Part shown: positions 1 to 64,000 of the stretch, piece by piece
How the letters are laid out: every line of letters starts with the position of its first letter
How positions within the stretch are numbered: the first letter of the stretch is position 1
Source of the DNA: Synechococcales cyanobacterium VAR_4_metabat_354
GTDB taxonomy: Bacteria; Cyanobacteriota; Cyanobacteriia; Cyanobacteriales; Chamaesiphonaceae
Length of the DNA stretch: 64,000 bases
Assembly: GCA_031414775.1 (NCBI GenBank)
Contig: JANOQI010000054.1
Location: forward strand, 32,001-96,000
Reading direction: 5' to 3'
Program-made: the position numbers and the translations under genes
Notes under the pieces: model-generated
The model's database searches: none
What the model was told of the DNA's origin: nothing
Seen by the model: only the letters and a program-made list of their open reading frames with translations

Positions 1-139
1 TCAGCTCTAAAGAAAATCAACCAGCCACAAACTCTAGCTGCTGCTTGCTGACAGTAGTACAGACAACAGCCAGAATGATCTTGCAGAAATACTGGTGTTT
101 AGAGCCACTCAGTCATTGGTAATCCTTTGTCCAGAAAAG

Positions 140-1516
140 TCACAGGGCTTTAGCGTTAACTTTGATTCTGGGAACCACAAAATAGTCCCCTCGATCATCA
201 ACACCAATTTGTCCTAAAGATTCGTCGCCAGTAATTAACCGCGCCCCGCGTCTGCGCGTGAAATAACTCCAGGTCCACTGAATAAACACCACTAACTTGC
301 TATCAAATTCAATCAAATAATAAATATGGACGAATACCCAAATCAACCAAGCAAAGAATCCCGAAAACTTCACCGCCCCAAAATCAGCTACCGCTGCATG
401 ACGACCAATTACCGACAAACTGCCCGCATCAAAATATTCAAAAGCTGGTAAATTTTCCCCAACTAATCGTTTGGAAATTAACTCCGCCACATATTTACCT
501 TCTTGAGTAGCTACTGGTGCTACCCCCGCCAAAGGTTTGCCATCTGACTTGGTGAAATTCGCCAAATCGCCAATCACAAAAATCTGGGGATAGCCTTTGA
601 TACTCAAGTCCGACTCGACCATCACTCTTCCCACCCGATCGAGTTCTGCCCCAGTATGTTCGGCTAAAATCTTACCCATCGCCGAAGCCTTGACGCCAGC
701 CGCCCATAGAACAGTGCGGGCTGCCACGGTTTCAGTTGTTTCGCCCTGGCGAATCGCCACCATATTGTCCTCAATGTTGGTAACTAGTGCTTTGGTTTGC
801 ACCTGAACACCCAATCCCACCAAGGACGCTTCAGCCTTGGCTGATAATTCTGGCGGATAGGTTGGCAATACTCGATCTAGCCCTTCCACTAGCACTATTT
901 TGGCTTCCGAGGTATCGATATTACGGAAATCTTTTTTGAGAGTAGTGTAAGCCAATTCAGCGATCGCCCCGGCCAGCTCGACCCCAGTTGGTCCACCACC
1001 CACAATCACAAAAGTGAGCCAAGCCCGACGTTTTTCTGGATCAGTTTCTTTCTCGGCGGCTTCAAAAGCCATAAAAATGCGGCGACGCATTTCTAGCGCG
1101 TCTTCCACCGTCTTGAGACCGGGCGCTGTCGGTGCCCATTGGTCGTTACCAAAATAGTGATGACTGACCCCGGTGGCGACGATTAAGGTATCGTAATTAA
1201 TCTCACCTTTATTCAAAAAAATCTTCTGTTTTACCGGGTCAACGTCTTGGACTTCACCCATCAGCACCTTGATATTTTTGTGCTTATTCAGAATCGATCG
1301 AAGCGGTGAGGAAATATCTGAAGGCGATAAGCCACCCGTGGCCACTTGATAAAGCAATGGCTGAAAAAGATGGAAATTACGCTTATCAATTAACGTCACC
1401 TTAACAGGAGCATCGCCCGAGGCATTGCCTAATGATTGTGCCGCATGAAGTCCACCGAAACCGCCGCCCACAATAACGACGTGATGAGGGAACTGTTTCT
1501 TAACTTCATTTGCCAT
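140..1516 (-). CDS. ndh: Type II NADH dehydrogenase (NAD(P)/FAD-dependent oxidoreductase)
   Basis: Two Rossmann motifs (VVIVGGGFGG, VIVGGGPTGVELAG), FQPLLYQVATG, and C-terminal AWLIWVFVHI. The ATG at 1516 (MANEVK) is preferred over the ORF-track start at 1618. Confidence 0.9.
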   Translation of the reverse strand: MANEVKKQFPHHVVIVGGGFGGLHAAQSLGNASGDAPVKVTLIDKRNFHLFQPLLYQVATGGLSPSDISSPLRSILNKHKNIKVLMGEVQDVDPVKQKIFLNKGEINYDTLIVATGVSHHYFGNDQWAPTAPGLKTVEDALEMRRRIFMAFEAAEKETDPEKRRAWLTFVIVGGGPTGVELAGAIAELAYTTLKKDFRNIDTSEAKIVLVEGLDRVLPTYPPELSAKAEASLVGLGVQVQTKALVTNIEDNMVAIRQGETTETVAARTVLWAAGVKASAMGKILAEHTGAELDRVGRVMVESDLSIKGYPQIFVIGDLANFTKSDGKPLAGVAPVATQEGKYVAELISKRLVGENLPAFEYFDAGSLSVIGRHAAVADFGAVKFSGFFAWLIWVFVHIYYLIEFDSKLVVFIQWTWSYFTRRRGARLITGDESLGQIGVDDRGDYFVVPRIKVNAKAL

Positions 1517-1658
1517 AATTTTAGATTTCCTTAGTTCAATCCTAGCAGGGGCATTTAGCCATAGACTCAGTAAAGTCAATGGTTTATGGAGATGCCTACT
1601 ATCTAGCTTAATATACATTCACAGAAAGACAATCGGTAAGACGGGGATCGATGTAAAT

Positions 1659-2597
1659 TTATTGGATATCAGCTGTGACCTGTAACAGTTTATTGACGAT
1701 CGAAGGCAAAATTTGCCGATTCTGTGCCGATCCTTCCGTAAAAACCACTAACATCATAGACAACCTGTCGGACATCTCGAAATAAGCAGCATCATGACGC
1801 ACGGTGCTCGTCCAACCAGCCTTCGACCAGAGCTTACTCCCCGGTGGCAAACCTTCACCCAAAAAGCCATTGACCTGATTCTCTTCCCCCGGTGGCGGTA
1901 TCATCTGCCCCGCCGCGACATCCCGCTGCATCAGCTCCAACATCAACTGCGATCGACTACTACTCACCGCAATTCCAGCTACCACGCTGTGTAGTAATCG
2001 CGCTGTAGCCTCGGTCGTAAGCATATTGCGATTGTCATACATGGCTCCCACAAAAGCCCGCTCACGACCATAGGGACTATCCCCCCAGGTTTTTTGATTA
2101 ACATTAATTTTGTCCAGTTCTGGCCAACCCAGCGACTGAAAATAACGATTCACAATATTGCGCTGCTGCTGCCAAAACTTAAACGGCTCGGTGGGTATCT
2201 CTGGGCCGCTAGTAGTACCACTCAAAATATCGACAATTAAGCTGGTGGCATCGTTACTAGAATCGACGATCATGTCATGCGCCGCTCGATCGATCTCCGC
2301 TGAAGTACTAGTCATACCCTTTTCTAGCCATTCTTGCAGCGCCACCAGATAGAACAACTTCACAATACTGGCCGGATAAATACGCTCACCACCGCGATAA
2401 CTAAATCCTCTCGGTACATACCGCCAAACATCCTGAGCCGTTAACGCCCCCGCTATATTCACTGGCGCATCTTGGTCATAGACCAACCAAGTCATGGCAA
2501 TTTGCTCTTTTCCCAATGCTGGAAAATCTTGCCAGATGGCCTGTAAAACTTCTTGGCCAAAGCGATCGAGCTGCGGATCGGGGGTGAAGAATTGCAT
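1659..2597 (-). CDS. Class A beta-lactamase-like serine hydrolase
   Basis: SxxK (ASIVK), SxN (SSNDAT) and KAG (WSKAGW) motifs. Confidence 0.85.
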   Translation of the reverse strand: MQFFTPDPQLDRFGQEVLQAIWQDFPALGKEQIAMTWLVYDQDAPVNIAGALTAQDVWRYVPRGFSYRGGERIYPASIVKLFYLVALQEWLEKGMTSTSAEIDRAAHDMIVDSSNDATSLIVDILSGTTSGPEIPTEPFKFWQQQRNIVNRYFQSLGWPELDKINVNQKTWGDSPYGRERAFVGAMYDNRNMLTTEATARLLHSVVAGIAVSSSRSQLMLELMQRDVAAGQMIPPPGEENQVNGFLGEGLPPGSKLWSKAGWTSTVRHDAAYFEMSDRLSMMLVVFTEGSAQNRQILPSIVNKLLQVTADIQ

Positions 2598-2667
2598 ATT
2601 AGTGCCGTTGAAATGCCTAAGCCTTCAGCATAGTATGGAAAGAGCAGCACCCCCAGCACCCCATTCT

Positions 2668-3369
2668 ATGAATCTGCCTCTTTCTGAAAATATTGAATAT
2701 CTCTGTCGATCGAACATCAATCTCTACAGCACAACCGACTGTAACGGCCTAGCTTCTCAAGTCGCCGCTGGCCGACAAGTAAAAATTCTCAACACCACCA
2801 TCATCAACCAAAACGTGTTGCGGGTGCGCTCAGTAGAAGACGATTATCCGGGCTGGTTAAATGCTAGCGATCTAATTCATCTCCAACCCACCCCTGATAC
2901 CTATCAGCCAGCAATTATCACTCGGAAGATGATTGAACAAAGGTTACCGGCTGTAATTGACTTTGCTAAAATTGCCCTATCAGTTCCCAATCAATACTTG
3001 TGGGGAGGCACCGTTGCTCCTAATTATGACTGTTCTGGCCTTATGCAAGCAGCTTTCGCATCGCAGGGCATTTGGCTGCCTCGCGATTCTTATCAGCAAG
3101 AAGCTTTCACCAAAAGAGTGGCCATTAGTGAACTACAACCCGGCGACTTGATTTTCTTTGGCACCCCTCAAAAAACTGATCATGTAGCTATATATCTGGG
3201 TAGGCAAGGATATATCCATAGTTCTGGTATTGAAATTGGACGCAATGGAATTGGTATTAACATACTATCAGCCGACGCGGAAGATGAGGTGAGTCAAGCC
3301 TACTGGAAAAAATTTCGCTGCTGTGGTCGGGTCATGTCTAGCTATCAACGTCTGAACTGTGGTCAATAA
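2668..3369 (+). CDS. NlpC/P60 (C40) peptidoglycan endopeptidase with N-terminal SH3-like domain
   Basis: YLWGG...DCSG catalytic Cys motif, PGDLIFF, HVAIY and IHSS. Start placed at ATG 2668 to avoid overlap with the divergent gene. Confidence 0.88.
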   Translation: MNLPLSENIEYLCRSNINLYSTTDCNGLASQVAAGRQVKILNTTIINQNVLRVRSVEDDYPGWLNASDLIHLQPTPDTYQPAIITRKMIEQRLPAVIDFAKIALSVPNQYLWGGTVAPNYDCSGLMQAAFASQGIWLPRDSYQQEAFTKRVAISELQPGDLIFFGTPQKTDHVAIYLGRQGYIHSSGIEIGRNGIGINILSADAEDEVSQAYWKKFRCCGRVMSSYQRLNCGQ

Positions 3370-3490
3370 CCCCCCATGGGTTGGGTGCGGGGCTTCTGAT
3401 GCTTCAACTAACAACTCTCCTCCACTTCTGCTCATGACCGATTAGACTTGTTAAACTTAAACAAAATCAACTACGAACTTTTCGGTATGC
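3362..3490 (+). mobile_element. Possible degenerate IS200/IS605 (IscB/HEARO-omegaRNA-type) element end
   Basis: Begins GTCAATAACCCC...GGGGCTT (imperfect hairpin), followed by TGACC and AACTACG. This order resembles the 5' part of HEARO/omegaRNA as recalled. No associated ORF; right boundary approximate. Confidence 0.4.
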
Positions 3491-4296
3491 TGTCAATGAG
3501 CGAATCTGATCATCACTCCGCGCCAGACCTTTGCAGGAAAAGTGACCTGGGCAACTTAAAGCTGATCATGAACCAGAGCATCGAACAAATCTCCCAGCAG
3601 TGCCAGCTCAAGATGCAGGAGCGCTTAGAGCAAATTTGGCTAGTAGCAGAAAAAGAGCGAGCTTCCCTGGCTCAAAGGATGGTGAGTGACCATCTAGCAA
3701 TGGTAGATGAAGGGATTAACAGCTTACCTAACTATCATCCCTTACACTGGTTTCAATCACAGCTTGAATTCAAGCTGTGCGGTGTTCTGGAGTTTAGCAA
3801 TGCTCAGACCGCCCAGAATATTGCTCAAGACATATTGAATCAGTTGCAATCAGAAATCTTACTGTCGATCGATAGTCAACAACAAGAAATTGCCAAAGAG
3901 TTCGATCGACAAATTCAAAGTATTCGTAAATCGTTAGCTACCACGATCCAGCCCCAACTCCAAAATCAAAGAGTGATTATTGCTGAGTATGTTAATAGCT
4001 ATATATCTTTAGCTAAACTACAACTACGAGAGGTCGATAAATTTGGGTTTTTCTGGAATGGCCAGCGGGTTAGTTCTAGTAATATAGTGATCTCTGGCAC
4101 CACGACAGTTAGTCCTTGGTATTTATTAGGCTTGCAAAAAAAACAACAGCCTGTTCATCGGGTGATGCTTCAGCAACTAAAGTCCCTCGTAAAAGAATCC
4201 CTAGAACGTACCTTTCGTGATGTCCAAGCCCAAATCGCTAGCTATATCGAGACCGATTTACACCAGCAAATCCAAGATCTAGTATCTAGTGTATAA
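3448..4296 (+). CDS. Helical protein resembling the C-terminal half of cyanobacterial dynamin-like proteins, without a GTPase domain (possibly truncated)
   Basis: Q/E/L-rich helical sequence; LEFKLCGVLEF and PWYLLG...IETDLHQQI recall dynamin-family C-termini; no P-loop; start uncertain. Confidence 0.4.
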   Translation: MLNLNKINYELFGMLSMSESDHHSAPDLCRKSDLGNLKLIMNQSIEQISQQCQLKMQERLEQIWLVAEKERASLAQRMVSDHLAMVDEGINSLPNYHPLHWFQSQLEFKLCGVLEFSNAQTAQNIAQDILNQLQSEILLSIDSQQQEIAKEFDRQIQSIRKSLATTIQPQLQNQRVIIAEYVNSYISLAKLQLREVDKFGFFWNGQRVSSSNIVISGTTTVSPWYLLGLQKKQQPVHRVMLQQLKSLVKESLERTFRDVQAQIASYIETDLHQQIQDLVSSV

Positions 4297-4362
4297 TAGC
4301 TTACGATTTACGTTGGCTCAATATTTTCCTATCCCGGCATATTTTGGTAATACAGATGTTTT

Positions 4363-4740
4363 ATGTCAGATAACCCACTGGAATCGGCATTCCATGCCCA
4401 GCTCTTACTAGTTAATGGTATCAGTGAAGAAATTTCCGAGTTACTGGGTAATAATCAGTGCCAAATATTTACTAACGAAATTTTGACTAGTATTCCGACA
4501 ATTAAGTCTGGGGCAGAGTTTCGGCAAATAATTCAGATTATTATTCATCAGCCCGAGCGATCATTGCAATCCTTCCAACTGAATGGCCTGCAAATGAACA
4601 TTCTGCACCAAAAAACCCAGTTATTAGCCATGCAATATTTGGGTAAAGAATATGCACCAGAAGTAATCAGCGATTTATTTCAGCAACTACCCAGACATTT
4701 GAAAAAATCTTTAACCAAATGGTTTGCAAGTTTGAAGTAA
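4363..4740 (+). CDS. Hypothetical protein
   Basis: 125-aa ORF, co-oriented and closely spaced with its neighbours. Confidence 0.6.
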   Translation: MSDNPLESAFHAQLLLVNGISEEISELLGNNQCQIFTNEILTSIPTIKSGAEFRQIIQIIIHQPERSLQSFQLNGLQMNILHQKTQLLAMQYLGKEYAPEVISDLFQQLPRHLKKSLTKWFASLK

Positions 4741-4779
4741 AAATCGGAAAATTTAAATTTAAGATTTTTTAGAAAAAAT

Positions 4780-5787
4780 ATGATCCATCAATCCGACTCA
4801 TTATCCCTCTGGGATAGTATTTTGTGCAAGAAAAATGTTATTCGCTTTTCATTAATCTGGGCAATGTTGTCGTTAGCCATTTATCTGTCTTTTGGTACAT
4901 CCATGCAAGGAAGTGGGCGACCAGAGTGGTACAGAATCATTACCGCTTATCCGATCCAAAATATCCCGGTGATTTTTTCTAGTATTTTGTGCCTAAGAAA
5001 TGGCCTTAGTCCTCGGATGCCTAGTGGCAGCAGAGTATGGCTCCTAATTGGGATGGCTCTATTTTGTTTCTTTGTTGGTAGTATATTCTTTAGCTCCTGG
5101 GAGTTGGTTTGGCAGCTCAATTCCACTGGCTCTCTAGGCGATCCCTTCTTTGTTTTATTTTATATTTTCCTAGCTGTGGCCATGACTATAGCTGTGACTA
5201 GCAAACGCACCAACTTAAATATTTATCAGTGGCTTTTAGTAGGGATTGTCGGCGTATATGCCGCATCTTTGGCTACTTTAATTCAGGCTCCCGCCACATC
5301 CATCACTACGGCATCAGCGCAGATACAGATGTCTACATCTGATCATGATAATTCAACAACTCCAGCACTATTAGCTCCCACCATTGACTCTTCGGTCAAA
5401 GCCGAACCAGAGAAACCAGCTGTCTCTATCCCTTCCTGGGTAACAGCCGCCGATCAGTTCTTTAAACCCTATGGCAAAATCCTGAATATGTTTTATGTCT
5501 GGTGTGATGTGGGACTAATTTGTTTGGCGGCCATCATGCTATCGGGATGTTGGGGCGGCAAGTTGAGTAAAGGTTGGCGGGTTAATGCTCAGGCCGTGAT
5601 CTGTATGTACATTGCCGATATGTGGTATGCCTATGCCAACAATCAAATGTCCAATTACCAAAGTGGCTTTTTCCTAGAAATATTGTGGCCTATTGGTTTA
5701 TTACAATTTGGGATTGGCGCTGCGATGGAATTCGATATGGTAATGTCGCGTCGGCGGCAGGTCAGTTTGACCCAAAGTACAACTTGA
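4780..5787 (+). CDS. Multi-pass membrane protein, tandem paralog 1
   Basis: About 8 hydrophobic segments and a central A/P/T/S-rich loop; collinear with 5893..6906. Confidence 0.8.
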   Translation: MIHQSDSLSLWDSILCKKNVIRFSLIWAMLSLAIYLSFGTSMQGSGRPEWYRIITAYPIQNIPVIFSSILCLRNGLSPRMPSGSRVWLLIGMALFCFFVGSIFFSSWELVWQLNSTGSLGDPFFVLFYIFLAVAMTIAVTSKRTNLNIYQWLLVGIVGVYAASLATLIQAPATSITTASAQIQMSTSDHDNSTTPALLAPTIDSSVKAEPEKPAVSIPSWVTAADQFFKPYGKILNMFYVWCDVGLICLAAIMLSGCWGGKLSKGWRVNAQAVICMYIADMWYAYANNQMSNYQSGFFLEILWPIGLLQFGIGAAMEFDMVMSRRRQVSLTQSTT

Positions 5788-5892
5788 TTTGCTATTCACA
5801 TAACCTTGGAAAATCTTTAACCAAATAGTTGGCAAGTTTGCAGTGAAAAGCGGGAAACCTAAACTTAATTAAGGTTTTCGCAGGAGAACATC

Positions 5893-6906
5893 ATGTTCAA
5901 TCACTCTGACCCCCTATCCCGCTGGGATAGTATTTTGTGCAAAAAAAATGTCATTCGCTTCTCATTTATCTGGGTAGTGTTGTCTCTAGCCATTTTTCTA
6001 TCGTTTGGAACTTCCATGCAAGGAACTGGCCGACCGGAGTGGTATCGGGCTGTAACCGCTTATCCCATCCAAAATATTCCGGTGATGTTTGCTAGTATTT
6101 TGTGCTTGAGAAATGGTATCAGTCGTCGCATGCCCAGTGGTAGTAGAGTATGGCTCCTAATTAGTATCGCTTTATTTTGTTATTTTATCGGTAATATGTT
6201 CTTTAGTTCCTGGGAGTTGGTTTGGCAGCTCAGCTCCACCGGATCTTTAGGTGATCCTTTCTTTGTCCTGTTTTATGTTTTGCTCGCAGCAGCCATGATG
6301 ATAGCTGTTACCAATAAGCGCACCAACTTAAATATTTACCAATGGTTTTTAGTAGGGATTGTCGGTATGTATGCCGCATCTTTGGCTACTTTGATTCAGG
6401 CTCCTGCCGCCGCGACCGCCGCTGAACCGACAGCTGTAATACAAGTCTCTGCTGATAATAATTTAGTAACACCACCACTATTGGCTAACACCACCGACTC
6501 TGCGGCCAAGATCGAAAAAGCCGAGCCAGAGACTCCAGCTGTTTCTATCCCGGCTTGGGTAAAAGCTGCCGATAATTTTCTCAAACCCTATGGCAAAACC
6601 ATGAATATGTTTTATGTCTGGTGTGATGTGGGGCTAAGTTGCTTAGCGATTGTCATGCTACTGGGATGTTGGGGCGGCAAATTGAGTAAAGGCTGGCGGG
6701 TTAATGCCCAAGCCGTGATCTGTATTTATGTTGCCGACATGTGGTATGCCTATGCGGGCAACCAGATTCCCAATTACCAAAGTGGTTTTTTCCTAGAAGC
6801 ATTTTGGCTCATTGGGTGCTTACAGTTTGGAATTGGCGCTGCGATGGAATTCGACACTGTCCAATCACGTCGGCGACAAGCTAGTTTCGATGAAAACGCG
6901 ATTTAA
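5893..6906 (+). CDS. Multi-pass membrane protein, tandem paralog 2
   Basis: Shares blocks with 4780..5787 (WDSILCKKNVIRFS, RMPSGSRVWLLI, TGSLGDPFFVLFY, GCWGGKLSKGWRVNAQAVIC); AGGAG RBS upstream. Confidence 0.8.
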   Translation: MFNHSDPLSRWDSILCKKNVIRFSFIWVVLSLAIFLSFGTSMQGTGRPEWYRAVTAYPIQNIPVMFASILCLRNGISRRMPSGSRVWLLISIALFCYFIGNMFFSSWELVWQLSSTGSLGDPFFVLFYVLLAAAMMIAVTNKRTNLNIYQWFLVGIVGMYAASLATLIQAPAAATAAEPTAVIQVSADNNLVTPPLLANTTDSAAKIEKAEPETPAVSIPAWVKAADNFLKPYGKTMNMFYVWCDVGLSCLAIVMLLGCWGGKLSKGWRVNAQAVICIYVADMWYAYAGNQIPNYQSGFFLEAFWLIGCLQFGIGAAMEFDTVQSRRRQASFDENAI

Positions 6907-7704
6907 TTTACCACTCACGTACCCTTCTAAGTCCAGAGTGACATAGACAAAACCCAGGTTTTGGAGGGCTGACACAACTTGCTCTAGATCTTGGTTAGCG
7001 ATGAACTCTTTGATCTGAGCTGGTGACAATTCAATGCGCGCCGTATCACCCTCCGATCGAACGCGCAGTTGTTCGTACCCCAGTTTGCGTAAATAAATTT
7101 CGGCACGACCAACCCGTTGCAGCTTGTCGATCGAGATGGCTTCGCCGTAGGGAAAACGGGAGCTAAGACAGGGTTGGGCTGGCTTGTTCCACCAGGACAA
7201 GCCCAAAAATTCCGAGATTTCGCGTACTTCTAACTTAGTAATTCCTAGCTCCGCCAAGGGTGACCTAGCCCCGCGCTCTTGAGCGGCTTGAATACCAGGG
7301 CGATAATCTTTTAAGTCATCGGCGTTCACCCCATCTAACACGTAGGGGTAGCCGAGTTGCTGAGCTAACGGCTTGAGGGTATCGTGCAGTTCGCTTTTAC
7401 AAAAATAACAACGGTTAATCGGATTAGCCCGATATTCAGGGTTATCCATTTCATGGGTGGTGACCACCTGGTGAGCAATCCCAATGGTAGCAGCCTGAAT
7501 CTGGGCATCTTCTAGCTCTTCGGGCAGTAGCGAAGGCGAGACCGCCGTGATCGCCAAAGACCTGTCGCCTAAGACATCGTAGGCAACTTTAGCCACCAGC
7601 GTACTATCCACGCCGCCGGAGTAAGCAATCAATGCTCGATCGACAGTGGTAAATAGTTGCTGAAGTGCCGATAATTTTTGGGCAGTGGCGGGTCTAATAG
7701 ACAT
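6865..7704 (-). CDS. larE: ATP-dependent sacrificial sulfur transferase LarE-like (PP-loop)
   Basis: AYSGGVDS PP-loop, RCYFCK, DYRPG, KPAQPCLSSRFPYG, LRVR and GYVSGKLN motifs. Confidence 0.88.
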   Translation of the reverse strand: MSIRPATAQKLSALQQLFTTVDRALIAYSGGVDSTLVAKVAYDVLGDRSLAITAVSPSLLPEELEDAQIQAATIGIAHQVVTTHEMDNPEYRANPINRCYFCKSELHDTLKPLAQQLGYPYVLDGVNADDLKDYRPGIQAAQERGARSPLAELGITKLEVREISEFLGLSWWNKPAQPCLSSRFPYGEAISIDKLQRVGRAEIYLRKLGYEQLRVRSEGDTARIELSPAQIKEFIANQDLEQVVSALQNLGFVYVTLDLEGYVSGKLNRVFIETSLSPT

Positions 7705-7718
7705 AACTTAAATAACGC

Positions 7719-8498
7719 TCAAAACTCGCGGCGGCTAAAGAGAGCAATGGTAATTACTAAAAACACTGCTGTATAGATTATAGAGTAACCAAAACTAGTC
7801 CACAGTTCAGCACTGTTCGGCAAGACGCTATACACGGCGCTATTTTTAAGATCGAAGCGCGCAAGATCGGGCAATAGCAAGAACAATCCATCAGCTAATT
7901 TCTGGAAGCCGGGACTTTTACTTTCTCCTAGGTGAGCCATGTTCAACATATCGCGGCTGCCGTGACCAGCTAGATATACTAAGCCCGTGAGCAAAGTAGC
8001 CAAAATAGAACTGGTGATGGAACCAAACATAATGGCCGCCGCCACAATCAGCATTAGCTCTAAAACCATAAAGACGCTGGTGATCAGTAGTGGTCCGATG
8101 GGGTAAGCAACTTTAGCAATGGTTAAAACTCCTAAATAAATAGCCATCATCAAGGCCACCAGTACGGCCAGTACTGCCGACAAGCCCAAGTGCTTGCCAA
8201 TAATGAATTCCGCCCGACTTAAGGGCTTGGGGATCAGTGCTAAAATTGTTCTTCGATCGATCTCTTTATTAACTAAGTTACCCCCCAGTAAAATGGCAAT
8301 TCCTACCGCCAAAACATTGATCACAGCTAGCCCAAAATCCAATAGAATCTTGTCCTGTGCTCCTGGTGCTACTTCGGGTAAGACTCGCCAAGCCAGCAGC
8401 ATAATTAAAACAAAAATGCCCACGACATAGAGAATGCGATCGCGAATAATCTCTCGAAAACTATTGGAGCCGATCGCCCAGATGCGAATTAAATTCAT
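7719..8498 (-). CDS. ABC transporter permease (ABC-2-like)
   Basis: FREIIRDR, KEIDRRTI and KPLSRAEFIIGK motifs; about 6 TM segments; ends FSRREF. Confidence 0.8.
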   Translation of the reverse strand: MNLIRIWAIGSNSFREIIRDRILYVVGIFVLIMLLAWRVLPEVAPGAQDKILLDFGLAVINVLAVGIAILLGGNLVNKEIDRRTILALIPKPLSRAEFIIGKHLGLSAVLAVLVALMMAIYLGVLTIAKVAYPIGPLLITSVFMVLELMLIVAAAIMFGSITSSILATLLTGLVYLAGHGSRDMLNMAHLGESKSPGFQKLADGLFLLLPDLARFDLKNSAVYSVLPNSAELWTSFGYSIIYTAVFLVITIALFSRREF

Positions 8499-8630
8499 AA
8501 CAAAATTCTTGCTAATTCCTGATTTCAGGAACTAGTATACCCAAATGATGTGGTGAGTTATACTAACGCCACCAAAGCTGGGAAAAGATATAAGATATTG
8601 AAGCCCTCTGATAGAGCATCGAAATACTGT

Positions 8631-9764
8631 ATGAGTAGAGTTGGTATCGGCATCCGCACCGCCAATCAGCGGCAAGAAAGAGAAGCAGGACAAATTCATG
8701 TCTATGATGGAGCTGGTAAAGGCAAGTCCCAAGCCGCTCTAGGCGTAGTACTAAGATCCTTGGGACTGGGAATCGAGAGCGAGACTGACCATCGTATTTT
8801 ATTACTACAATTCCTGAAAGGTCCGGGGCGGGAATATGATGAAGATGCGGCCATTGCTGCTCTGCGCGGTGCTTTCCCGCACTTAATTGACCAAGTGCGA
8901 ACTGGTCGAGCAGAATACTTTGGCCAAGCCGACATTACCGAGTTCGATCGAGAAGAAGCCGCTCGCGCCTGGGACGTGGCCAAAGGAGCGATCGCCTCTG
9001 ATTTATATACCGTGATTGTTCTGGACGAGATGAACCCAGCCTTGGATTTGGGCTTATTGCCCATTGATGAAGTCGTCAGCACCCTAGCCAAGAAACCCCG
9101 CCACTTAGAAGTGATTGTGACTGGTCGGGATACTCCCGCCGCGCTCTTAGAGTTGTCTGATCTACATTCGGAGATGAAGCCCCATCATCATCCCGAAGCC
9201 AAAGAAAAAGGCATTGAAGGAATTGAAATTTATACCGGCGATGGCAAGGGAAAATCTACCAGCGCCTTGGGTAAAGCTTTGCAAGCGATCGGACGAGGCA
9301 TCAGTCAAGATCGCAGCCATCGGGTGCTGATTATGCAATGGCTGAAGGGTGGCAGCGGCTATACCGAAGATGCTGCCATTGCCGCCCTCAAGAAAAGCTA
9401 TCCTCAGCTAGTCGATCACCAACGTTGCGGTGGTGATTCGATCGTCTGGCGCGGTAAGCAGCAAGAGATTGACTTTATCGAAGCAGAACGCGGTTGGGAA
9501 ATTGCTAGCAGTGCCCTGGCATCTGGTCTCTACAAAACCATTATTATGGATGAGCTAAATCCCACCGTGGATTTAGACTTGTTAGCTCAGGAACCAATCG
9601 TTGAGGCATTACTGGCTAAACCAGCGCATACCGAGGTAATTATTACTGGTCGCTGCTACAACACACCAATTTACTTTAACTTGGCCAGTATTCACTCCGA
9701 GATGATCTGTCACAAGCATTACGCTAATAGTGGGGTGAACCTGCGGCGGGGCGTAGATTTTTAG
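8631..9764 (+). CDS. cobO: Cob(I)yrinic acid a,c-diamide adenosyltransferase (CobO/BtuR family), tandem two-domain form
   Basis: Two repeats, each with a GxGKGKS P-loop, QFLKG/QWLKG, LDE/MDE and TGR motifs; ends RRGVDF. Start placed at ATG 8631. Confidence 0.88.
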   Translation: MSRVGIGIRTANQRQEREAGQIHVYDGAGKGKSQAALGVVLRSLGLGIESETDHRILLLQFLKGPGREYDEDAAIAALRGAFPHLIDQVRTGRAEYFGQADITEFDREEAARAWDVAKGAIASDLYTVIVLDEMNPALDLGLLPIDEVVSTLAKKPRHLEVIVTGRDTPAALLELSDLHSEMKPHHHPEAKEKGIEGIEIYTGDGKGKSTSALGKALQAIGRGISQDRSHRVLIMQWLKGGSGYTEDAAIAALKKSYPQLVDHQRCGGDSIVWRGKQQEIDFIEAERGWEIASSALASGLYKTIIMDELNPTVDLDLLAQEPIVEALLAKPAHTEVIITGRCYNTPIYFNLASIHSEMICHKHYANSGVNLRRGVDF

Positions 9765-9854
9765 CTAATTTGAGAAAATTAACACAAATCTGTGAATAAT
9801 AGCTATTAAGATATCAGTATGGGCTTTTGCCTTTAGTCATAGGAGAGTTATATC

Positions 9855-10064
9855 ATGTCAACGAAAACTTCAGTAAAAGATATTGCTAGTTTGACCGCAG
9901 CTGATGTCGAAATAATCGCTGCCAGACTAGAGGATGACAACTATGCTAGTCCTTTTGATGGCTTGGAAGATTGGCATTTGTTGCGGGCAGTCGCTTACCA
10001 ACAACCAGAGCTAGTCGAACCCTACATCCATTTGTTGGATGTGGAAGCTTACGACGAATCCTAA
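9855..10064 (+). CDS. Small conserved cyanobacterial protein (DUF2555-like)
   Basis: ARLEDDNY..PFDGLEDWHLLRA motif, AGGAG RBS, located immediately upstream of coaBC. Confidence 0.8.
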   Translation: MSTKTSVKDIASLTAADVEIIAARLEDDNYASPFDGLEDWHLLRAVAYQQPELVEPYIHLLDVEAYDES

Positions 10065-10067
10065 ATC

Positions 10068-11261
10068 ATGCGCCTACTGGTGGGCATTGGTGGTGGCATT
10101 GCTGCCTATAAAGTCTGTGGGGTCATTTCTACCCTCTTTCAGGAGGGCGTAGAAGTACGAGTCGTACTCACTACTGCTGCTCAGCAATTCATTACCCCGC
10201 TAACGGTGGCCACCCTCTCGCGGCAGCCCGCCTATACTGACGCTGATTTCTGGCAGCCCATTCACCACCGCCCTCTACATATTGAGTTAGGTGAATGGGC
10301 TGATTTGATCCTGATTGCGCCGCTGACGGCCAATACTTTGGGGAAGCTGGCCAATGGGCTGGCGGATAACTTGTTGACCAATATCGTGTTAGCCTCTGCC
10401 TGTCCGGTGTTACTAGCTCCAGCCATGAATACTGACATGTGGGAGCAGGTCGCCGTGCGCCGCAATTGGCAGCTACTGCAAGCAGATCAGCGCTATCACT
10501 GGTGCGATCCGGGAGCCGGTCTGTTGGCTTGCGATCGAGTGGGTCAAGGACGTTTGGCTGAACCAGCGATGATTATTAATCATGTTCGATCGATCTTCAT
10601 CACCCACGGCAAAAGAGATTTCGTTGGTCGCCATCTTTTGATCAGCACTGGCGGCACCCGCGAATTTCTTGATCCAGTGCGGTTTATTGGCAATCCGGCC
10701 ACGGGCAAAATGGGTTTGGCGCTAGCGCAAGCCGCTGCCCAGCGTGGTGCCCACGTAACATTGGTCTATGCTAATTTGCCAGAGCTACCCCAAGAATCTG
10801 GGATCACCGCCATTGCAGCGGTGAGCAGTGACTTAATGGCAGCAGAATTGTTTAAATATTTTCCTAGTGCCGATTTTACTTTCATGGCGGCGGCAGTGGC
10901 CGACGTGAAGCCAGCTAACTATGTTGACCGGAAGTTAGCCAAACAGGAATTATCGGATCATTTATCAGTGGTGGCCGTACAGGACATTGCCGCCACATTA
11001 GGTCAGCGCAAACAGCCCAGGCAAAAGCTGATTGGTTTTGCGGCGCAGACTGGAGATATTGTGACTCCGGCACAGGAAAAGTTAGTGCGCAAGAATTTGG
11101 ATGCGATCGTGGCTAATCCGATCAATCTCCCCAACTCCGGTTTTGGTAGCGATCAAAATCAAGCAGTGTGGATAGACAAGTATGGTCAGCAAGTAGAGAT
11201 TCCGACTTGCTCCAAGCTAGAAATGGCTCACTTACTATTGGATTTTGCACTAACGCTCTAA
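10068..11261 (+). CDS. coaBC: Phosphopantothenoylcysteine decarboxylase / phosphopantothenate-cysteine ligase
   Basis: [42 protein letters not shown] and GFAAQT motifs. Confidence 0.95.
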
Positions 11262-11398
11262 CAAAATATCTGCCATAGCACCTAAAATCAATTTTATACT
11301 TTTGACCACATAGTCCAATTCAAAAATGACTATGCCTTTCCACTAAATCGATGTTTGATTTGGCTACGTCAACTCGTAATGTTTCCGCAGGAAAATTT

Positions 11399-11521
11399 AT
11401 GGTCAGCAAATTTGTAGATTTGAGTTTGTTATTGGTCGCGATCGTTTGGGGATCTAGTTACAGCGTGGCCAAAGCGGCACTACTAGACATGCCAGTCCTA
11501 ACTTTTCTATTTACAGGATAA
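11399..11521 (+). pseudogene. Truncated EamA/DMT-family transporter N-terminus (40 aa)
   Basis: Manual translation MVSKFVDLSLLLVAIVWGSSYSVAKAALLDMPVLTFLFTG* contains the DMT first-helix signature LLVAxVWGSSY..AK; no continuation found downstream. Confidence 0.7.
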
Positions 11522-11625
11522 CGCCAGTGGCAAAAATCGCCACAGAAATAATTGTCACGAGACGCAGTCCAGAAATTTCTGCAACAATCTATATCTATAT
11601 CAATCAGTTAAGTTACCGATCGATC

Positions 11626-12273
11626 ATGCAATTGTCTAACTTTTACACTTCATCAATTGGCCGCAAATTGATTATGGCCAGTACTGGCCTGTTCTTGATG
11701 GCCTTTCTGATTGTTCATTTGGGTCTCAACGCTACAATCTTGGCTGCCGATGGCAATGCTTTGTTCGATCAAACCGCCAATCTCCTGCGCCATAACTGGG
11801 GACTGCACCTTTTAGAAATATTGGTTTTCAGCGGTTTCGCCATCCATATTTGGCAGGGCGCGTCATTAACCATGCAAAACCGTGTCAAACGTAGCACTCC
11901 CTACGCCGTCAGTTCTGATTTTTCCTTCAACCCGGCGAGATTCATGGGCATTTTGGGCGCGATCATCCTGGCTTTTTTGCTACTGCACCTTTATCAATTT
12001 TGGCTCCCCAACCTGCTCGGCACCAACTCTGATGGTTTATCTCAACTGATGCGATCGACCCTCAGTCAAGGCTGGGTAGTCGCAATTTACGTCCTGGGTT
12101 GCTTGGCCGTTGCTGCCCACCTTTGGCACGGCTGGCGCAGCGCCGCCACTACCTTTGGTGTAGCCGATAAATACCTGCAACTTCTCTCCACCGTTGGCAT
12201 TAGCTTCGCCCTCGCCGTCCCACTAGGTCTAGCGGCCATCCCGATTGTCCTCTTCATCAGCGCCCATGCTTAA
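11626..12273 (+). CDS. sdhC: Succinate dehydrogenase/fumarate reductase cytochrome b subunit (b558 type)
   Basis: [16 protein letters not shown], five TM helices with His residues (IVHL, AIHI, LLHL, AHLWHG); first gene of the sdh operon. Confidence 0.88.
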
Positions 12274-14188
12274 CTCCAAAATTCCTGCTGTTCCGCTCGC
12301 TCAGCAGTGGTCAACTTACCAAGAAACTGCTCGTTTAATTAGCCCCAACAATAAGCGGCAGCTAGAAGTCATCGTTATTGGTACCGGCCTAGCTGGTGCG
12401 GCCGCCGCCGCCACCTTAGCCGAACAAGGCTACCGGGTCAAAGCTTTTTGTTTTCAGGATTCACCCCGCCGCGCCCACAGTATTGCCGCCCAAGGGGGTA
12501 TCAATGCCGCTAAAAACTATCAAAATGATGGAGATTCGGTGCAGCGGCTTTTTTACGACACCATCAAGGGTGGGGACTATCGATCACGTGAAGCCAATGT
12601 CTATCGACTGGCCACGGTTAGCACCAAAATCATCGATCATTGCGTCGCTCAAGGCGTGCCTTTTGCGCGAGAATATGGCGGATTGCTCAGTAATCGCTCC
12701 TTTGGCGGCACCCAAGTACAGCGCACTTTCTATGCTGCTGGCCAAACTGGTCAACAACTTTTATTGGGTGCTTATCAAGCCCTGGAAAGGCAGATCGCAC
12801 TGGGTAATGTAGTGATGAATACCCGCCATGAAATGCTGGAAATTGTCCAGATTGAGGGTAAAGCACGAGGGATTATTGCCCGTAATTTAGTAACTGGCGA
12901 GTTAGAAAGACATTTTGGTCACGCTGTTTTGCTCTGTTCTGGTGGCTACAGCAACGTCTTTTACCTTTCCACCAACGCGATGGGCAGCAATGTCAGCGCC
13001 ACTTGGAAAGCCCACAAGCAAGGTGCTTTGTTTGCCAATCCTTGCTTCACTCAAATCCATCCCACCTGTATTCCTGTCGCTGGCGAATATCAATCGAAGC
13101 TCACCCTGATGTCGGAGAGTTTGCGTAACGATGGCCGAATTTGGGTACCGAAAAATAAAGACGATCAACGACCTACCGCCGACATCCCAGAAGCAGAACG
13201 GGATTACTTTTTAGAGCGGCGCTATCCGGCTTTTGGTAATTTGGTGCCCCGCGATATTGCTTCACGGGCAGTCAAGGAAGTCTGTGACGCGGGCTATGGT
13301 GTCGGCAGCTCCCAACGGGCGGTGTATCTAGATTACGCTGACGCTCTCCAGCGCGATGGCCGCGAGGTGCTGCAAAATAAGTACGGCAACTTGTTTGCGA
13401 TGTACACCCAAATCACCGGCGAAGACCCCTATACAGTGCCGATGCGGATTTATCCGGCGGTACATTATACGATGGGAGGCTTATGGGTGGACTACGAATT
13501 GATGACCACTATTCCTGGCCTGTATTGTTTGGGTGAAGCTAATTTTAGCGAACATGGTGCTAATCGTCTGGGGGCTTCAGCTTTGATGCAGGGTTTAGCC
13601 GATGGTTATTTTGTAATTCCGGCGACGATTAGTAATTATTTGGCTAACGACTTAGCTAATGATCGAGGCACTACAAAACTATCGATCGAACATTCATCTT
13701 TTACTCAAGCCGAGAAAATGGTAAGAGAAAAGCTCGATCGATTGATCCAGATTCAGGGTAGCCAAACCGTCACTAGTTTCCATCAACGCTTAGGAAAAAT
13801 CTTGTGGGCGCACTGTGGCATTGTTCGCAATGCCGCCGGGTTAAAGACAGCGATTCAAGAAATTCAAGCACTGCAAGTGGAGTTCTGGCGGGATGTCAAA
13901 ATTCCTGGCACCGTCAACGCTCTCAACCCTGAACTAGACCAAGCCCAGCGCGTTGCTGATTTCTTGGAGCTAGGGGAGTTGATGTGTATAGATGCCCTGC
14001 ACCGGGAAGAAAGCTGCGGCTGTCATTTCCGCGAGGAGTCCCAAACCGAGATGGGCGAAGCCCTGCGCCATGACGAAGAATATGCCCATGTGGCTGCCTG
14101 GGAATATCAGCAAGACCATCAATGGCAATTTCATGCAGAAGCGTTAAAATTCGATCTGGCCAAGTTTAGCCAGCGTTCTTATAAATGA
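12266..14188 (+). CDS. sdhA: Succinate dehydrogenase/fumarate reductase flavoprotein subunit
   Basis: [19 protein letters not shown] (covalent FAD His), HYTMGG, HGANRLG and ESCGCHFR motifs. Confidence 0.95.
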
Positions 14189-14919
14189 AACTCACTCTCA
14201 AAATTTGGCGACAGGTTGATGCCCAAGCTCTAGGTAAATTCATTACTTACCCACTCACTGCTGTCTCCCCTGATATGTCTTTTTTGGAGACGATCGATCT
14301 CCTCAATCAAAACCTAATTTTGGCAGGCGAAGAACCAATCGCCTTCGACCACGATTGCCGGGAGGGGATTTGTGGTTCCTGCGCCATGTATATCAATGGT
14401 CGTCCTCATGGTGCCGACCAAGGCAGTACCACTTGTCAGCTGTACATGCGATCGTACCAAGATGGCGATACCATTACGATCGAACCCTGGCGATCGAATG
14501 CTTTTCCGGTGATTAAAGACTTGATGGTGGATCGGTCGGCGTTCGATCGAATCATTCAAGCTGGGGGTTATATTTCGGTCAATACTGGCAATGCGGTGGA
14601 TGCGAATTCTACGCTGATCGGCAAGGAGCAGGCCGATGCAGCTTTTGCCGATGCGATGTGTATTGGTTGCGGGGCTTGTGTGGCGGCTTGCAAGAATAGT
14701 TCAGCGATGTTGTTTGTGGCGGCGAAGGTCTCACATTTGGCTAGCTTGCCGCAGGGACAACCGGAGCGGCAACGGCGGGTGGTAAATATGGTGGCACAGA
14801 TGGACAAGGAGAGATTTGGTTCTTGTACGAATACGGGGACTTGTGCGGCGGTTTGTCCGAAGGAGATTTCTTTGAGTGCGATCGGGCAGTTAAATCGGGA
14901 GTATCGACAGGCTCTGTAA
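14185..14919 (+). CDS. sdhB: Succinate dehydrogenase/fumarate reductase iron-sulfur subunit
   Basis: [21 protein letters not shown] and [12 protein letters not shown] cluster motifs; overlaps the sdhA stop. Confidence 0.95.
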
Positions 14920-15083
14920 AGGAAAACCTCGTTTCGTGGATTCGGCGATCGCTTCAGACTTGCGCAAATTTCTTAAAAGACTGCCTAAGATTAGAGGAAA
15001 GCAATCGCAGAGGAGCCTGACTATAATAGAAGCATGGGTGAGTTCAATTTACTAATTCATTCGCGGATATCAGGAGGGTTACA

Positions 15084-15782
15084 ATGTTAACCAACGTTGT
15101 TCCGATGGGCTGGCTTTGGGAAATAGCCCAACAATGTAGAGTAGACCTCAGGTCTCATGTTTTTTATCAATCTGTTTCCAATGCTTCGAGTGCAAAAGAT
15201 CTTTTCTGGATTCGGCAACTCTACCATCTTTCAGCTGAGTTTACTGCGGCAACGGCTCTACGCTATGGCAAATGCGATGACCCACGTTTTCGGGATGCTT
15301 TTGCTGAACATGCTGCGGAAGAAGTTGGACACCCAGCACTATTAGCCCAATGGATGCGAGAGTTCGGCTTGCTCAAGCCTGATGAGTTGCCGACTTCAGT
15401 CCCACCAAATTTAGCAACATTGGCTTTGGGTTCTTATTTTATCCGATCAGTCATTCGGGAGCCACTTGCACACCAAATTATTACCCTTAACTTGATGACC
15501 GAAAGCGTTGCAGTAGATTTTTACGCCCAGATTAACCCTAAACTTGCTGAACTGGGATTAACACCTAAAGGATACTGGCTAGTTCATCAGGAAGCTGATA
15601 TGCATCATCAAGTTTTAGGGTTAGATCTCATTCCACAGTGTACAAAGGATTCTCCTATGGGATCGGACTATCTCCGAACAGTCCATGAAGTTACACAGCT
15701 TTGGCAGCGGGTATTTGACTCCTGGCATCAATTGATTCAATGTCCAGCCCAGTTCAGTCCCACTGGTTCATTCCTATTGTAG
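15084..15782 (+). CDS. Iron-containing redox enzyme (heme-oxygenase-like diiron / PqqC-CADD-like fold)
   Basis: EHAAEEVGH, a central Glu (MTES) and HQEADMHH metal-ligand pattern; AGGAGG RBS. Confidence 0.7.
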   Translation: MLTNVVPMGWLWEIAQQCRVDLRSHVFYQSVSNASSAKDLFWIRQLYHLSAEFTAATALRYGKCDDPRFRDAFAEHAAEEVGHPALLAQWMREFGLLKPDELPTSVPPNLATLALGSYFIRSVIREPLAHQIITLNLMTESVAVDFYAQINPKLAELGLTPKGYWLVHQEADMHHQVLGLDLIPQCTKDSPMGSDYLRTVHEVTQLWQRVFDSWHQLIQCPAQFSPTGSFLL

Positions 15783-15790
15783 GAGTTTGG

Positions 15791-16702
15791 ATGAAGAATA
15801 ACATAAAGTTCATTTGGATCATATTACTTATTACTGCTGAATTACTCGGAATTCGGATGAGGAGTGATGCACAGACTGTTTCTCAGAATCCCCAAACTTT
15901 AGGAACAACAGAGTTTGTTCGTACCCGCTGCTCTACGGATGGGAGGAATACATACATCGAATGGAGTGGTGCTGTCTACGCATTTGTGCCGCAGGAAAAA
16001 CAACAAAAATTATTTAATGTTGTAGGTATGAATGTTGCTCGTTGTTTCCAGAATCAGCGAAAACAATGGGTTTTGACTTCTCGCGAACTCAACTTCTACT
16101 TAGACCCGTTGACTAACCGAATGCTGAATCGTTGGCAAAATCCGTGGACAGGGGAAAAGGTGCCCGTTGTTCATGTAGCAAATAATCCAGTCCAAAACAG
16201 TTTCAATGGAAAATATCCTGTGTCCAGGGATGGTGATCAAGTTACTTTTTCCTTAGATATTCCTCTCTTCTATCCCAATATCTTAGCCAGTGATCCAAAG
16301 TTTCAGGACTACAGCTCAGATCCACTTTATCAAGCGGGAGAGTTTTTTAAATTTACCGTTTCTATGCAAGAAATAGCCAACGCCTCTTCTGTCACGGCCA
16401 CTTATATGTCGGGTACTTGGAACCGTATCGGTCCTTGGTTGCCTTGGATGAAGATGAAGGGAAAACTAGGACAACTAGTTTATAGTGCAACTATACATAA
16501 GCGGCTAAGTTTTGACGAGCTCTCTCCCTTGCTAAAACAAGAGATTACTTCACGATTACCCCTATATCGGGAAGCTCCATCTTGCTTTCTTGCGGTAAGG
16601 AATGAAACGTCGTGGATTTACTTTCAAAAACATTTTGACGATTATTTGAAAGGAACACGATTCCCTCTCTCTGAAACAGAAAGCAAGCTACCTTGTAAGT
16701 AA
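15791..16702 (+). CDS. DUF1838-like protein with N-terminal signal/TM segment
   Basis: WSGAVYAFVP, LF.VVGMNVARC, SRELNFYLDP, WQNPWTGE, VVHVANNPV and RIGPWLPWMKM motifs; AGGAG RBS before ATG 15791. Confidence 0.7.
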   Translation: MKNNIKFIWIILLITAELLGIRMRSDAQTVSQNPQTLGTTEFVRTRCSTDGRNTYIEWSGAVYAFVPQEKQQKLFNVVGMNVARCFQNQRKQWVLTSRELNFYLDPLTNRMLNRWQNPWTGEKVPVVHVANNPVQNSFNGKYPVSRDGDQVTFSLDIPLFYPNILASDPKFQDYSSDPLYQAGEFFKFTVSMQEIANASSVTATYMSGTWNRIGPWLPWMKMKGKLGQLVYSATIHKRLSFDELSPLLKQEITSRLPLYREAPSCFLAVRNETSWIYFQKHFDDYLKGTRFPLSETESKLPCK

Positions 16703-16776
16703 CCTAATTCCAAAACTATAACAAAGTGAACTACTGCCATTGGCAATAGCCCACTTTGTCTAAAAAACAGCTAAAT

Positions 16777-18168
16777 CTAGGAAGCCTTGAACCTTTTCAC
16801 GCTGGAGTACAAATTCCCCAAAATAGTCGCACAGTTCGGTGCTGGTAATCCAAAAGCATGCTGATGCAAGAGTTGAAGATACAAACAACTTAACTGATGC
16901 GCCACCCCAGCCCAGCTGAAGTTCTCTCGTACCCTTCGCGCAGCCTTCTTGCGTGCTTTTTGTGCCCACACTTCATCAACCAAAGTCCGTTCGATCGCCT
17001 TGGCAAAAGCATCCACATCCTGCGGTGGTACCAATAATCCAGTTTCTTCTGATACCACCGTAAACTGTAAACCACCGACATCGGAAGCAACCACTGGTGT
17101 ACCACAAGCCATCGCTTCGATCGCCACCAAACCAAACGGTTCGTAGTGACTCGGTACCACACACACATCAGCAGCAGCGTAGTACAGCGGCAATCGATCG
17201 TGACCGACCATCCCCACAAAATTTACTTGCGCCGTGATTCCCAGCTCGGTAACCAAATCCTCAATTCGCTGACGTTCTAAACCATCCGCCTGATTCGGAT
17301 CACTACCACCCACAATCAGTAGACTCAACTTATCCATATCCAGATTGGAAGTCTCTCGACCATCATAAATTTGGGCGATGGCGCGCACTAAAGTCTCGAT
17401 GCCTTTTCGTTGGTCAAATCGACCGACATACATCACCGTCTTGTGCTCGGTGGGTAGACCTAACTGTCGTCGAGCTTCAGGCTTAGCCAACACCTGAAAA
17501 TTATCAATATCGGTACCGCAAGGAATAATTTGAGTATTGCCCTGAGTCGAAACAAAAGACTGCAAATCAGCCTGTTCTTGAGGACTAGTAGCCACCACAC
17601 AGTCAAAAGATTCTAAAATTTCACGTTCGATCGATAGTCGTTGCTCAGCAATTGGTGGAATATCCGAAACCGATTGGTACTTCACCGCACCCAGCGAATG
17701 ATAGGTATGCACCAACTGCGTTGGGTAATAATGCTTCAGCTGCATTCCCACCCAGCCACTCATCCAGTAGTGCGTATGCACCAATTGATAGCTAATATCA
17801 TTCGCTAATTGGAACTGCAACATCGCATCTACAAAAGCTGGCATGTGCTCCATCAGCTCATCTCTAGAAACATATTCCAAAGGACCAGCCGTCAATCGAA
17901 TGGTACGGCAGTATTCACTATGTTGCACGATTTCAGCATCATCAGCACTAGCTCTGCGCGTGAACATATCCACTTGCCAACCCAGCTCGGCTAAAGATTC
18001 ACCCACTTGACGGACATAAACGTTTTGACCACCAGCAGCGTCCTTCCCGATTTCTGCGGCTGGGTCGCCATGCTCTGAAATTAATGCAATGCAGGGACGC
18101 TCACGACTAGCCGTCGCGAAACCGGAAGCAGTTTTAAACTTATTTGGTTTACTCATAACAGATGACAT
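16777..18168 (-). CDS. GT4 glycosyltransferase resembling unidomainal cyanobacterial sucrose-phosphate synthase
   Basis: IALISEHGDP...AGGQNVYV, HTHYW, HTYHSLG, GRFDQRKG and YEPFGLVAIEAMACG motifs; GAGGTG RBS before ATG 18168. Confidence 0.8.
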   Translation of the reverse strand: MSSVMSKPNKFKTASGFATASRERPCIALISEHGDPAAEIGKDAAGGQNVYVRQVGESLAELGWQVDMFTRRASADDAEIVQHSEYCRTIRLTAGPLEYVSRDELMEHMPAFVDAMLQFQLANDISYQLVHTHYWMSGWVGMQLKHYYPTQLVHTYHSLGAVKYQSVSDIPPIAEQRLSIEREILESFDCVVATSPQEQADLQSFVSTQGNTQIIPCGTDIDNFQVLAKPEARRQLGLPTEHKTVMYVGRFDQRKGIETLVRAIAQIYDGRETSNLDMDKLSLLIVGGSDPNQADGLERQRIEDLVTELGITAQVNFVGMVGHDRLPLYYAAADVCVVPSHYEPFGLVAIEAMACGTPVVASDVGGLQFTVVSEETGLLVPPQDVDAFAKAIERTLVDEVWAQKARKKAARRVRENFSWAGVAHQLSCLYLQLLHQHAFGLPAPNCATILGNLYSSVKRFKAS

Positions 18169-19047
18169 ACTTAACACCTCTGGAAAATCGTGGGGAATTG
18201 TGGTTCTCTCGCACCATGTATATGGAAAAATCAAGAACTCAAATTGAACCTAAATCGGAACATTTCGTAGTTTGACTAAAAATTTGTGACAGCGGCCACC
18301 GCCGTGAAAAATATTGAAAGTAAGATACACAGTGCGCATTTAGCTCGGCATTGGCAAAGTAGTCTCTAGAATCAAGACAAATCGACTATGTGACCTCTGG
18401 TCACTAATTCATCAGTCAACAAGCTGCCTATTAATTTCATTCCGCTGGAGTGCGAAATATTTTCCTGCCGCTGGGCAACCTGGGCAATTCTCATCACTTT
18501 TCTCCTTAGTATCAACTAGATGCGAGTATTATGTGCTGTCAAATTGTCAACGTGCTTAGACTATCAAGCATTTATTTAGTCACTATCCAAAGTGAACAGT
18601 TAATGCTCAAAAGTATTAAGGTTAATGGGATCTAGCGATTTGGGTAACTAACAGGTTGAATAGTAAATATTGGAGTAGTCACTAGCTAATCATTTCGTGC
18701 GGTCACATACAAAGATTTCCCTCCTGACTGTCAATGTTTGTACTGTTTGCCTGCCCTGTAACCAATTATATCGCGTTGCTGTAATTTTCTCTCATAATTC
18801 TAACATTTTTTTGTATTTCAGCTGTAATCTTTTATCAAGCATTGAACTGTATTTAGAGATAAACTTGCTGAAACTGTCTTCTAGAGAGCAATTGAACTGT
18901 TGTATTTATTAGTTGGTAGCCCCTGAATATCTTGTGAACAACAGTATTTTTTATCGGAATTTATTACCAGCTAAAAACAATTAATTCAAAAAATGGAGAG
19001 TGAACATTGTGTGAATCTGGCCACAAAGTAGTGACAATCAGTGTTTA

Positions 19048-19614
19048 CTATCTTGAAGGTTTAACTCCTAAACTATCTTGATTTGCTACTTGCCACTGTA
19101 CGACACAGCGTTGATTGGTAGGATTATGAGAACAGGTATAAGCAACAATTGGCCTCTGTTCGGAAAAACGCAGATTAAAAATTCGCACATTAAAACCATG
19201 CTTGCGGGCAGCAGTGCCCCATCTATTGATGAGCTGATAACGCTCGGGATAGTCTAAAATATTCCAAAACTGCGGATTAACCACCACGTCAATATATTTT
19301 TTCTGGGGATAAGCCAACCAATTAAGCACTAATTTGTTAGGCAGTTGTTCTTTTGTCCACCACAGGCTAGGAGAATTGATTTGACGAGGAGAAAGCTTAT
19401 CAGCTGTAATTACATCTGGTCGCGAACGCGCCAATTTGGGATTAGTCAATAGTTTTACTTCTAAGGGACTATTGGTATAACTTAGGGCAGCATATTGAGG
19501 GATCGCCTGTCCCGGTTGATTAATGACTAACCCACTAGCAATCAACATAAAACCACACCACAGCTGTTTTTTCATTATTATCATCTGTTCAAATGCCTTA
19601 ATCTTACTGGCCAC
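19048..19614 (-). CDS. Hypothetical exported cyanobacterial protein
   Basis: Signal-like N-terminus; PSLWW.KEQ, IDVVVN.Q.W and DY.ERY blocks. Confidence 0.6.
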   Translation of the reverse strand: MASKIKAFEQMIIMKKQLWCGFMLIASGLVINQPGQAIPQYAALSYTNSPLEVKLLTNPKLARSRPDVITADKLSPRQINSPSLWWTKEQLPNKLVLNWLAYPQKKYIDVVVNPQFWNILDYPERYQLINRWGTAARKHGFNVRIFNLRFSEQRPIVAYTCSHNPTNQRCVVQWQVANQDSLGVKPSR

Positions 19615-19742
19615 ATTTTAACGGTGATTTTGATAGTTGCACTGTTGTCGCCAGTGATTAATCATGATGATTTTAAACCTGTAAAATCGATTGGGATGGC
19701 TGTCGGTTAATATATATATTCACGTCTTAAGCAGCTCTCACT

Positions 19743-21296
19743 ATGATGATTCCAGAATTTCCTCAATTTACGGCACTGGCTGCCCAGGGTAATTTTATTC
19801 CGGTCTATCAAGAATGGGTTGCTGACTTAGATACTCCGATCTCGGCTTGGCAGAAGGTGTGTAGCCAGGAACCTTATAGCTTTTTATTGGAGTCGGTGGA
19901 TGGCGGCGAACAGGTGGGTCGCTACAGCTTTTTAGGCTGCAACCCTTTGTGGGTAATGGAATCTCGGGGTGATAAATCTATTCAAACACACCGCGATGGT
20001 TCTAAGCAGGAATTCACTGGCAATCCTTTTACCATTTTGGCTAGTTGCTTGACAGAATATCAGCCAGTGAAGCTAACTGAACTACCTAGTGGTATTGGTG
20101 GTTTGTTTGGGTTCTGGGGCTATGAATTAATTAAATGGATTGAACCACGGGTACCTGTACATCCAGCTGAGCTGGATGGTTTGCCAGATGGCTGCTGGAT
20201 GCAGGTTGATCATTTAATGATTTTTGACCAGGTGAAGCGCAAAATTTTTGCTGTTGCTTATGCTGACCTCAATGCGGCACAGGGAGATCTGCAACTAGCT
20301 TACCAACGGGCGATCGATCGAGTGCAATCTCTCTTAGATAAGCTGCAAAAAACTACTACTCCCAAGTTTTTGGCGTGGACTCCGCCGACGTCGCTCCAGA
20401 AGCTTTCGGCGACTGAGTTGCCAGCTAATTATCGCAGTAATACTACCAAAGAAAAATACTGTGCCAGTGTCGAAAAAGCCCAGGAGTACATCAAAGCTGG
20501 GGATATTTTTCAGGTAGTAATTTCCCAACGGCTCAGCACCGATTATGTGGGCGAGCCCTTCGATCTCTATCGATCGCTGCGCCTGGTTAATCCTTCGCCT
20601 TACATGGCTTACTTCAATTTTGGCGACTGGCAGATTATTGGTTCTAGCCCCGAAGTAATGGTCAAGGCTGAGCAGCATCTAGGACATATGCAAGCGACGC
20701 TGCGCCCGATCGCGGGTACCAGACCGCGCGGCGCGACTCCGGCTCTGGATGAAGCACTGGCTGCCGAGCTGTTGGCAGACCCCAAAGAAAGAGCAGAACA
20801 CATTATGCTGGTGGATATGGGGCGTAATGATTTGGGGCGGGTGTGTCAAAGCGGCACGGTGGTTGTTGATGAGTTGATGTCGATCGAACGTTACTCGCAT
20901 GTGATGCACATTGTCAGCAATGTGGTGGGCGAGTTAGCTGCTGACCAAACCGCCTGGGATTTAATGCAGGCTTGCTTCCCGGCTGGTACCGTGAGTGGTG
21001 CCCCCAAAATCCGGGCGCTAGAAATCATCTATGAGTTGGAAGGCTGTCGGCGCGATCCTTATGCTGGGGTTTATGGTTATTATGACTTTGAAGGTCAACT
21101 CAATACTGCGATTACCTTACGCACAATGGTGGTAAGACCTCAAGGCCATTCCCTAGGGGATAGCTCCACTGCTCACCATAAAGTTTTTGTGCAAGCTGGT
21201 GCTGGCTTGGTGGCAGATTCTAATCCCGAAAAAGAGTATGAAGAAACGCTGAACAAGGCGCGGGGTCTGTTGGAAGCAATTCGCTGTTTAGAGTAG
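19743..21296 (+). CDS. trpE: Anthranilate synthase component I
   Basis: DLDTP, FLLESV, GDIFQVVISQR, NPSPYM, SSPE, EHIMLVD, PAGTVSGAPK and QAGAG motifs. Confidence 0.95.
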   Translation: MMIPEFPQFTALAAQGNFIPVYQEWVADLDTPISAWQKVCSQEPYSFLLESVDGGEQVGRYSFLGCNPLWVMESRGDKSIQTHRDGSKQEFTGNPFTILASCLTEYQPVKLTELPSGIGGLFGFWGYELIKWIEPRVPVHPAELDGLPDGCWMQVDHLMIFDQVKRKIFAVAYADLNAAQGDLQLAYQRAIDRVQSLLDKLQKTTTPKFLAWTPPTSLQKLSATELPANYRSNTTKEKYCASVEKAQEYIKAGDIFQVVISQRLSTDYVGEPFDLYRSLRLVNPSPYMAYFNFGDWQIIGSSPEVMVKAEQHLGHMQATLRPIAGTRPRGATPALDEALAAELLADPKERAEHIMLVDMGRNDLGRVCQSGTVVVDELMSIERYSHVMHIVSNVVGELAADQTAWDLMQACFPAGTVSGAPKIRALEIIYELEGCRRDPYAGVYGYYDFEGQLNTAITLRTMVVRPQGHSLGDSSTAHHKVFVQAGAGLVADSNPEKEYEETLNKARGLLEAIRCLE

Positions 21297-21310
21297 ATAA
21301 CGGACGAGGT

Positions 21311-22216
21311 ATGAAAAATCGTAATCAGGCGCAGCGAGGTCGTTTTCGACGACAACAATTAGTCCAAATCCAGAGCCGTGATGGGAAGTTTCATATTCCC
21401 AATATGGGTGCTTGGTATACCTATTGGCGCGATCCTTATCATTTGTTTTTGACGATTCCGTGGGCGGGCTTTGCTGGCATTGTGACGGTGGCATATCTAG
21501 GGATCAATGCTCTCTTTGCCCTGGCTTATTTGGCTGGTGGGAACTGCTTAGAGGGGGCGAGAGCGGGTAGTTTTGCGGATGCTTTCTTTTTTAGCGTGCA
21601 AACTCTGGGATCGATCGGCTATGGTGCCATGCATCCAATTACTTTTTATGCCAATTGCGTGGTGACGGCGGAAGCAATTATCAGTTTATTGCTAATTGCT
21701 GTTGTTACGGGGCTGGCTTTTGCCCGCTTTTCTCGCCCTCAGGCCAAAGTAATTTTTAGCAATGAAGCGGTGATCACTAAATATAATGGGGTGCCAACTT
21801 TGATGTTTCGGATTGCCAACGAGCGGCAAAATATGATTATTGAAGCTCAGCTCCAAGTCTATTTGTTGGTGGATGAGACCACTCAAGAAGGCCATTTTAT
21901 GCGTCGTTTTCACGAACTGAAGATGATGCGTAATCGCACCCCTGCTCTTAGTCTCACTTGGACACCGCTGCATTCGATCGATCAAGATAGTCCGCTGTTC
22001 GGTCATACTCCTGAGTCTTTAGCCCAGCTGAATGCCCAAATTCAGGCTTCAATTACCGGTATCGATGAGGCTGTTTCTTACAATATTAGTGCTCGTCATA
22101 ACTATGCCAGTCATGAAATTCTTTATCACCACCGCTTTGTCGATATTGTAGTGCCTCAAGCTAATGGCGATCGACATATCGACTATCGGCATTTTCATAC
22201 CGTGGTGCCCAGCTAA
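21311..22216 (+). CDS. Inward-rectifier (KirBac-type) potassium channel
   Basis: FFFSVQTLGSIGYG filter region, FARFSRP and PTLMFRIANER cytoplasmic-domain motifs. Confidence 0.9.
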   Translation: MKNRNQAQRGRFRRQQLVQIQSRDGKFHIPNMGAWYTYWRDPYHLFLTIPWAGFAGIVTVAYLGINALFALAYLAGGNCLEGARAGSFADAFFFSVQTLGSIGYGAMHPITFYANCVVTAEAIISLLLIAVVTGLAFARFSRPQAKVIFSNEAVITKYNGVPTLMFRIANERQNMIIEAQLQVYLLVDETTQEGHFMRRFHELKMMRNRTPALSLTWTPLHSIDQDSPLFGHTPESLAQLNAQIQASITGIDEAVSYNISARHNYASHEILYHHRFVDIVVPQANGDRHIDYRHFHTVVPS

Positions 22217-23487
22217 CTGCCCATAATTTGTTTGAGCACTGAGGAATCTACTTTACCAAAATGGATACTGCTAGCTGCTTGCCAATTTTCAAAGAATTTA
22301 ATCAGCCATGGTACCTGATCGCGATTGGTTTGGTAGTAGTGATTAAAGAGAATAGATAAGCGGTGATTGAGAGAAGTTTGGGCTTTGGGGCAAATAAAAA
22401 TAATCTTGAGCAGCAACCCCACTGTAGCTGCCGAGCCAAAATTGGATACCAGATCGATGAGCACCACATGGTTTGGTCGTTCTGCGCTATCGATTACTAA
22501 GAAATTCAATAGTTGGGTGTAAGTACGTACCTGAGATAACTCATCTAAGGGTTTAGGATGATTTTCTGGTAGAATATCGCGCAGGTGATGTTTGAGGCGA
22601 GTTTTAAAGCTTTGCTGAGCATAGACTGAGGTGTTGAAATCTTTGCTGAGATAGATATATAGGTTTTCTTTAAACTCGCCAAAAGTCATCGGTTGTTGCA
22701 TGAGCACCAAAAAGGCACAAGCGCTATCCCAATAGCTATCCCCATCTTTGGGTTGACTCACAAAAGACTGTAAGGAAATACCAAAGTCCCGACTTTTCAG
22801 CATCGTGGGATTAGCTACTGGCACGATCGTTTTTTGGGGATCGGGGTGCTGTTTTAGCCGAGCTTTCCGAATTTGATAGGTAAGGTACTGAGAGAATCTA
22901 AATTCATAATCGCGCTGTGACCGTCTCTTGATTCTTTGGACTACTTCTAAATAATTTTTCGGCACATCTTCAGACAGCAAATTAGACTCATAAAGAAATG
23001 GGTAGCGGTCTATTAAGGTGCCTAGGATCGGATTGGCATTCAGATCAGTCGATCGTCGTGTCACAATGTTCTGGAGTTTGCGTAGCCGCTGAAAATACTC
23101 ACTTTGGGCGTAGAGTTTCCACAGATAATTTAAGCGCCGGGGCAATTTGGCGTAGATTTGTTCTTTGCCATTTTCTACTTTGAGAATGATGTCGATGAGC
23201 TGGCTCACAAATGATGTGTGGCCAGTAGTCAGCCAGTGGGTAATCAGCTGGTAGCAACATCGATCGATAATTTTTAAAAATTCGCGCTCGGCACTTCGCT
23301 CTTTACTCAAGGCTAACTCTTCTACGGCCACACCAACCAGCAGATCAGGATTTCCAGAACCTTCAATGAAAAGATTTTGAAACAACTCCAACGTTTTGTC
23401 AGTGGTGTTTTCTCGCAAACTAGATTCTAGCCAACTATCAATAGATGTTGCGGTGCGCGAATTGGATTGCCAGCTAGACGTAACCAT
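22213..23487 (-). CDS. Conserved hypothetical cyanobacterial protein
   Basis: Long helical ORF with LI.RYPFLY, NPT.L and RLSILFNHY blocks; start placed at ATG 23487. Confidence 0.65.
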   Translation of the reverse strand: MVTSSWQSNSRTATSIDSWLESSLRENTTDKTLELFQNLFIEGSGNPDLLVGVAVEELALSKERSAEREFLKIIDRCCYQLITHWLTTGHTSFVSQLIDIILKVENGKEQIYAKLPRRLNYLWKLYAQSEYFQRLRKLQNIVTRRSTDLNANPILGTLIDRYPFLYESNLLSEDVPKNYLEVVQRIKRRSQRDYEFRFSQYLTYQIRKARLKQHPDPQKTIVPVANPTMLKSRDFGISLQSFVSQPKDGDSYWDSACAFLVLMQQPMTFGEFKENLYIYLSKDFNTSVYAQQSFKTRLKHHLRDILPENHPKPLDELSQVRTYTQLLNFLVIDSAERPNHVVLIDLVSNFGSAATVGLLLKIIFICPKAQTSLNHRLSILFNHYYQTNRDQVPWLIKFFENWQAASSIHFGKVDSSVLKQIMGS

Positions 23488-23677
23488 GGAGGAGTCCCTA
23501 AAAAGTATGTATAGGCCGTTGTAAAACGATGTATTTCTACATCCACATCCGATCTCTAATATGCCCAAGGGGTTAAAAAACTATCAATTTCTTTAGATCT
23601 TTCAGACATTTATCAGTTTCCGAAGCACTCGATCGATGATAATTTAACCTGATGAAGCAAGCGCAAACGAGCAGATC

Positions 23678-24448
23678 ATGGCGGCACCACAATTAAACAC
23701 AATCCAACTCGGTAGCAGTGGCCATCCGCTGCTGATGCTACATGGTTGGGGACAAAATCTTCGCTCCCTGCAACCGATGGGGGAGCTACTGGCTGATATG
23801 GCTCAGATTCACATTCTGGATTTGCCGGGATTTGGCAAGTCGGAGCCGCCCTCAGAAGATTGGAATACTACTCAATATGCCGATCGGGTGGTGGCTTATA
23901 TGGATGAGCATGGCATCGCCAGAACTGACTTGTTAGGTCATTCCTTTGGGGGGCGGGTATCGATGCGATTGGCACATAAATATCCCGATCGAGTGCGATC
24001 AATCATTATGATTAATTCCGGTGGTCTCCAGAGCAAAAAAACTTGGCAAAAGTCATTGCGTAGTCAATGGATTAAGACCATGCGCGGGGCTTTTAAGGTT
24101 TCGCCAATCAACAAGCAAGCTTTGCTAGACTGGCACAGTCAAAAATATGGCTCGCGAGATTATCTCAATGCTGGCCAACTGCGAGGCACTTTGGTAAAAA
24201 CAGTCCGAGAAGACGTGACAGACATCGTGCCGCAGATTAAAGCACCCGTGTTGCTGTTGTGGGGCGAAGCCGACACCGAAACGCCGGTAGAGATGGCGCA
24301 TCGCTATCATCGACTGTTTCCCAATTCGCAGCTAATTACGGTGCCCCGACGGGATCACTTTATCTATCAAAACGAGGGAGCACACCTTTGTGCTTACTAT
24401 GTACAGCAGTTTCTGACTGCTCAAAATGCTGTTCTCACCGCTGTTTAA
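23678..24448 (+). CDS. Alpha/beta fold hydrolase
   Basis: LHGWG, DLPGFG, GHSFGG nucleophile elbow, WGEAD and DHF (Ser-Asp-His triad). Confidence 0.9.
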   Translation: MAAPQLNTIQLGSSGHPLLMLHGWGQNLRSLQPMGELLADMAQIHILDLPGFGKSEPPSEDWNTTQYADRVVAYMDEHGIARTDLLGHSFGGRVSMRLAHKYPDRVRSIIMINSGGLQSKKTWQKSLRSQWIKTMRGAFKVSPINKQALLDWHSQKYGSRDYLNAGQLRGTLVKTVREDVTDIVPQIKAPVLLLWGEADTETPVEMAHRYHRLFPNSQLITVPRRDHFIYQNEGAHLCAYYVQQFLTAQNAVLTAV

Positions 24449-24467
24449 CTAAATACTTGCTGCTCCC

Positions 24468-26102
24468 ATGTCTTTTCCCTTTCTAATTTTGGCGATTATT
24501 GCCAGTAGCGTCGTCCTCTTTTACGTGCGCCGATCGCTACGTTACCTTCAGTTTTTTCAGCAGGAAGAATATAACTCCAGTCGCTTCATTAACTGGTGGC
24601 TAGAAAAACGGGCTTTTGATACCCGTGGTTCATTGGTGGCAATAATTACGGGCGGTATCAGTCTGGCGCTGGCGGCTTATGCCTGGGGAACAGTAGGCGT
24701 GAGCTTATTGGGAGGTATTTTATTAATTGCAGCGTCTTGGACGGAAGATGACCCACGCAAAGTCGGGAAAATTAAGCTGAATATGACCGATCGATTAACT
24801 GCTATTTATCAGCTATCGATCGTCCTCTACAGCGTCGTAGTAATCGGGATTCTGGCCTTAATTGTGGGCTTTGGTTTTGGCGCTGCGCCGATTCTGTGGC
24901 TGGTTACGCTGACGCTAATTCAAAGCACGCCACTCTGGATTATGTTGGCCAATGCCATCCTCTGGCCAGCAGAAGAGAAAAAACAACAGGCTTTTTTGAG
25001 TGAGGCCAAGGAAATCTTGGCCGACTACGATCCTTATGTGATCGGGATTACCGGCAGTTATGGTAAGACCAGTACCAAGGCAATTTTGGGCAGTTTGTTG
25101 GAAGCGATCGAACCCACTTTCTGGACTCCTGGTAGCATCAACACCGAAATGGGGATTACCCGCCAAATTCGAGAAAATCTCAAACGCCAGCAGCGTCTCG
25201 CCATTATTGAAATGGGCGCTTATCAGATGGGATCGATTTCCAAGCTTTGTCGGCTAACCCCGCCGGATGCTGGTTTGGTGACCGCCGTCGGCGTGATGCA
25301 CTTAGAAAGATTTGGCGGTGCCGAGAATATCTATAAAGCTAAGTGTGAATTACCTCAAGCCTTACCCGCCGAAGGTTTGTTGGTGTGCAATGGCGATAAC
25401 CCTGGCGCTAGGCAAATGGCTACCGATTATCCGAAAGCGCGGACGCTTTTGTACGGTTTAGAGCCAGAAAAAGGACATCTAGATTGCTGGATGTCGGAGA
25501 TTGCGGCGACGATGCAGGGCACGACCTTTAATCTACATTGGCAAGATCAAGTCTATCCAGGGTTTACCAAGTTGTTGGGCGTGCCGATGCTCTCCAACTT
25601 AGTGGGAGCCTTTGCGATGGCCTGCGCTTTGGGGAAAAGCCCCGAGTATGTGATGGCCGCCATTCGCAGTATTGAACCAGCCAATAATCGCCTAAATTTG
25701 CGGAAAAACGGTGATGGCTTTATTTTGGATGATTCTTACAATTCCAATCCGATCGGCTTTGTCTCGGCACTGGAAGTTCTCGGGACTTTAGCCGGGGGTC
25801 GCAAGATTTTGATGACTCCAGGGATGGTGGAATTGGGCGAAATTCAGGCTGCGGAAAATCGTCAAGCTGCTTTAAAGGCCGCTGAAATCTGCGACTTAGT
25901 AATTCTAGTCGGCGACACTAACCGCGCTGCGCTGCGTTCCGGTTTGAAAGATGGTGGTTTACCGGCAGCGCAAATCTTAGAATTCGACAACCGCGATTTA
26001 GCACTGGCGCATCTGATGGATGCTAAGTTCAAGCAGCCCGGCGATTTGATTTTGATTGAGAATGACCTGCCCGACCTCTACGAAGCTGAAGCCAAATTTT
26101 AA
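24468..26102 (+). CDS. murF: MurF-like Mur ligase with N-terminal membrane domain
   Basis: GITGSYGKTSTK P-loop, IEMGAY, HLERF, DDSYNSNP, TPGMVELG and ENDLPD motifs; several TM helices in the first ~165 aa. Confidence 0.82.
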   Translation: MSFPFLILAIIASSVVLFYVRRSLRYLQFFQQEEYNSSRFINWWLEKRAFDTRGSLVAIITGGISLALAAYAWGTVGVSLLGGILLIAASWTEDDPRKVGKIKLNMTDRLTAIYQLSIVLYSVVVIGILALIVGFGFGAAPILWLVTLTLIQSTPLWIMLANAILWPAEEKKQQAFLSEAKEILADYDPYVIGITGSYGKTSTKAILGSLLEAIEPTFWTPGSINTEMGITRQIRENLKRQQRLAIIEMGAYQMGSISKLCRLTPPDAGLVTAVGVMHLERFGGAENIYKAKCELPQALPAEGLLVCNGDNPGARQMATDYPKARTLLYGLEPEKGHLDCWMSEIAATMQGTTFNLHWQDQVYPGFTKLLGVPMLSNLVGAFAMACALGKSPEYVMAAIRSIEPANNRLNLRKNGDGFILDDSYNSNPIGFVSALEVLGTLAGGRKILMTPGMVELGEIQAAENRQAALKAAEICDLVILVGDTNRAALRSGLKDGGLPAAQILEFDNRDLALAHLMDAKFKQPGDLILIENDLPDLYEAEAKF

Positions 26103-26117
26103 TCTGTAACTAAAATT

Positions 26118-27326
26118 ATGAGTAAGAAAAAAAATATTGCAGTTTTATTTGGTGGTCGATCAGTCGAACACGAAATCTCGGTAATTACGGCTTTGCAGCT
26201 GATCAACGTGCTAGATGTCACCCAATACAATCCAGTGCCGGTCTATATTGCCCAATCTGGTCGTTGGTATGTGGGAGATCGGCTCCTAGAAAAATCGTTT
26301 TATCGGGGCTTACCTGGCGCGGTGCGAGAAGTTCAAGAAGTAGCACTGATTCCGATCGCTGGCAGTAAGGGCTTAACGGTAATTAATCCCAAGCGTGGTT
26401 TGTTTGGTTTTGGTCAGGTCGCTGCCGAAATAGTACCGATCGATGTCTACTTTTTGGCTTTCCATGGGACCTTCGGCGAAGATGGCTGTATTCAAGGAAT
26501 GCTGGAGATGGCCGATGCCACCTACACGGGCTGTACGGTGTTGCCAGCAGCTTTGGGCATGAACAAGTACAAGTGTAAAAAGGTACTAGCCGCCGTAGGC
26601 ATTCCAGTGTTACCAGCCGGGTTGGTTGATCGATCGATCGCTCAAAAAAGTCTAGCGCAAGTGCGGGAACAGATTTTTGCCACGCCCGGTTTAGAGCAAC
26701 TACCGCTATTTGTGAAGCCTTGTAATTTGGGTTCCAGTATTGGGATTGGGGTGGCCACCGACGAAGCTTCTTTGAATGGTTGTTTGGTAAATACTTTTCG
26801 GTATGATTCGCAAGCGATCGTGGAACCCTGCGTGAAGGACATTATTGAAATTAATGTATCGGTGGTGGGCGATGAAGATGGGGTGACGGCTTCGGTAGTA
26901 GAAATGCCGGTGTCTTTGAGTGGGGTTTTGACCTATGAAGAGAAGTATCTCCGCGATGATGGCGCGAAGAAAAATAGTGATAGCGATGCTCAGGGGATGG
27001 CGAATCTAGCGCGGATTATTGACCCACCGGATCTTGATCCGGCGCTGAAGCAAGCGGGGATTGACTATGCCAAAAAGGCTTTTCAAACGTTGGGCTGTAG
27101 TGGTGTTTCCCGGATTGATTTTATTATTGATAGCAATACCGATCAGCTGTATTTCAATGAAATCAATACATTACCAGGATCGTTGTCTTTCTATTTGTGG
27201 ATGAAGTCACAACCAAAGGTGGTGTATACGGAGTTGCTGAATAGGATTATTCAGCAGGCGGAGAAGCGGCAGGGAACGAAGTTGTCGTTGAAGCGGCAGG
27301 AGGGAATGCGGGCTTTGTTCAAGTAG
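26118..27326 (+). CDS. ddl: D-alanine--D-alanine ligase family protein
   Basis: FGGRSVEHEIS, HGTFGEDGCIQG, VKPCNLGSSIGI, TYEEKY, SRIDF and NEINTLPG motifs. Confidence 0.88.
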   Translation: MSKKKNIAVLFGGRSVEHEISVITALQLINVLDVTQYNPVPVYIAQSGRWYVGDRLLEKSFYRGLPGAVREVQEVALIPIAGSKGLTVINPKRGLFGFGQVAAEIVPIDVYFLAFHGTFGEDGCIQGMLEMADATYTGCTVLPAALGMNKYKCKKVLAAVGIPVLPAGLVDRSIAQKSLAQVREQIFATPGLEQLPLFVKPCNLGSSIGIGVATDEASLNGCLVNTFRYDSQAIVEPCVKDIIEINVSVVGDEDGVTASVVEMPVSLSGVLTYEEKYLRDDGAKKNSDSDAQGMANLARIIDPPDLDPALKQAGIDYAKKAFQTLGCSGVSRIDFIIDSNTDQLYFNEINTLPGSLSFYLWMKSQPKVVYTELLNRIIQQAEKRQGTKLSLKRQEGMRALFK

Positions 27327-27416
27327 TTTACATCACGTTTCAGCCAATTTACCCTAATTTGTAAAGTGATCAAGCCGTATGCAATCCAGCGTCACCCCAA
27401 CAGAATTCAGCAATAT

Positions 27417-29084
27417 TTAAACTCCAGTCAAAAACCTCGTATAACTAGCGACCACCGCCATCATTGTCGGGAAGAATTGTTTAGCTCCCACCTGTTCGAC
27501 AAAACCAGCGCGTTGTAACTCGGCAAAAATTCGGGGTTTCACGGCCACGAAACCAAGCACCATTCCTTGCTGAGCTAGTTCATCATGTAAATCTACTAAC
27601 ATCTCGATCGCAGTGATATCTATTGCTCCGATCGCTTCCGCATTTAAGATCAACCACCTCACGGGTGAATGTGCTTGTTCCAGAGCAGCGCGCACCCGAC
27701 TGTTAAAATTGTCAGCATTACCAAAAAACAGCGGCGCATCGTAACGATAAACTACCAACCCTGGCATCTTTATAATCGGAGAGTTGCTGCCAACATATTC
27801 CCCGGCTGGCCTATCTAGCGATTTTTCCCAGACCGCATCCGTCGGGTTAGCCATCCGGAGCAAAAACTCCAGTAGCGATAGCAGCATTGCTACCAATACA
27901 CCAGTCGTAATACTAGTAAAGAGCACGCCCACACTAGTCACCAGTGCCAACATAAATTCACTGAGCCGAAAGCGGTAGAGCCGCACAAATTCGGGAATTT
28001 CAATCAGGCGGCTGGCCGCATAGATGACGATCGATCCTAAAGCAGCTTTCGGAAACAAGGCTAAGACTGGCCGCAGGAAAAGCAGCACCAGAATCACTAC
28101 CACCAAGGCCACCACTGAAAACAATTGGGTCTTACTGCCTAGTGATTCACCCAGCGCTGTCCGACTACCACTACTGCTAATCGGAAAGCCCTGCATCAAG
28201 CCATTGCCCAGGTTACAGCAACCGAGAGCCAGTAATTCTTGATTGGCATCAATTTGATAGCCATTCCGACTGGCAAAAGCGCGAGCAGTCAGGACATTAT
28301 CGGCATATCCGACCAGTGCAATACCCAATGCGGCAATGGTGAGAGCTTGAATGTTGTCGAGCGATACCGGCGGCAAGGCTAAACTGGGCAGCCCCGCCGG
28401 GATATCCCCAATAATCTGGATACCAGCCTGATCGAGGTGCCCAGCAGCCACGGCACTGGTTGCTAGTAACACCGCCAAGAGAGGAGCCGGTGCTTGGGGA
28501 GCAAGCCGCTGTAAGCTATACATCAGAAATAATACCGCCAAGGCTAGGGTCAAGGTGGGGAGATGAATCTGCTCCCACTTGCTCACCAATTCACTGATCG
28601 TGCCGCCGATCGAAGTAGCCGTCAGGGACAAGTTAGTAATGTTACTCAATTGCCCCACCATCATCAGTAGCGAGACCCCAGTCATATACCCAATTAAAAT
28701 TGGTTTGGAGAGCAGATTAGCCAAATATCCCAAGCGTAGAATATAGCCCATCAAACAAATGATTCCTACCATCAGGGCGAGCAATGATGCTAGACCAGCA
28801 TAGTTATCACCGATAGCCAACGGTGCAATGGTTGCCGCCGTTAACAGGGCGGTACCAGATTCTGGTCCTACCGATAGCTGGCGCGATGAACCCAGAAAAG
28901 TGTACAGAAACAGGGGCAGCAAAATTGCCCAGAGACCAGCTACCGGTTGCACCCCGGCTAATTCTCCATAGGCCATGCATTGCGGAATTAAGTAGGCTGC
29001 AACAGTGATGCCAGCTAGTAGGTCGCCCCGTAACCAAGTGGATTGGTAAAAGAATAATGTTGGCAATCCAGGCAGTTTAGGCAA
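27417..29084 (-). CDS. SulP/SLC26 inorganic anion transporter with STAS domain
   Basis: DLLAGITVA..IPQ.MAY, GSSRQLSVGP, NQELLALG, SSGSRT; STAS motifs APLFFGNA and IDITA. Confidence 0.9.
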   Translation of the reverse strand: MPKLPGLPTLFFYQSTWLRGDLLAGITVAAYLIPQCMAYGELAGVQPVAGLWAILLPLFLYTFLGSSRQLSVGPESGTALLTAATIAPLAIGDNYAGLASLLALMVGIICLMGYILRLGYLANLLSKPILIGYMTGVSLLMMVGQLSNITNLSLTATSIGGTISELVSKWEQIHLPTLTLALAVLFLMYSLQRLAPQAPAPLLAVLLATSAVAAGHLDQAGIQIIGDIPAGLPSLALPPVSLDNIQALTIAALGIALVGYADNVLTARAFASRNGYQIDANQELLALGCCNLGNGLMQGFPISSSGSRTALGESLGSKTQLFSVVALVVVILVLLFLRPVLALFPKAALGSIVIYAASRLIEIPEFVRLYRFRLSEFMLALVTSVGVLFTSITTGVLVAMLLSLLEFLLRMANPTDAVWEKSLDRPAGEYVGSNSPIIKMPGLVVYRYDAPLFFGNADNFNSRVRAALEQAHSPVRWLILNAEAIGAIDITAIEMLVDLHDELAQQGMVLGFVAVKPRIFAELQRAGFVEQVGAKQFFPTMMAVVASYTRFLTGV

Positions 29085-29175
29085 GCGACATTCTCACGAA
29101 ATAATCATACTAAATGTAATTCAAGGGCATCGGGTTGCGCAAAAACTCATAAAATCTATTTTATCGATCGATAGC

Positions 29176-29204
29176 AAAACCCCGACCAAATCAGCCGGGG
29201 TTTT
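29176..29204. terminator. Intrinsic terminator-like hairpin
   Basis: AAAACCCCG...CGGGGTTTT inverted repeat just downstream of the 29228 ORF. Confidence 0.65.
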
Positions 29205-29227
29205 GAGCAATTCAAAAATACTGAGAA

Positions 29228-29431
29228 TTAACAGCCTTGCCGAGAAGATAGCTTCTCGCACTGGGCTTGAGTTTCTTGCAATAATACTTGTAAGCTATCG
29301 CCGGACTGCATTAAGTCTGGTACTAAATTACGCGCTTGTAGAGCCATATGCAGTTGCAAATGCGCTACATAGTCACTAATCTCGGCACCGAGGGACGGCT
29401 CTAACTGAGGTGGAGTGTTGGGCGTTTCCAT
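29228..29431 (-). CDS. Small conserved hypothetical protein
   Basis: EISDYVAHLQLHMALQARNLVP block; followed by a terminator; start placed at ATG 29431. Confidence 0.6.
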   Translation of the reverse strand: METPNTPPQLEPSLGAEISDYVAHLQLHMALQARNLVPDLMQSGDSLQVLLQETQAQCEKLSSRQGC

Positions 29432-29528
29432 CTGTAATTGTGTGTTCGGTAAACAAAAAGTATCACAATACATTCACTTACTGCCAGATCTTGCAAACAA
29501 ACGTTTACAAACTCAAGTTACCCCGCAG

Positions 29529-30758
29529 CTAGTTGATTAGCAACACAACCACTTCATTGCCTGCTAATACCTGCTGAACACCTACAGGCATTAGGGCTAG
29601 TCCATTAGCCAACGCTAAATTAATTAAATTGCCAGAATTATGACCACCAGCCACTGGCATAAATTGATAACGACCCTGGACGCAGCTGACTTGACCCCAC
29701 AAATAGTTTTCCCGTTGGCCATTGGAGAACAGGGATTGGGTCGTAATGGCATTTTGCCAAGCTAATTGGGGTTCTGGTACGCCCGCTAAACGCTGGAAAC
29801 TCAAATACACAAAGCGCCAGCAGCTGACCAAGGCGGACACCGGATTTCCTGGTAGTCCAAAATAAATGATCGATCGATCCTGCCGTTCAAAAGTGGCAAC
29901 GGTGAGAGGCTTACCTGGTTTCACAGCCACAGCGGTCAGATGAATATGACCACCCAGTTCGGCTAACACTCGATCGACATAATCGAAATCGCCAACCGAC
30001 ACGCCGCCAGTAGACAAAACAATATCAGCTTGATCGATCGCCTGTTGCATGGTGGCTGCTAAAGCCGCTGGCTGGTCGGGGACAATCTCCAAACAGATGG
30101 CCTCACCACCCCATTGCTGGACTAAAGCGGCTAAGGCATACTGATTGGAATTAACAATTTGCCCTGGTTGGAGGATCTGCTCAGGCGGCACCAATTCATC
30201 GCCAGTGGAGATGATAACGACCTTGGGTCGCGGGTAAACCTGAACTTCGGCATACTGGGCGGCGGCTAATACCGCGATCGCTGGCGGTAATAATCTAGTC
30301 CCAGTCGGTAATAACAGATCGCCACGGTGGGCATAATCGCCCTGTTTGCGCACAAATTGACCAAATGCCTGCGGTGCTTGTTGGATCGTCACCACTTCAC
30401 CGGCTAAGATGGTCTGCTCTTGCATGACGATCGTATCGGCTCCAGCGGGCAACATTGCCCCGGTAAAAATGCGCGCCGCTTCACCAAAACCAACTGGTTT
30501 AGTCGGTAGCACGCCAGCGGGAATGGTTTCTACTATTTTCAAACTAATCGGCTGGTCGGTAGCATTCGCCTGGAAATCTGACCACCGTACAGCGTAGCCA
30601 TCCATGGCGGAATTGTCCCAGTGGGGAAAATCTAGTTTACTAACAATAGGTTGTGCCAGGATCCGGTCTAATGCCTGATCCAAACTAACTGTTTCGGTGG
30701 TTAGCAGGGGCTTACTAAGAGCAAGAATGATCTGAGTTGCTTGGTCGGCAGTGAGCAT
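29529..30758 (-). CDS. moeA: Molybdopterin molybdotransferase
   Basis: SAMDGYA, IFTGAMLPAGAD, STGDEL, GGVSVGDFD, KPGKP and GLPGNPVS motifs. Confidence 0.95.
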   Translation of the reverse strand: MLTADQATQIILALSKPLLTTETVSLDQALDRILAQPIVSKLDFPHWDNSAMDGYAVRWSDFQANATDQPISLKIVETIPAGVLPTKPVGFGEAARIFTGAMLPAGADTIVMQEQTILAGEVVTIQQAPQAFGQFVRKQGDYAHRGDLLLPTGTRLLPPAIAVLAAAQYAEVQVYPRPKVVIISTGDELVPPEQILQPGQIVNSNQYALAALVQQWGGEAICLEIVPDQPAALAATMQQAIDQADIVLSTGGVSVGDFDYVDRVLAELGGHIHLTAVAVKPGKPLTVATFERQDRSIIYFGLPGNPVSALVSCWRFVYLSFQRLAGVPEPQLAWQNAITTQSLFSNGQRENYLWGQVSCVQGRYQFMPVAGGHNSGNLINLALANGLALMPVGVQQVLAGNEVVVLLIN

Positions 30759-30828
30759 AAAGATATTAAGGTTAACTTATAGGTTGATCGCACTTCACAC
30801 CGCATTGTAATTAGGTATTGGGTATTTC

Positions 30829-31368
30829 ATGGCCTCTGGGAAGAATCACGATCGCATTACTTTGGTTTGTCTCCCGGTGGTGGCTGGAGTTAGTTTGGTT
30901 ATCACCAAAAATACTGATCTCACGTTTTGGGCAGCTAGTAGCTTTCTTTTTAGTGGCCTCATGTTTGGCCCTGATCTAGATATTTACTCGCAGCAGTATC
31001 AGCGGTGGGGTTGGTTTCGGTGGCTGTGGCGACCTTATCAACGCTGTATTCGCCATCGATCGCCTCTTTCCCATGGTCCGCTGATTGGTACCATCCTGCG
31101 GATTTTATATCTTGGTCTGTGGCTGGGTTTGATTGGTTTTATTTACTTAGGCATTAGTCGATCGATCGGTCATAATCCTGGGATCGATCGACCGTTGCTA
31201 ACCCTGGCGCAAGAATTGATTATTAGTCACCAGCAACAAATACTAGCGGCCGTAGTTGGTCTAGAGTTAGGAGCCATGAGTCATTATCTCGCCGATATTT
31301 TCTCCTCCAAAATGAAGCAGTGGGGCAAACGCTCCACCGCTCGATCGACCAAAAAGAACAAAGTCTAA
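30829..31368 (+). CDS. Putative metal-binding membrane protein (DUF2227-like)
   Basis: MASGKNHDRIT, GPDLD, RWG...W.PY, HRS.LSHG and GAMSH..AD motifs. Confidence 0.8.
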   Translation: MASGKNHDRITLVCLPVVAGVSLVITKNTDLTFWAASSFLFSGLMFGPDLDIYSQQYQRWGWFRWLWRPYQRCIRHRSPLSHGPLIGTILRILYLGLWLGLIGFIYLGISRSIGHNPGIDRPLLTLAQELIISHQQQILAAVVGLELGAMSHYLADIFSSKMKQWGKRSTARSTKKNKV

Positions 31369-31403
31369 GCCTTAATTTTCTAGAGAATTCTAGCTAAAAA
31401 TTC

Positions 31404-32090
31404 CTAGTTAGACTGACGACGCATCATCAACAGCTGCACGAGTTGCATTACAGCGGAAATAGTACTCGCCACATAGGTTAAGGCGGCTGCGCTCAACACT
31501 TTTTTAGCCGCCTTATTTTCTTCACCTTGCAAAATGCCTAAATCATTGATGATATTTAAGGCTCGGCGGGAAGCATCAAATTCTACGGGTAAAGTCACGA
31601 TGTGAAATAGTACTGCTGCTGCAAATACCACAATTCCCACATTGAGGAGGGTGTTACCTAAAAACGGACTGGCCGCAGTTAAAAATAAACCACCCATGAC
31701 CAACAATGGGCCAAACTGGCTACCAATATTAGCGACTGGTACCAAAGCTGCCCGCAGATTCATCGGCTTGTAACCTTGCACATCTTGCAGCACATGACCG
31801 CACTCATGAGCGGCAATCGCCGCAGCTGATAATGAGCTAGATCCGTATACCCCTTCAGAAAGACGCACTGCTCGGGCGGATGGGTCGTAATGATCACTAA
31901 GTTGGCCGCCTACTGGTTCAACATTCACATCATTCACCCCCATCTTTTGGAGAATTGTCTGAGCGACTTCAGCACCAGTCATCCCCAAACTAGAATTCAC
32001 CTCGGAATACTTATAGTAGGTATTTTTGACATGGAACTGTGACCACATCATCAGTGCAGCAGGAATTATCAAAAGTAAATAGTAACCCAT
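31404..32090 (-). CDS. Membrane zinc metallopeptidase (YugP-like)
   Basis: LSDHYDP, AAHECGH (HExxH), TLPVEFDAS and AAALTYVA motifs. Confidence 0.9.
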   Translation of the reverse strand: MGYYLLLIIPAALMMWSQFHVKNTYYKYSEVNSSLGMTGAEVAQTILQKMGVNDVNVEPVGGQLSDHYDPSARAVRLSEGVYGSSSLSAAAIAAHECGHVLQDVQGYKPMNLRAALVPVANIGSQFGPLLVMGGLFLTAASPFLGNTLLNVGIVVFAAAVLFHIVTLPVEFDASRRALNIINDLGILQGEENKAAKKVLSAAALTYVASTISAVMQLVQLLMMRRQSN

Positions 32091-32239
32091 AAGCTCCTTT
32101 GCGATTAATCAAACTAACTTAAATTCAATATTTTTATCCTAACAGCTGTATTTCGCTTGCTAGAGTAATGTTTACCCTACTTCATGGATGGGTATTGATA
32201 CATTTGTGTCGCTAATTACCTCTTGCCAGGCAAGGTCAA

Positions 32240-34270
32240 TTACGATTTTTTTATATCTGCTGTCGATCGACTACCGGTCAAATTCTCGCGCAACTGCTTA
32301 ATTCGATCGCGTAACTTCGCTGCCAACTCAAACTCCATTTCCTTCGCCGCCGCCTTCATCTCCGTCTCCAACTGCTTAATCACCCCCGGAATCTGATCCA
32401 ACGATAACTCTTCAATATTTTCAATCACCGCTTCAATCTGCTGACTATTCAAGCGCCGTGATACATCCAAGAATTGCAAAATTCCATTGCTCTTCCCCTT
32501 GCTCTGCACCGACTGCGGCGTAATGTTATTCAGATTGTTATGCGCTGTCTGAATTCCCCGCCTTCTTTCTGTCTCCTCGATCGCTCTCGTCATACTGTCT
32601 GTCATATTGTCGGCATAAAGGATCGCCTGTCCGTTGACATGCCGTGCCGCCCGCCCAATTGTTTGAATCAAAGACCGCTCCGATCGCAAGAAACCTTCCT
32701 TATCCGCATCCAAAATCGCCACCAAAGATACCTCTGGCAAATCCAAACCCTCCCGCAACAAATTCACCCCAATTAATACATCAAATTCCCCATTGCGTAG
32801 AGCTTGAATAATTTCAATTCGTTCGATCGATTGAATTTCGGAATGCAAATACCTGACCCGTACCTGTCGTTCTTGAAAATACTCTACTAAATCTTCGGCC
32901 ATCCGCTTCGTAAGTGTAGTGATTAAAACTCGTTCTTGCCGTTCCGTCCGACCATGAATTTCTGCTAACAGATCGTCGATCTGACCAGTTGTGGGTCGCA
33001 CAAAAATCTCCGGGTCAATTACCCCGGTCGGTCGAATCACCTGCTCAGCGATCCGATCGCCAGACAAGTCCAATTCCCAAGCCGCTGGAGTAGCTGAGAC
33101 AAAAATGCACTGATTCACCTTGCCCCAAAATTCATCAGGCTTCAACGGTCGATTGTCCGCCGCACTGGGCAAACGGAAACCGTGGTCGATCAGTGTTTTC
33201 TTACGGGCTTGGTCACCGTTATACATCCCTCGAATCTGCGGCACACTCACATGGGATTCATCAACTACCAGCACCCAATCATCCGGGAAATAATCCACTA
33301 AACATTCTGGTGGTGCCCCGGCAGCACGACGAGCCAAGTGTCGCGAGTAATTCTCCACTCCATTGCAATAACCCACTTCTCCCAGCATTTCCAGATCGTA
33401 GCGAGTGCGTTGATCAATGCGCTGGGCTTCCAGGAGTTTACCCAAACCTTCCAACGTCAGCTTCTGTTCATTCAGCTCATTACGAATATCTTCGATCGCC
33501 TGTTCCAAGGTTTCTTCCGGGGTCACAAAGTGACGAGCGGGATAGATATTTAAGCCCGAGATAGTTTGCATGACGGCACCGGTTACCGGATCGACATAGC
33601 GAATCGCGTCGATTTCGTCCCCAAAAAACTCGATGCGTACAATCCGGTCTTCGTAAGCTGGACCGATTTCTAACACATCACCCCGCACCCGAAATTTACC
33701 TCGTCCCATCTCAATGTCATTACGGGTATATTGCACCGCTACCAGCTGCTTCAACACTTCACCCATATTGATTTCCATCCCCACTTGAAAGGGAATGGAG
33801 GCTTTCAGATATTCAGCCGGTGTTCCCAAGCCATAGATACAACTAATCGAAGCCACTACAATTACATCGCGCCGCTCAAATAGCGATCGAGTAGCGGAGT
33901 GACGCAGCATATCAATTTCTTCATTGATCGCCGAGGTTTTTTCAATATAAGTATCAGTGACCGGAATGTAGGCTTCCGGCTGGTAGTAGTCGTAGTAAGA
34001 AATGAAATATTCGACAGCGTTGTGGGGGAAGAACTGCCGAAATTCGTTGCAGAGCTGGGCGGCCAGGGTTTTGTTGTGAGCTAGGACTAGAGTTGGTTTA
34101 CCATAGGCGGCAATGGCCGAGGCGATCGTGAAGGTTTTACCAGTCCCGGTCGCCCCCAATAGGGTTTGATATTGCTGATTAGTTTGGAGATTGGCCAAGA
34201 GTTGTTCGATCGCTTTCGGTTGATCGCCAGTAGGACTAAAGGGAGCTTCGAGGATGAAGGGGCTATCCAT
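32240..34270 (-). CDS. uvrB: Excinuclease ABC subunit B
   Basis: [38 protein letters not shown] motifs and C-terminal UVR domain. Confidence 0.97.
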
Positions 34271-34498
34271 AATCGATTTTCTTAAGTAAAGGCTACGCCA
34301 ACAAGAACTGCGTTAGTTTGTACTATTTTAGCATTACCGAATTTAATGCAGTGGCTCATCCGGATCTTTTCAGTCATTGACCATCAAAGACTTACTCTTT
34401 CAAGACTAGTTCTATCCTAGCCCATTCTTTTAATCTAGTTGATCTGGATCGACGAGTTGGCTAGTGGATTTAAGGCAAGTTTGCTGTTTGCAGTAAGG

Positions 34499-34978
34499 CT
34501 AGAAATTAAGAACTGAAGCCCAAGCGATCAATATCCCTAAAATAGCGCCCACAATTACCTGAACCGGCGTATGGCCAAGTAACTCTTTAAGGCGCTGCTC
34601 ATTAAAGTGGTGATCCTCAGAAAATAATTCATCCACCATTTGATTCAAAATTTTGGCCTGTTTGCCAGCCGCTTGCCGTACACCAGCCGCATCATACATT
34701 ACGATAATTGCAAAGATGGTCGCGATCGCAAATTCCACACTATCCCAGCCCTTGACTTGGCCAACCCCCGCTGCCAGCGCTGTCACAAAAGCTGAATGAG
34801 CACTGGGCATCCCACCTGTCGTCGTCAGCACACGCAGACTCACTTTTCTATTCTTGATCAGATCAATCATCAGCTTTAATGCCTGCGCAATACCGCAAGC
34901 TGCTAGAGCCACTATCAGTACGTGGTTATTCAAAACAGCACTAATATTTTGAATTGTGGGATCTGCTGAACTGGGCAC
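34499..34978 (-). CDS. Divergent PAP2 family protein (DUF212)
   Basis: TGGMPSAHS, VMYDAAGVR and KELLGHTP motifs; directly downstream of crtE. Confidence 0.9.
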   Translation of the reverse strand: MPSSADPTIQNISAVLNNHVLIVALAACGIAQALKLMIDLIKNRKVSLRVLTTTGGMPSAHSAFVTALAAGVGQVKGWDSVEFAIATIFAIIVMYDAAGVRQAAGKQAKILNQMVDELFSEDHHFNEQRLKELLGHTPVQVIVGAILGILIAWASVLNF

Positions 34979-35041
34979 AAAGCTTACCTGGGGTAGGGAA
35001 TAGAAACAATGTAATACTGGATACTGAATGACAGTAAGCAG

Positions 35042-35968
35042 TTAGTTGCGCCGCGTCGTAATGAAGTCGGCTAAGGCTTGCAGCGGTTGTGCGGCGGCAC
35101 CATAAACATTCAATACTTCTTTAGCAGTAGTGACTAGTGCGGTTGCTTGGCGCTGAGACTCCTCAATTCCCAAGAGCTTGGGATAGGTGGCTTTTTCAGC
35201 TTGGAGATCTTTCCCAGCACTTTTACCCAATTCTTCGGAAGTGGCTGTAATGTCTAAGATATCATCAATGATCTGGAAGGCCAGACCAATGTTTCGAGCA
35301 TATTGAGACAGGCGTTGCAGGTCGTCTGCCACAGCACCAGCAATAATGCCGCCGCAGGCCACGGCTGATTCTAGTAAAGCACCGGTCTTATGGGCATGGA
35401 TATAGCTCAAGGTTTCTAGGGTTACATCGGCCTGACCTTCGGAGGCTAAGTCCACCACTTGGCCTCCCACCAATCCACCAGCACCAGAGGCTTTAGCTAA
35501 ATGCACCACGGCATCAAGGATTCGATCGATCGGCACCGGCACTTGCCTACTTCCTTGCGTCATATGTTCAAAAGCGTAGGCCAACAGACCATCACCAGCG
35601 AGGATGGCAATATCTTCGCCGTAAACTTTATGATTGGTTAATTGACCCCGACGGTAGTCATCATTGTCCATCGCGGGCAAGTCATCATGAATCAGCGACA
35701 TAGTATGAATCATTTCCATCGCACAGGCCGTGGGCATGGCCATTTCGATGTTTCCACCCAGCAATTCGCAACTGGCAATCGTCAAAATTGGCCGCAGTCG
35801 TTTGCCCCCAGCTAACAATGAATAGCGCATTGCTTCATAGATTTTGGCGGGATAGGCTAGCGGCAATGATTTGGCCAATGCGGCTTCCACCTGCGCCTGT
35901 CGATCGATCAGGTAGGGCTGGAGCTGGAAGTTGGTTTGGATGGAAGGTGGATTACTGGTCATTGCCAA
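35042..35968 (-). CDS. crtE: Geranylgeranyl diphosphate synthase
   Basis: [21 protein letters not shown] (FARM), KTGAL and FQIIDDILD (SARM) motifs. Confidence 0.93.
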
Positions 35969-36042
35969 AAGTCACAGATTTCATATTCCATCATTTTAAA
36001 GGGCTTTGGCGCTGTTTGGAGACCGGAAAACTTAGCCATCAG

Positions 36043-36465
36043 TTAACGTGGCGTTAACTTTAAATATCTGCGCACTAGCAAAATAGCGACCAAATCATCG
36101 ATCGGACGGGGTGGTAAGCGCATTCCTGGGGGAATAATTTTCTGAAAGCCCTGGGCTGGGTACATTTCCCAGTAGAGATCCCTCGCTTCTAAGGTGCTGT
36201 GATGTTCATCGACGGGTGTGATCAAGAGCTGTGGCAACTCTGTTTGTAATTGAGTTTGCCACTGTCTAGATGTTGTCCCATCGCCTATCACCACCTGCGT
36301 TACTGACCACTGTGCCGCCAGCATTTTAATTTGTTCCACGACGGTGGCAGTGGGAATCACTTCGTGGTACTGGGCTTGTCCTTGGTCATCGACGATGGCC
36401 ACTCCACATTTATCTTTACCGGGATCAAAACCTAGATACATCATACGCACGCCTTCTGGATTCAT
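36043..36465 (-). CDS. YqgF/RuvX-like RNase H-fold protein
   Basis: GFDPGKDKCG, VIGDGT, VDE..STLEAR and PIDD motifs. Confidence 0.82.
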   Translation of the reverse strand: MNPEGVRMMYLGFDPGKDKCGVAIVDDQGQAQYHEVIPTATVVEQIKMLAAQWSVTQVVIGDGTTSRQWQTQLQTELPQLLITPVDEHHSTLEARDLYWEMYPAQGFQKIIPPGMRLPPRPIDDLVAILLVRRYLKLTPR

Positions 36466-36535
36466 CAGCCTTGACTAATCAGTTCCCAACTAGTGACAAT
36501 CTTTAGAATACCTGGCCTGAGTAAAAGAAAAATTC

Positions 36536-37426
36536 ATGAAAGTAGCAATCACCGGAGCCACTGGCTTCGTCGGTAGTCGGTTAGTCGAAAAATTATTGGC
36601 GCGGGGCGATGAGGTTGTAGTATTGACCCGGAATCCAGCCGCTGCCCACAAGTTAGCAGCTACCAAAATTGTGCAGTACCGACCGCTGGAAAGTGGCGAC
36701 TGGCAGCAAGAAATTTCTGGCTGCGACGCAGTGGTTAATTTGGCAGGGGAGCCGATCGCCGAGAAACGCTGGACAACCGAGCAGAAAAAAGTAATTTTGG
36801 AGAGCCGCAAACTTGGCACCCAAAAAATTGTGGAAGCGATCCAACAGGCCGCATCCCCACCCCAGGTTTTAATTAATGCTTCGGCGATTGGTTTCTACGG
36901 TATTAGTGATACGGCCAAGTTTGATGAATCTAGCCCCTCTGGTAGTGATTTCTTAGCTGAAGTTTGTCGAGAGTGGGAAACGGCGGCACAGCAAACTACT
37001 GCGCGGTTGGTAATGCTGCGGTTAGGTGTGGTGCTGGGAAATGGTGGTGCTTTAGCCAAAATGATCCCAGCTTTCAAAATGTTTATGGGCGGTCCGATCG
37101 GATCTGGCGATCAATGGTTTTCTTGGGTACACCTAGATGATGTGGTGGGAATGATCCTAGCGGCTCTGGACGACCAAACCATGTCGGGCGTGTTTAATGC
37201 CACCGCCCCACAACCAGTCAGCATGAAAGAATTATGCCAACAGCTGGGCGAGGTGATGGGGCGACCATCCTGGATGCCTGTGCCCAGTTTCGTCTTAGAG
37301 GCGATGCTCGGTGACGGGGCGACGGTCGTACTGGAAGGTCAACAGGTATTACCAACGGCTGCCTTAAGCCGAGGTTTTTCTTTCCAATACCCGCAAATTA
37401 CTGCCGCTTTGAGATCGATCATCTAA
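36536..37426 (+). CDS. TIGR01777-family NAD-dependent epimerase/oxidoreductase
   Basis: ITGATGFVG, VNLAGEPI, ASAIGFYG, GGPIGSG.QWFSW and FNATAP motifs. Confidence 0.9.
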   Translation: MKVAITGATGFVGSRLVEKLLARGDEVVVLTRNPAAAHKLAATKIVQYRPLESGDWQQEISGCDAVVNLAGEPIAEKRWTTEQKKVILESRKLGTQKIVEAIQQAASPPQVLINASAIGFYGISDTAKFDESSPSGSDFLAEVCREWETAAQQTTARLVMLRLGVVLGNGGALAKMIPAFKMFMGGPIGSGDQWFSWVHLDDVVGMILAALDDQTMSGVFNATAPQPVSMKELCQQLGEVMGRPSWMPVPSFVLEAMLGDGATVVLEGQQVLPTAALSRGFSFQYPQITAALRSII

Positions 37427-37551
37427 CTAAAATTTATAACCTTTCGGTAAACAACACTCTGGCCATTCGGCTTGCCCGATATTGCTCTGGGCAAGCCTAG
37501 CGTAGATTTAGAAGAATCACTACATCGCCTCTCAAATAGACTGTGCGGTAG

Positions 37552-37567
37552 GTACGGTAAACCACCC
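37552..37567 (+). promoter_or_regulatory. K-box-like element upstream of dnaK
   Basis: GTACGG-TAAA-CCACCC, two mismatches to the cyanobacterial K-box GTTCGG-NNAN-CCNNAC. A second similar copy, TTTCGG-TAAA-CAACAC, lies at 37442-37457. Confidence 0.45.
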
Positions 37568-37752
37568 TTCAAAAAAATCCTCAATCAAACCAGGATAGGG
37601 TTGGTAAGTGCAGTTGCAGACCAACTGTCATTAACGCAGTTTCTCCTCATAGAGAATCGCTTGTCGCCGCATCATGGCCAATTAGCCCTGTTCTGGGGTG
37701 GCAAATAGTAAACCCAACTGTCATATAGATAAAAAGGAATAGTTAAAGCTTT

Positions 37753-39648
37753 ATGGGAAAAGTCGTAGGCATTGATTTAGGAACAACCAACTCTTGCGTA
37801 GCAGTAATGGAAGGTGGCAAACCCACTGTAATTGCTAACGCTGAGGGCTTCCGCACTACCCCTTCCGTGGTTGCTTTTGCTAAGAATGGCGATCGGCTGG
37901 TCGGGCAGATTGCTAAGCGGCAAGCGGTAATGAACCCCGAAAACACATTTTATTCGGTTAAGCGTTTTATCGGTCGGCGCTTTGACGAGATTACTAACGA
38001 AGCCACCGAAGTTGCTTACAAAGTTTTGAACGAAGGCAATAGCGTTCGGATCGACAGTAATGGCAAGAAGTACGCCCCGGAAGAAATTTCAGCCTTGGTA
38101 CTACGCAAGCTGGTCGATGATGCCAGCAAGTACTTAGGTGAAACTGTTACCCAGGCCGTAATTACAGTTCCAGCTTACTTCAACGATTCTCAGCGGCAAG
38201 CCACCAAAGATGCTGGTAAGATTGCTGGGATCGAAGTGCTGCGGATTATCAACGAGCCAACTGCTGCTTCTTTGGCCTATGGTCTCGACAAAAAGAGCAG
38301 TGAAACCATCTTGGTATTTGACTTAGGTGGCGGTACTTTCGACGTATCCCTATTAGAAGTAGGTGATGGTGTATTTGAAGTACTTTCTACCTCCGGCGAT
38401 ACCCACTTAGGTGGTGATGACTTCGATAAAAAGATCGTAGACTTCATGGCCGATGACTTTGCTCGGAAAGAAGGCATTGACCTTCGCAAAGACCGTCAAG
38501 CCCTGCAACGCCTCACTGAGGCCGCAGAAAAAGCCAAGATTGAGCTGTCTAGTGTGACCCAGGCTGATATCAACCTGCCCTTTATCACAGCTACTCAGGA
38601 TGGGCCAAAACATTTAGACCTCACCTTGACCAGAGCTAAGTTTGAAGAAATTTGTGCTGATTTGATCGATCGATGCCGCGTGCCCGTAGAAAACGCTGTC
38701 CGCGATGCCAAAATCGACAAAAGCAAAATTGATGAAATCGTACTAGTTGGTGGTTCGACCCGGATTCCAGCAGTCCAAGAAGTCGTCAAAAAAGTGTTGG
38801 GTAAAGACCCTAACCAAACCGTAAACCCTGACGAAGTAGTAGCTGTCGGTGCTGCTGTACAAGCGGGCGTACTAGCTGGAGAAGTTAAAGACATTCTCTT
38901 ACTAGATGTTACCCCGTTGTCCTTGGGCGTTGAAACCTTAGGTGGTGTAATGACTCGGATCATTCCCCGCAACACGACGATCCCTACCAAAAAGTCTGAA
39001 ACCTTCTCGACAGCAGTGGATGGCCAAAGCAATGTCGAAATCCATGTGCTGCAAGGTGAGCGGGAAATGTCCAAAGACAACAAGTCCTTAGGAACCTTCC
39101 GTTTAGATGGTATTCCACCCTCACAACGCGGTGTACCGCAAATCGAAGTCACTTTCGACATCGATGCCAACGGCATCTTAAGCGTCATTGCTAAAGATAA
39201 GGGCACCGGCAAAGAACAGACTATCAGTATCACCGGTGCTTCTACTCTCGACAAAAACGAAGTAGAAAGAATGGTAACGGAAGCTGAGCGGAATGCTTCC
39301 TCTGATAAAGAGTTAAAAGATAAAGTAGAACGGAAAAACCAAGCTGATTCTCTTTGCTATCAGGCTGAAAAACAGTTAGAAGAACTGGGTGATAAAGTTC
39401 CAGTCGCTGACAAGACTAAGTTAGAAGGCTTAATCAAGGAATTGAAAGAAGCTGTCACCAAGGAAGATGATGCTGATATTCAGCGATTGACTCCTGAAGT
39501 TCAACAGACCCTTTATACGATCGGTAGCAATATCTATCAACAGTCTAGTCCTGGCGACGCTGGCACCCCTCCTGATGATGCCGCTACACCGCCAAGCGGT
39601 GGTGATGATGTGATCGATGCAGAGTTTTCTGAATCAGACAACAAATAA
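37753..39648 (+). CDS. dnaK: Molecular chaperone DnaK (DnaK2-type)
   Basis: [34 protein letters not shown] motifs and C-terminal [10 protein letters not shown]. Confidence 0.98.
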
Positions 39649-39674
39649 TTCATTTCATCTGACTGGAAATCTTT

Positions 39675-39701
39675 ATCCCACTGCCTAGGCAGTGGGATTT
39701 T
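39675..39701 (+). terminator. Intrinsic terminator of dnaK
   Basis: Perfect palindrome ATCCCACTGCCT-AGGCAGTGGGAT followed by Ts. Confidence 0.8.
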
Positions 39702-39845
39702 GTATCTTAATGCTACTAAACACCATCAAACTCATCAACTGGTAGTGGATTTGATACTCCAACGCATTATGATATGAATTACTGATGACTAAAATAGTTT
39801 ATTAACAAAGTCCAGAGTGCTATAATTGCGACGTTAAGAGTATGT

Positions 39846-39948
39846 ATCGGTTAAATTGTTTGTTTCTAGTATTGACGAGTTTTTTACGTTCTGCATTGGC
39901 AGCCTTCTCTCCGAAATCTCACTCTCTACACCATTCTGATTTTGGAGA
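39846..39948 (+). promoter_or_regulatory. rbp-gene 5' leader with conserved boxes
   Basis: TTTGTTTCTAGT (39859-39870, box II type), TCTCCGAA (39908-39915, box I type), ATCGGTTA (box III-like) and RBS TTTGGAGA (39941-39948). Confidence 0.75.
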
Positions 39949-39954
39949 AAATAT

Positions 39955-40263
39955 ATGTCAATTTATGTAGGTAACCTATCCTATGAGGTTAAAGAAGCTG
40001 ATCTGAGCGCTGTTTTTGCAGAGTACGGATCGGTTAAGCGGGTACAGTTGCCCACTGACCGCGAAACTGGTCGCATGCGCGGCTTTGGTTTTGTGGAAAT
40101 GAGCACTGATGCTGAAGAAGACGCTGCTATCGCTGCTTTAGACGGAGCAGAATGGATGGGGCGCGACTTGAAAGTTAACAAGGCTAAGCCTCGCGAAGAC
40201 CGAGGTTCTGGTGGTGGCGATCGCCGTGGTGGCGGTGGCGGCGGTTTTAACCGTAACTACTAA
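39955..40263 (+). CDS. RRM RNA-binding protein with Gly-rich tail (Rbp family)
   Basis: RNP2 IYVGNL, RNP1 RGFGFVEM and a glycine-rich C-terminus. Confidence 0.95.
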   Translation: MSIYVGNLSYEVKEADLSAVFAEYGSVKRVQLPTDRETGRMRGFGFVEMSTDAEEDAAIAALDGAEWMGRDLKVNKAKPREDRGSGGGDRRGGGGGGFNRNY

Positions 40264-40327
40264 GAAAATATTTTAAGTTAGATAGTCTATCTGCCCTCAG
40301 CTCAGGTCACTCTAACGTAAACTACTG

Positions 40328-40356
40328 GCTCAAGCTCATAAGGCTTGGGTTTTTTT
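40328..40356 (+). terminator. Intrinsic terminator after the rbp gene
   Basis: GCTCAAGC...GCTTGGGT stem followed by a T run. Confidence 0.6.
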
Positions 40357-40476
40357 GTATGTGAAAATACTTTTTTTGATCGATGCCTCGCTGCGGAATC
40401 GATGAGTTATTCGCAAATGCGGCGATAGCTAGCAATTTTGTTAAGATAAAGCCATTGCAATCTGTTTTAGAAAGAT

Positions 40477-41496
40477 ATGGCTGCTGCCGTTTTTGTTCAA
40501 AATCTTCATAAAAACTACGGTACTACCGTAGCTGTGCAAGATGTCTCTTTCCAAGTAGCATCGGGCGAAATTTTCGGCTTGCTCGGACCCAATGGGGCTG
40601 GTAAAACTACTACTATTCGCTGTCTCTGTACCCTAACGAAACCCGATAGTGGCCGCTTAGAAGTTGCTGGAGTTTCTGTTTTAGAAGATCCGCGATCGGC
40701 ACGCCGTAAGCTGGGCTACGTGGCTCAAGAAGTTGCTTTAGATAAGGTTTTAACTGGGCGGGAGTTATTAGAACTGCAGGCGGCGCTCTACCATCTCCCC
40801 AGAGCCTTAGCCCGCGATCGGATCGAATTTCTTACTGAAGTCCTAGGTTTATCAGACCACATCGACAAAAAAACTGGCATCTATTCTGGTGGTCTCAAAC
40901 GACGGCTAGACCTGGCGGCTGGCTTACTCCATCAACCCGAAGTCCTGATTTTAGACGAACCCACCGTGGGTCTAGATATTGAGAGCCGGGTAGTGGTCTG
41001 GGACTTTTTAAGGCAACTGCGATCGAGTGGCACCACCATCTTAATTACCAGCCATTATCTCGAAGAAATCGATGCTTTAGCCGATCGGGTGGGGATTATT
41101 GATGGCGGCGTGATCATTGCTACTGGCACCCCCAGTGAGTTGAAAGACCGCTTGGGAGGTGATCGGATCACCCTGCGGATTAGGGAGTTTTCACCAGCAG
41201 CAGAGGCAGCTACTGCCAAGGTACTGCTTAACGATTTGCCTTTTGTGCAGAACGTGATCATCAATACCAACCAGGGCAATTCCCTCAATTTGGTAGTACA
41301 AACCGAAAGTGATGCACTGACTACTATTCAGTCCACACTCCAGAGCGCTGGCCTACCCATTTTTGGAATTTCGCAATCGCGTCCCAGTTTGGATGATGTT
41401 TATTTAGCAGCGACTGGTAAAACTTTGATGGATGCCGAACTGTCTGCCGCTGGCAGTCGCGATCTAAAAGCTGAGAAAAAGAAAAGTATGAAATAA
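40477..41496 (+). CDS. ABC transporter ATP-binding protein (DrrA-like)
   Basis: GPNGAGKT, YSGGLKRR, ILDEPT and TSHY motifs. Confidence 0.92.
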   Translation: MAAAVFVQNLHKNYGTTVAVQDVSFQVASGEIFGLLGPNGAGKTTTIRCLCTLTKPDSGRLEVAGVSVLEDPRSARRKLGYVAQEVALDKVLTGRELLELQAALYHLPRALARDRIEFLTEVLGLSDHIDKKTGIYSGGLKRRLDLAAGLLHQPEVLILDEPTVGLDIESRVVVWDFLRQLRSSGTTILITSHYLEEIDALADRVGIIDGGVIIATGTPSELKDRLGGDRITLRIREFSPAAEAATAKVLLNDLPFVQNVIINTNQGNSLNLVVQTESDALTTIQSTLQSAGLPIFGISQSRPSLDDVYLAATGKTLMDAELSAAGSRDLKAEKKKSMK

Positions 41497-41506
41497 CTGC
41501 CATCAA

Positions 41507-42421
41507 ATGGAGTCTGGCAATAATTTTTATCTACTTAATATTATGATTACTAACACTTCTAAAACCTTTGCTGACTGGCAACCCGCTAGTGAAAGTCCCA
41601 ATCTTAGCCAGCCCAATCATTGGAGCGATTTTATTCAAGAAACCGCAGGTTTGACCAAGCGCTTGTTTATTCAGCTCCAGCGCCGCCCCAGTACCCTAAT
41701 TGCTGGCATTATTCAGCCATTGATGTGGCTATTGTTGTTTGGAGCGCTATTTCAAAATATTCCTCAAGATCTATTTGGTGCCAATTATGGTCAGTTTTTG
41801 GGCGCGGGGGTAATTGTATTCACCGCCTTTGTGGGGGCGCTGAATGCTGGGTTACCGGTGATGTTCGATCGAGAGTTTGGCTTTTTAAATCGATTATTAG
41901 TTGCACCCCTGGCTAGTCGTTATTCGATCGTCGCCGCCTCGGCCATCTACATTGTGGCTCTAACTTTTGTGCAAACTTTTGCCATTATCGCACTGAGTGT
42001 GGGATTAGGCTCTGGCTTTCCCGGACTAGTGGGACTAGGTATAATTGCTTTAGTAGTACTAATGTTGGTAGTTGGTGTGACCGCCTTAAGTTTAGGCTTA
42101 ACCTTTGCCCTACCTGGCCATATCGAACTAATTGCCGTTATTTTTGTTACTAACTTGCCATTATTGTTTGCCAGCACCGCTTTAGCCCCCCTCGCTTTTA
42201 TGCCCCCCTGGCTCCAAGTAATCGCTTGTCTCAATCCACTTAGTTATGCGATTGAACCAATTCGTTATTTGTACGTCAATGATCATTGGCAGTGGTCGAG
42301 CGTGGTACTTCAAGCTCCCTGGGGCGCGGTAACTTTCGGCAACTCGTTATTAATCCTATTGGTTTTCGCGGTAGTTGCTTTGTTATCAATTCAGCCATTA
42401 CTACGCCGCCGATTGGCTTAG
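41507..42421 (+). CDS. ABC-2 type transporter permease
   Basis: QPLMWLLLFG, FDREFGFLNRLLVAP and LNPLSYA motifs. Confidence 0.9.
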   Translation: MESGNNFYLLNIMITNTSKTFADWQPASESPNLSQPNHWSDFIQETAGLTKRLFIQLQRRPSTLIAGIIQPLMWLLLFGALFQNIPQDLFGANYGQFLGAGVIVFTAFVGALNAGLPVMFDREFGFLNRLLVAPLASRYSIVAASAIYIVALTFVQTFAIIALSVGLGSGFPGLVGLGIIALVVLMLVVGVTALSLGLTFALPGHIELIAVIFVTNLPLLFASTALAPLAFMPPWLQVIACLNPLSYAIEPIRYLYVNDHWQWSSVVLQAPWGAVTFGNSLLILLVFAVVALLSIQPLLRRRLA

Positions 42422-42460
42422 CATCAGTGTAAAATCGAAAAATGAGTGTGGTTTATTATT

Positions 42461-42775
42461 ATGTCTAAATTCAATTGCTTAGTCGTTGGCTTATTAGTCG
42501 GTAGCAGCTTAACTGCTTTGAGCCAACCCAGTTTTGCCCAAAGCAGCTTTGGTGGCGACTCTCGTGATCCATTTAGTAGTGCCAGCCAGGGTGATAGCAC
42601 CGGTTTGCTCCGACTCCTCAATGGTATCCAAAATGGGAAGCAGACTAGCGAGAAAGACTTTTTATCTCAGCAGCAGGTACAACTTTCTGGCTCTGCTCAA
42701 GATTTTCGGTCTCAGCAACTCCGTCGCCTGCGTGAAAAGAAACAGCAGCCTCAACAGCTAAAAAAACAACCTTAA
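42461..42775 (+). CDS. Hypothetical exported protein
   Basis: Signal peptide ending PSFA|Q; Q-rich tail; terminator follows. Confidence 0.6.
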   Translation: MSKFNCLVVGLLVGSSLTALSQPSFAQSSFGGDSRDPFSSASQGDSTGLLRLLNGIQNGKQTSEKDFLSQQQVQLSGSAQDFRSQQLRRLREKKQQPQQLKKQP

Positions 42776-42797
42776 TGGTTGGTTTTATGACAAAGCA

Positions 42798-42830
42798 AGT
42801 CGGTGGGAAAATATCCCCACCGACTGTTTT
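42798..42830 (+). terminator. Intrinsic terminator
   Basis: AGTCGGTGGG...CCCACCGACT stem followed by GTTTT. Confidence 0.75.
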
Positions 42831-42885
42831 ATAACAGGCTGAGCTGCTGCTATAGTAGTTGTTCGTCCGTTATGGAGACAGAACT

Positions 42886-43482
42886 ACGGTTTACACACGC
42901 CCTCTTGCCACGCTGATCGAAAAACTGCAACGCTTGCCCGGAATTGGCCCTAAGTCTGCCCAGCGGTTGGCACTTTATTTACTAAAACGCCCAGAAACTG
43001 AAATTACCGAATTAGCCCAGGCTCTAATTGCTGCCAAACAGCAGGTGGGTCTTTGCCAAAATTGCTTTCATCTATCGGCGGAGCCGATTTGTCATATTTG
43101 TCGTCATCCCCAGCGCGATAGCCATACGATCTGTGTGGTGTCCGATTCACGCGATGTCATTGCCCTCGAAAAAACCCGAGAATACAGCGGCCAGTATCAT
43201 GTTTTAGGGGGTACTATTTCGCCAATGGATGGCATTGGCCCGAAACAGTTAACCATCCAACCCTTGGTGCGCCGTATTCATGAGCAGCAAGTCACAGAAG
43301 TGATTATTGCGGTTAGTCCAACGATCGAAGGAGAAACTACCACCCTTTATCTGGGGCGATTATTGCAACCACTGACCAAAGTGACTCGAATTGCGTTTGG
43401 CTTACCAATGGGTGGCGACCTAGAATATGCCGATGAAGTAACTTTGGTGAGAGCCTTAGAAGGTCGCCGGGAATTTGAGTAG
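42886..43482 (+). CDS. recR: Recombination mediator RecR (start uncertain: ACG 42886 or TTG 42859)
   Basis: [11 protein letters not shown]hH motif, C4 zinc finger (CQNC...CHIC), YHVLGG..SP.DG, EGETT and GGDLEYAD motifs. Confidence 0.93.
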
Positions 43483-44136
43483 CTACATCAGTTTTTTCTT
43501 TAGTAACATCACCAGTTGTGCTAACTGCTTCTTCAAGGTGGTGATTTCGCTATCCATATCTTGAATCTGAGATTGGAGATCCTCAATTTCACTGCTGCTA
43601 GCCTTCCGAAATAGACTAAGCTGATTCATTAACTCTTGAGCCGATTGGGTAGTAGAATTTTCCATTTCTAGCATCCGCTCTTGCAGTGCTTCGATTTCAG
43701 GAGTCGCGTCATATTCCATGTTGGCAGCAACAGGAATCGGAGGAGCTTGAGGCCGGACTTTCTTGGCCTTGGCCATCGCATCTTTAATAGCTTGGGCTAG
43801 GCTAATTCTGTCAAAAGGTTTTTCAACAAATTCAAAATATTCAAAAGGCTCAGAGATTTTGTTGGTAACTTCTTCTCGCCGACCAGACATTAAAACCAAA
43901 GGAATTTTTTGCAATTCTGGATGGGACTGAATTTGCTGAAAAACTTCCCAGCCACTCATTTTAGGCAAAATGAAGTCTAGCATAATCAAATTTGGGCGAT
44001 GCTCTTTGACCAGGTTAATCCCTTCAATCCCATCTTTAGCTTCGATCACCTCAAAATCGCCTTCGGGTAACATGTCTTTGACAGTTTTGCGAATAACTCG
44101 ACTATCATCAATTACTAAAATTTTGCTATTAGCCAC
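43483..44136 (-). CDS. Response regulator (receiver domain + coiled-coil tail)
   Basis: VIDDS, IMLDFILP (phospho-Asp), LMSG and EKPF; heptad-rich C-terminus; no HTH. Confidence 0.88.
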   Translation of the reverse strand: MANSKILVIDDSRVIRKTVKDMLPEGDFEVIEAKDGIEGINLVKEHRPNLIMLDFILPKMSGWEVFQQIQSHPELQKIPLVLMSGRREEVTNKISEPFEYFEFVEKPFDRISLAQAIKDAMAKAKKVRPQAPPIPVAANMEYDATPEIEALQERMLEMENSTTQSAQELMNQLSLFRKASSSEIEDLQSQIQDMDSEITTLKKQLAQLVMLLKKKLM

Positions 44137-44441
44137 GACTTACTCCTGCGATATTTAGTGTTATGGGTGTAAATCTTACTCATCAGTATTTAATTCTAAA
44201 TGATGGGTATTTACTAGTAAGATTATTTTTAGTGAGATATGCCAGAAAAAGGATATCTTGGTGCTTGCCCATAATACAGTTCGGATAAGCTATTCTATCC
44301 TACTTGCTGTACTGGCTGCGATTCTGTCACTCTCTAAAGATTATGTTACCCATTTTTTCAGACGAAATTGGTGAGAGCTTGAAAAACCTCTGTTTTGCAC
44401 ATATCCTCTAGGTGTATGTAATAGATGGTGACCAAGCAGAC

Positions 44442-45368
44442 ATGAGTAGTTTTGATTCTTCTGACTCAACATCTATAGCTTCTACCGCAGAATGGAAATC
44501 GAATGTCCGTTCATTACCACCCTGGCTACGCCGATCGATCGGCAGTGCTAGCGAAATTTCTACTGTCCAACAAATTATTAAACAGCGTCAAATTCATACT
44601 ATCTGTGAGGAAGGACGTTGTCCGAATCGGGCGGAGTGCTACAGCCAAAAAACCGCGACTTTTCTGCTGATGGGACCGACCTGCACCCGTAGCTGTGGTT
44701 TTTGCCAAGTGGATAAGGGTCATGCCCCGATGCCTTTAGACCCCCAGGAGCCAGCTAAAGTCGCTGAAGCGGTGCAACTCTTAGGATTACGCTATGTAGT
44801 ACTCACCGCCGTGGCCAGAGATGATTTAGCTGATGGTGGAGCTGGTTGGTTTGTTCAGACTATGCAGGCTATTCGATCGATCGACCCAACTATTCAAATA
44901 GAAGTACTCACCCCGGATTTCTGGAGCGGTAAAGAAGCTGAGACCCTTCAGTATCAACGAGTTGCTACCATTGTTGAAGCGATTCCGGTTTGTTATAACC
45001 ATAATATTGAGACGGTCTCGCGCCTCCAAGATCGGGTGCGGCGGGGGGCTAAATATGACCGTTCTTTAGCTGTGTTGCGTTACGTCAAAGAATGCAATTC
45101 CCAGATTCCCACCAAATCGGGGCTTATGTTAGGTCATGGCGAGACTAGAGCCGAGATTTTAGCAGCTCTAGCAGATCTGCGGGCGGTGGGATGCGATCGA
45201 GTGACTCTCGGCCAATATATGCAGCCTTCTCTCGAACATTTACCGGTGATCAAGTACTGGACTCCAGCTGAATTTGATGAATTAGGTCAAGTTGCCACAT
45301 CTTTGGGCTTTAACCACGTTCGATCGGGCCCATTAGTCCGCAGCTCTTACCATGCGGGTGAGGTTTAA
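44442..45368 (+). CDS. lipA: Lipoyl synthase
   Basis: [20 protein letters not shown] and RSSYHA motifs. Confidence 0.95.
45299..45355 (+). repeat. Direct repeat copy 1 (lipA 3' end)
   Basis: 55/57 nt identical to 46378-46434 by manual comparison. Confidence 0.9.
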
Positions 45369-45370
45369 AT

Positions 45371-45404
45371 AAAAAACGCCCAGGTTGAAAACTTGGGCGT
45401 TTTG
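45371..45404. terminator. Bidirectional terminator between lipA and the 45470 gene
   Basis: AAAAAACGCCCAGGT...ACTTGGGCGTTTT inverted repeat. Confidence 0.8.
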
Positions 45405-45469
45405 TCGCCGATCAATTTGGTAGTACCTTAACAACTGATAACCGATCAGAGCTGATTCTATATTCAGAC

Positions 45470-45946
45470 TTATTTAGAACCAAAGCTACCAAAGTTACCA
45501 AAGCCACCAGCACTAGTGCCACCACCTGGAACTGCGATTGCACCAGAGTTAGAGTTAGCATTAGACGAGCCAAAGCCATTGCTGCCAGCACTTGCTGAAG
45601 CAGTACCACTACCCGAAGTAGGGTTAACAGCTACGCCAGTATTTGCACCACCAGAACTAAAAACGCCAGTAGCACTAACGTTTGCTGCTGTACCAGAAAA
45701 AGTACCATTAGGATTTGCACTACTATTCGAGCCAGAAGTAGCACCAGTGTTAGAACCAGTAGCTGAACCAGTACTACTGCTGTTAGAGAGAGTACCATTA
45801 GAGCCGGGAGTACCAGAAGCACCTAAACTAGTACTTTGACCGCCCACACTAGTAGAATTTTGGCTATGGCTAGGAGTTACAGCGAGGAGTGAAGCTGCTG
45901 CCACGGTAATAGTGACTACAGCTACGGAAAATAATTTATTAGACAT
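45470..45946 (-). CDS. Secreted Gly/Ser/Ala/Thr/Asn-rich protein, paralog 1
   Basis: Sec-type signal (MSNKLF...TPSHS); low-complexity mature part collinear with 47191..47673; own promoter and terminator. Confidence 0.75.
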   Translation of the reverse strand: MSNKLFSVAVVTITVAAASLLAVTPSHSQNSTSVGGQSTSLGASGTPGSNGTLSNSSSTGSATGSNTGATSGSNSSANPNGTFSGTAANVSATGVFSSGGANTGVAVNPTSGSGTASASAGSNGFGSSNANSNSGAIAVPGGGTSAGGFGNFGSFGSK

Positions 45947-46087
45947 CGTTCAAATTCACCCTGTATTACACGAAAAATTACAACCAACTCGATAACTTGA
46001 TAGCTTTCTAGATAAAGCAAAGACATAAATAAATATCTATGTAATTTGCATTTTCGCGAGATAAGCAGTTTAATATCGAGTGACACT

Positions 46088-46115
46088 AACATATCATAGA
46101 AAATAGTGATGTCAA
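46088..46115 (-). promoter_or_regulatory. Sigma70-type promoter of paralog 1
   Basis: Minus strand reads TTGACA-N16-TATGTT with a TG extension; same architecture as 47831-47858. Confidence 0.6.
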
Positions 46116-46377
46116 TAGTTGATCAGTATTAAAAAGCACATATGGAATTAACTTAGTTATTTAATCCTGCTCTGAGTAGCCATTTCCCGAGTTAAGATTA
46201 GTTTAACTCGTGCTATTCTTCCCCTACTATTGAAAAATAGTATCATTAGTTTGACGGAAAACGAATGCACAAATTCACTGACAATATTTAGACCCCCAGG
46301 TATCAAATAAACAGACAGTGGTTTTTAGATTATTTACTAGTACTAATATATTGAAATTTAATGGATTAGATTGCCGA

Positions 46378-46434
46378 ATCTTTGAGCTTTAACCACGTTT
46401 GATCGGGCCCATTAGTCCGCAGCTCTTACCATGC
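46378..46434 (+). repeat. Direct repeat copy 2 (degenerate lipA 3'-end fragment)
   Basis: 55/57 nt identical to 45299-45355; reads [18 protein letters not shown] (CGA changed to TGA). Confidence 0.9.
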
Positions 46435-46466
46435 TGACGAAGCTTAATCCACCTTCATATGCACAC

Positions 46467-46498
46467 AAAAAACCAAGGGATAAATACACCCTTGGTTG
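46467..46498 (-). terminator. Terminator downstream of paralog 2
   Basis: AACCAAGGG...CCCTTGGTT stem preceded by an A run (U tail on the minus strand). Confidence 0.7.
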
Positions 46499-46566
46499 CT
46501 ATCTACTAGCAGTTTAGTAAATATTTTGACGAAATAGCAATTCAAACAGCTATTAATTCGTAACAA

Positions 46567-47046
46567 TTAGAATCCTGAAGTGATATTACCGTATGTCCCG
46601 GCAGCTCCACCACCACTAAGTTGCAGTCCAGGCAAGGATACTGCGTTAGTATTGGTAGCTGCAACACTGGCACCTAGTCCACCATTACCACCGGCACTGG
46701 CACCAGCGTCAGTTTTAATGCCTTCAGGACCAAATGTCACCTTGGAATCTGCTGCTCCGCTGGATTCGAGTCCGTTAGCAGTGGTAGCTTTACCATTGAG
46801 CTGGGTGCTTAGCTCAGTAGGTGTTGCGGTACTGGTGATACCAGTTGCCGCGCTGCCCGGAGCAGTGGTGACGGAGAGATTAGCACCACTAGTGGATTCG
46901 CCGCCAATGCTAGTACCGAACGAAATGGTAGAACCAATCGTAGCAGCGGATTGCAGAGGTGCTGCTTGGCTAGTAGGCACGTTGGCAAGAGTAGTGGCTA
47001 CCAAAGCAGCACCAGCTAAACTACCAAAAAATAATTTGTTAGACAT
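46567..47046 (-). CDS. Secreted Gly/Ser/Ala/Thr-rich protein, paralog 2 (divergent)
   Basis: MSNKLF...PTSQA signal; shares the A.AG.NG.G and (V/L)PG C-terminal pattern with paralogs 1 and 3; ends in Phe. Confidence 0.72.
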   Translation of the reverse strand: MSNKLFFGSLAGAALVATTLANVPTSQAAPLQSAATIGSTISFGTSIGGESTSGANLSVTTAPGSAATGITSTATPTELSTQLNGKATTANGLESSGAADSKVTFGPEGIKTDAGASAGGNGGLGASVAATNTNAVSLPGLQLSGGGAAGTYGNITSGF

Positions 47047-47092
47047 TAGTTTTGATTCCTTACATATCGCGAAAAATTACAAATACTTACGA

Positions 47093-47132
47093 ACAAAGCA
47101 CCTAGGTCTAATATCGATCCTCGGTGCTTTGT
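47093..47132. other. Intergenic stem-loop between paralogs 3 and 2
   Basis: ACAAAGCACC-TAGG...CCTC-GGTGCTTTGT inverted repeat. Confidence 0.7.
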
Positions 47133-47190
47133 CACAGACAGATTCAGTAGAAAATTAATATTTGACTACTAGATCAAAACTGGCTTCGTC

Positions 47191-47673
47191 TTAGAACGAT
47201 TGGCCTAAAGTACCAAATGAACCGCTACCAGCAGCTTGGGTACCAAAACCTGGAACTGAGATAGTACCTGTGCTACTAGCACCAAAGGTAGCACCCAGGC
47301 CATTGTTGCCAGCTTCAGCACCAGAAGAAGCAGTTGCTGCATCGGGAGCAACGCCAACGCCACTTGCAGTACTACCAAAAGCACTAAGACCAGTAGTAGA
47401 AGCTCCACCACCTGTTGCGGAACCAGCAGCGCTAGGATCGGCGTTGCTGCCGGATCCAGAGCTAGCAGCGCTGTTAAAACCAGTAGCGGCGGAGACGCTC
47501 TTACCGAAAGTAGCAGTACCGTTAGGGCCTGGAGTACCAGAAGCACCCAAAGTACCAGTTTCACCAGCAACGCCAGCAGCGCCAGGTAAAGCGTGGCTAG
47601 GAGCTACAGCCAAAAAAGAAGCGGCTGCTACAGCTACACCAGCTACACCAACGGAAAATAATTTCTTAGACAT
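47191..47673 (-). CDS. Secreted Gly/Ser/Ala/Thr-rich protein, paralog 3
   Basis: MSKKLF...APSHA signal; LGASGTPG.NGT shared with paralog 1; ends in Phe. Confidence 0.75.
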   Translation of the reverse strand: MSKKLFSVGVAGVAVAAASFLAVAPSHALPGAAGVAGETGTLGASGTPGPNGTATFGKSVSAATGFNSAASSGSGSNADPSAAGSATGGGASTTGLSAFGSTASGVGVAPDAATASSGAEAGNNGLGATFGASSTGTISVPGFGTQAAGSGSFGTLGQSF

Positions 47674-47830
47674 CGTTCAAATCCACCTTGTATTACACGA
47701 AAAATTACAACACTACTTAATACTCCACAGCCTTCTTGAGCTTTTCCAGAAACCTTGAAAAATAAACTTATTAATTTTCGCAGGACTGTATGCGTTTCAA
47801 GACGTACATAATGTAGTTATAAGTAACACC

Positions 47831-47858
47831 ATCCTAGCGTGGAAAACTGCAATGTCAA
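47831..47858 (-). promoter_or_regulatory. Sigma70-type promoter of paralog 3 (and probably paralog 2)
   Basis: Minus strand reads TTGACA-N16-TAGGAT. Confidence 0.6.
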
Positions 47859-48182
47859 TAGGTATTCAGGTATACACAATGGATTTTCTGATAATCACTG
47901 AAAAGCTTTACAAGCTTAAACTCACTGTGGGCAAAAGTTTCAGCAGTACAATTCAAGAATATAAAATAAAAATAAAGTTTGTGAAATTGCCATATATACG
48001 CTATTTAGCTTGAAATATTGAGTACAAACCTCCTGAAAAGCGGAGTTGCTTGCCTCGAAATACCATTTTGGGCTGGGCAAATATCAATAGAATCTTGTCT
48101 ATTAGTCACGTTTTTACCCGAGCGTGCTACACCTTTTTTTTCTTAGTTTGCTACATTCAGCTAAAATGGCAGTAATTTGTGA

Positions 48183-49079
48183 TTACTTAACTGTAGTATT
48201 GACAGGATTTGGTGATAGTAGTGGCATGGTGCTGTTGATCGGACTGGGTGCAAGAGTGGGTGAAGGGATGCTGTTAGTTGGTATTTTGGGAGTAAGAGCG
48301 GGAGCCGTCGCTGACTTGGCGATCGACTGAATCTGATCCTTATACTGGGCGGGAGCAATCTCGACGGCCTGACTTAACAGAGCCTGAGCTTCATTTGTGT
48401 TGCCTAGTTGTTTAAAGACAATGCCTTGTGCCAACACCGGCCGAAAATCTCGGTTATTCGCTTGAATTAGTTCGTCATAGATCGGTAGCGCATCAGCATG
48501 ACGTTGTTGACTAACATAAATTTGGGCTAGCAGCAGTTTTAACGGTGCAATATCGCCAGTTTTTCCTTTGGCTGCTTGGTCATTAATAGCTTTTTGGACA
48601 TTCCCGATCGCTGCCTCTGGCTTTTTGCCTTCTACTAATAGACTGACTAAACCTTGCAATGCCTGAATATTTTGGGGTTGGTCATTAAGAGCTTTGCGAT
48701 AGCTAGCTACGGCGGCTTCTCGATCGCCTAAATGCTGTTGAGTCTGTCCGAGTAATACTCTATATTCCGGAACTTGCGGTTTTAAGGTGGCCAGCTTTTC
48801 GAGAGGGGTGATGCTTCCTCTGAGGTCATTTAACTGCAACTTAGCCTTGATGATGGCTTCGACGGCTGCCGGATCATCGGGCTGGGCTGATAAGGCTTTT
48901 TCAGCAGCTAGTACCTGATTGCGTAGTTCAGTGACTTTGCTGGCTGGGAGTCGAGGATTACTCCAGGTGCTACTTTTCCACCAGGCGATCGCTAAAGGTG
49001 ATAACAAAGCGCCAATAGTAGTAATGACAGCAGTACCAATGACAAAATTAAGGATCGATCGACGGCGATTAGTAGACAC
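48183..49079 (-). CDS. Membrane-anchored tetratricopeptide repeat protein
   Basis: N-terminal TM segment, several TPR-like helical repeats, P/S/T-rich tail. Confidence 0.8.
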   Translation of the reverse strand: MSTNRRRSILNFVIGTAVITTIGALLSPLAIAWWKSSTWSNPRLPASKVTELRNQVLAAEKALSAQPDDPAAVEAIIKAKLQLNDLRGSITPLEKLATLKPQVPEYRVLLGQTQQHLGDREAAVASYRKALNDQPQNIQALQGLVSLLVEGKKPEAAIGNVQKAINDQAAKGKTGDIAPLKLLLAQIYVSQQRHADALPIYDELIQANNRDFRPVLAQGIVFKQLGNTNEAQALLSQAVEIAPAQYKDQIQSIAKSATAPALTPKIPTNSIPSPTLAPSPINSTMPLLSPNPVNTTVK

Positions 49080-49244
49080 AGTATCTTTACAGGTATCTTG
49101 AATTTCGCTTTAATCCTCTCACAATTTGGTCATGGTGACCGGCATCTAAAGATCAGAATTACATTCAAGATCAACAATGGCTCCGGTACCTTGCTATGAT
49201 GAACGGGGCAAAGCCAGATATCAGAACTAGTTGGGAAGAGTCTT

Positions 49245-49919
49245 GTGACCATAACCAAATTCTTTGGACCGGGTGGCATATTTGAATTAGGCGGCATTGC
49301 GATGTGGCCATTAGCACTGCTGTCAGTGCTATCGGTGGCCACTGTTTTAGAGCGCCTCTGGTTTTGGGTCAGAATTTTAAGTAAAGAAAGAGAAACCATT
49401 GACCGGGTGCTAGACGCTAGTACTGCTAATCAATGGGATCAAGCTGCCCAATTTGCCAGAAACGAGCGAGACAAGCCGATCGGCCGTTTTTTATACGCCC
49501 CTTTAAAACGCGAAAATCTCGATCCAGAATCTTTTAAATTAGCTCTAGAAGCCGAAGCCGAGGAAGAGCTACATGCTATGCGGCGGGGTGAGAAAACCCT
49601 ACAAGCAATCATTGCCTTAGCGCCGTTATTAGGACTATTAGGTACCGTTTTGGGTCTAATTCAGTCGCTTGATCGCATTAAACTCACCGATCTCGGATCG
49701 AATGTCACCTTGGGGATTAGTCAATCGTTGATTGCGACGGCGACTGGCATGGTGATCGCCATTGTCAGTTTGGCTTTTTACTGGGTCTTTCAAGGTTTGC
49801 TCTTCAATCAAATTAATTTGTTCCGGCGATCGGGTAATGAGCTAGAGCTACTCTATCGAGAAAAGTATTTACACTCTGCTCAACCACCTTCAGCAGTAGA
49901 GGAAGCTGAGTTGCTATGA
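49245..49919 (+). CDS. exbB: MotA/TolQ/ExbB proton channel family protein
   Basis: GGIAMWPL, ERL.FW, APLLGLLGTVLG and GISQSLIATATG motifs. Confidence 0.88.
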   Translation: MTITKFFGPGGIFELGGIAMWPLALLSVLSVATVLERLWFWVRILSKERETIDRVLDASTANQWDQAAQFARNERDKPIGRFLYAPLKRENLDPESFKLALEAEAEEELHAMRRGEKTLQAIIALAPLLGLLGTVLGLIQSLDRIKLTDLGSNVTLGISQSLIATATGMVIAIVSLAFYWVFQGLLFNQINLFRRSGNELELLYREKYLHSAQPPSAVEEAELL

Positions 49920-50497
49920 AAATCAAGCTCGGAAGTGATCACAACCAGACCCCGCGAGTGGAAATGATTCCGCTGATCGACATCATTTTCTGTATTTTGA
50001 CTTTCTTCTTGCTGTCAGGAATGCAAATGGCTCGTCAGCAGTCGCTTAATGTGGATATTCCCGCTGCTAAAACAGCAGAAGCGCAGACTCGGGAAATCTT
50101 GATTGTGAGCCTGGATGCTGCTGGTCAAGCTTTTATTGAACAGCAGCCGGTAACGCAGTTAGATGTGTTGCTGCAACAGATTAAAAGTTACCGGATTACC
50201 AAACCAAACAGTTCGATCGTACTTTATGCTTCCAAGCAAGTTAAATACGAGCGAGTCATTGAAGTCTTAGACTTACTCCGACAGGCCGGGGGCGATAATG
50301 TGGCACTGGCAACGGTGACAGAGCCAGCGGTTCCCAATCCCACCAGCACTCCACTTACTCCCCCAAATTCACTTGCTCCTAGCCCGCCAGTAACGGCGAT
50401 GCCGTCCCCTTTTAATGTCACGCCAACTGCCCCTAGTCCAACTCCCGCGATGACACCTTTCTCGCCTTCTTTAGCACCTAGCCCGGTACGGCGATAG
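49916..50497 (+). CDS. exbD: ExbD/TolR family protein with Pro-rich tail
   Basis: MIPLIDIIFCILTFF TM segment with the conserved Asp; start overlaps the exbB stop. Confidence 0.88.
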   Translation: MKIKLGSDHNQTPRVEMIPLIDIIFCILTFFLLSGMQMARQQSLNVDIPAAKTAEAQTREILIVSLDAAGQAFIEQQPVTQLDVLLQQIKSYRITKPNSSIVLYASKQVKYERVIEVLDLLRQAGGDNVALATVTEPAVPNPTSTPLTPPNSLAPSPPVTAMPSPFNVTPTAPSPTPAMTPFSPSLAPSPVRR

Positions 50498-52271
50498 TTT
50501 GTTGGCCAGCTAATTCAAAAGCCTGGTGAATAGTCTGGAGAGCGATCACCCCTTGTTCTTGGGGTACTAAGCAACTGACCCGAATCTCTGAAGTAGTAAT
50601 CATTTGGATGTTGATTCCGGCACTGGCTAGAGCTTGAAACATTTTGCTGGCGATGCCCGGTTGACCGATCATGCCAGAACCGACAATGCTAACCTTGGCG
50701 ATTGCCTCGTCCACAACAATGTCACCACATTCCAAATGAGCCGCTTCTAAGATGTTTTTGGCATCATAGGCATCAGCCTGGGCAATGGTGCAGGCAATAT
50801 CGCGGGTCGTCACACCGTTAATTAGGCGGGTGCGCTGGGACTGAATAATCATATCGACACTGATATTTTTATCGGCTAGCAGTCCAAAGAGGTGAGCAGC
50901 CATGCCTGGTCGATCGGGCACATTCAAGACTGCTAACCGAGCTTGTTTGAGGTCTAAGGCCACGCCTCGCACTGGAACAGAGTTCAGGTGCTGATCTTCT
51001 ACCGGTGCTGGAGCAATCCCAATCCCAAAATGTTGGCAGAGCAGCGTTACCGCTCGATCACATTGGTCGGCGGTAATCACACAGCTCACTTTGATCTCGG
51101 AGGTGGAGATCATTTGGATATTAATTTGGGCGTTGGCTAGTAGCCGGAAAATTTCGGCGGCGATGGCTGGCCGACCAATCATTCCCGCTCCAGCCACACT
51201 GATTTTGGCGATTTGATCATCACCCATAACGGTGGCTGTAATTTTACCAGAGGGAGCGGCGAGGGCGGGGGCGATCGCTTCTGCTACCGACTGGGCACGT
51301 TGCATGATCGATCGATCAACGGTGAAAGCAATATCGTTACTGTTGCCCTCGTGAATAGACTGAATGATCAAGTCCACATTCACATTCTTTTTACCCATTT
51401 CGGTGAATAACTTGCTGGCAATCCCTGGCCGATCAGGAACATGCAGCATTGCAATCTTAGCTTGGCCGGTAGTGAATTCCACCGCATCTACTGCCTGGGC
51501 AATTTCCAGATTTTTCAGGGGGCGGGGGCTGAGTACTGGTGAAATAACTTTGGTGCCCGGATCGTCTGTCCAGCTAGATCTGACGACCAAGGGTACGCCG
51601 TAATTGCGGGCAATTTCCACCGCCCTGGGATGAAGGACTTTCGCACCTAAGCTGGCTAATTCCAGCATTTCATCGGCGGTAATCTGCTCCAGCAATTGAG
51701 CATTGGCGACTAGGCGCGGATCGGTAGTATAGATGCCCGGTACATCGGTGTAGATTTCGCAATAGTCGGCTTTCAGGGCGGCGGCTAAGGCGACAGCAGA
51801 GGTATCAGAGCCGCCCCGACCGAGGGTAGTGATTTCTAGGTCATCTAGGCAGCTAACACCCTGAAAGCCAGCTACTACGACAACTTCCTGTCGATCGAGA
51901 TGACGGGTAATGCGATCGGTCTCAATTTCTACGATCCGCGCTCGGGTATGTTCTTTCTCGGTCAGAATGCCCACTTGAGCGCCCGTCAGGGAAATAGCCG
52001 CTTGGCCAGCCGCTTGCAGCGCCATACTTAGGAGCGCGATCGTCACCTGCTCGCCGGTAGCTAGCAACATATCCATTTCCCGGCGAGAGGGCTGAGTGGC
52101 GATGTCCTGGGCGAGTGCTACGAGGCCATCGGTTGCTTTGGCCATCGCCGATACCACCACTACCACCGAGTTACCGGCGTTAACCGTGCGGATCACTCGT
52201 TTAGCGACTTCCTTGATCCGCTCTGCGGAGCCAACAGATGTTCCCCCATATTTTTGGACGATCAGAGCCAT
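50478..52271 (-). CDS. lysC: Aspartate kinase (four ACT domains)
   Basis: VQKYGGTSV, TTLGRGGSDTSA, YTDVPG and repeated PDRPG/TSEI ACT motifs. Confidence 0.95.
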   Translation of the reverse strand: MALIVQKYGGTSVGSAERIKEVAKRVIRTVNAGNSVVVVVSAMAKATDGLVALAQDIATQPSRREMDMLLATGEQVTIALLSMALQAAGQAAISLTGAQVGILTEKEHTRARIVEIETDRITRHLDRQEVVVVAGFQGVSCLDDLEITTLGRGGSDTSAVALAAALKADYCEIYTDVPGIYTTDPRLVANAQLLEQITADEMLELASLGAKVLHPRAVEIARNYGVPLVVRSSWTDDPGTKVISPVLSPRPLKNLEIAQAVDAVEFTTGQAKIAMLHVPDRPGIASKLFTEMGKKNVNVDLIIQSIHEGNSNDIAFTVDRSIMQRAQSVAEAIAPALAAPSGKITATVMGDDQIAKISVAGAGMIGRPAIAAEIFRLLANAQINIQMISTSEIKVSCVITADQCDRAVTLLCQHFGIGIAPAPVEDQHLNSVPVRGVALDLKQARLAVLNVPDRPGMAAHLFGLLADKNISVDMIIQSQRTRLINGVTTRDIACTIAQADAYDAKNILEAAHLECGDIVVDEAIAKVSIVGSGMIGQPGIASKMFQALASAGINIQMITTSEIRVSCLVPQEQGVIALQTIHQAFELAGQQTIAVPG

Positions 52272-52282
52272 TCTTTTCCTCG

Positions 52283-53521
52283 TTAATTTTTCTTGAATTT
52301 ATCGGTGATCCGTTGCATGGCTTCGTTCACATTGGCACGGCTATTAAAAGCCGAAATCCGAAAATAGCCTTCCCCTGCGGCTCCAAACCCAGAACCAGGC
52401 GTACCCACAACATTACAGCTGTGGAGTAGCTTGTCAAAAAAGTCCCAGCTGGAGAGACCATCGGGGGTTTTTACCCAGACATAAGGAGCATTGATACCGC
52501 CATAAACTTGCAGTCCAGCGGCGCTCAGTTGGGCACGAATGATCTGGGCGTTTTCCATGTAAAAGTTCACCAAAGCCTTGGTCTGAGCTTGACCATCCGG
52601 TGAGTAAACCGCCTCCGCACCGCGTTGCACGATGTAAGAAACCCCGTTGAATTTAGTCGATTGGCGGCGATTCCAGAGCTTCCATAGCTCCACGTCTGAA
52701 CCATCAGCGGCTTTGCCAGTAAGAGTTTTGGGCACCACGCTGAGAGCGCAGCGAGTACCAGTGAATCCGGCATTTTTAGAAAAAGAACGGAATTCGATCG
52801 CACAGTCCCGAGCACCGGGAATTTCGTAAATGGAATGGGGAATATCCGGATCAGTGATGAACGCTTCATAAGCCGCATCAAAAAAGATGATCGAGCCGTG
52901 GGCTTTAGCGTAATCGACCCAAGCCTGAAGATGTTCTCTGGTGGCCACGGCACCAGTGGGATTATTCGGAAAGCATAGATAGATTAGGTCTACTTTTTGG
53001 CTGGGAATCTGGGCGGTAAAGTTATTTTCAGCCGTTACTGGCAAATAAACCAAGCCCCCATATTCACCTTTTTCATTAGCTTCGCCCGTGTGGCCAGCCA
53101 TCACATTGGTGTCTACATAGACTGGGTAAACTGGATCGGTGACCGCGATCGAGTTATTGTGGCCAAAAATATCCAGCATATTGCCGTTGTCGCACTTAGA
53201 ACCATCGGAGATGAAAATTTCATCGGCACTAATATCACAACCCCGCGCCTGAAAGTCTTGAGCGGCAATTTTTTCCCGCAGCCATGCATAGCCTTGCTCG
53301 GGGCCATAGCCCTTAAAACCAGCGGGGTTGCCCATGTCTTCGACAGCGGTAATCATAGCCGATCGACAGGCAGCTGGCAGTGGTTCGGTCACATCGCCAA
53401 TCCCCAGCCGAATAATCGGAGCCTGGGGATGATCGGCTGCAAAGTTATTTACTCGCCGTGCAATTTCTGGAAACAAGTACCCAGCCTTAAGCTTGAGGTA
53501 GTTATCGTTGATAGTAGCCAC
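52283..53521 (-). CDS. dapL: LL-diaminopimelate aminotransferase
   Basis: [29 protein letters not shown] and [10 protein letters not shown] motifs. Confidence 0.95.
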
Positions 53522-53592
53522 AGTTGTCTCTTCTTGAACGTTATTGTGACCCTAGTTTACCTGCTGAGCTGCCTCAATTGGTATCTCCAGGA

Positions 53593-54570
53593 TCAATCGG
53601 TGCTGGCATTTTCGGCCTTTTTGGGCAGTGGCCGCACTGTCGGCCTCGCGATCACCTCTGCGTTCTCCCCTGACTTTTTGATGATTGGTCGTCCCGCTGG
53701 AATGTCCGACCCACGGACATCTTTAGGATCATCACCTTCATACTTCCGGAAAGACCTTTGCCCTCCGGCACCTTTACTTGGTTTTGGCCGCAGAGTAGCT
53801 ACCTGATTTCCAGTTCTAATCACTAAGTCATCGCCTTGGCGCAGTACATCAAACTCCCAAAAATCTCCTACCATTTTTTGAGGGAAATCGCCAATCAGAC
53901 GTAGTTTAAAGTGGCGCGGTTCTTCATCTTTTTTACGAGCGGCCTGCCGCACTTTTACAAAAATTTCCTTGGTATCCCGTGCCTGAAAAATCACTTCACC
54001 TCGCACCGAAAAATAATTATCGGGGATGCCAATATGATCGGGAGTTGGTAGTTTTTCCTCAGCAGCATTGGCCGCCGCTGCTGCCGTACCCTCATTGCCA
54101 TAAACTAATTTAGGATCCCAAATTCCCATCACCTGAATATGCAATTTGCCATCATCCTTGCGAATGCGGGGATATACCACCCACAAATGAGACTGCTCTA
54201 AATCCAGATGTTTTTTAGTCAGGCTCATAATCCGACCTAGCAATACAGCATCAATCAGAGTGCCATCGTCAGCAAGCATGGAACCCCTGGTCAATTCATC
54301 GGGAGCTGGTGAATATTTGCCCTGCACCAAGCCGATCGCTCGGTACTGCAATGGTTCACTGGCCAACGGAATCGGCATATTACCGTTAAGTTCCAGCATT
54401 GGTAGTGCTGGTGGGTAATCTCGTGGTGTTCGTGATGGTTTAGCGACTTCACTCTTCGGACGCTTCACAGGTTTGTTTGGTTTAGGAGCTAAGGATGGCT
54501 CGGTCGAAAAATTTTCGGAACTCATAATGCACTGGGGGTAGCGAGAGAATTCTTCTCTCGATTTACTCAA
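53593..54570 (-). CDS. Conserved hypothetical cyanobacterial protein
   Basis: QYRAIGLV.G.Y, HLWVVYPR and FSVRGEV blocks; start uncertain. Confidence 0.7.
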   Translation of the reverse strand: MSKSREEFSRYPQCIMSSENFSTEPSLAPKPNKPVKRPKSEVAKPSRTPRDYPPALPMLELNGNMPIPLASEPLQYRAIGLVQGKYSPAPDELTRGSMLADDGTLIDAVLLGRIMSLTKKHLDLEQSHLWVVYPRIRKDDGKLHIQVMGIWDPKLVYGNEGTAAAAANAAEEKLPTPDHIGIPDNYFSVRGEVIFQARDTKEIFVKVRQAARKKDEEPRHFKLRLIGDFPQKMVGDFWEFDVLRQGDDLVIRTGNQVATLRPKPSKGAGGQRSFRKYEGDDPKDVRGSDIPAGRPIIKKSGENAEVIARPTVRPLPKKAENASTD

Positions 54571-54611
54571 CTAATAAATAATATTGTATTTTTTTATGGC
54601 CTAGCTGCGGC

Positions 54612-56123
54612 CTAACGAGTGATGACGACCTGATTTTTACGCTGCTTGCGGCTCAGACTGACAATTAGCTTGGGTTTAACGGCCTCAAACTCCTCTTTTA
54701 GATATTTTCTACTGACTTTTTGCTCATTAGAACTAGGTGTGATTTGACTCTCTGCCAGCCATTCTTCTAATTTTAAAACTTTTGTACTAGGAATTTTACC
54801 TTTAATGATGCTAATACAATGATCATCTCCGTCTAGACCAAAAAATAAGAGGCGGTAGCTTTGAGTTTTGGCTAATGTGCTCAAGGTTTTTTCACTAGTT
54901 TGCTTCTTTAAGTCTAAATAGGAAGGGAGTAAACGATGCTGTTGTTCGTTGTGATAGAGCGCAGCAATCCAGAGCAGCATGGGATGTGGTGTCGCCAAAA
55001 AGAGGAACTGACAATGGGGTGGTTGTTGTTTGTAATAGTTGATTTCGGCGCGCGACAGCATAATCCACAGAGTGGCTCCTACCTCTGATTCATATTCCAT
55101 CAAACGGGGGAAAACAATTTCGGCTCGGGGTTTATCGGCTGGCCAGGTGGCTTGCAAGCATAATTCATCGAGGCTATTAACTTTTTTGGTCGATTTGGCT
55201 GGGCGTTTACCGCTAGAAGTAGTCGTTCCCGAAATATAGGTGGATTCGAGCAGCTCGATCGCATGTAGAATTTCTTCGACGTTTTGGGGTCGATCTTTAA
55301 CAGATTTAGCCATGCAGCTCATCACTAATTCTTCGACCTCTTGGGGCAAATCCAGTGTGGGGCAGGCTTCTTTGAAAGATTTGGGGGCAACTTTATGATG
55401 GACGTTAAACCAGCCCTCAAAAGAACTAGCGGACGGACGCAAGGGCAATTCCCCGGTGAGCATCTGGAACATCATGATCCCCAGACTGTAAATGTCCGAT
55501 CGATTGTCTAAGACCTTGCCTTCCATTTGCTCGGGTGAACAATAGGCGGGAGTGCCCATAAAACCTGTCGGGGAGTCATCGGACTGAAGCAGGGCAATGC
55601 CAAAGTCTAGAACCTTTACAAAATCCCCCAAAGTGGGATTTTGGGTCACAATAATGTTGCTGGGCTTGATGTCGCGGTGAATTACCTGGCACAGATTTCC
55701 CTCAATTTCAATTCCTTCGTGAGCGCAATCTAAACCAAGACAAATTTGGCGTAGAACATTAAAAAACCGGGGCAATGGCATGGGGCGCTTGTGGATAATA
55801 TCTTTGAGACTATCGCCCTGTAAAAATTCCATTACATAGAAGGGCATCTCGGTCTCATCCAAGCCATAGTCGCGCACTTTGACGATGTGAATACTGTTTT
55901 CACCCAACAAGGCACTAATGGTGGCCTCTTGCATAAACCTGTCGCGAATTTTTTGGGTGAGGCTGGCTTTCGATAAAAACTTCACTGCAACCTTTACGCC
56001 ACCCAACAGCATATCTTTTGCCAGATACACTTGACCCATGGAACCCTTGCCAGCTATTTCTAGCAGCTGATAGCGCTGCATGATCAGCCGACCATAATTC
56101 TCATCTTTATTACTCATTACCAA
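54612..56123 (-). CDS. Ser/Thr protein kinase (Hanks type, possibly SpkA-like)
   Basis: GKGSMGQV, VAVK, HRDIKPSN, DFG, GTPAYCSPEQ and SDIYSLG motifs; soluble C-terminal domain. Confidence 0.9.
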   Translation of the reverse strand: MVMSNKDENYGRLIMQRYQLLEIAGKGSMGQVYLAKDMLLGGVKVAVKFLSKASLTQKIRDRFMQEATISALLGENSIHIVKVRDYGLDETEMPFYVMEFLQGDSLKDIIHKRPMPLPRFFNVLRQICLGLDCAHEGIEIEGNLCQVIHRDIKPSNIIVTQNPTLGDFVKVLDFGIALLQSDDSPTGFMGTPAYCSPEQMEGKVLDNRSDIYSLGIMMFQMLTGELPLRPSASSFEGWFNVHHKVAPKSFKEACPTLDLPQEVEELVMSCMAKSVKDRPQNVEEILHAIELLESTYISGTTTSSGKRPAKSTKKVNSLDELCLQATWPADKPRAEIVFPRLMEYESEVGATLWIMLSRAEINYYKQQPPHCQFLFLATPHPMLLWIAALYHNEQQHRLLPSYLDLKKQTSEKTLSTLAKTQSYRLLFFGLDGDDHCISIIKGKIPSTKVLKLEEWLAESQITPSSNEQKVSRKYLKEEFEAVKPKLIVSLSRKQRKNQVVITR

Positions 56124-56244
56124 TCTGCCTCCACAAAGGTAGTTGCGGTGCAGGGTAACAATTGGCGATCGCCGGAGCGGGGAGAACCATGACTGTGGTC
56201 AACTCTTTTTACAATATACAAGCGAAAACTTCCTGGCAGCTTGC

Positions 56245-56688
56245 CTAACACTGGCGACTAAACTGCAATTCCATCAGGCTAGCGAGACGATTCATACAAA
56301 TAGAACTATGTGCTAAGCGATAATTATTATGATCGATTTGATGAAAAGCCTCAAAGCCAGTCCGCTTGTGCTGATCATCTAAAACCCAGTAGCGTTGCAC
56401 CACTGAGTCTGAACCTATCCAACCTTCTCCTTCAATCTTCCCCATTTGACTATGAGTCAAAATAAATGTGTACTGCTGGGCACCAGGTTCTAAGTAACCA
56501 CGATACTGCCAGGTAATGTCTGGATGGGACTGATCTGGAATGCTTAACTTAGTAATCATCGTAAACCAATTATCCATGCTCCAAGCTACAACTGTCTTAC
56601 CAGTTACAGTTAGAGGCGGCTTGTTATCTTCTTGCCAGATCCCGGAGGATTTCCAACGACCGGGCTGAAGTAAAAAAGTATGTGTCAC
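56245..56688 (-). CDS. Conserved hypothetical protein
   Basis: HTFLL.PG.W, G.IEGEGWI and VQRYW blocks; co-oriented upstream of the kinase. Confidence 0.65.
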   Translation of the reverse strand: MTHTFLLQPGRWKSSGIWQEDNKPPLTVTGKTVVAWSMDNWFTMITKLSIPDQSHPDITWQYRGYLEPGAQQYTFILTHSQMGKIEGEGWIGSDSVVQRYWVLDDQHKRTGFEAFHQIDHNNYRLAHSSICMNRLASLMELQFSRQC

Positions 56689-56763
56689 TGGTCAATTGCA
56701 TTAGTGAGAGATGGATCAAAAGATACCAGATTAATATACCCAGCTGGTGAGTAGCGTTCACAG

Positions 56764-57900
56764 TTACTGTAATGTGAATTCATGAATGTCTCCTAGAAGT
56801 ACGGCTGAACTAGCCCCAGTGACTAGCCGTAAATTGCCTGGAATCTGGTGCCAGCGCCAATAGGCTAAGACAGCGAAGGCAATCGCCTCCTTAAAATCGC
56901 TATCTAAGCCAGCGGCGATGGTAGTTGTCACTTGGGCGGTGGGTAAGAGTTCTTGTAGACATTTCTTTAAGAAAAGATTATGTGCTCCGCCACCACAGAG
57001 TAATACTTTGTCGGGTTGATGGGGCAAGCGGCGATAGCTAGTGGCAATGCTAGCGGCGGTGAGAGCCGTAATGGTGGCCAAAAAGTCGGGGGCACTGAGC
57101 TGACTGGCATCTTGGCGACAAGCCCGGAGATACTCTCGGCCAAACAGCTCTCGGCCAGTAGATTTGGGGGGTGCCATCTGGAAATATTCTTGCTGGAGCC
57201 ACTGCTCTACTAAAGCCTGACAGACCTGACCCTGTGCTGCCCAGGCACCATCTTGATCGTAGGTTTTTTGACCATTGCTCAGTTCGCTCACTGCCAGGTC
57301 AATCAGGCTGTTGCCTGGTCCTGTGTCCCAGCCAGTAATTTGGGATTCCCAGTTGACTTGGGAGCGGGGTGGCAAGTAGGTGAAGTTGCCGATGCCCCCA
57401 ATATTTTGAATACAAAGATGGGCATCTCGATCGCTTAACAAGTAAGCATCAACTTTGGGGACTAGCGGTGCTCCTTGGCCACCCGCTGCAATATCGGCAG
57501 CCCGAAAATTATCGATGACCATCAGCCCGGTTTGTCTGGCGATCACAGCACCCCGGCCAATCTGGTGGCTATAGCCGAGTTGCTGGGGGGTAGCGGGACG
57601 ATGAAAAACTGTTTGGCCGTGGGAACCAATTAGTTTCGCTACTTGGTGGGTAGCTTGGATATTTTGGACTGCTGTGGCAAAACAATGAGCGATCGCATCA
57701 TCTAGCTGGGCTAGTTCGGCCATGCTCAGTTTGGCTCCAGCACAAACATCTAAAATTTGCTGGCGCAGAGCGGGGGGATAGGGATAGGTATCACCAGCGA
57801 TCAGTTGCACTTGTAAATCGGTGGTGGTGCCCTGAATCTCTACTAGGGCGGCATCAATGCCATCCACGGACGTACCGCTCATCAGTCCAATGACTAACAT
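56764..57900 (-). CDS. anmK: Anhydro-N-acetylmuramic acid kinase
   Basis: [46 protein letters not shown] and KEA.AFA motifs. Confidence 0.95.
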
Positions 57901-57927
57901 CTGGCGACTCCTCTGTTTACACTTACG

Positions 57928-58803
57928 CTAATTATCATGGAAAGCCGGTGTGGATAGAAAGCCAACAGTAGCATCGAGAGCTATTACTGGCAGGTCTTCA
58001 CCAAAAATCTTGCGTACCTTGATTTCTCGATAAAACTCTTCTTGGCTGAGTTCTACCTTGGATTGGGACGAGAGCAGTAGTAGTGCCCAGAATACCCCGA
58101 CTCGATCGTGAGTAGTAATTTCACCCTGATCGTTTTCCATAGCTTTGACCCACAGACGCAACAAGTCTTCTAAGTCAATCCAGTCTAGCTCAGTGGCTTG
58201 TAAGAATTCAGCCAGCTGGGCCGCTGTTTCGGTGAGGTTTTCGCTGTGGGCTAAGTCGGCAATCGCTTGGGCTGCTTTGGTGGCCGAAAGATTGACTATT
58301 CTGGCTTTACGTGGGCGGAGTGGCTGATCGCTCATTTTGGCGGCGATCGATCGCAACTGCTGAATTAAATCCTGGAGGGTCACTGGCCGCCGTTGCATGG
58401 GGCTAGAAGTGAGGCGACGGCGAATCCGTTGTTCTAAGTTGGGCGGTAGTGCCCGCAACTCCAACAGAGCCAACTGGTCAGTATCATCGAGCAAGAAATC
58501 TTCTTCAATCTCTGGAAACTGTTGCTCTTCGAGGCTATTGGCTTTAAGCAGTACTAGCATGGCTGCCCACAAAAAGGCTTGACCAGAAAGAGATAAATTA
58601 GCCTGTTTATCGCCAGCCATCGCCGCAATTTGTTGCGGAATTCGGCTGAGATGATTGTCAATCACATCAATCACCTGCACATCCCAGGGGTTGATTTCTC
58701 CCCGTTGAGCCAGATCAATTAATAGGTCGATCCCCAGCTGGGTTAAGGCATGGGGGTCGATCTCTGGCGATCGGACTTGTTCTCGTTCTGGGAGTAGCAC
58801 CAT
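57928..58803 (-). CDS. scpA: Segregation/condensation protein A (kleisin)
   Basis: GEINPWDV, A.LV.LKA, RRPVTL..LI and FWALLLL..Q.KV.L.Q motifs. Confidence 0.85.
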   Translation of the reverse strand: MVLLPEREQVRSPEIDPHALTQLGIDLLIDLAQRGEINPWDVQVIDVIDNHLSRIPQQIAAMAGDKQANLSLSGQAFLWAAMLVLLKANSLEEQQFPEIEEDFLLDDTDQLALLELRALPPNLEQRIRRRLTSSPMQRRPVTLQDLIQQLRSIAAKMSDQPLRPRKARIVNLSATKAAQAIADLAHSENLTETAAQLAEFLQATELDWIDLEDLLRLWVKAMENDQGEITTHDRVGVFWALLLLSSQSKVELSQEEFYREIKVRKIFGEDLPVIALDATVGFLSTPAFHDN

Positions 58804-58889
58804 TTATTTAATTATGAGCAATAACACTTAGCTAAATACGTGAAAATAAAATTCAAGTGAAAAATTGGTAAAAGGTTAAGAATATTTTT

Positions 58890-59963
58890 TTAACGTTCTT
58901 CACTGGTAGCCAGCGCGAGTTCCTCTTCTTTTTGGGATTGGCGAATCATATCGATAGTACTCTTGATCGTACCAGCGATCGGCACTCCTACTAACACTCC
59001 CAAAAAGCCCGCAATTTGCAAACCCACCAGCACCGCTAGCAGAATCATCACCGGATTGAGACCAATAAAGTCACCCATCAGTTTGGGAGCTAAAAAATTA
59101 TCCTTAACCTGCTGCAAGACAAAAGAGGTGCCGCCGACCCACAAGGCTAAGGGCAAACTTTTCAGGAGCACTAACAAGGTGACAATGCCGATGCCCAAAG
59201 TGGCTCCCACAAAGGGAATTAATTGAGACAGTCCAATGAAAATGGCGAAAGACAGGCCAAAGGGGACATTTAAGAAAAAGAAAATAATGGTCAAAGCTAG
59301 AGCCATAAAGCCCCCTAGCAAAAATTGACTGATGAAAAAACGCTGAAAATTCATCCGTAGGGATTCACCCAAAGAATATCCCCAGGGCGGGGGCAACACT
59401 TTGATAATTCCATTCCACATCTTGTCGCCATCGATCAGCATATAAACACTTAAAACGATGATCAAGAAGAAGTCTAGCAGGCCGGAGGCGGTGCCTACTG
59501 CTAAAGTGACTACCTGACTAGCAAAGCCTTCAATTTGTCGTTGCAAGTTGGAGTTGATTTGGGTGCGTAATACATTAAAATCCAGGCGTAGACCACGCTT
59601 TTGGGCTAGCTGCTCTAGGTCATTAATATTTTGATTACTGCCCTGAATCCATTTGGGTACTTGTTCGGAGAGTCCGGCCACTTGTTCGATGACACTGGGC
59701 ACAACCGTTACGGCTAGTACTACTACTAGTACTAAAGAAATTATCAGTACTACAAACACTGCTTGCGATCGACTAATGGCGGCTCGATCAAGGAACCGAA
59801 CTGGGTAATTGAGTAAAAAAGCCACGATTGCCGAAACTACTAGGATCGTGATGAGGTGCTCAAAATACCGAAAAACTTGGGAAAATAACCAAATATTAAT
59901 GGCGGTAGCCGCACTGAGCAGCAGCCATACTAATAATTTATTGGCGTTGATTGATCGCCACAT
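58890..59963 (-). CDS. AI-2E family transporter
   Basis: AFLLNYPV, IPFVGA, APKLMG..IGLNP and G.LG...GVP motifs. Confidence 0.88.
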   Translation of the reverse strand: MWRSINANKLLVWLLLSAATAINIWLFSQVFRYFEHLITILVVSAIVAFLLNYPVRFLDRAAISRSQAVFVVLIISLVLVVVLAVTVVPSVIEQVAGLSEQVPKWIQGSNQNINDLEQLAQKRGLRLDFNVLRTQINSNLQRQIEGFASQVVTLAVGTASGLLDFFLIIVLSVYMLIDGDKMWNGIIKVLPPPWGYSLGESLRMNFQRFFISQFLLGGFMALALTIIFFFLNVPFGLSFAIFIGLSQLIPFVGATLGIGIVTLLVLLKSLPLALWVGGTSFVLQQVKDNFLAPKLMGDFIGLNPVMILLAVLVGLQIAGFLGVLVGVPIAGTIKSTIDMIRQSQKEEELALATSEER

Positions 59964-60057
59964 GCAAAATTAAGGGGTGAAATATTGCTCCCAATCTAAC
60001 ATTCTTGGCCATTGTTAACTCTTGCCCAAGAATTAGCCGGAACATGACAACGTATAA

Positions 60058-61281
60058 TTGCGGTCAAAGGAACTGTCCAGCCTGATGCTGTTGCCTATGT
60101 CTATTTCTGTTCACTTACTGCCCAATCCACAGGGCGTTTTGCATATTCCCTCTGTGACCAATAGCGAAATCCAGTTGTCGCTGATTTTGCCCACTTATCA
60201 GGAAGGACAAAATATTGCCCAAATTGTCGAGCTATTAGCCAGCAAGTTAGATATTATTTTGCCCGGTGCCTACGAATTAATTGTGGTGGATGATGATAGC
60301 CCCGATCGCACCTGGGAGATAGCCGCTGCCTTGACTCAGCAGTATCCCCAACTGCATGTCATGCGGCGCACGACGGAGCGGGGGTTGGCAACGGCGGTGG
60401 TAAGGGGCTGGCAAGCTGCGCAAGGACGGGTCTTGGGAGTCATTGATGCCGATTTGCAACATCCCCCAGAAGTATTAGGACAACTGTGGCAGGCGCTGCA
60501 CGCACAAAATGCTGACCTAGCGGTGGCTAGTCGCAATGCGGATGGCGGTGGAGTGAGTGAATGGAGTTTGTTACGGCGCTGTCTATCGCGGGGGGCACAA
60601 GTATTGGGGTTGGTGTTGCTACCGGAGGTAGTTGGTCGGATTAGTGACCCGATGAGTGGTTATTTTTTACTGCGGCGGGAGGCGATTGCTGGTCGGACTC
60701 TCAGTCCGTTAGGATACAAGATTTTGATCGAAGCAGTGGGGCGGGGGCAGGTGAGTAAAATCGCCGAGGTGGGCTATGAGTTTCAGGAGCGCCAGAGTGG
60801 TGAGAGCAAGGTTACTGCTCGGCAATATGTGGAATATATTCAGCATTTAGTCCGGTTGCGACTAGCGCGCAGTAGTAGGTTTTTGCGGTTTATTGCGGTG
60901 GGCTTGAGTGGGCTAGCGATCGATATGCTAATTCTTTATCTGTTGACCGATGCCAGCACGCTGCATTTGCCCTTGACCCGGAGTGCGATTGTGGCGGGTG
61001 AAATTGCTATTATCAATAATTTTTTCTGGAACGATCGCTGGACTTTTCACGATCTGTCCAGTCAACAGACTGGGCGACGACAAATGATGCGGCGCTTTCT
61101 GAAATTTAATTTGATATGTCTGATGGGCTTAGTGCTAAAAGCGCTGATTTTGAACTTGCTGTTCAACTTTGTATTCCATAACCAGTACATCAGCAATTTC
61201 CTAGCAATCGTCTGTGTCACGCTCTGGAATTTTTGGATTAATCTTAAACTTAGTTGGCGAGTGACCGATCGACAAAACTGA
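60058..61281 (+). CDS. GT2 polyprenol-phosphate glycosyltransferase fused to a GtrA-like domain
   Basis: LPTYQE, VDDDSPD, DADLQHPP, DPMSG and GESK motifs; C-terminal 4-TM part with NNFFWN..WTF; true start may be ATG 60097. Confidence 0.88.
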   Translation: MRSKELSSLMLLPMSISVHLLPNPQGVLHIPSVTNSEIQLSLILPTYQEGQNIAQIVELLASKLDIILPGAYELIVVDDDSPDRTWEIAAALTQQYPQLHVMRRTTERGLATAVVRGWQAAQGRVLGVIDADLQHPPEVLGQLWQALHAQNADLAVASRNADGGGVSEWSLLRRCLSRGAQVLGLVLLPEVVGRISDPMSGYFLLRREAIAGRTLSPLGYKILIEAVGRGQVSKIAEVGYEFQERQSGESKVTARQYVEYIQHLVRLRLARSSRFLRFIAVGLSGLAIDMLILYLLTDASTLHLPLTRSAIVAGEIAIINNFFWNDRWTFHDLSSQQTGRRQMMRRFLKFNLICLMGLVLKALILNLLFNFVFHNQYISNFLAIVCVTLWNFWINLKLSWRVTDRQN

Positions 61282-62088
61282 TTAACTATTTTGAGCTTCG
61301 GTGTGAACATCCAAACCCAAAAAATCCTCAATTTGATCGACAATCTGCTGATCCTGATGTCGCCGGGAGCATGATAAATATTTTTTACTGAGCGGCTGAG
61401 TATGCCCATCATTAGTCTTTAGCACCAAGCGATGTGGCATATTTTCTGACGATCCAGCTACATACACTTGTTTTTTATCTTCTAATTCGACCCCATTAAT
61501 GTGACTGATGGCATATCGATCAATCTGCTGACCTTTCCAGCTCCAGTTATGCACCTGACACTCATTTTGGTCTTTATTAAATTTAACGATGGTCAAACCG
61601 CCGGACAACAGGAAAACTAAACAAGTCAATCCAGCAGCACCGGACACGAAATATGCCAAGTTTAAACCCCCATCAGCAACTTTAAACGCGCTAGCAGTGG
61701 GTGATTCCAAAAACGCGGCTAGTTGGCTGGCGATTTGGTCTCTTTCGGCGGCATCGCCAGCGAGAGTCACCGGCATCGTCTTACCATCTTTCCCAATGAG
61801 CAGAACTCTTGTCCAGGGATTTTCTTCGTCACTGTTGTTGGCTTCTAGGTCAACTTTTTGGATGGTATTGAAGGGAATTGATTGGCTTTGGTGGGTAAAC
61901 AAACCATTATTCTGGAGCCGACACTGACCAGTTAATGGTGTCGATCGATAGCAAGAAAGTTTGATTTCTTGCCCAAAAATATTGCTCACGGCCAAGCCTG
62001 TGAGCAACGCCCCTAGGGGTATTAATAAAGAAGGCCAATTATTTTGCCAGAGGGTGAGAGTGCGATCGGTCTTTTTGAAAATTCGCAT
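61282..62088 (-). CDS. Hypothetical membrane protein
   Basis: Two TM segments, each followed by a beta-rich soluble region. Confidence 0.6.
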   Translation of the reverse strand: MRIFKKTDRTLTLWQNNWPSLLIPLGALLTGLAVSNIFGQEIKLSCYRSTPLTGQCRLQNNGLFTHQSQSIPFNTIQKVDLEANNSDEENPWTRVLLIGKDGKTMPVTLAGDAAERDQIASQLAAFLESPTASAFKVADGGLNLAYFVSGAAGLTCLVFLLSGGLTIVKFNKDQNECQVHNWSWKGQQIDRYAISHINGVELEDKKQVYVAGSSENMPHRLVLKTNDGHTQPLSKKYLSCSRRHQDQQIVDQIEDFLGLDVHTEAQNS

Positions 62089-62110
62089 AGTTTAAAGCCT
62101 ATCCGTTATG

Positions 62111-63307
62111 TCAGCTGGATATTTCAAATAATGCTGAGAGTACAACATTAGAGTACAGAAAACCATCCGGGTCTCTAAGGCGCAGGCTTCCCTGTACTGG
62201 TATATCGCCTGTTGGGCGATCAAAAATGACCCAATCTGGGGAATAACGTTGAATTTTCGACCAAGCTGCTTGCCATAACTCCAGTCCAAATTCGGCAATT
62301 AATGGCTGAATTTCTAAACCACTAGCTAACCGCAGACCAAGCATCAGGGTATCTAGAAAACGCTCAGTTTGGTCCAGTAATTCGGGTTTATAACTACAGC
62401 CAGCGGCTACCCATTGAAAATAATCTTGGGTGTAACGAGGGCGGGTGAAGCGAGTATCTTCCAGATAGCTAGCAGCGCCCATCCCAAAGGCGTAGTAAGG
62501 CTGATTTTTCCAATAGACTTGGTTGTGACGACAGGCCAGTCCCGGTTGAGCATAGTTAGAAACTTCGTAATGCTCGTAGCCCGCTGTAGTTAAGACTTGC
62601 TGAGCAGTGCGATACATATCGGCAGTGATGGTATCACTAGGGAGGGGATACTCGCTGGGCTGATATTGTTTGGCAAAAGGGGTTTGGGCTTCCACAATCA
62701 GATCGTAAACAGAAATGTGGGTGGGGTAGGCAGCGATCGATCTCGCCAGTGACTCTAACCACATATTCATAGTCTGATCTGGCAAGCCAGAAATTAAGTC
62801 TAAGCTCCAGTTTTGGATAGAAGATTGATGGATGAGACCTATCGATCTTTCAATATCGGTAAGACCATGCGACCTACCACAGACTTGCAGCAGAGGATCT
62901 TGCCATGCTTGAACGCCCATACTAATCCGGTTTACGCCAGCGGCTAGGTAAGCTTGCAACTGTTCGAGAGTGAAGGTGCCGGGATCAATTTCCATCGAGA
63001 TTTCGGCCTGGGAAGAGATGCCGATCGATCGTGCTAATGTCTGGAGAATTTGGGCTAGCTGGGTGGGGGTGAGTAGTGATGGCGTACCGCCGCCGAAGAA
63101 TATGGTATCTAGAACCTGACCATAGTTATGGCTGGCAGTGATTTCTTGGCAGATGACTTCGACATAGGTTTGCACCATTTGAGAGTTCTCGCCACTACGT
63201 TTATCGCCTACTACATATACTGGAAAGTCGCAGTAGTAGCAGCGCCGCCGACAGAAGGGAATATGAAGATAAGCTGCGGAAACGCTAGAAGTTGTGGCCA
63301 AAATCAT
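62111..63307 (-). CDS. hemW: Radical SAM heme chaperone HemW
   Basis: YLHIPFC...CYYCDF, GGGTPS, YEVSNY and HNQVYW motifs. Confidence 0.92.
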   Translation of the reverse strand: MILATTSSVSAAYLHIPFCRRRCYYCDFPVYVVGDKRSGENSQMVQTYVEVICQEITASHNYGQVLDTIFFGGGTPSLLTPTQLAQILQTLARSIGISSQAEISMEIDPGTFTLEQLQAYLAAGVNRISMGVQAWQDPLLQVCGRSHGLTDIERSIGLIHQSSIQNWSLDLISGLPDQTMNMWLESLARSIAAYPTHISVYDLIVEAQTPFAKQYQPSEYPLPSDTITADMYRTAQQVLTTAGYEHYEVSNYAQPGLACRHNQVYWKNQPYYAFGMGAASYLEDTRFTRPRYTQDYFQWVAAGCSYKPELLDQTERFLDTLMLGLRLASGLEIQPLIAEFGLELWQAAWSKIQRYSPDWVIFDRPTGDIPVQGSLRLRDPDGFLYSNVVLSALFEISS

Positions 63308-63439
63308 TTACTTACTTAGCTGAGGAATATCTGTGGTGATAGCTTCAATCGATCTAACTCAAAACTTGCACATCTAATCCAGCTAGACTGGGCAAACTTT
63401 TTCACTCATTAATTCTGACTGACAAGGATGTAGCTAATA

Positions 63440-64000
63440 TTAATATTTTTTGATTACTTTGATATTAACTCCTGTTTGGGGTGCCAATGTCACCCCCCGG
63501 CGAGCTGGAGCGATCGGCAACTGGTCAGTGAGTTGTAATTCACAACTAGTCAAAACTTCGACTAAAGCCAGTTTAAGTTCTAACTGTGCCAAAGCTAACC
63601 CAATACAACGCCGCGCACCGCCACCAAAAGGAAAATATTCGTAAGGCGAGAATTGGCGCTCTAAAAAACGTTCCGGTTTAAATAAATCTGGTTCGGGGTA
63701 AAGGTCGGGACGATGATGAGTCAGATACATACAACCCATTACGACCGTACCTGCCGCCAAATCATACCCTTGGATCGAGACCGGTTCTTGAGCGATGCGG
63801 GCAAATGTCAGCATTGCTACTGGATGAATACGCAGCACTTCCGAACAAAATGCCCCCAGGTAAAGCAGTTTACTAATAGCCATCCCATCCCGATCGGCAC
63901 CCAAGGTAGCAATATCAGCTAAGAGTTTGGCGCGCACTTCTGGTAGGTAGGTCGCCCAATAAATACCCCAGGATAAAGCTGTCGCAGTGGTTTCATGGCC
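63440..64000 (-). CDS. Cytochrome P450 (C-terminal part; runs off the window)
   Basis: Frame is open to the window edge (GHETTATAL I-helix); EVLR, PERF and FGGGARRCIG heme-Cys motifs. Confidence 0.95.
   Translation of the reverse strand, partial: GHETTATALSWGIYWATYLPEVRAKLLADIATLGADRDGMAISKLLYLGAFCSEVLRIHPVAMLTFARIAQEPVSIQGYDLAAGTVVMGCMYLTHHRPDLYPEPDLFKPERFLERQFSPYEYFPFGGGARRCIGLALAQLELKLALVEVLTSCELQLTDQLPIAPARRGVTLAPQTGVNIKVIKKY

Follow-up and report, generated by a model that had tools for sequence, protein, structure and literature searches.

Small, probably exported Gly/Ser/Ala/Thr-rich paralogs with a predicted two-faced beta-rich fold in a cyanobacterial lineage: a candidate surface polymer

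The window, a stretch of 64,000 nucleotides, carries three co-oriented genes on its minus strand, encoding proteins of 158, 159 and 160 aa that start with MSNKLF (paralogs 1 and 2) or MSKKLF (paralog 3) and have signals ending in SHS, SQA and SHA in paralogs 1, 2 and 3, respectively. The three ORFs with these starts and signal ends had been described in a sequence-only reading, and they were confirmed on the sequence. The genes and the non-coding elements around them are the following:

45373..45403, no strand assigned: hairpin flanked on either side by A/T tracts, in the gap separating paralog 1 from the lipoyl synthase gene
45470..45946, minus strand: paralog 1 (P0001), 158 aa, signal peptide at about 45863-45946
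46088..46115, minus strand: promoter-like site upstream of paralog 1, equivalent to that of paralog 3
46371..46447, plus strand: relic of the 3' end of the lipoyl synthase gene (last 77 nt, 88% identical)
46467..46497, minus strand: terminator-like hairpin with U-tract, 3' of paralog 2
46567..47046, minus strand: paralog 2 (P0002), 159 aa, signal at about 46963-47046
47093..47132, minus strand: stem-loop without U-tract, between paralogs 3 and 2
47191..47673, minus strand: paralog 3 (P0003), 160 aa, signal at about 47590-47673
47674..47711, minus strand: nearly invariant leader immediately preceding the paralog 3 start codon
47831..47858, minus strand: conserved sigma70-like promoter (TTGACA-16-TAGGAT) upstream of paralog 3

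The promoter element TATTGACAT was unchanged in 5/5 upstream regions from three genomes, and the leader of paralog 3 recurs as a copy at 45947-45984 and as a partial copy at 47058-47082. Phylogenetic analysis placed paralogs 1 and 3 in one clade (support 100/99), paralog 1 being, as judged from the sequences, a late duplicate of paralog 3. Paralog 2, the most charged of the three, belongs to a separate old clade. No conserved partner gene adjoining the family was present at the three loci examined.

The genome contains seven copies of the family, three at this locus and four elsewhere, and the family was found in 3 of 401 genomes of the order, all three close relatives. Across nine ortholog pairs, dN/dS values of the mature region ranged from 0.06 to 0.58 and did not exceed 0.44 in eight of them. 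Since the mature parts of paralog 2 (0.18 vs G001 and 0.34 vs G007) and paralog 3 (0.25 and 0.44, respectively) gave values of 0.18-0.44, the three ORFs are, by this sequence measure, real genes under purifying selection. Mature lengths across members were mostly 123-143 aa. The earlier statement that no family could be recognised was upheld, and the check for a confident match to a characterised family came out negative in Pfam, NCBIfam and PDB sequences: the 36 members searched against Pfam and NCBIfam gave only weak Collagen and signal-peptide scores under the cut-off, and the PDB sequence search left the family unmatched. Atlas matches were all below 0.9, scans of metagenome and viral DNA yielded no confirmed relative, and a weak search among 8000 scored candidates revealed no longer or fused form. 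Two Ser/Ala/Thr-rich secreted proteins encoded on C46 showed no detectable kinship to the family (hhalign probability 0.15%), and at 17 loci in the nine other genomes of the genus the family gene was absent within about 1.5 kb of the TPR/lipoyl synthase genes. Word searches of the literature, which an unnamed family could escape, retrieved no description of it.

Analysis of the N-terminal regions with simple rules revealed a basic start, a hydrophobic core and small residues at positions −3 and −1 in 30 of 33 members, bearing out the secretion-type signal proposed earlier, and detected neither a lipobox Cys nor twin Arg in the signals of the 33 members. From these sequence features, it is likely that the family members carry a Sec/SPase I-type signal and are exported. 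The only candidate found for an outer-membrane route is the single secretin of the genome, which is located away from the family genes. The CsgG profile PF03783 had no matches in the genome (G000, 99.96% complete), with a positive control in 4 of 14 genomes.

From residue 29 on, paralogs 1-3 lack C, W, R, H and M, and charged residues number one in paralog 1, five in paralog 3 and nine in paralog 2; both the missing residue types and the terminal Lys as lone charge of paralog 1 agree with the earlier description. In an alignment of 27 diverse members, G/S/A/T account for about 65% of the mature region, and the autocorrelation of column entropy was −0.55 at lag 1 and +0.47 at lag 2, values equalled in none of 5000 column shuffles. 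After realignment the values were −0.48/+0.44, and 25 shuffle-and-realign controls reached at most −0.23/+0.19. When residues were assigned to two faces, from the same alignment as was used for the statistics of those faces, face A had an entropy of 1.65, with 81% G/A/S/T and 0.5% charged residues, and face B an entropy of 2.77, with 19% polar or charged residues. The residues V/I/L/F/M/Y/W make up 14.5% and 22% of the two faces (Trp 0.1%, Tyr 1.1%).

Structure prediction with AlphaFold2 gave eight strands for P0003 (model 1; pLDDT 82, pTM 0.70), this being the only confident one of five models (the other four at 56, 54, 40 and 35), and a model of P0001 (model 2; pLDDT 68) in which the strand positions match those of P0003. 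The predicted strands, about eight, have 10-16 residues each, and a single residue separates strands 6 and 7 in model 2. The Pro/Gly/Asn turn motifs noted previously coincide with strand ends in the AlphaFold models; their proposed recurrence every 14-16 residues did not hold as a periodicity, given that a spacing of about 15 residues in P/N/D columns was not significant over all lags (best lag equalled by 665 of 5000 shuffles). Among the matches listed for model 1, only ten secretin entries spanned residues 28-160, nine of them at 2.2-2.5 Å over 70-76 residues, with 5-14% identity and Z under 5. Residues 67-124/125 fit gasdermin pore hairpins (0.8-1.2 Å, 54-58 residues), and porin walls aligned over about 90 residues at 4.4-5 Å, which fits a single wide sheet. 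At Z ≥2, the model of P0001 had no match among 48161 chains, and the three-dimensional shapes of the two models are therefore probably different; Foldseek and VIA-align gave no match for it either, and the BFVD fold search was likewise without match.

Beta-solenoids were missing among the matches listed for the predicted models, and the long strands and short turns of these models favour, of the two folds suggested earlier, a beta-meander over a solenoid. The weak fold matches suggest a flat two-layer 2+4+2 sandwich resembling the secretin wall, a topology read from match ranges that all have Z ≤5.3, a commonplace level; in the secretin protomer, a four-stranded outer sheet is stacked on an inner sheet, as described in PMC6532946. 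On face B, strands 1, 2, 7 and 8 are more hydrophobic than strands 3-6 (0.28 vs 0.16; 33 of 20000 permutations) and less charged (0.024 vs 0.079; 1 of 20000), and this split was the most extreme among 70 on both measures and was seen in 20 of 27 rows, in a test that was not blind, the per-strand values being known beforehand. Prediction of a complex of four mature-domain copies scored 0.01 against a mark of 0.42 and counts neither way.

Given that conservation alternates residue by residue across the 27 members, the mature region is not filler; the alignment and the AlphaFold2 strands in two paralogs support a fixed beta-rich fold of about 130 aa, and the earlier preference for such a fold over disordered filler was sustained. 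Building on this, we propose, at slightly less than an even chance, that the family forms an exported, amphipathic, silk-like two-layer antiparallel beta-sandwich that polymerises edge to edge into a surface ribbon or coat. The signal would be cleaved after residue 28. One flat layer would consist of strands 3-6 and the second layer of strands 1, 2, 7 and 8, with the conserved Gly/Ala/Ser/Thr face packed dry between them, a glycine row (G37, G100, G127 and G157) permitting a very close approach of the layers, and V33/V35/L96 together with V106/V108/F153 sealing the ends. The more hydrophobic outer side of strands 1, 2, 7 and 8 would adhere to the envelope, the substrate or another ribbon, and the outer side of strands 3-6, which carries the few charges, would face water. 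Because no capping element is evident, the free edge strands may pair with the next subunit, at about 19 Å per subunit; uncapped beta-solenoids are described as polymerising (PMC10192328, PMC7034853). The paralogs may co-assemble or serve different conditions.

It is possible, if rather doubtful, that the family represents a bacterial silk, that is, a new class of extracellular polymer made of antiparallel two-layer cross-beta bricks with a Gly/Ala/Ser core and several co-assembling paralogs, lacking curli- or Fap-type export machinery and arisen in one small cyanobacterial lineage. That such a brick, with one sticky and one wet side, serves attachment or a sheath is a similarly tentative suggestion. 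Only a few families of bacterial functional amyloids are known so far, and knowledge of the proteins in cyanobacterial sheaths and biofilm matrices is poor. If true, a thin open-edged sandwich with neither sequence nor fold match would be a new architecture, and its compact domain, which contains no cysteine, would offer a scaffold for protein materials; the biological reach is small, as the family was found in no more than a few close relatives, all uncultured.

According to PMC10192328, curli CsgA/CsgB are small Sec-type proteins rich in Gly/Ser/Asn with several homologues per genome. In them, as in the family, the residues that point inward are conserved and those that point outward vary; two zipped sheets, predicted for the present family, and open-ended cross-beta growth, proposed for it, are further common traits. 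They are described there as solenoids with repeats of about 23 residues, whereas an antiparallel meander with strands of 10-16 residues is predicted here. Curlin repeats (PF07012) numbered zero in the genome (control positive in E. coli) and in 36 members, and the QX10Q motif was absent from 33 members; curli identity was ruled out by the lack of these repeats and of CsgG, and the CsgA/CsgB comparison drawn earlier fails on the same grounds. EbfG1-4 of Synechococcus elongatus are likewise small secreted paralogs of a cyanobacterium, for which a role as amyloid of the biofilm matrix has been proposed (PMC9981879). They differ in their leaders, which are of the double-glycine type, and in having a C39 peptidase transporter, as opposed to the Sec/SPase I-type signal and other organisation of the family. 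A GG-leader pattern occurred in 0/33 members, whose leaders are hydrophobic and AxA-type, and EbfG identity was rejected; no C39 peptidase transporter was recognised among neighbours at three loci. In Caulobacter, a freshwater bacterium that lives attached, the holdfast anchor HfaA is comparable as a small amyloid-like protein exported to the surface (PMC6707917). It requires the CsgG-like HfaB and HfaD, and no CsgG-family gene was found in the present genome. With the double beta-barrel wall of secretins (PF00263; PMC6532946) the predicted fold would share two stacked sheets growing sideways through edge pairing. Unlike secretins, the proteins are only about 160 aa and lack N domains and an S domain, and PF00263 matched 0/36 members; the likeness is likely a convergence on long flat strands.

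Several other readings were weighed against the polymer. A self-closed monomer, a flattened barrel soluble in the periplasm or outside the cell whose outer faces bind a flat ligand such as ice, a mineral or polysaccharide, is unlikely, even though the alignment requires just one conserved buried face and the composition resembles that of flat Thr/Ala/Ser-rich antifreeze proteins. The antifreeze protein of Rhagium inquisitor (PDB 4DT5) is a very thin beta-sandwich of small residues, as is predicted for the family. Its engineered form is 5.8 Å thick (PMC7034853), and fibrils appear after its ends are engineered (PMC7034853, PMC13080227). In the same sources it is a solenoid whose ends are blocked and whose TxTxTxT array points outward; in beta-solenoid antifreeze proteins, the sites that bind ice are marked by TxT arrays (PMC13080227). 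A binding face would be expected to be conserved, yet the exposed face of the family is the variable one and has no conserved outward Thr array: TxT counts of 0-7 were out of register, none was present in P0001, and no exposed position had Thr in more than 16/33 members. Closure of the same two-faced subunit into a ring, hoop or tube of fixed size, a double-walled giant barrel comparable to the secretin wall that would sit in the envelope or on it as a pore, a collar or a hoop of the sheath, is quite unlikely. In its support, the nearest matches of model 1 at low rmsd came from the walls of giant barrels built of many subunits (secretins, gasdermin and other pores), one outer side is more hydrophobic, and the last residue is aromatic in 21/33 members. 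These matches, however, mostly reflect long flat strands, the hydrophobic side is only 28% V/I/L/F/M/Y/W and almost missing in the three C43 paralogs (0-7%), and the members have neither periplasmic domains nor lipid anchor, nor was a fused form found in the weak search.

One variant of the polymer model has another topology: a flat single layer of eight strands whose conserved small face zips to the same face of a partner subunit, yielding dimers or silk-like crystallites in stacks. It is decidedly improbable. Short turns between all strands would suit one meander, face A keeps to one side under the putative hairpin registers, and the porin-wall alignment agrees with it; against this, the secretin matches, at about 2.4 Å, extend from the first strand through to the last, the surface is split 2+4+2 and not uniform, and the one residue between strands 6 and 7 of model 2 is too short for a hairpin. 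Still less credit can be given to a minimal monomeric outer-membrane barrel of the OmpA/OmpX type, which is very improbable. The family shares with OmpA/OmpX/Ail its size (about 130 aa), the predicted eight strands, a Sec-type signal and frequent terminal Phe/Tyr, but neither face is lipid-like, there is no aromatic girdle, the terminal aromatic is missing in 12/33 members including paralog 1 and the three C43 paralogs, and the predicted model 1 fits poorly (Ail: Z 3.7, 6.1 Å over 81 aligned residues; OmpX: TM 0.16). Face composition thus weakens both this barrel and the ice-binding alternative, which had been raised previously. An intrinsically disordered low-complexity sheath or matrix filler, as the G/S/A/T content and four low-confidence models of P0003 might suggest, is extremely improbable in view of the strong period-2 conservation, the kept turn and core positions and the narrow range of lengths.

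Within the proposed surface polymer, paralogs 3 and 2 may have distinct roles. The pair is syntenic in three genomes with a conserved intergenic hairpin, the stem-loop at 47093..47132, predicted in 3/3 genomes (z −2.5 to −3.0) and a candidate mRNA stabiliser or stoichiometry element. The fractions of T-ending Gly/Ala/Thr codons were 0.70, 0.52 and 0.73 in paralogs 1, 2 and 3, against a genome mean of 0.37, in agreement with the GGT/GCT/ACT skew reported earlier. Paralog 3, the most skewed, ranked 3rd and paralog 1 7th among 2318 ORFs, in company with genes that we take to encode phycobiliproteins, psbA, EF-Tu and pilins. Abundance of the family products is likely from this usage; high expression is uncertain because C-ending Phe/Asn/Tyr/Ile codons were not clearly raised (0.32-0.47 vs a mean of 0.34; psbA 0.84-0.87). 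A self-consistent CAI, with ranks from 48 to 2323 of 3042, never converged on recognisable highly expressed genes and was discarded. Synteny, hairpin, separate old clades and unlike codon bias make a major (paralog 3) and minor (paralog 2) pair plausible, possibly from one transcript; the nucleator part of the earlier major subunit-nucleator proposal found no sign.

The lipoyl synthase gene, in which Radical_SAM and LIAS_N domains were matched, is convergent with paralog 1, and the hairpin at 45373..45403 is likely a bidirectional terminator. The 77-nt relic of the lipoyl synthase gene sits between paralogs 1 and 2; this relic and positions 45292-45368 flank paralog 1 on both sides. A more decayed copy of the relic is also found in G001.

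The three genes lie on the minus strand, with a TPR-protein gene on one side and the convergently oriented lipoyl synthase gene on the other:

45470-45946, minus strand, paralog 1 ORF (P0001)
46567-47046, minus strand, paralog 2 ORF (P0002)
47191-47673, minus strand, paralog 3 ORF (P0003)

The lengths, start sequences, signal ends and composition given for these proteins by the sequence-only reading all matched when the ORFs were re-checked. Paralog 1 shares 47% protein identity with paralog 3 and 31% with paralog 2. Mature regions (residue 29 onward) showed dN/dS values of 0.25 and 0.44 for paralog 3 and 0.18 and 0.34 for paralog 2 in comparison with the orthologs of relatives G001 and G007, respectively, and of 0.06-0.58 for the remaining paralogs, vs 0.04 in three housekeeping comparisons. 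This constraint indicates that the ORFs are real genes, although they evolve much faster than housekeeping genes. The host genome (G000) also carries phycobilisome linker, CpeS and CpeT genes, which mark it as cyanobacterial.

Seven family copies were found in G000: three in the window, three among phycobiliprotein genes on contig C43, and one on contig C49. A family HMM separated them cleanly (E-values of 3e-38 or better; next ORF, 0.36). Carriers amounted to 3 of 39 genomes in the taxonomic family, 2 of 11 other genomes in the genus, none of 27 in the sister genus and 3 of 401 in the order; among 401 genomes drawn across the phylum, only the own genome matched. The other two carriers are the closest relatives of G000 (TPR-gene identity of 95% and 80%), and the family was absent from the next one, G003 (73%). 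G001 gave nine matches corresponding to eight genes, a contig end splitting paralog 1, and G007 gave three. When 1.84 billion cluster representatives were searched with a profile, 26 matched, 20 of them in full length (including P0001), one partially and five in the signal peptide only. Homologues are labelled hypothetical wherever the source gives a name. None of 36 members had an above-cut-off match in Pfam, NCBIfam or PDB sequences, consistent with the earlier failure to recognise a family, and word searches of the paper library found no description of it. The data indicate a real family, without match in the searched libraries and confined to a small lineage.

A tree of all 36 rows, with long branches flagged for P0020, P0017, P0015, P0016 and P0018, supported clades of paralog 2, paralog 3/1, C49 and C43 type, the first three spanning genomes. 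P0020 (L031:1489-1980, G001:C243), the eighth G001 paralog, is highly charged (19 charged residues); since the flanking genes at the matching G000 site are only about 130 nt apart, copies come and go quickly. Five proteins of 64-127 aa (P0021, P0023, P0024, P0026 and P0027) join a C43-type signal peptide to unrelated, mostly Pro/Cys-rich mature parts, which suggests reuse of a signal or promoter-signal cassette; G000 has none of this kind, and the three tested had no Pfam match. As a lead only, the top ESM Atlas feature matches were clusters of hypothetical proteins of 122-124 aa, commonest in Pseudomonadota (scores of 0.79 for P0003 and 0.89, with 171 shared features, for P0006).

Each of the 33 aligned members has a basic N-terminus and a hydrophobic core, and 30 have small residues at -3/-1, in agreement with the secretion signal first proposed; neither a lipobox Cys nor a twin Arg occurred in any of the 33. 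Over 19-residue windows, mean hydropathy of the mature regions peaked at 1.48, with no window strongly hydrophobic. Judged from these sequences, the proteins are likely exported, putatively by Sec, and SPase I would cleave them after residue 28. A signal profile search of G000 matched the seven family genes and nothing else. For a step beyond the periplasm, the single secretin gene of G000 was the one candidate found; CsgG and curlin genes were absent from the genome.

Once 6 of 33 rows more than 70% identical to another had been removed, conservation in the mature region alternated residue by residue (autocorrelation of -0.55 at lag 1 and +0.47 at lag 2), a pattern equalled by 0/5000 column shuffles; it persisted upon realignment and was matched by 0/25 shuffle-and-realign controls. 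AlphaFold2 placed eight strands in P0003 (31-44, 54-64, 69-78, 82-93, 96-109, 112-123, 126-140 and 144-159), with a pLDDT of 82 and a pTM of 0.70 in the best model and pLDDT of 56 or lower in the other four. Strands of P0001 fell in nearly the same places, the third in two pieces (pLDDT 57-68). Each of the eight strands has a conserved face of small, uncharged residues and a variable opposite face. The alternation and the predicted strands support the fixed beta fold proposed at the outset. That the mature region folds into a beta structure with two distinct faces is very probable and has good support; disorder is scarcely credible.

No solved fold was a good match to the P0003 model (Foldseek TM ≤0.27, VIA-align Z ≤5.3). 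Its strands 3-6 superimposed at 0.8-1.2 Å on flat hairpins from gasdermin pores, and residues 28 to 160 were spanned by secretin alignments only (nine entries, 2.2-2.5 Å). Along the chain of the secretin protomer, the inner strands lie between the outer ones. A four-stranded outer sheet is stacked upon its inner sheet, in the protomer description of PMC6532946. The match ranges suggest a sandwich of 2+4+2 strands. On their exposed face, strands 1, 2, 7 and 8 carry more hydrophobic and fewer charged residues than strands 3-6 do; of 70 possible splits this one was the most extreme on both measures, in a test that was not blind, and C43 paralogs lack it. Under inferred hairpin registers, the nearly invariant glycines 37, 100, 127 and 157 line up in a single row on the buried face. 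Topology, read from match ranges, and handedness are provisional: a loose alignment of about 90 residues is also obtained with porin walls, and the P0001 model had no VIA-align match at Z 2 or more. The beta architecture is probably new, as far as the models go.

In the simplest account, each subunit would form a thin slab around a dry, silk-like core; one side would be sticky, the other wet, and the edge strands would be left unprotected. Edge-to-edge pairing would then join subunits into ribbons or a film, by analogy with the uncapped beta-solenoids that grow into fibres in accounts of curli (PMC10192328) and engineered antifreeze proteins (PMC7034853); the ribbon or film would attach the cell or stiffen the sheath. 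That the family forms a polymer of some kind, be it ribbon, ring or stacked sheet, is likely; the specific ribbon or coat is the leading, though tentative, reading. A closed monomeric binder is unlikely, rings in the envelope are rather less likely, and a single-layer sheet that dimerises is less likely again. A membrane barrel is very improbable, as the proteins have no lipid-facing side.

The proposed role is structural, and the family would act like a functional amyloid or surface coat. Membership of known systems was rejected in each case examined. The curli comparison made earlier failed, there being no curlin repeats in the family and no CsgG; the minimal outer-membrane barrel, with eight strands, was dismissed for want of a lipid-facing side, and the family does not belong with the TxT ice-binding proteins (PMC13080227). 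The double-glycine leader of EbfG (PMC9981879) is absent from family members, and secretin membership was likewise rejected.

Paralog 1 was copied from paralog 3 together with the DNA upstream (repeats D1, D4 and D6). On one side of paralog 1 lies the 3′ end of the lipoyl synthase gene, and on the other a relic of that end, 88% identical to it (repeat D3). This relic is more decayed in G001 and absent from G007, whose locus has paralogs 2 and 3 only. The arrangement is compatible with tandem duplication as well as with insertion at the lipoyl synthase gene end; loss in G007 may be an alternative to gain elsewhere. Between paralog 2 and the lipoyl synthase gene, the G007 locus has about 120 additional bases that include a GC-rich inverted repeat (L017:7100-7230, G007:C12) and are absent at the G000 and G001 loci.

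All five upstream regions retain a TTGACA promoter and a leader that hardly varies. A hairpin without U-tract was predicted between paralogs 3 and 2 in 3/3 genomes, and terminator-like hairpins lie downstream of paralogs 2 and 1. We infer that paralogs 3 and 2 share one transcript, with the paralog 3 product in excess. For T-ending Gly/Ala/Thr codons, paralogs 3, 1 and 2 ranked 3, 7 and 130 among 2318 ORFs; C-ending Phe/Asn/Tyr/Ile codons showed no clear rise in the three. High expression is likely on codon usage.

In G003 (contig C2, L042), the direct opposite neighbour of the TPR gene is the gene that faces the C49-type paralog in G000, G001 and G007 (cf. L002:7366-8332); a single ancestral array, later split by rearrangement, may have held both the C49 gene and the three genes in the window. 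The gene neighbouring the C49-type paralog encodes 120 aa in G000 vs 302 aa in G001 and G007. Within the phycobiliprotein region of C43, an IS605-family OrfB/TnpB gene lies between two paralogs (L001:7477-8649).

Other candidate secreted proteins were observed in G000. Five co-oriented ORFs of 104-145 aa cluster 4 kb from the C49 paralog (L002:1720-3710, G000:C49:13719-15709), with signal-like starts and internal repeats rich in Asn/Thr/Gly/Gln (motif like GNGNSTVNV); the three tested had no Pfam match, and the cluster is a candidate second, more curli-like fibre system. A 154-aa ORF (G000:C46:145219-145683), without Pfam match, resembles by eye a small outer-membrane barrel (signal, alternating aromatics, terminal Phe). 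Contig C46 also encodes two Ser/Ala/Thr-rich proteins of 227 and 226 aa (L035:4708-5391 and 8573-9253), with no detectable relationship to the window family and no Pfam match for the one tested; they are mutually 68% identical, have signal-like starts and strong codon skew, enclose a 790-aa ORF and are present in 2 of 121 genomes.
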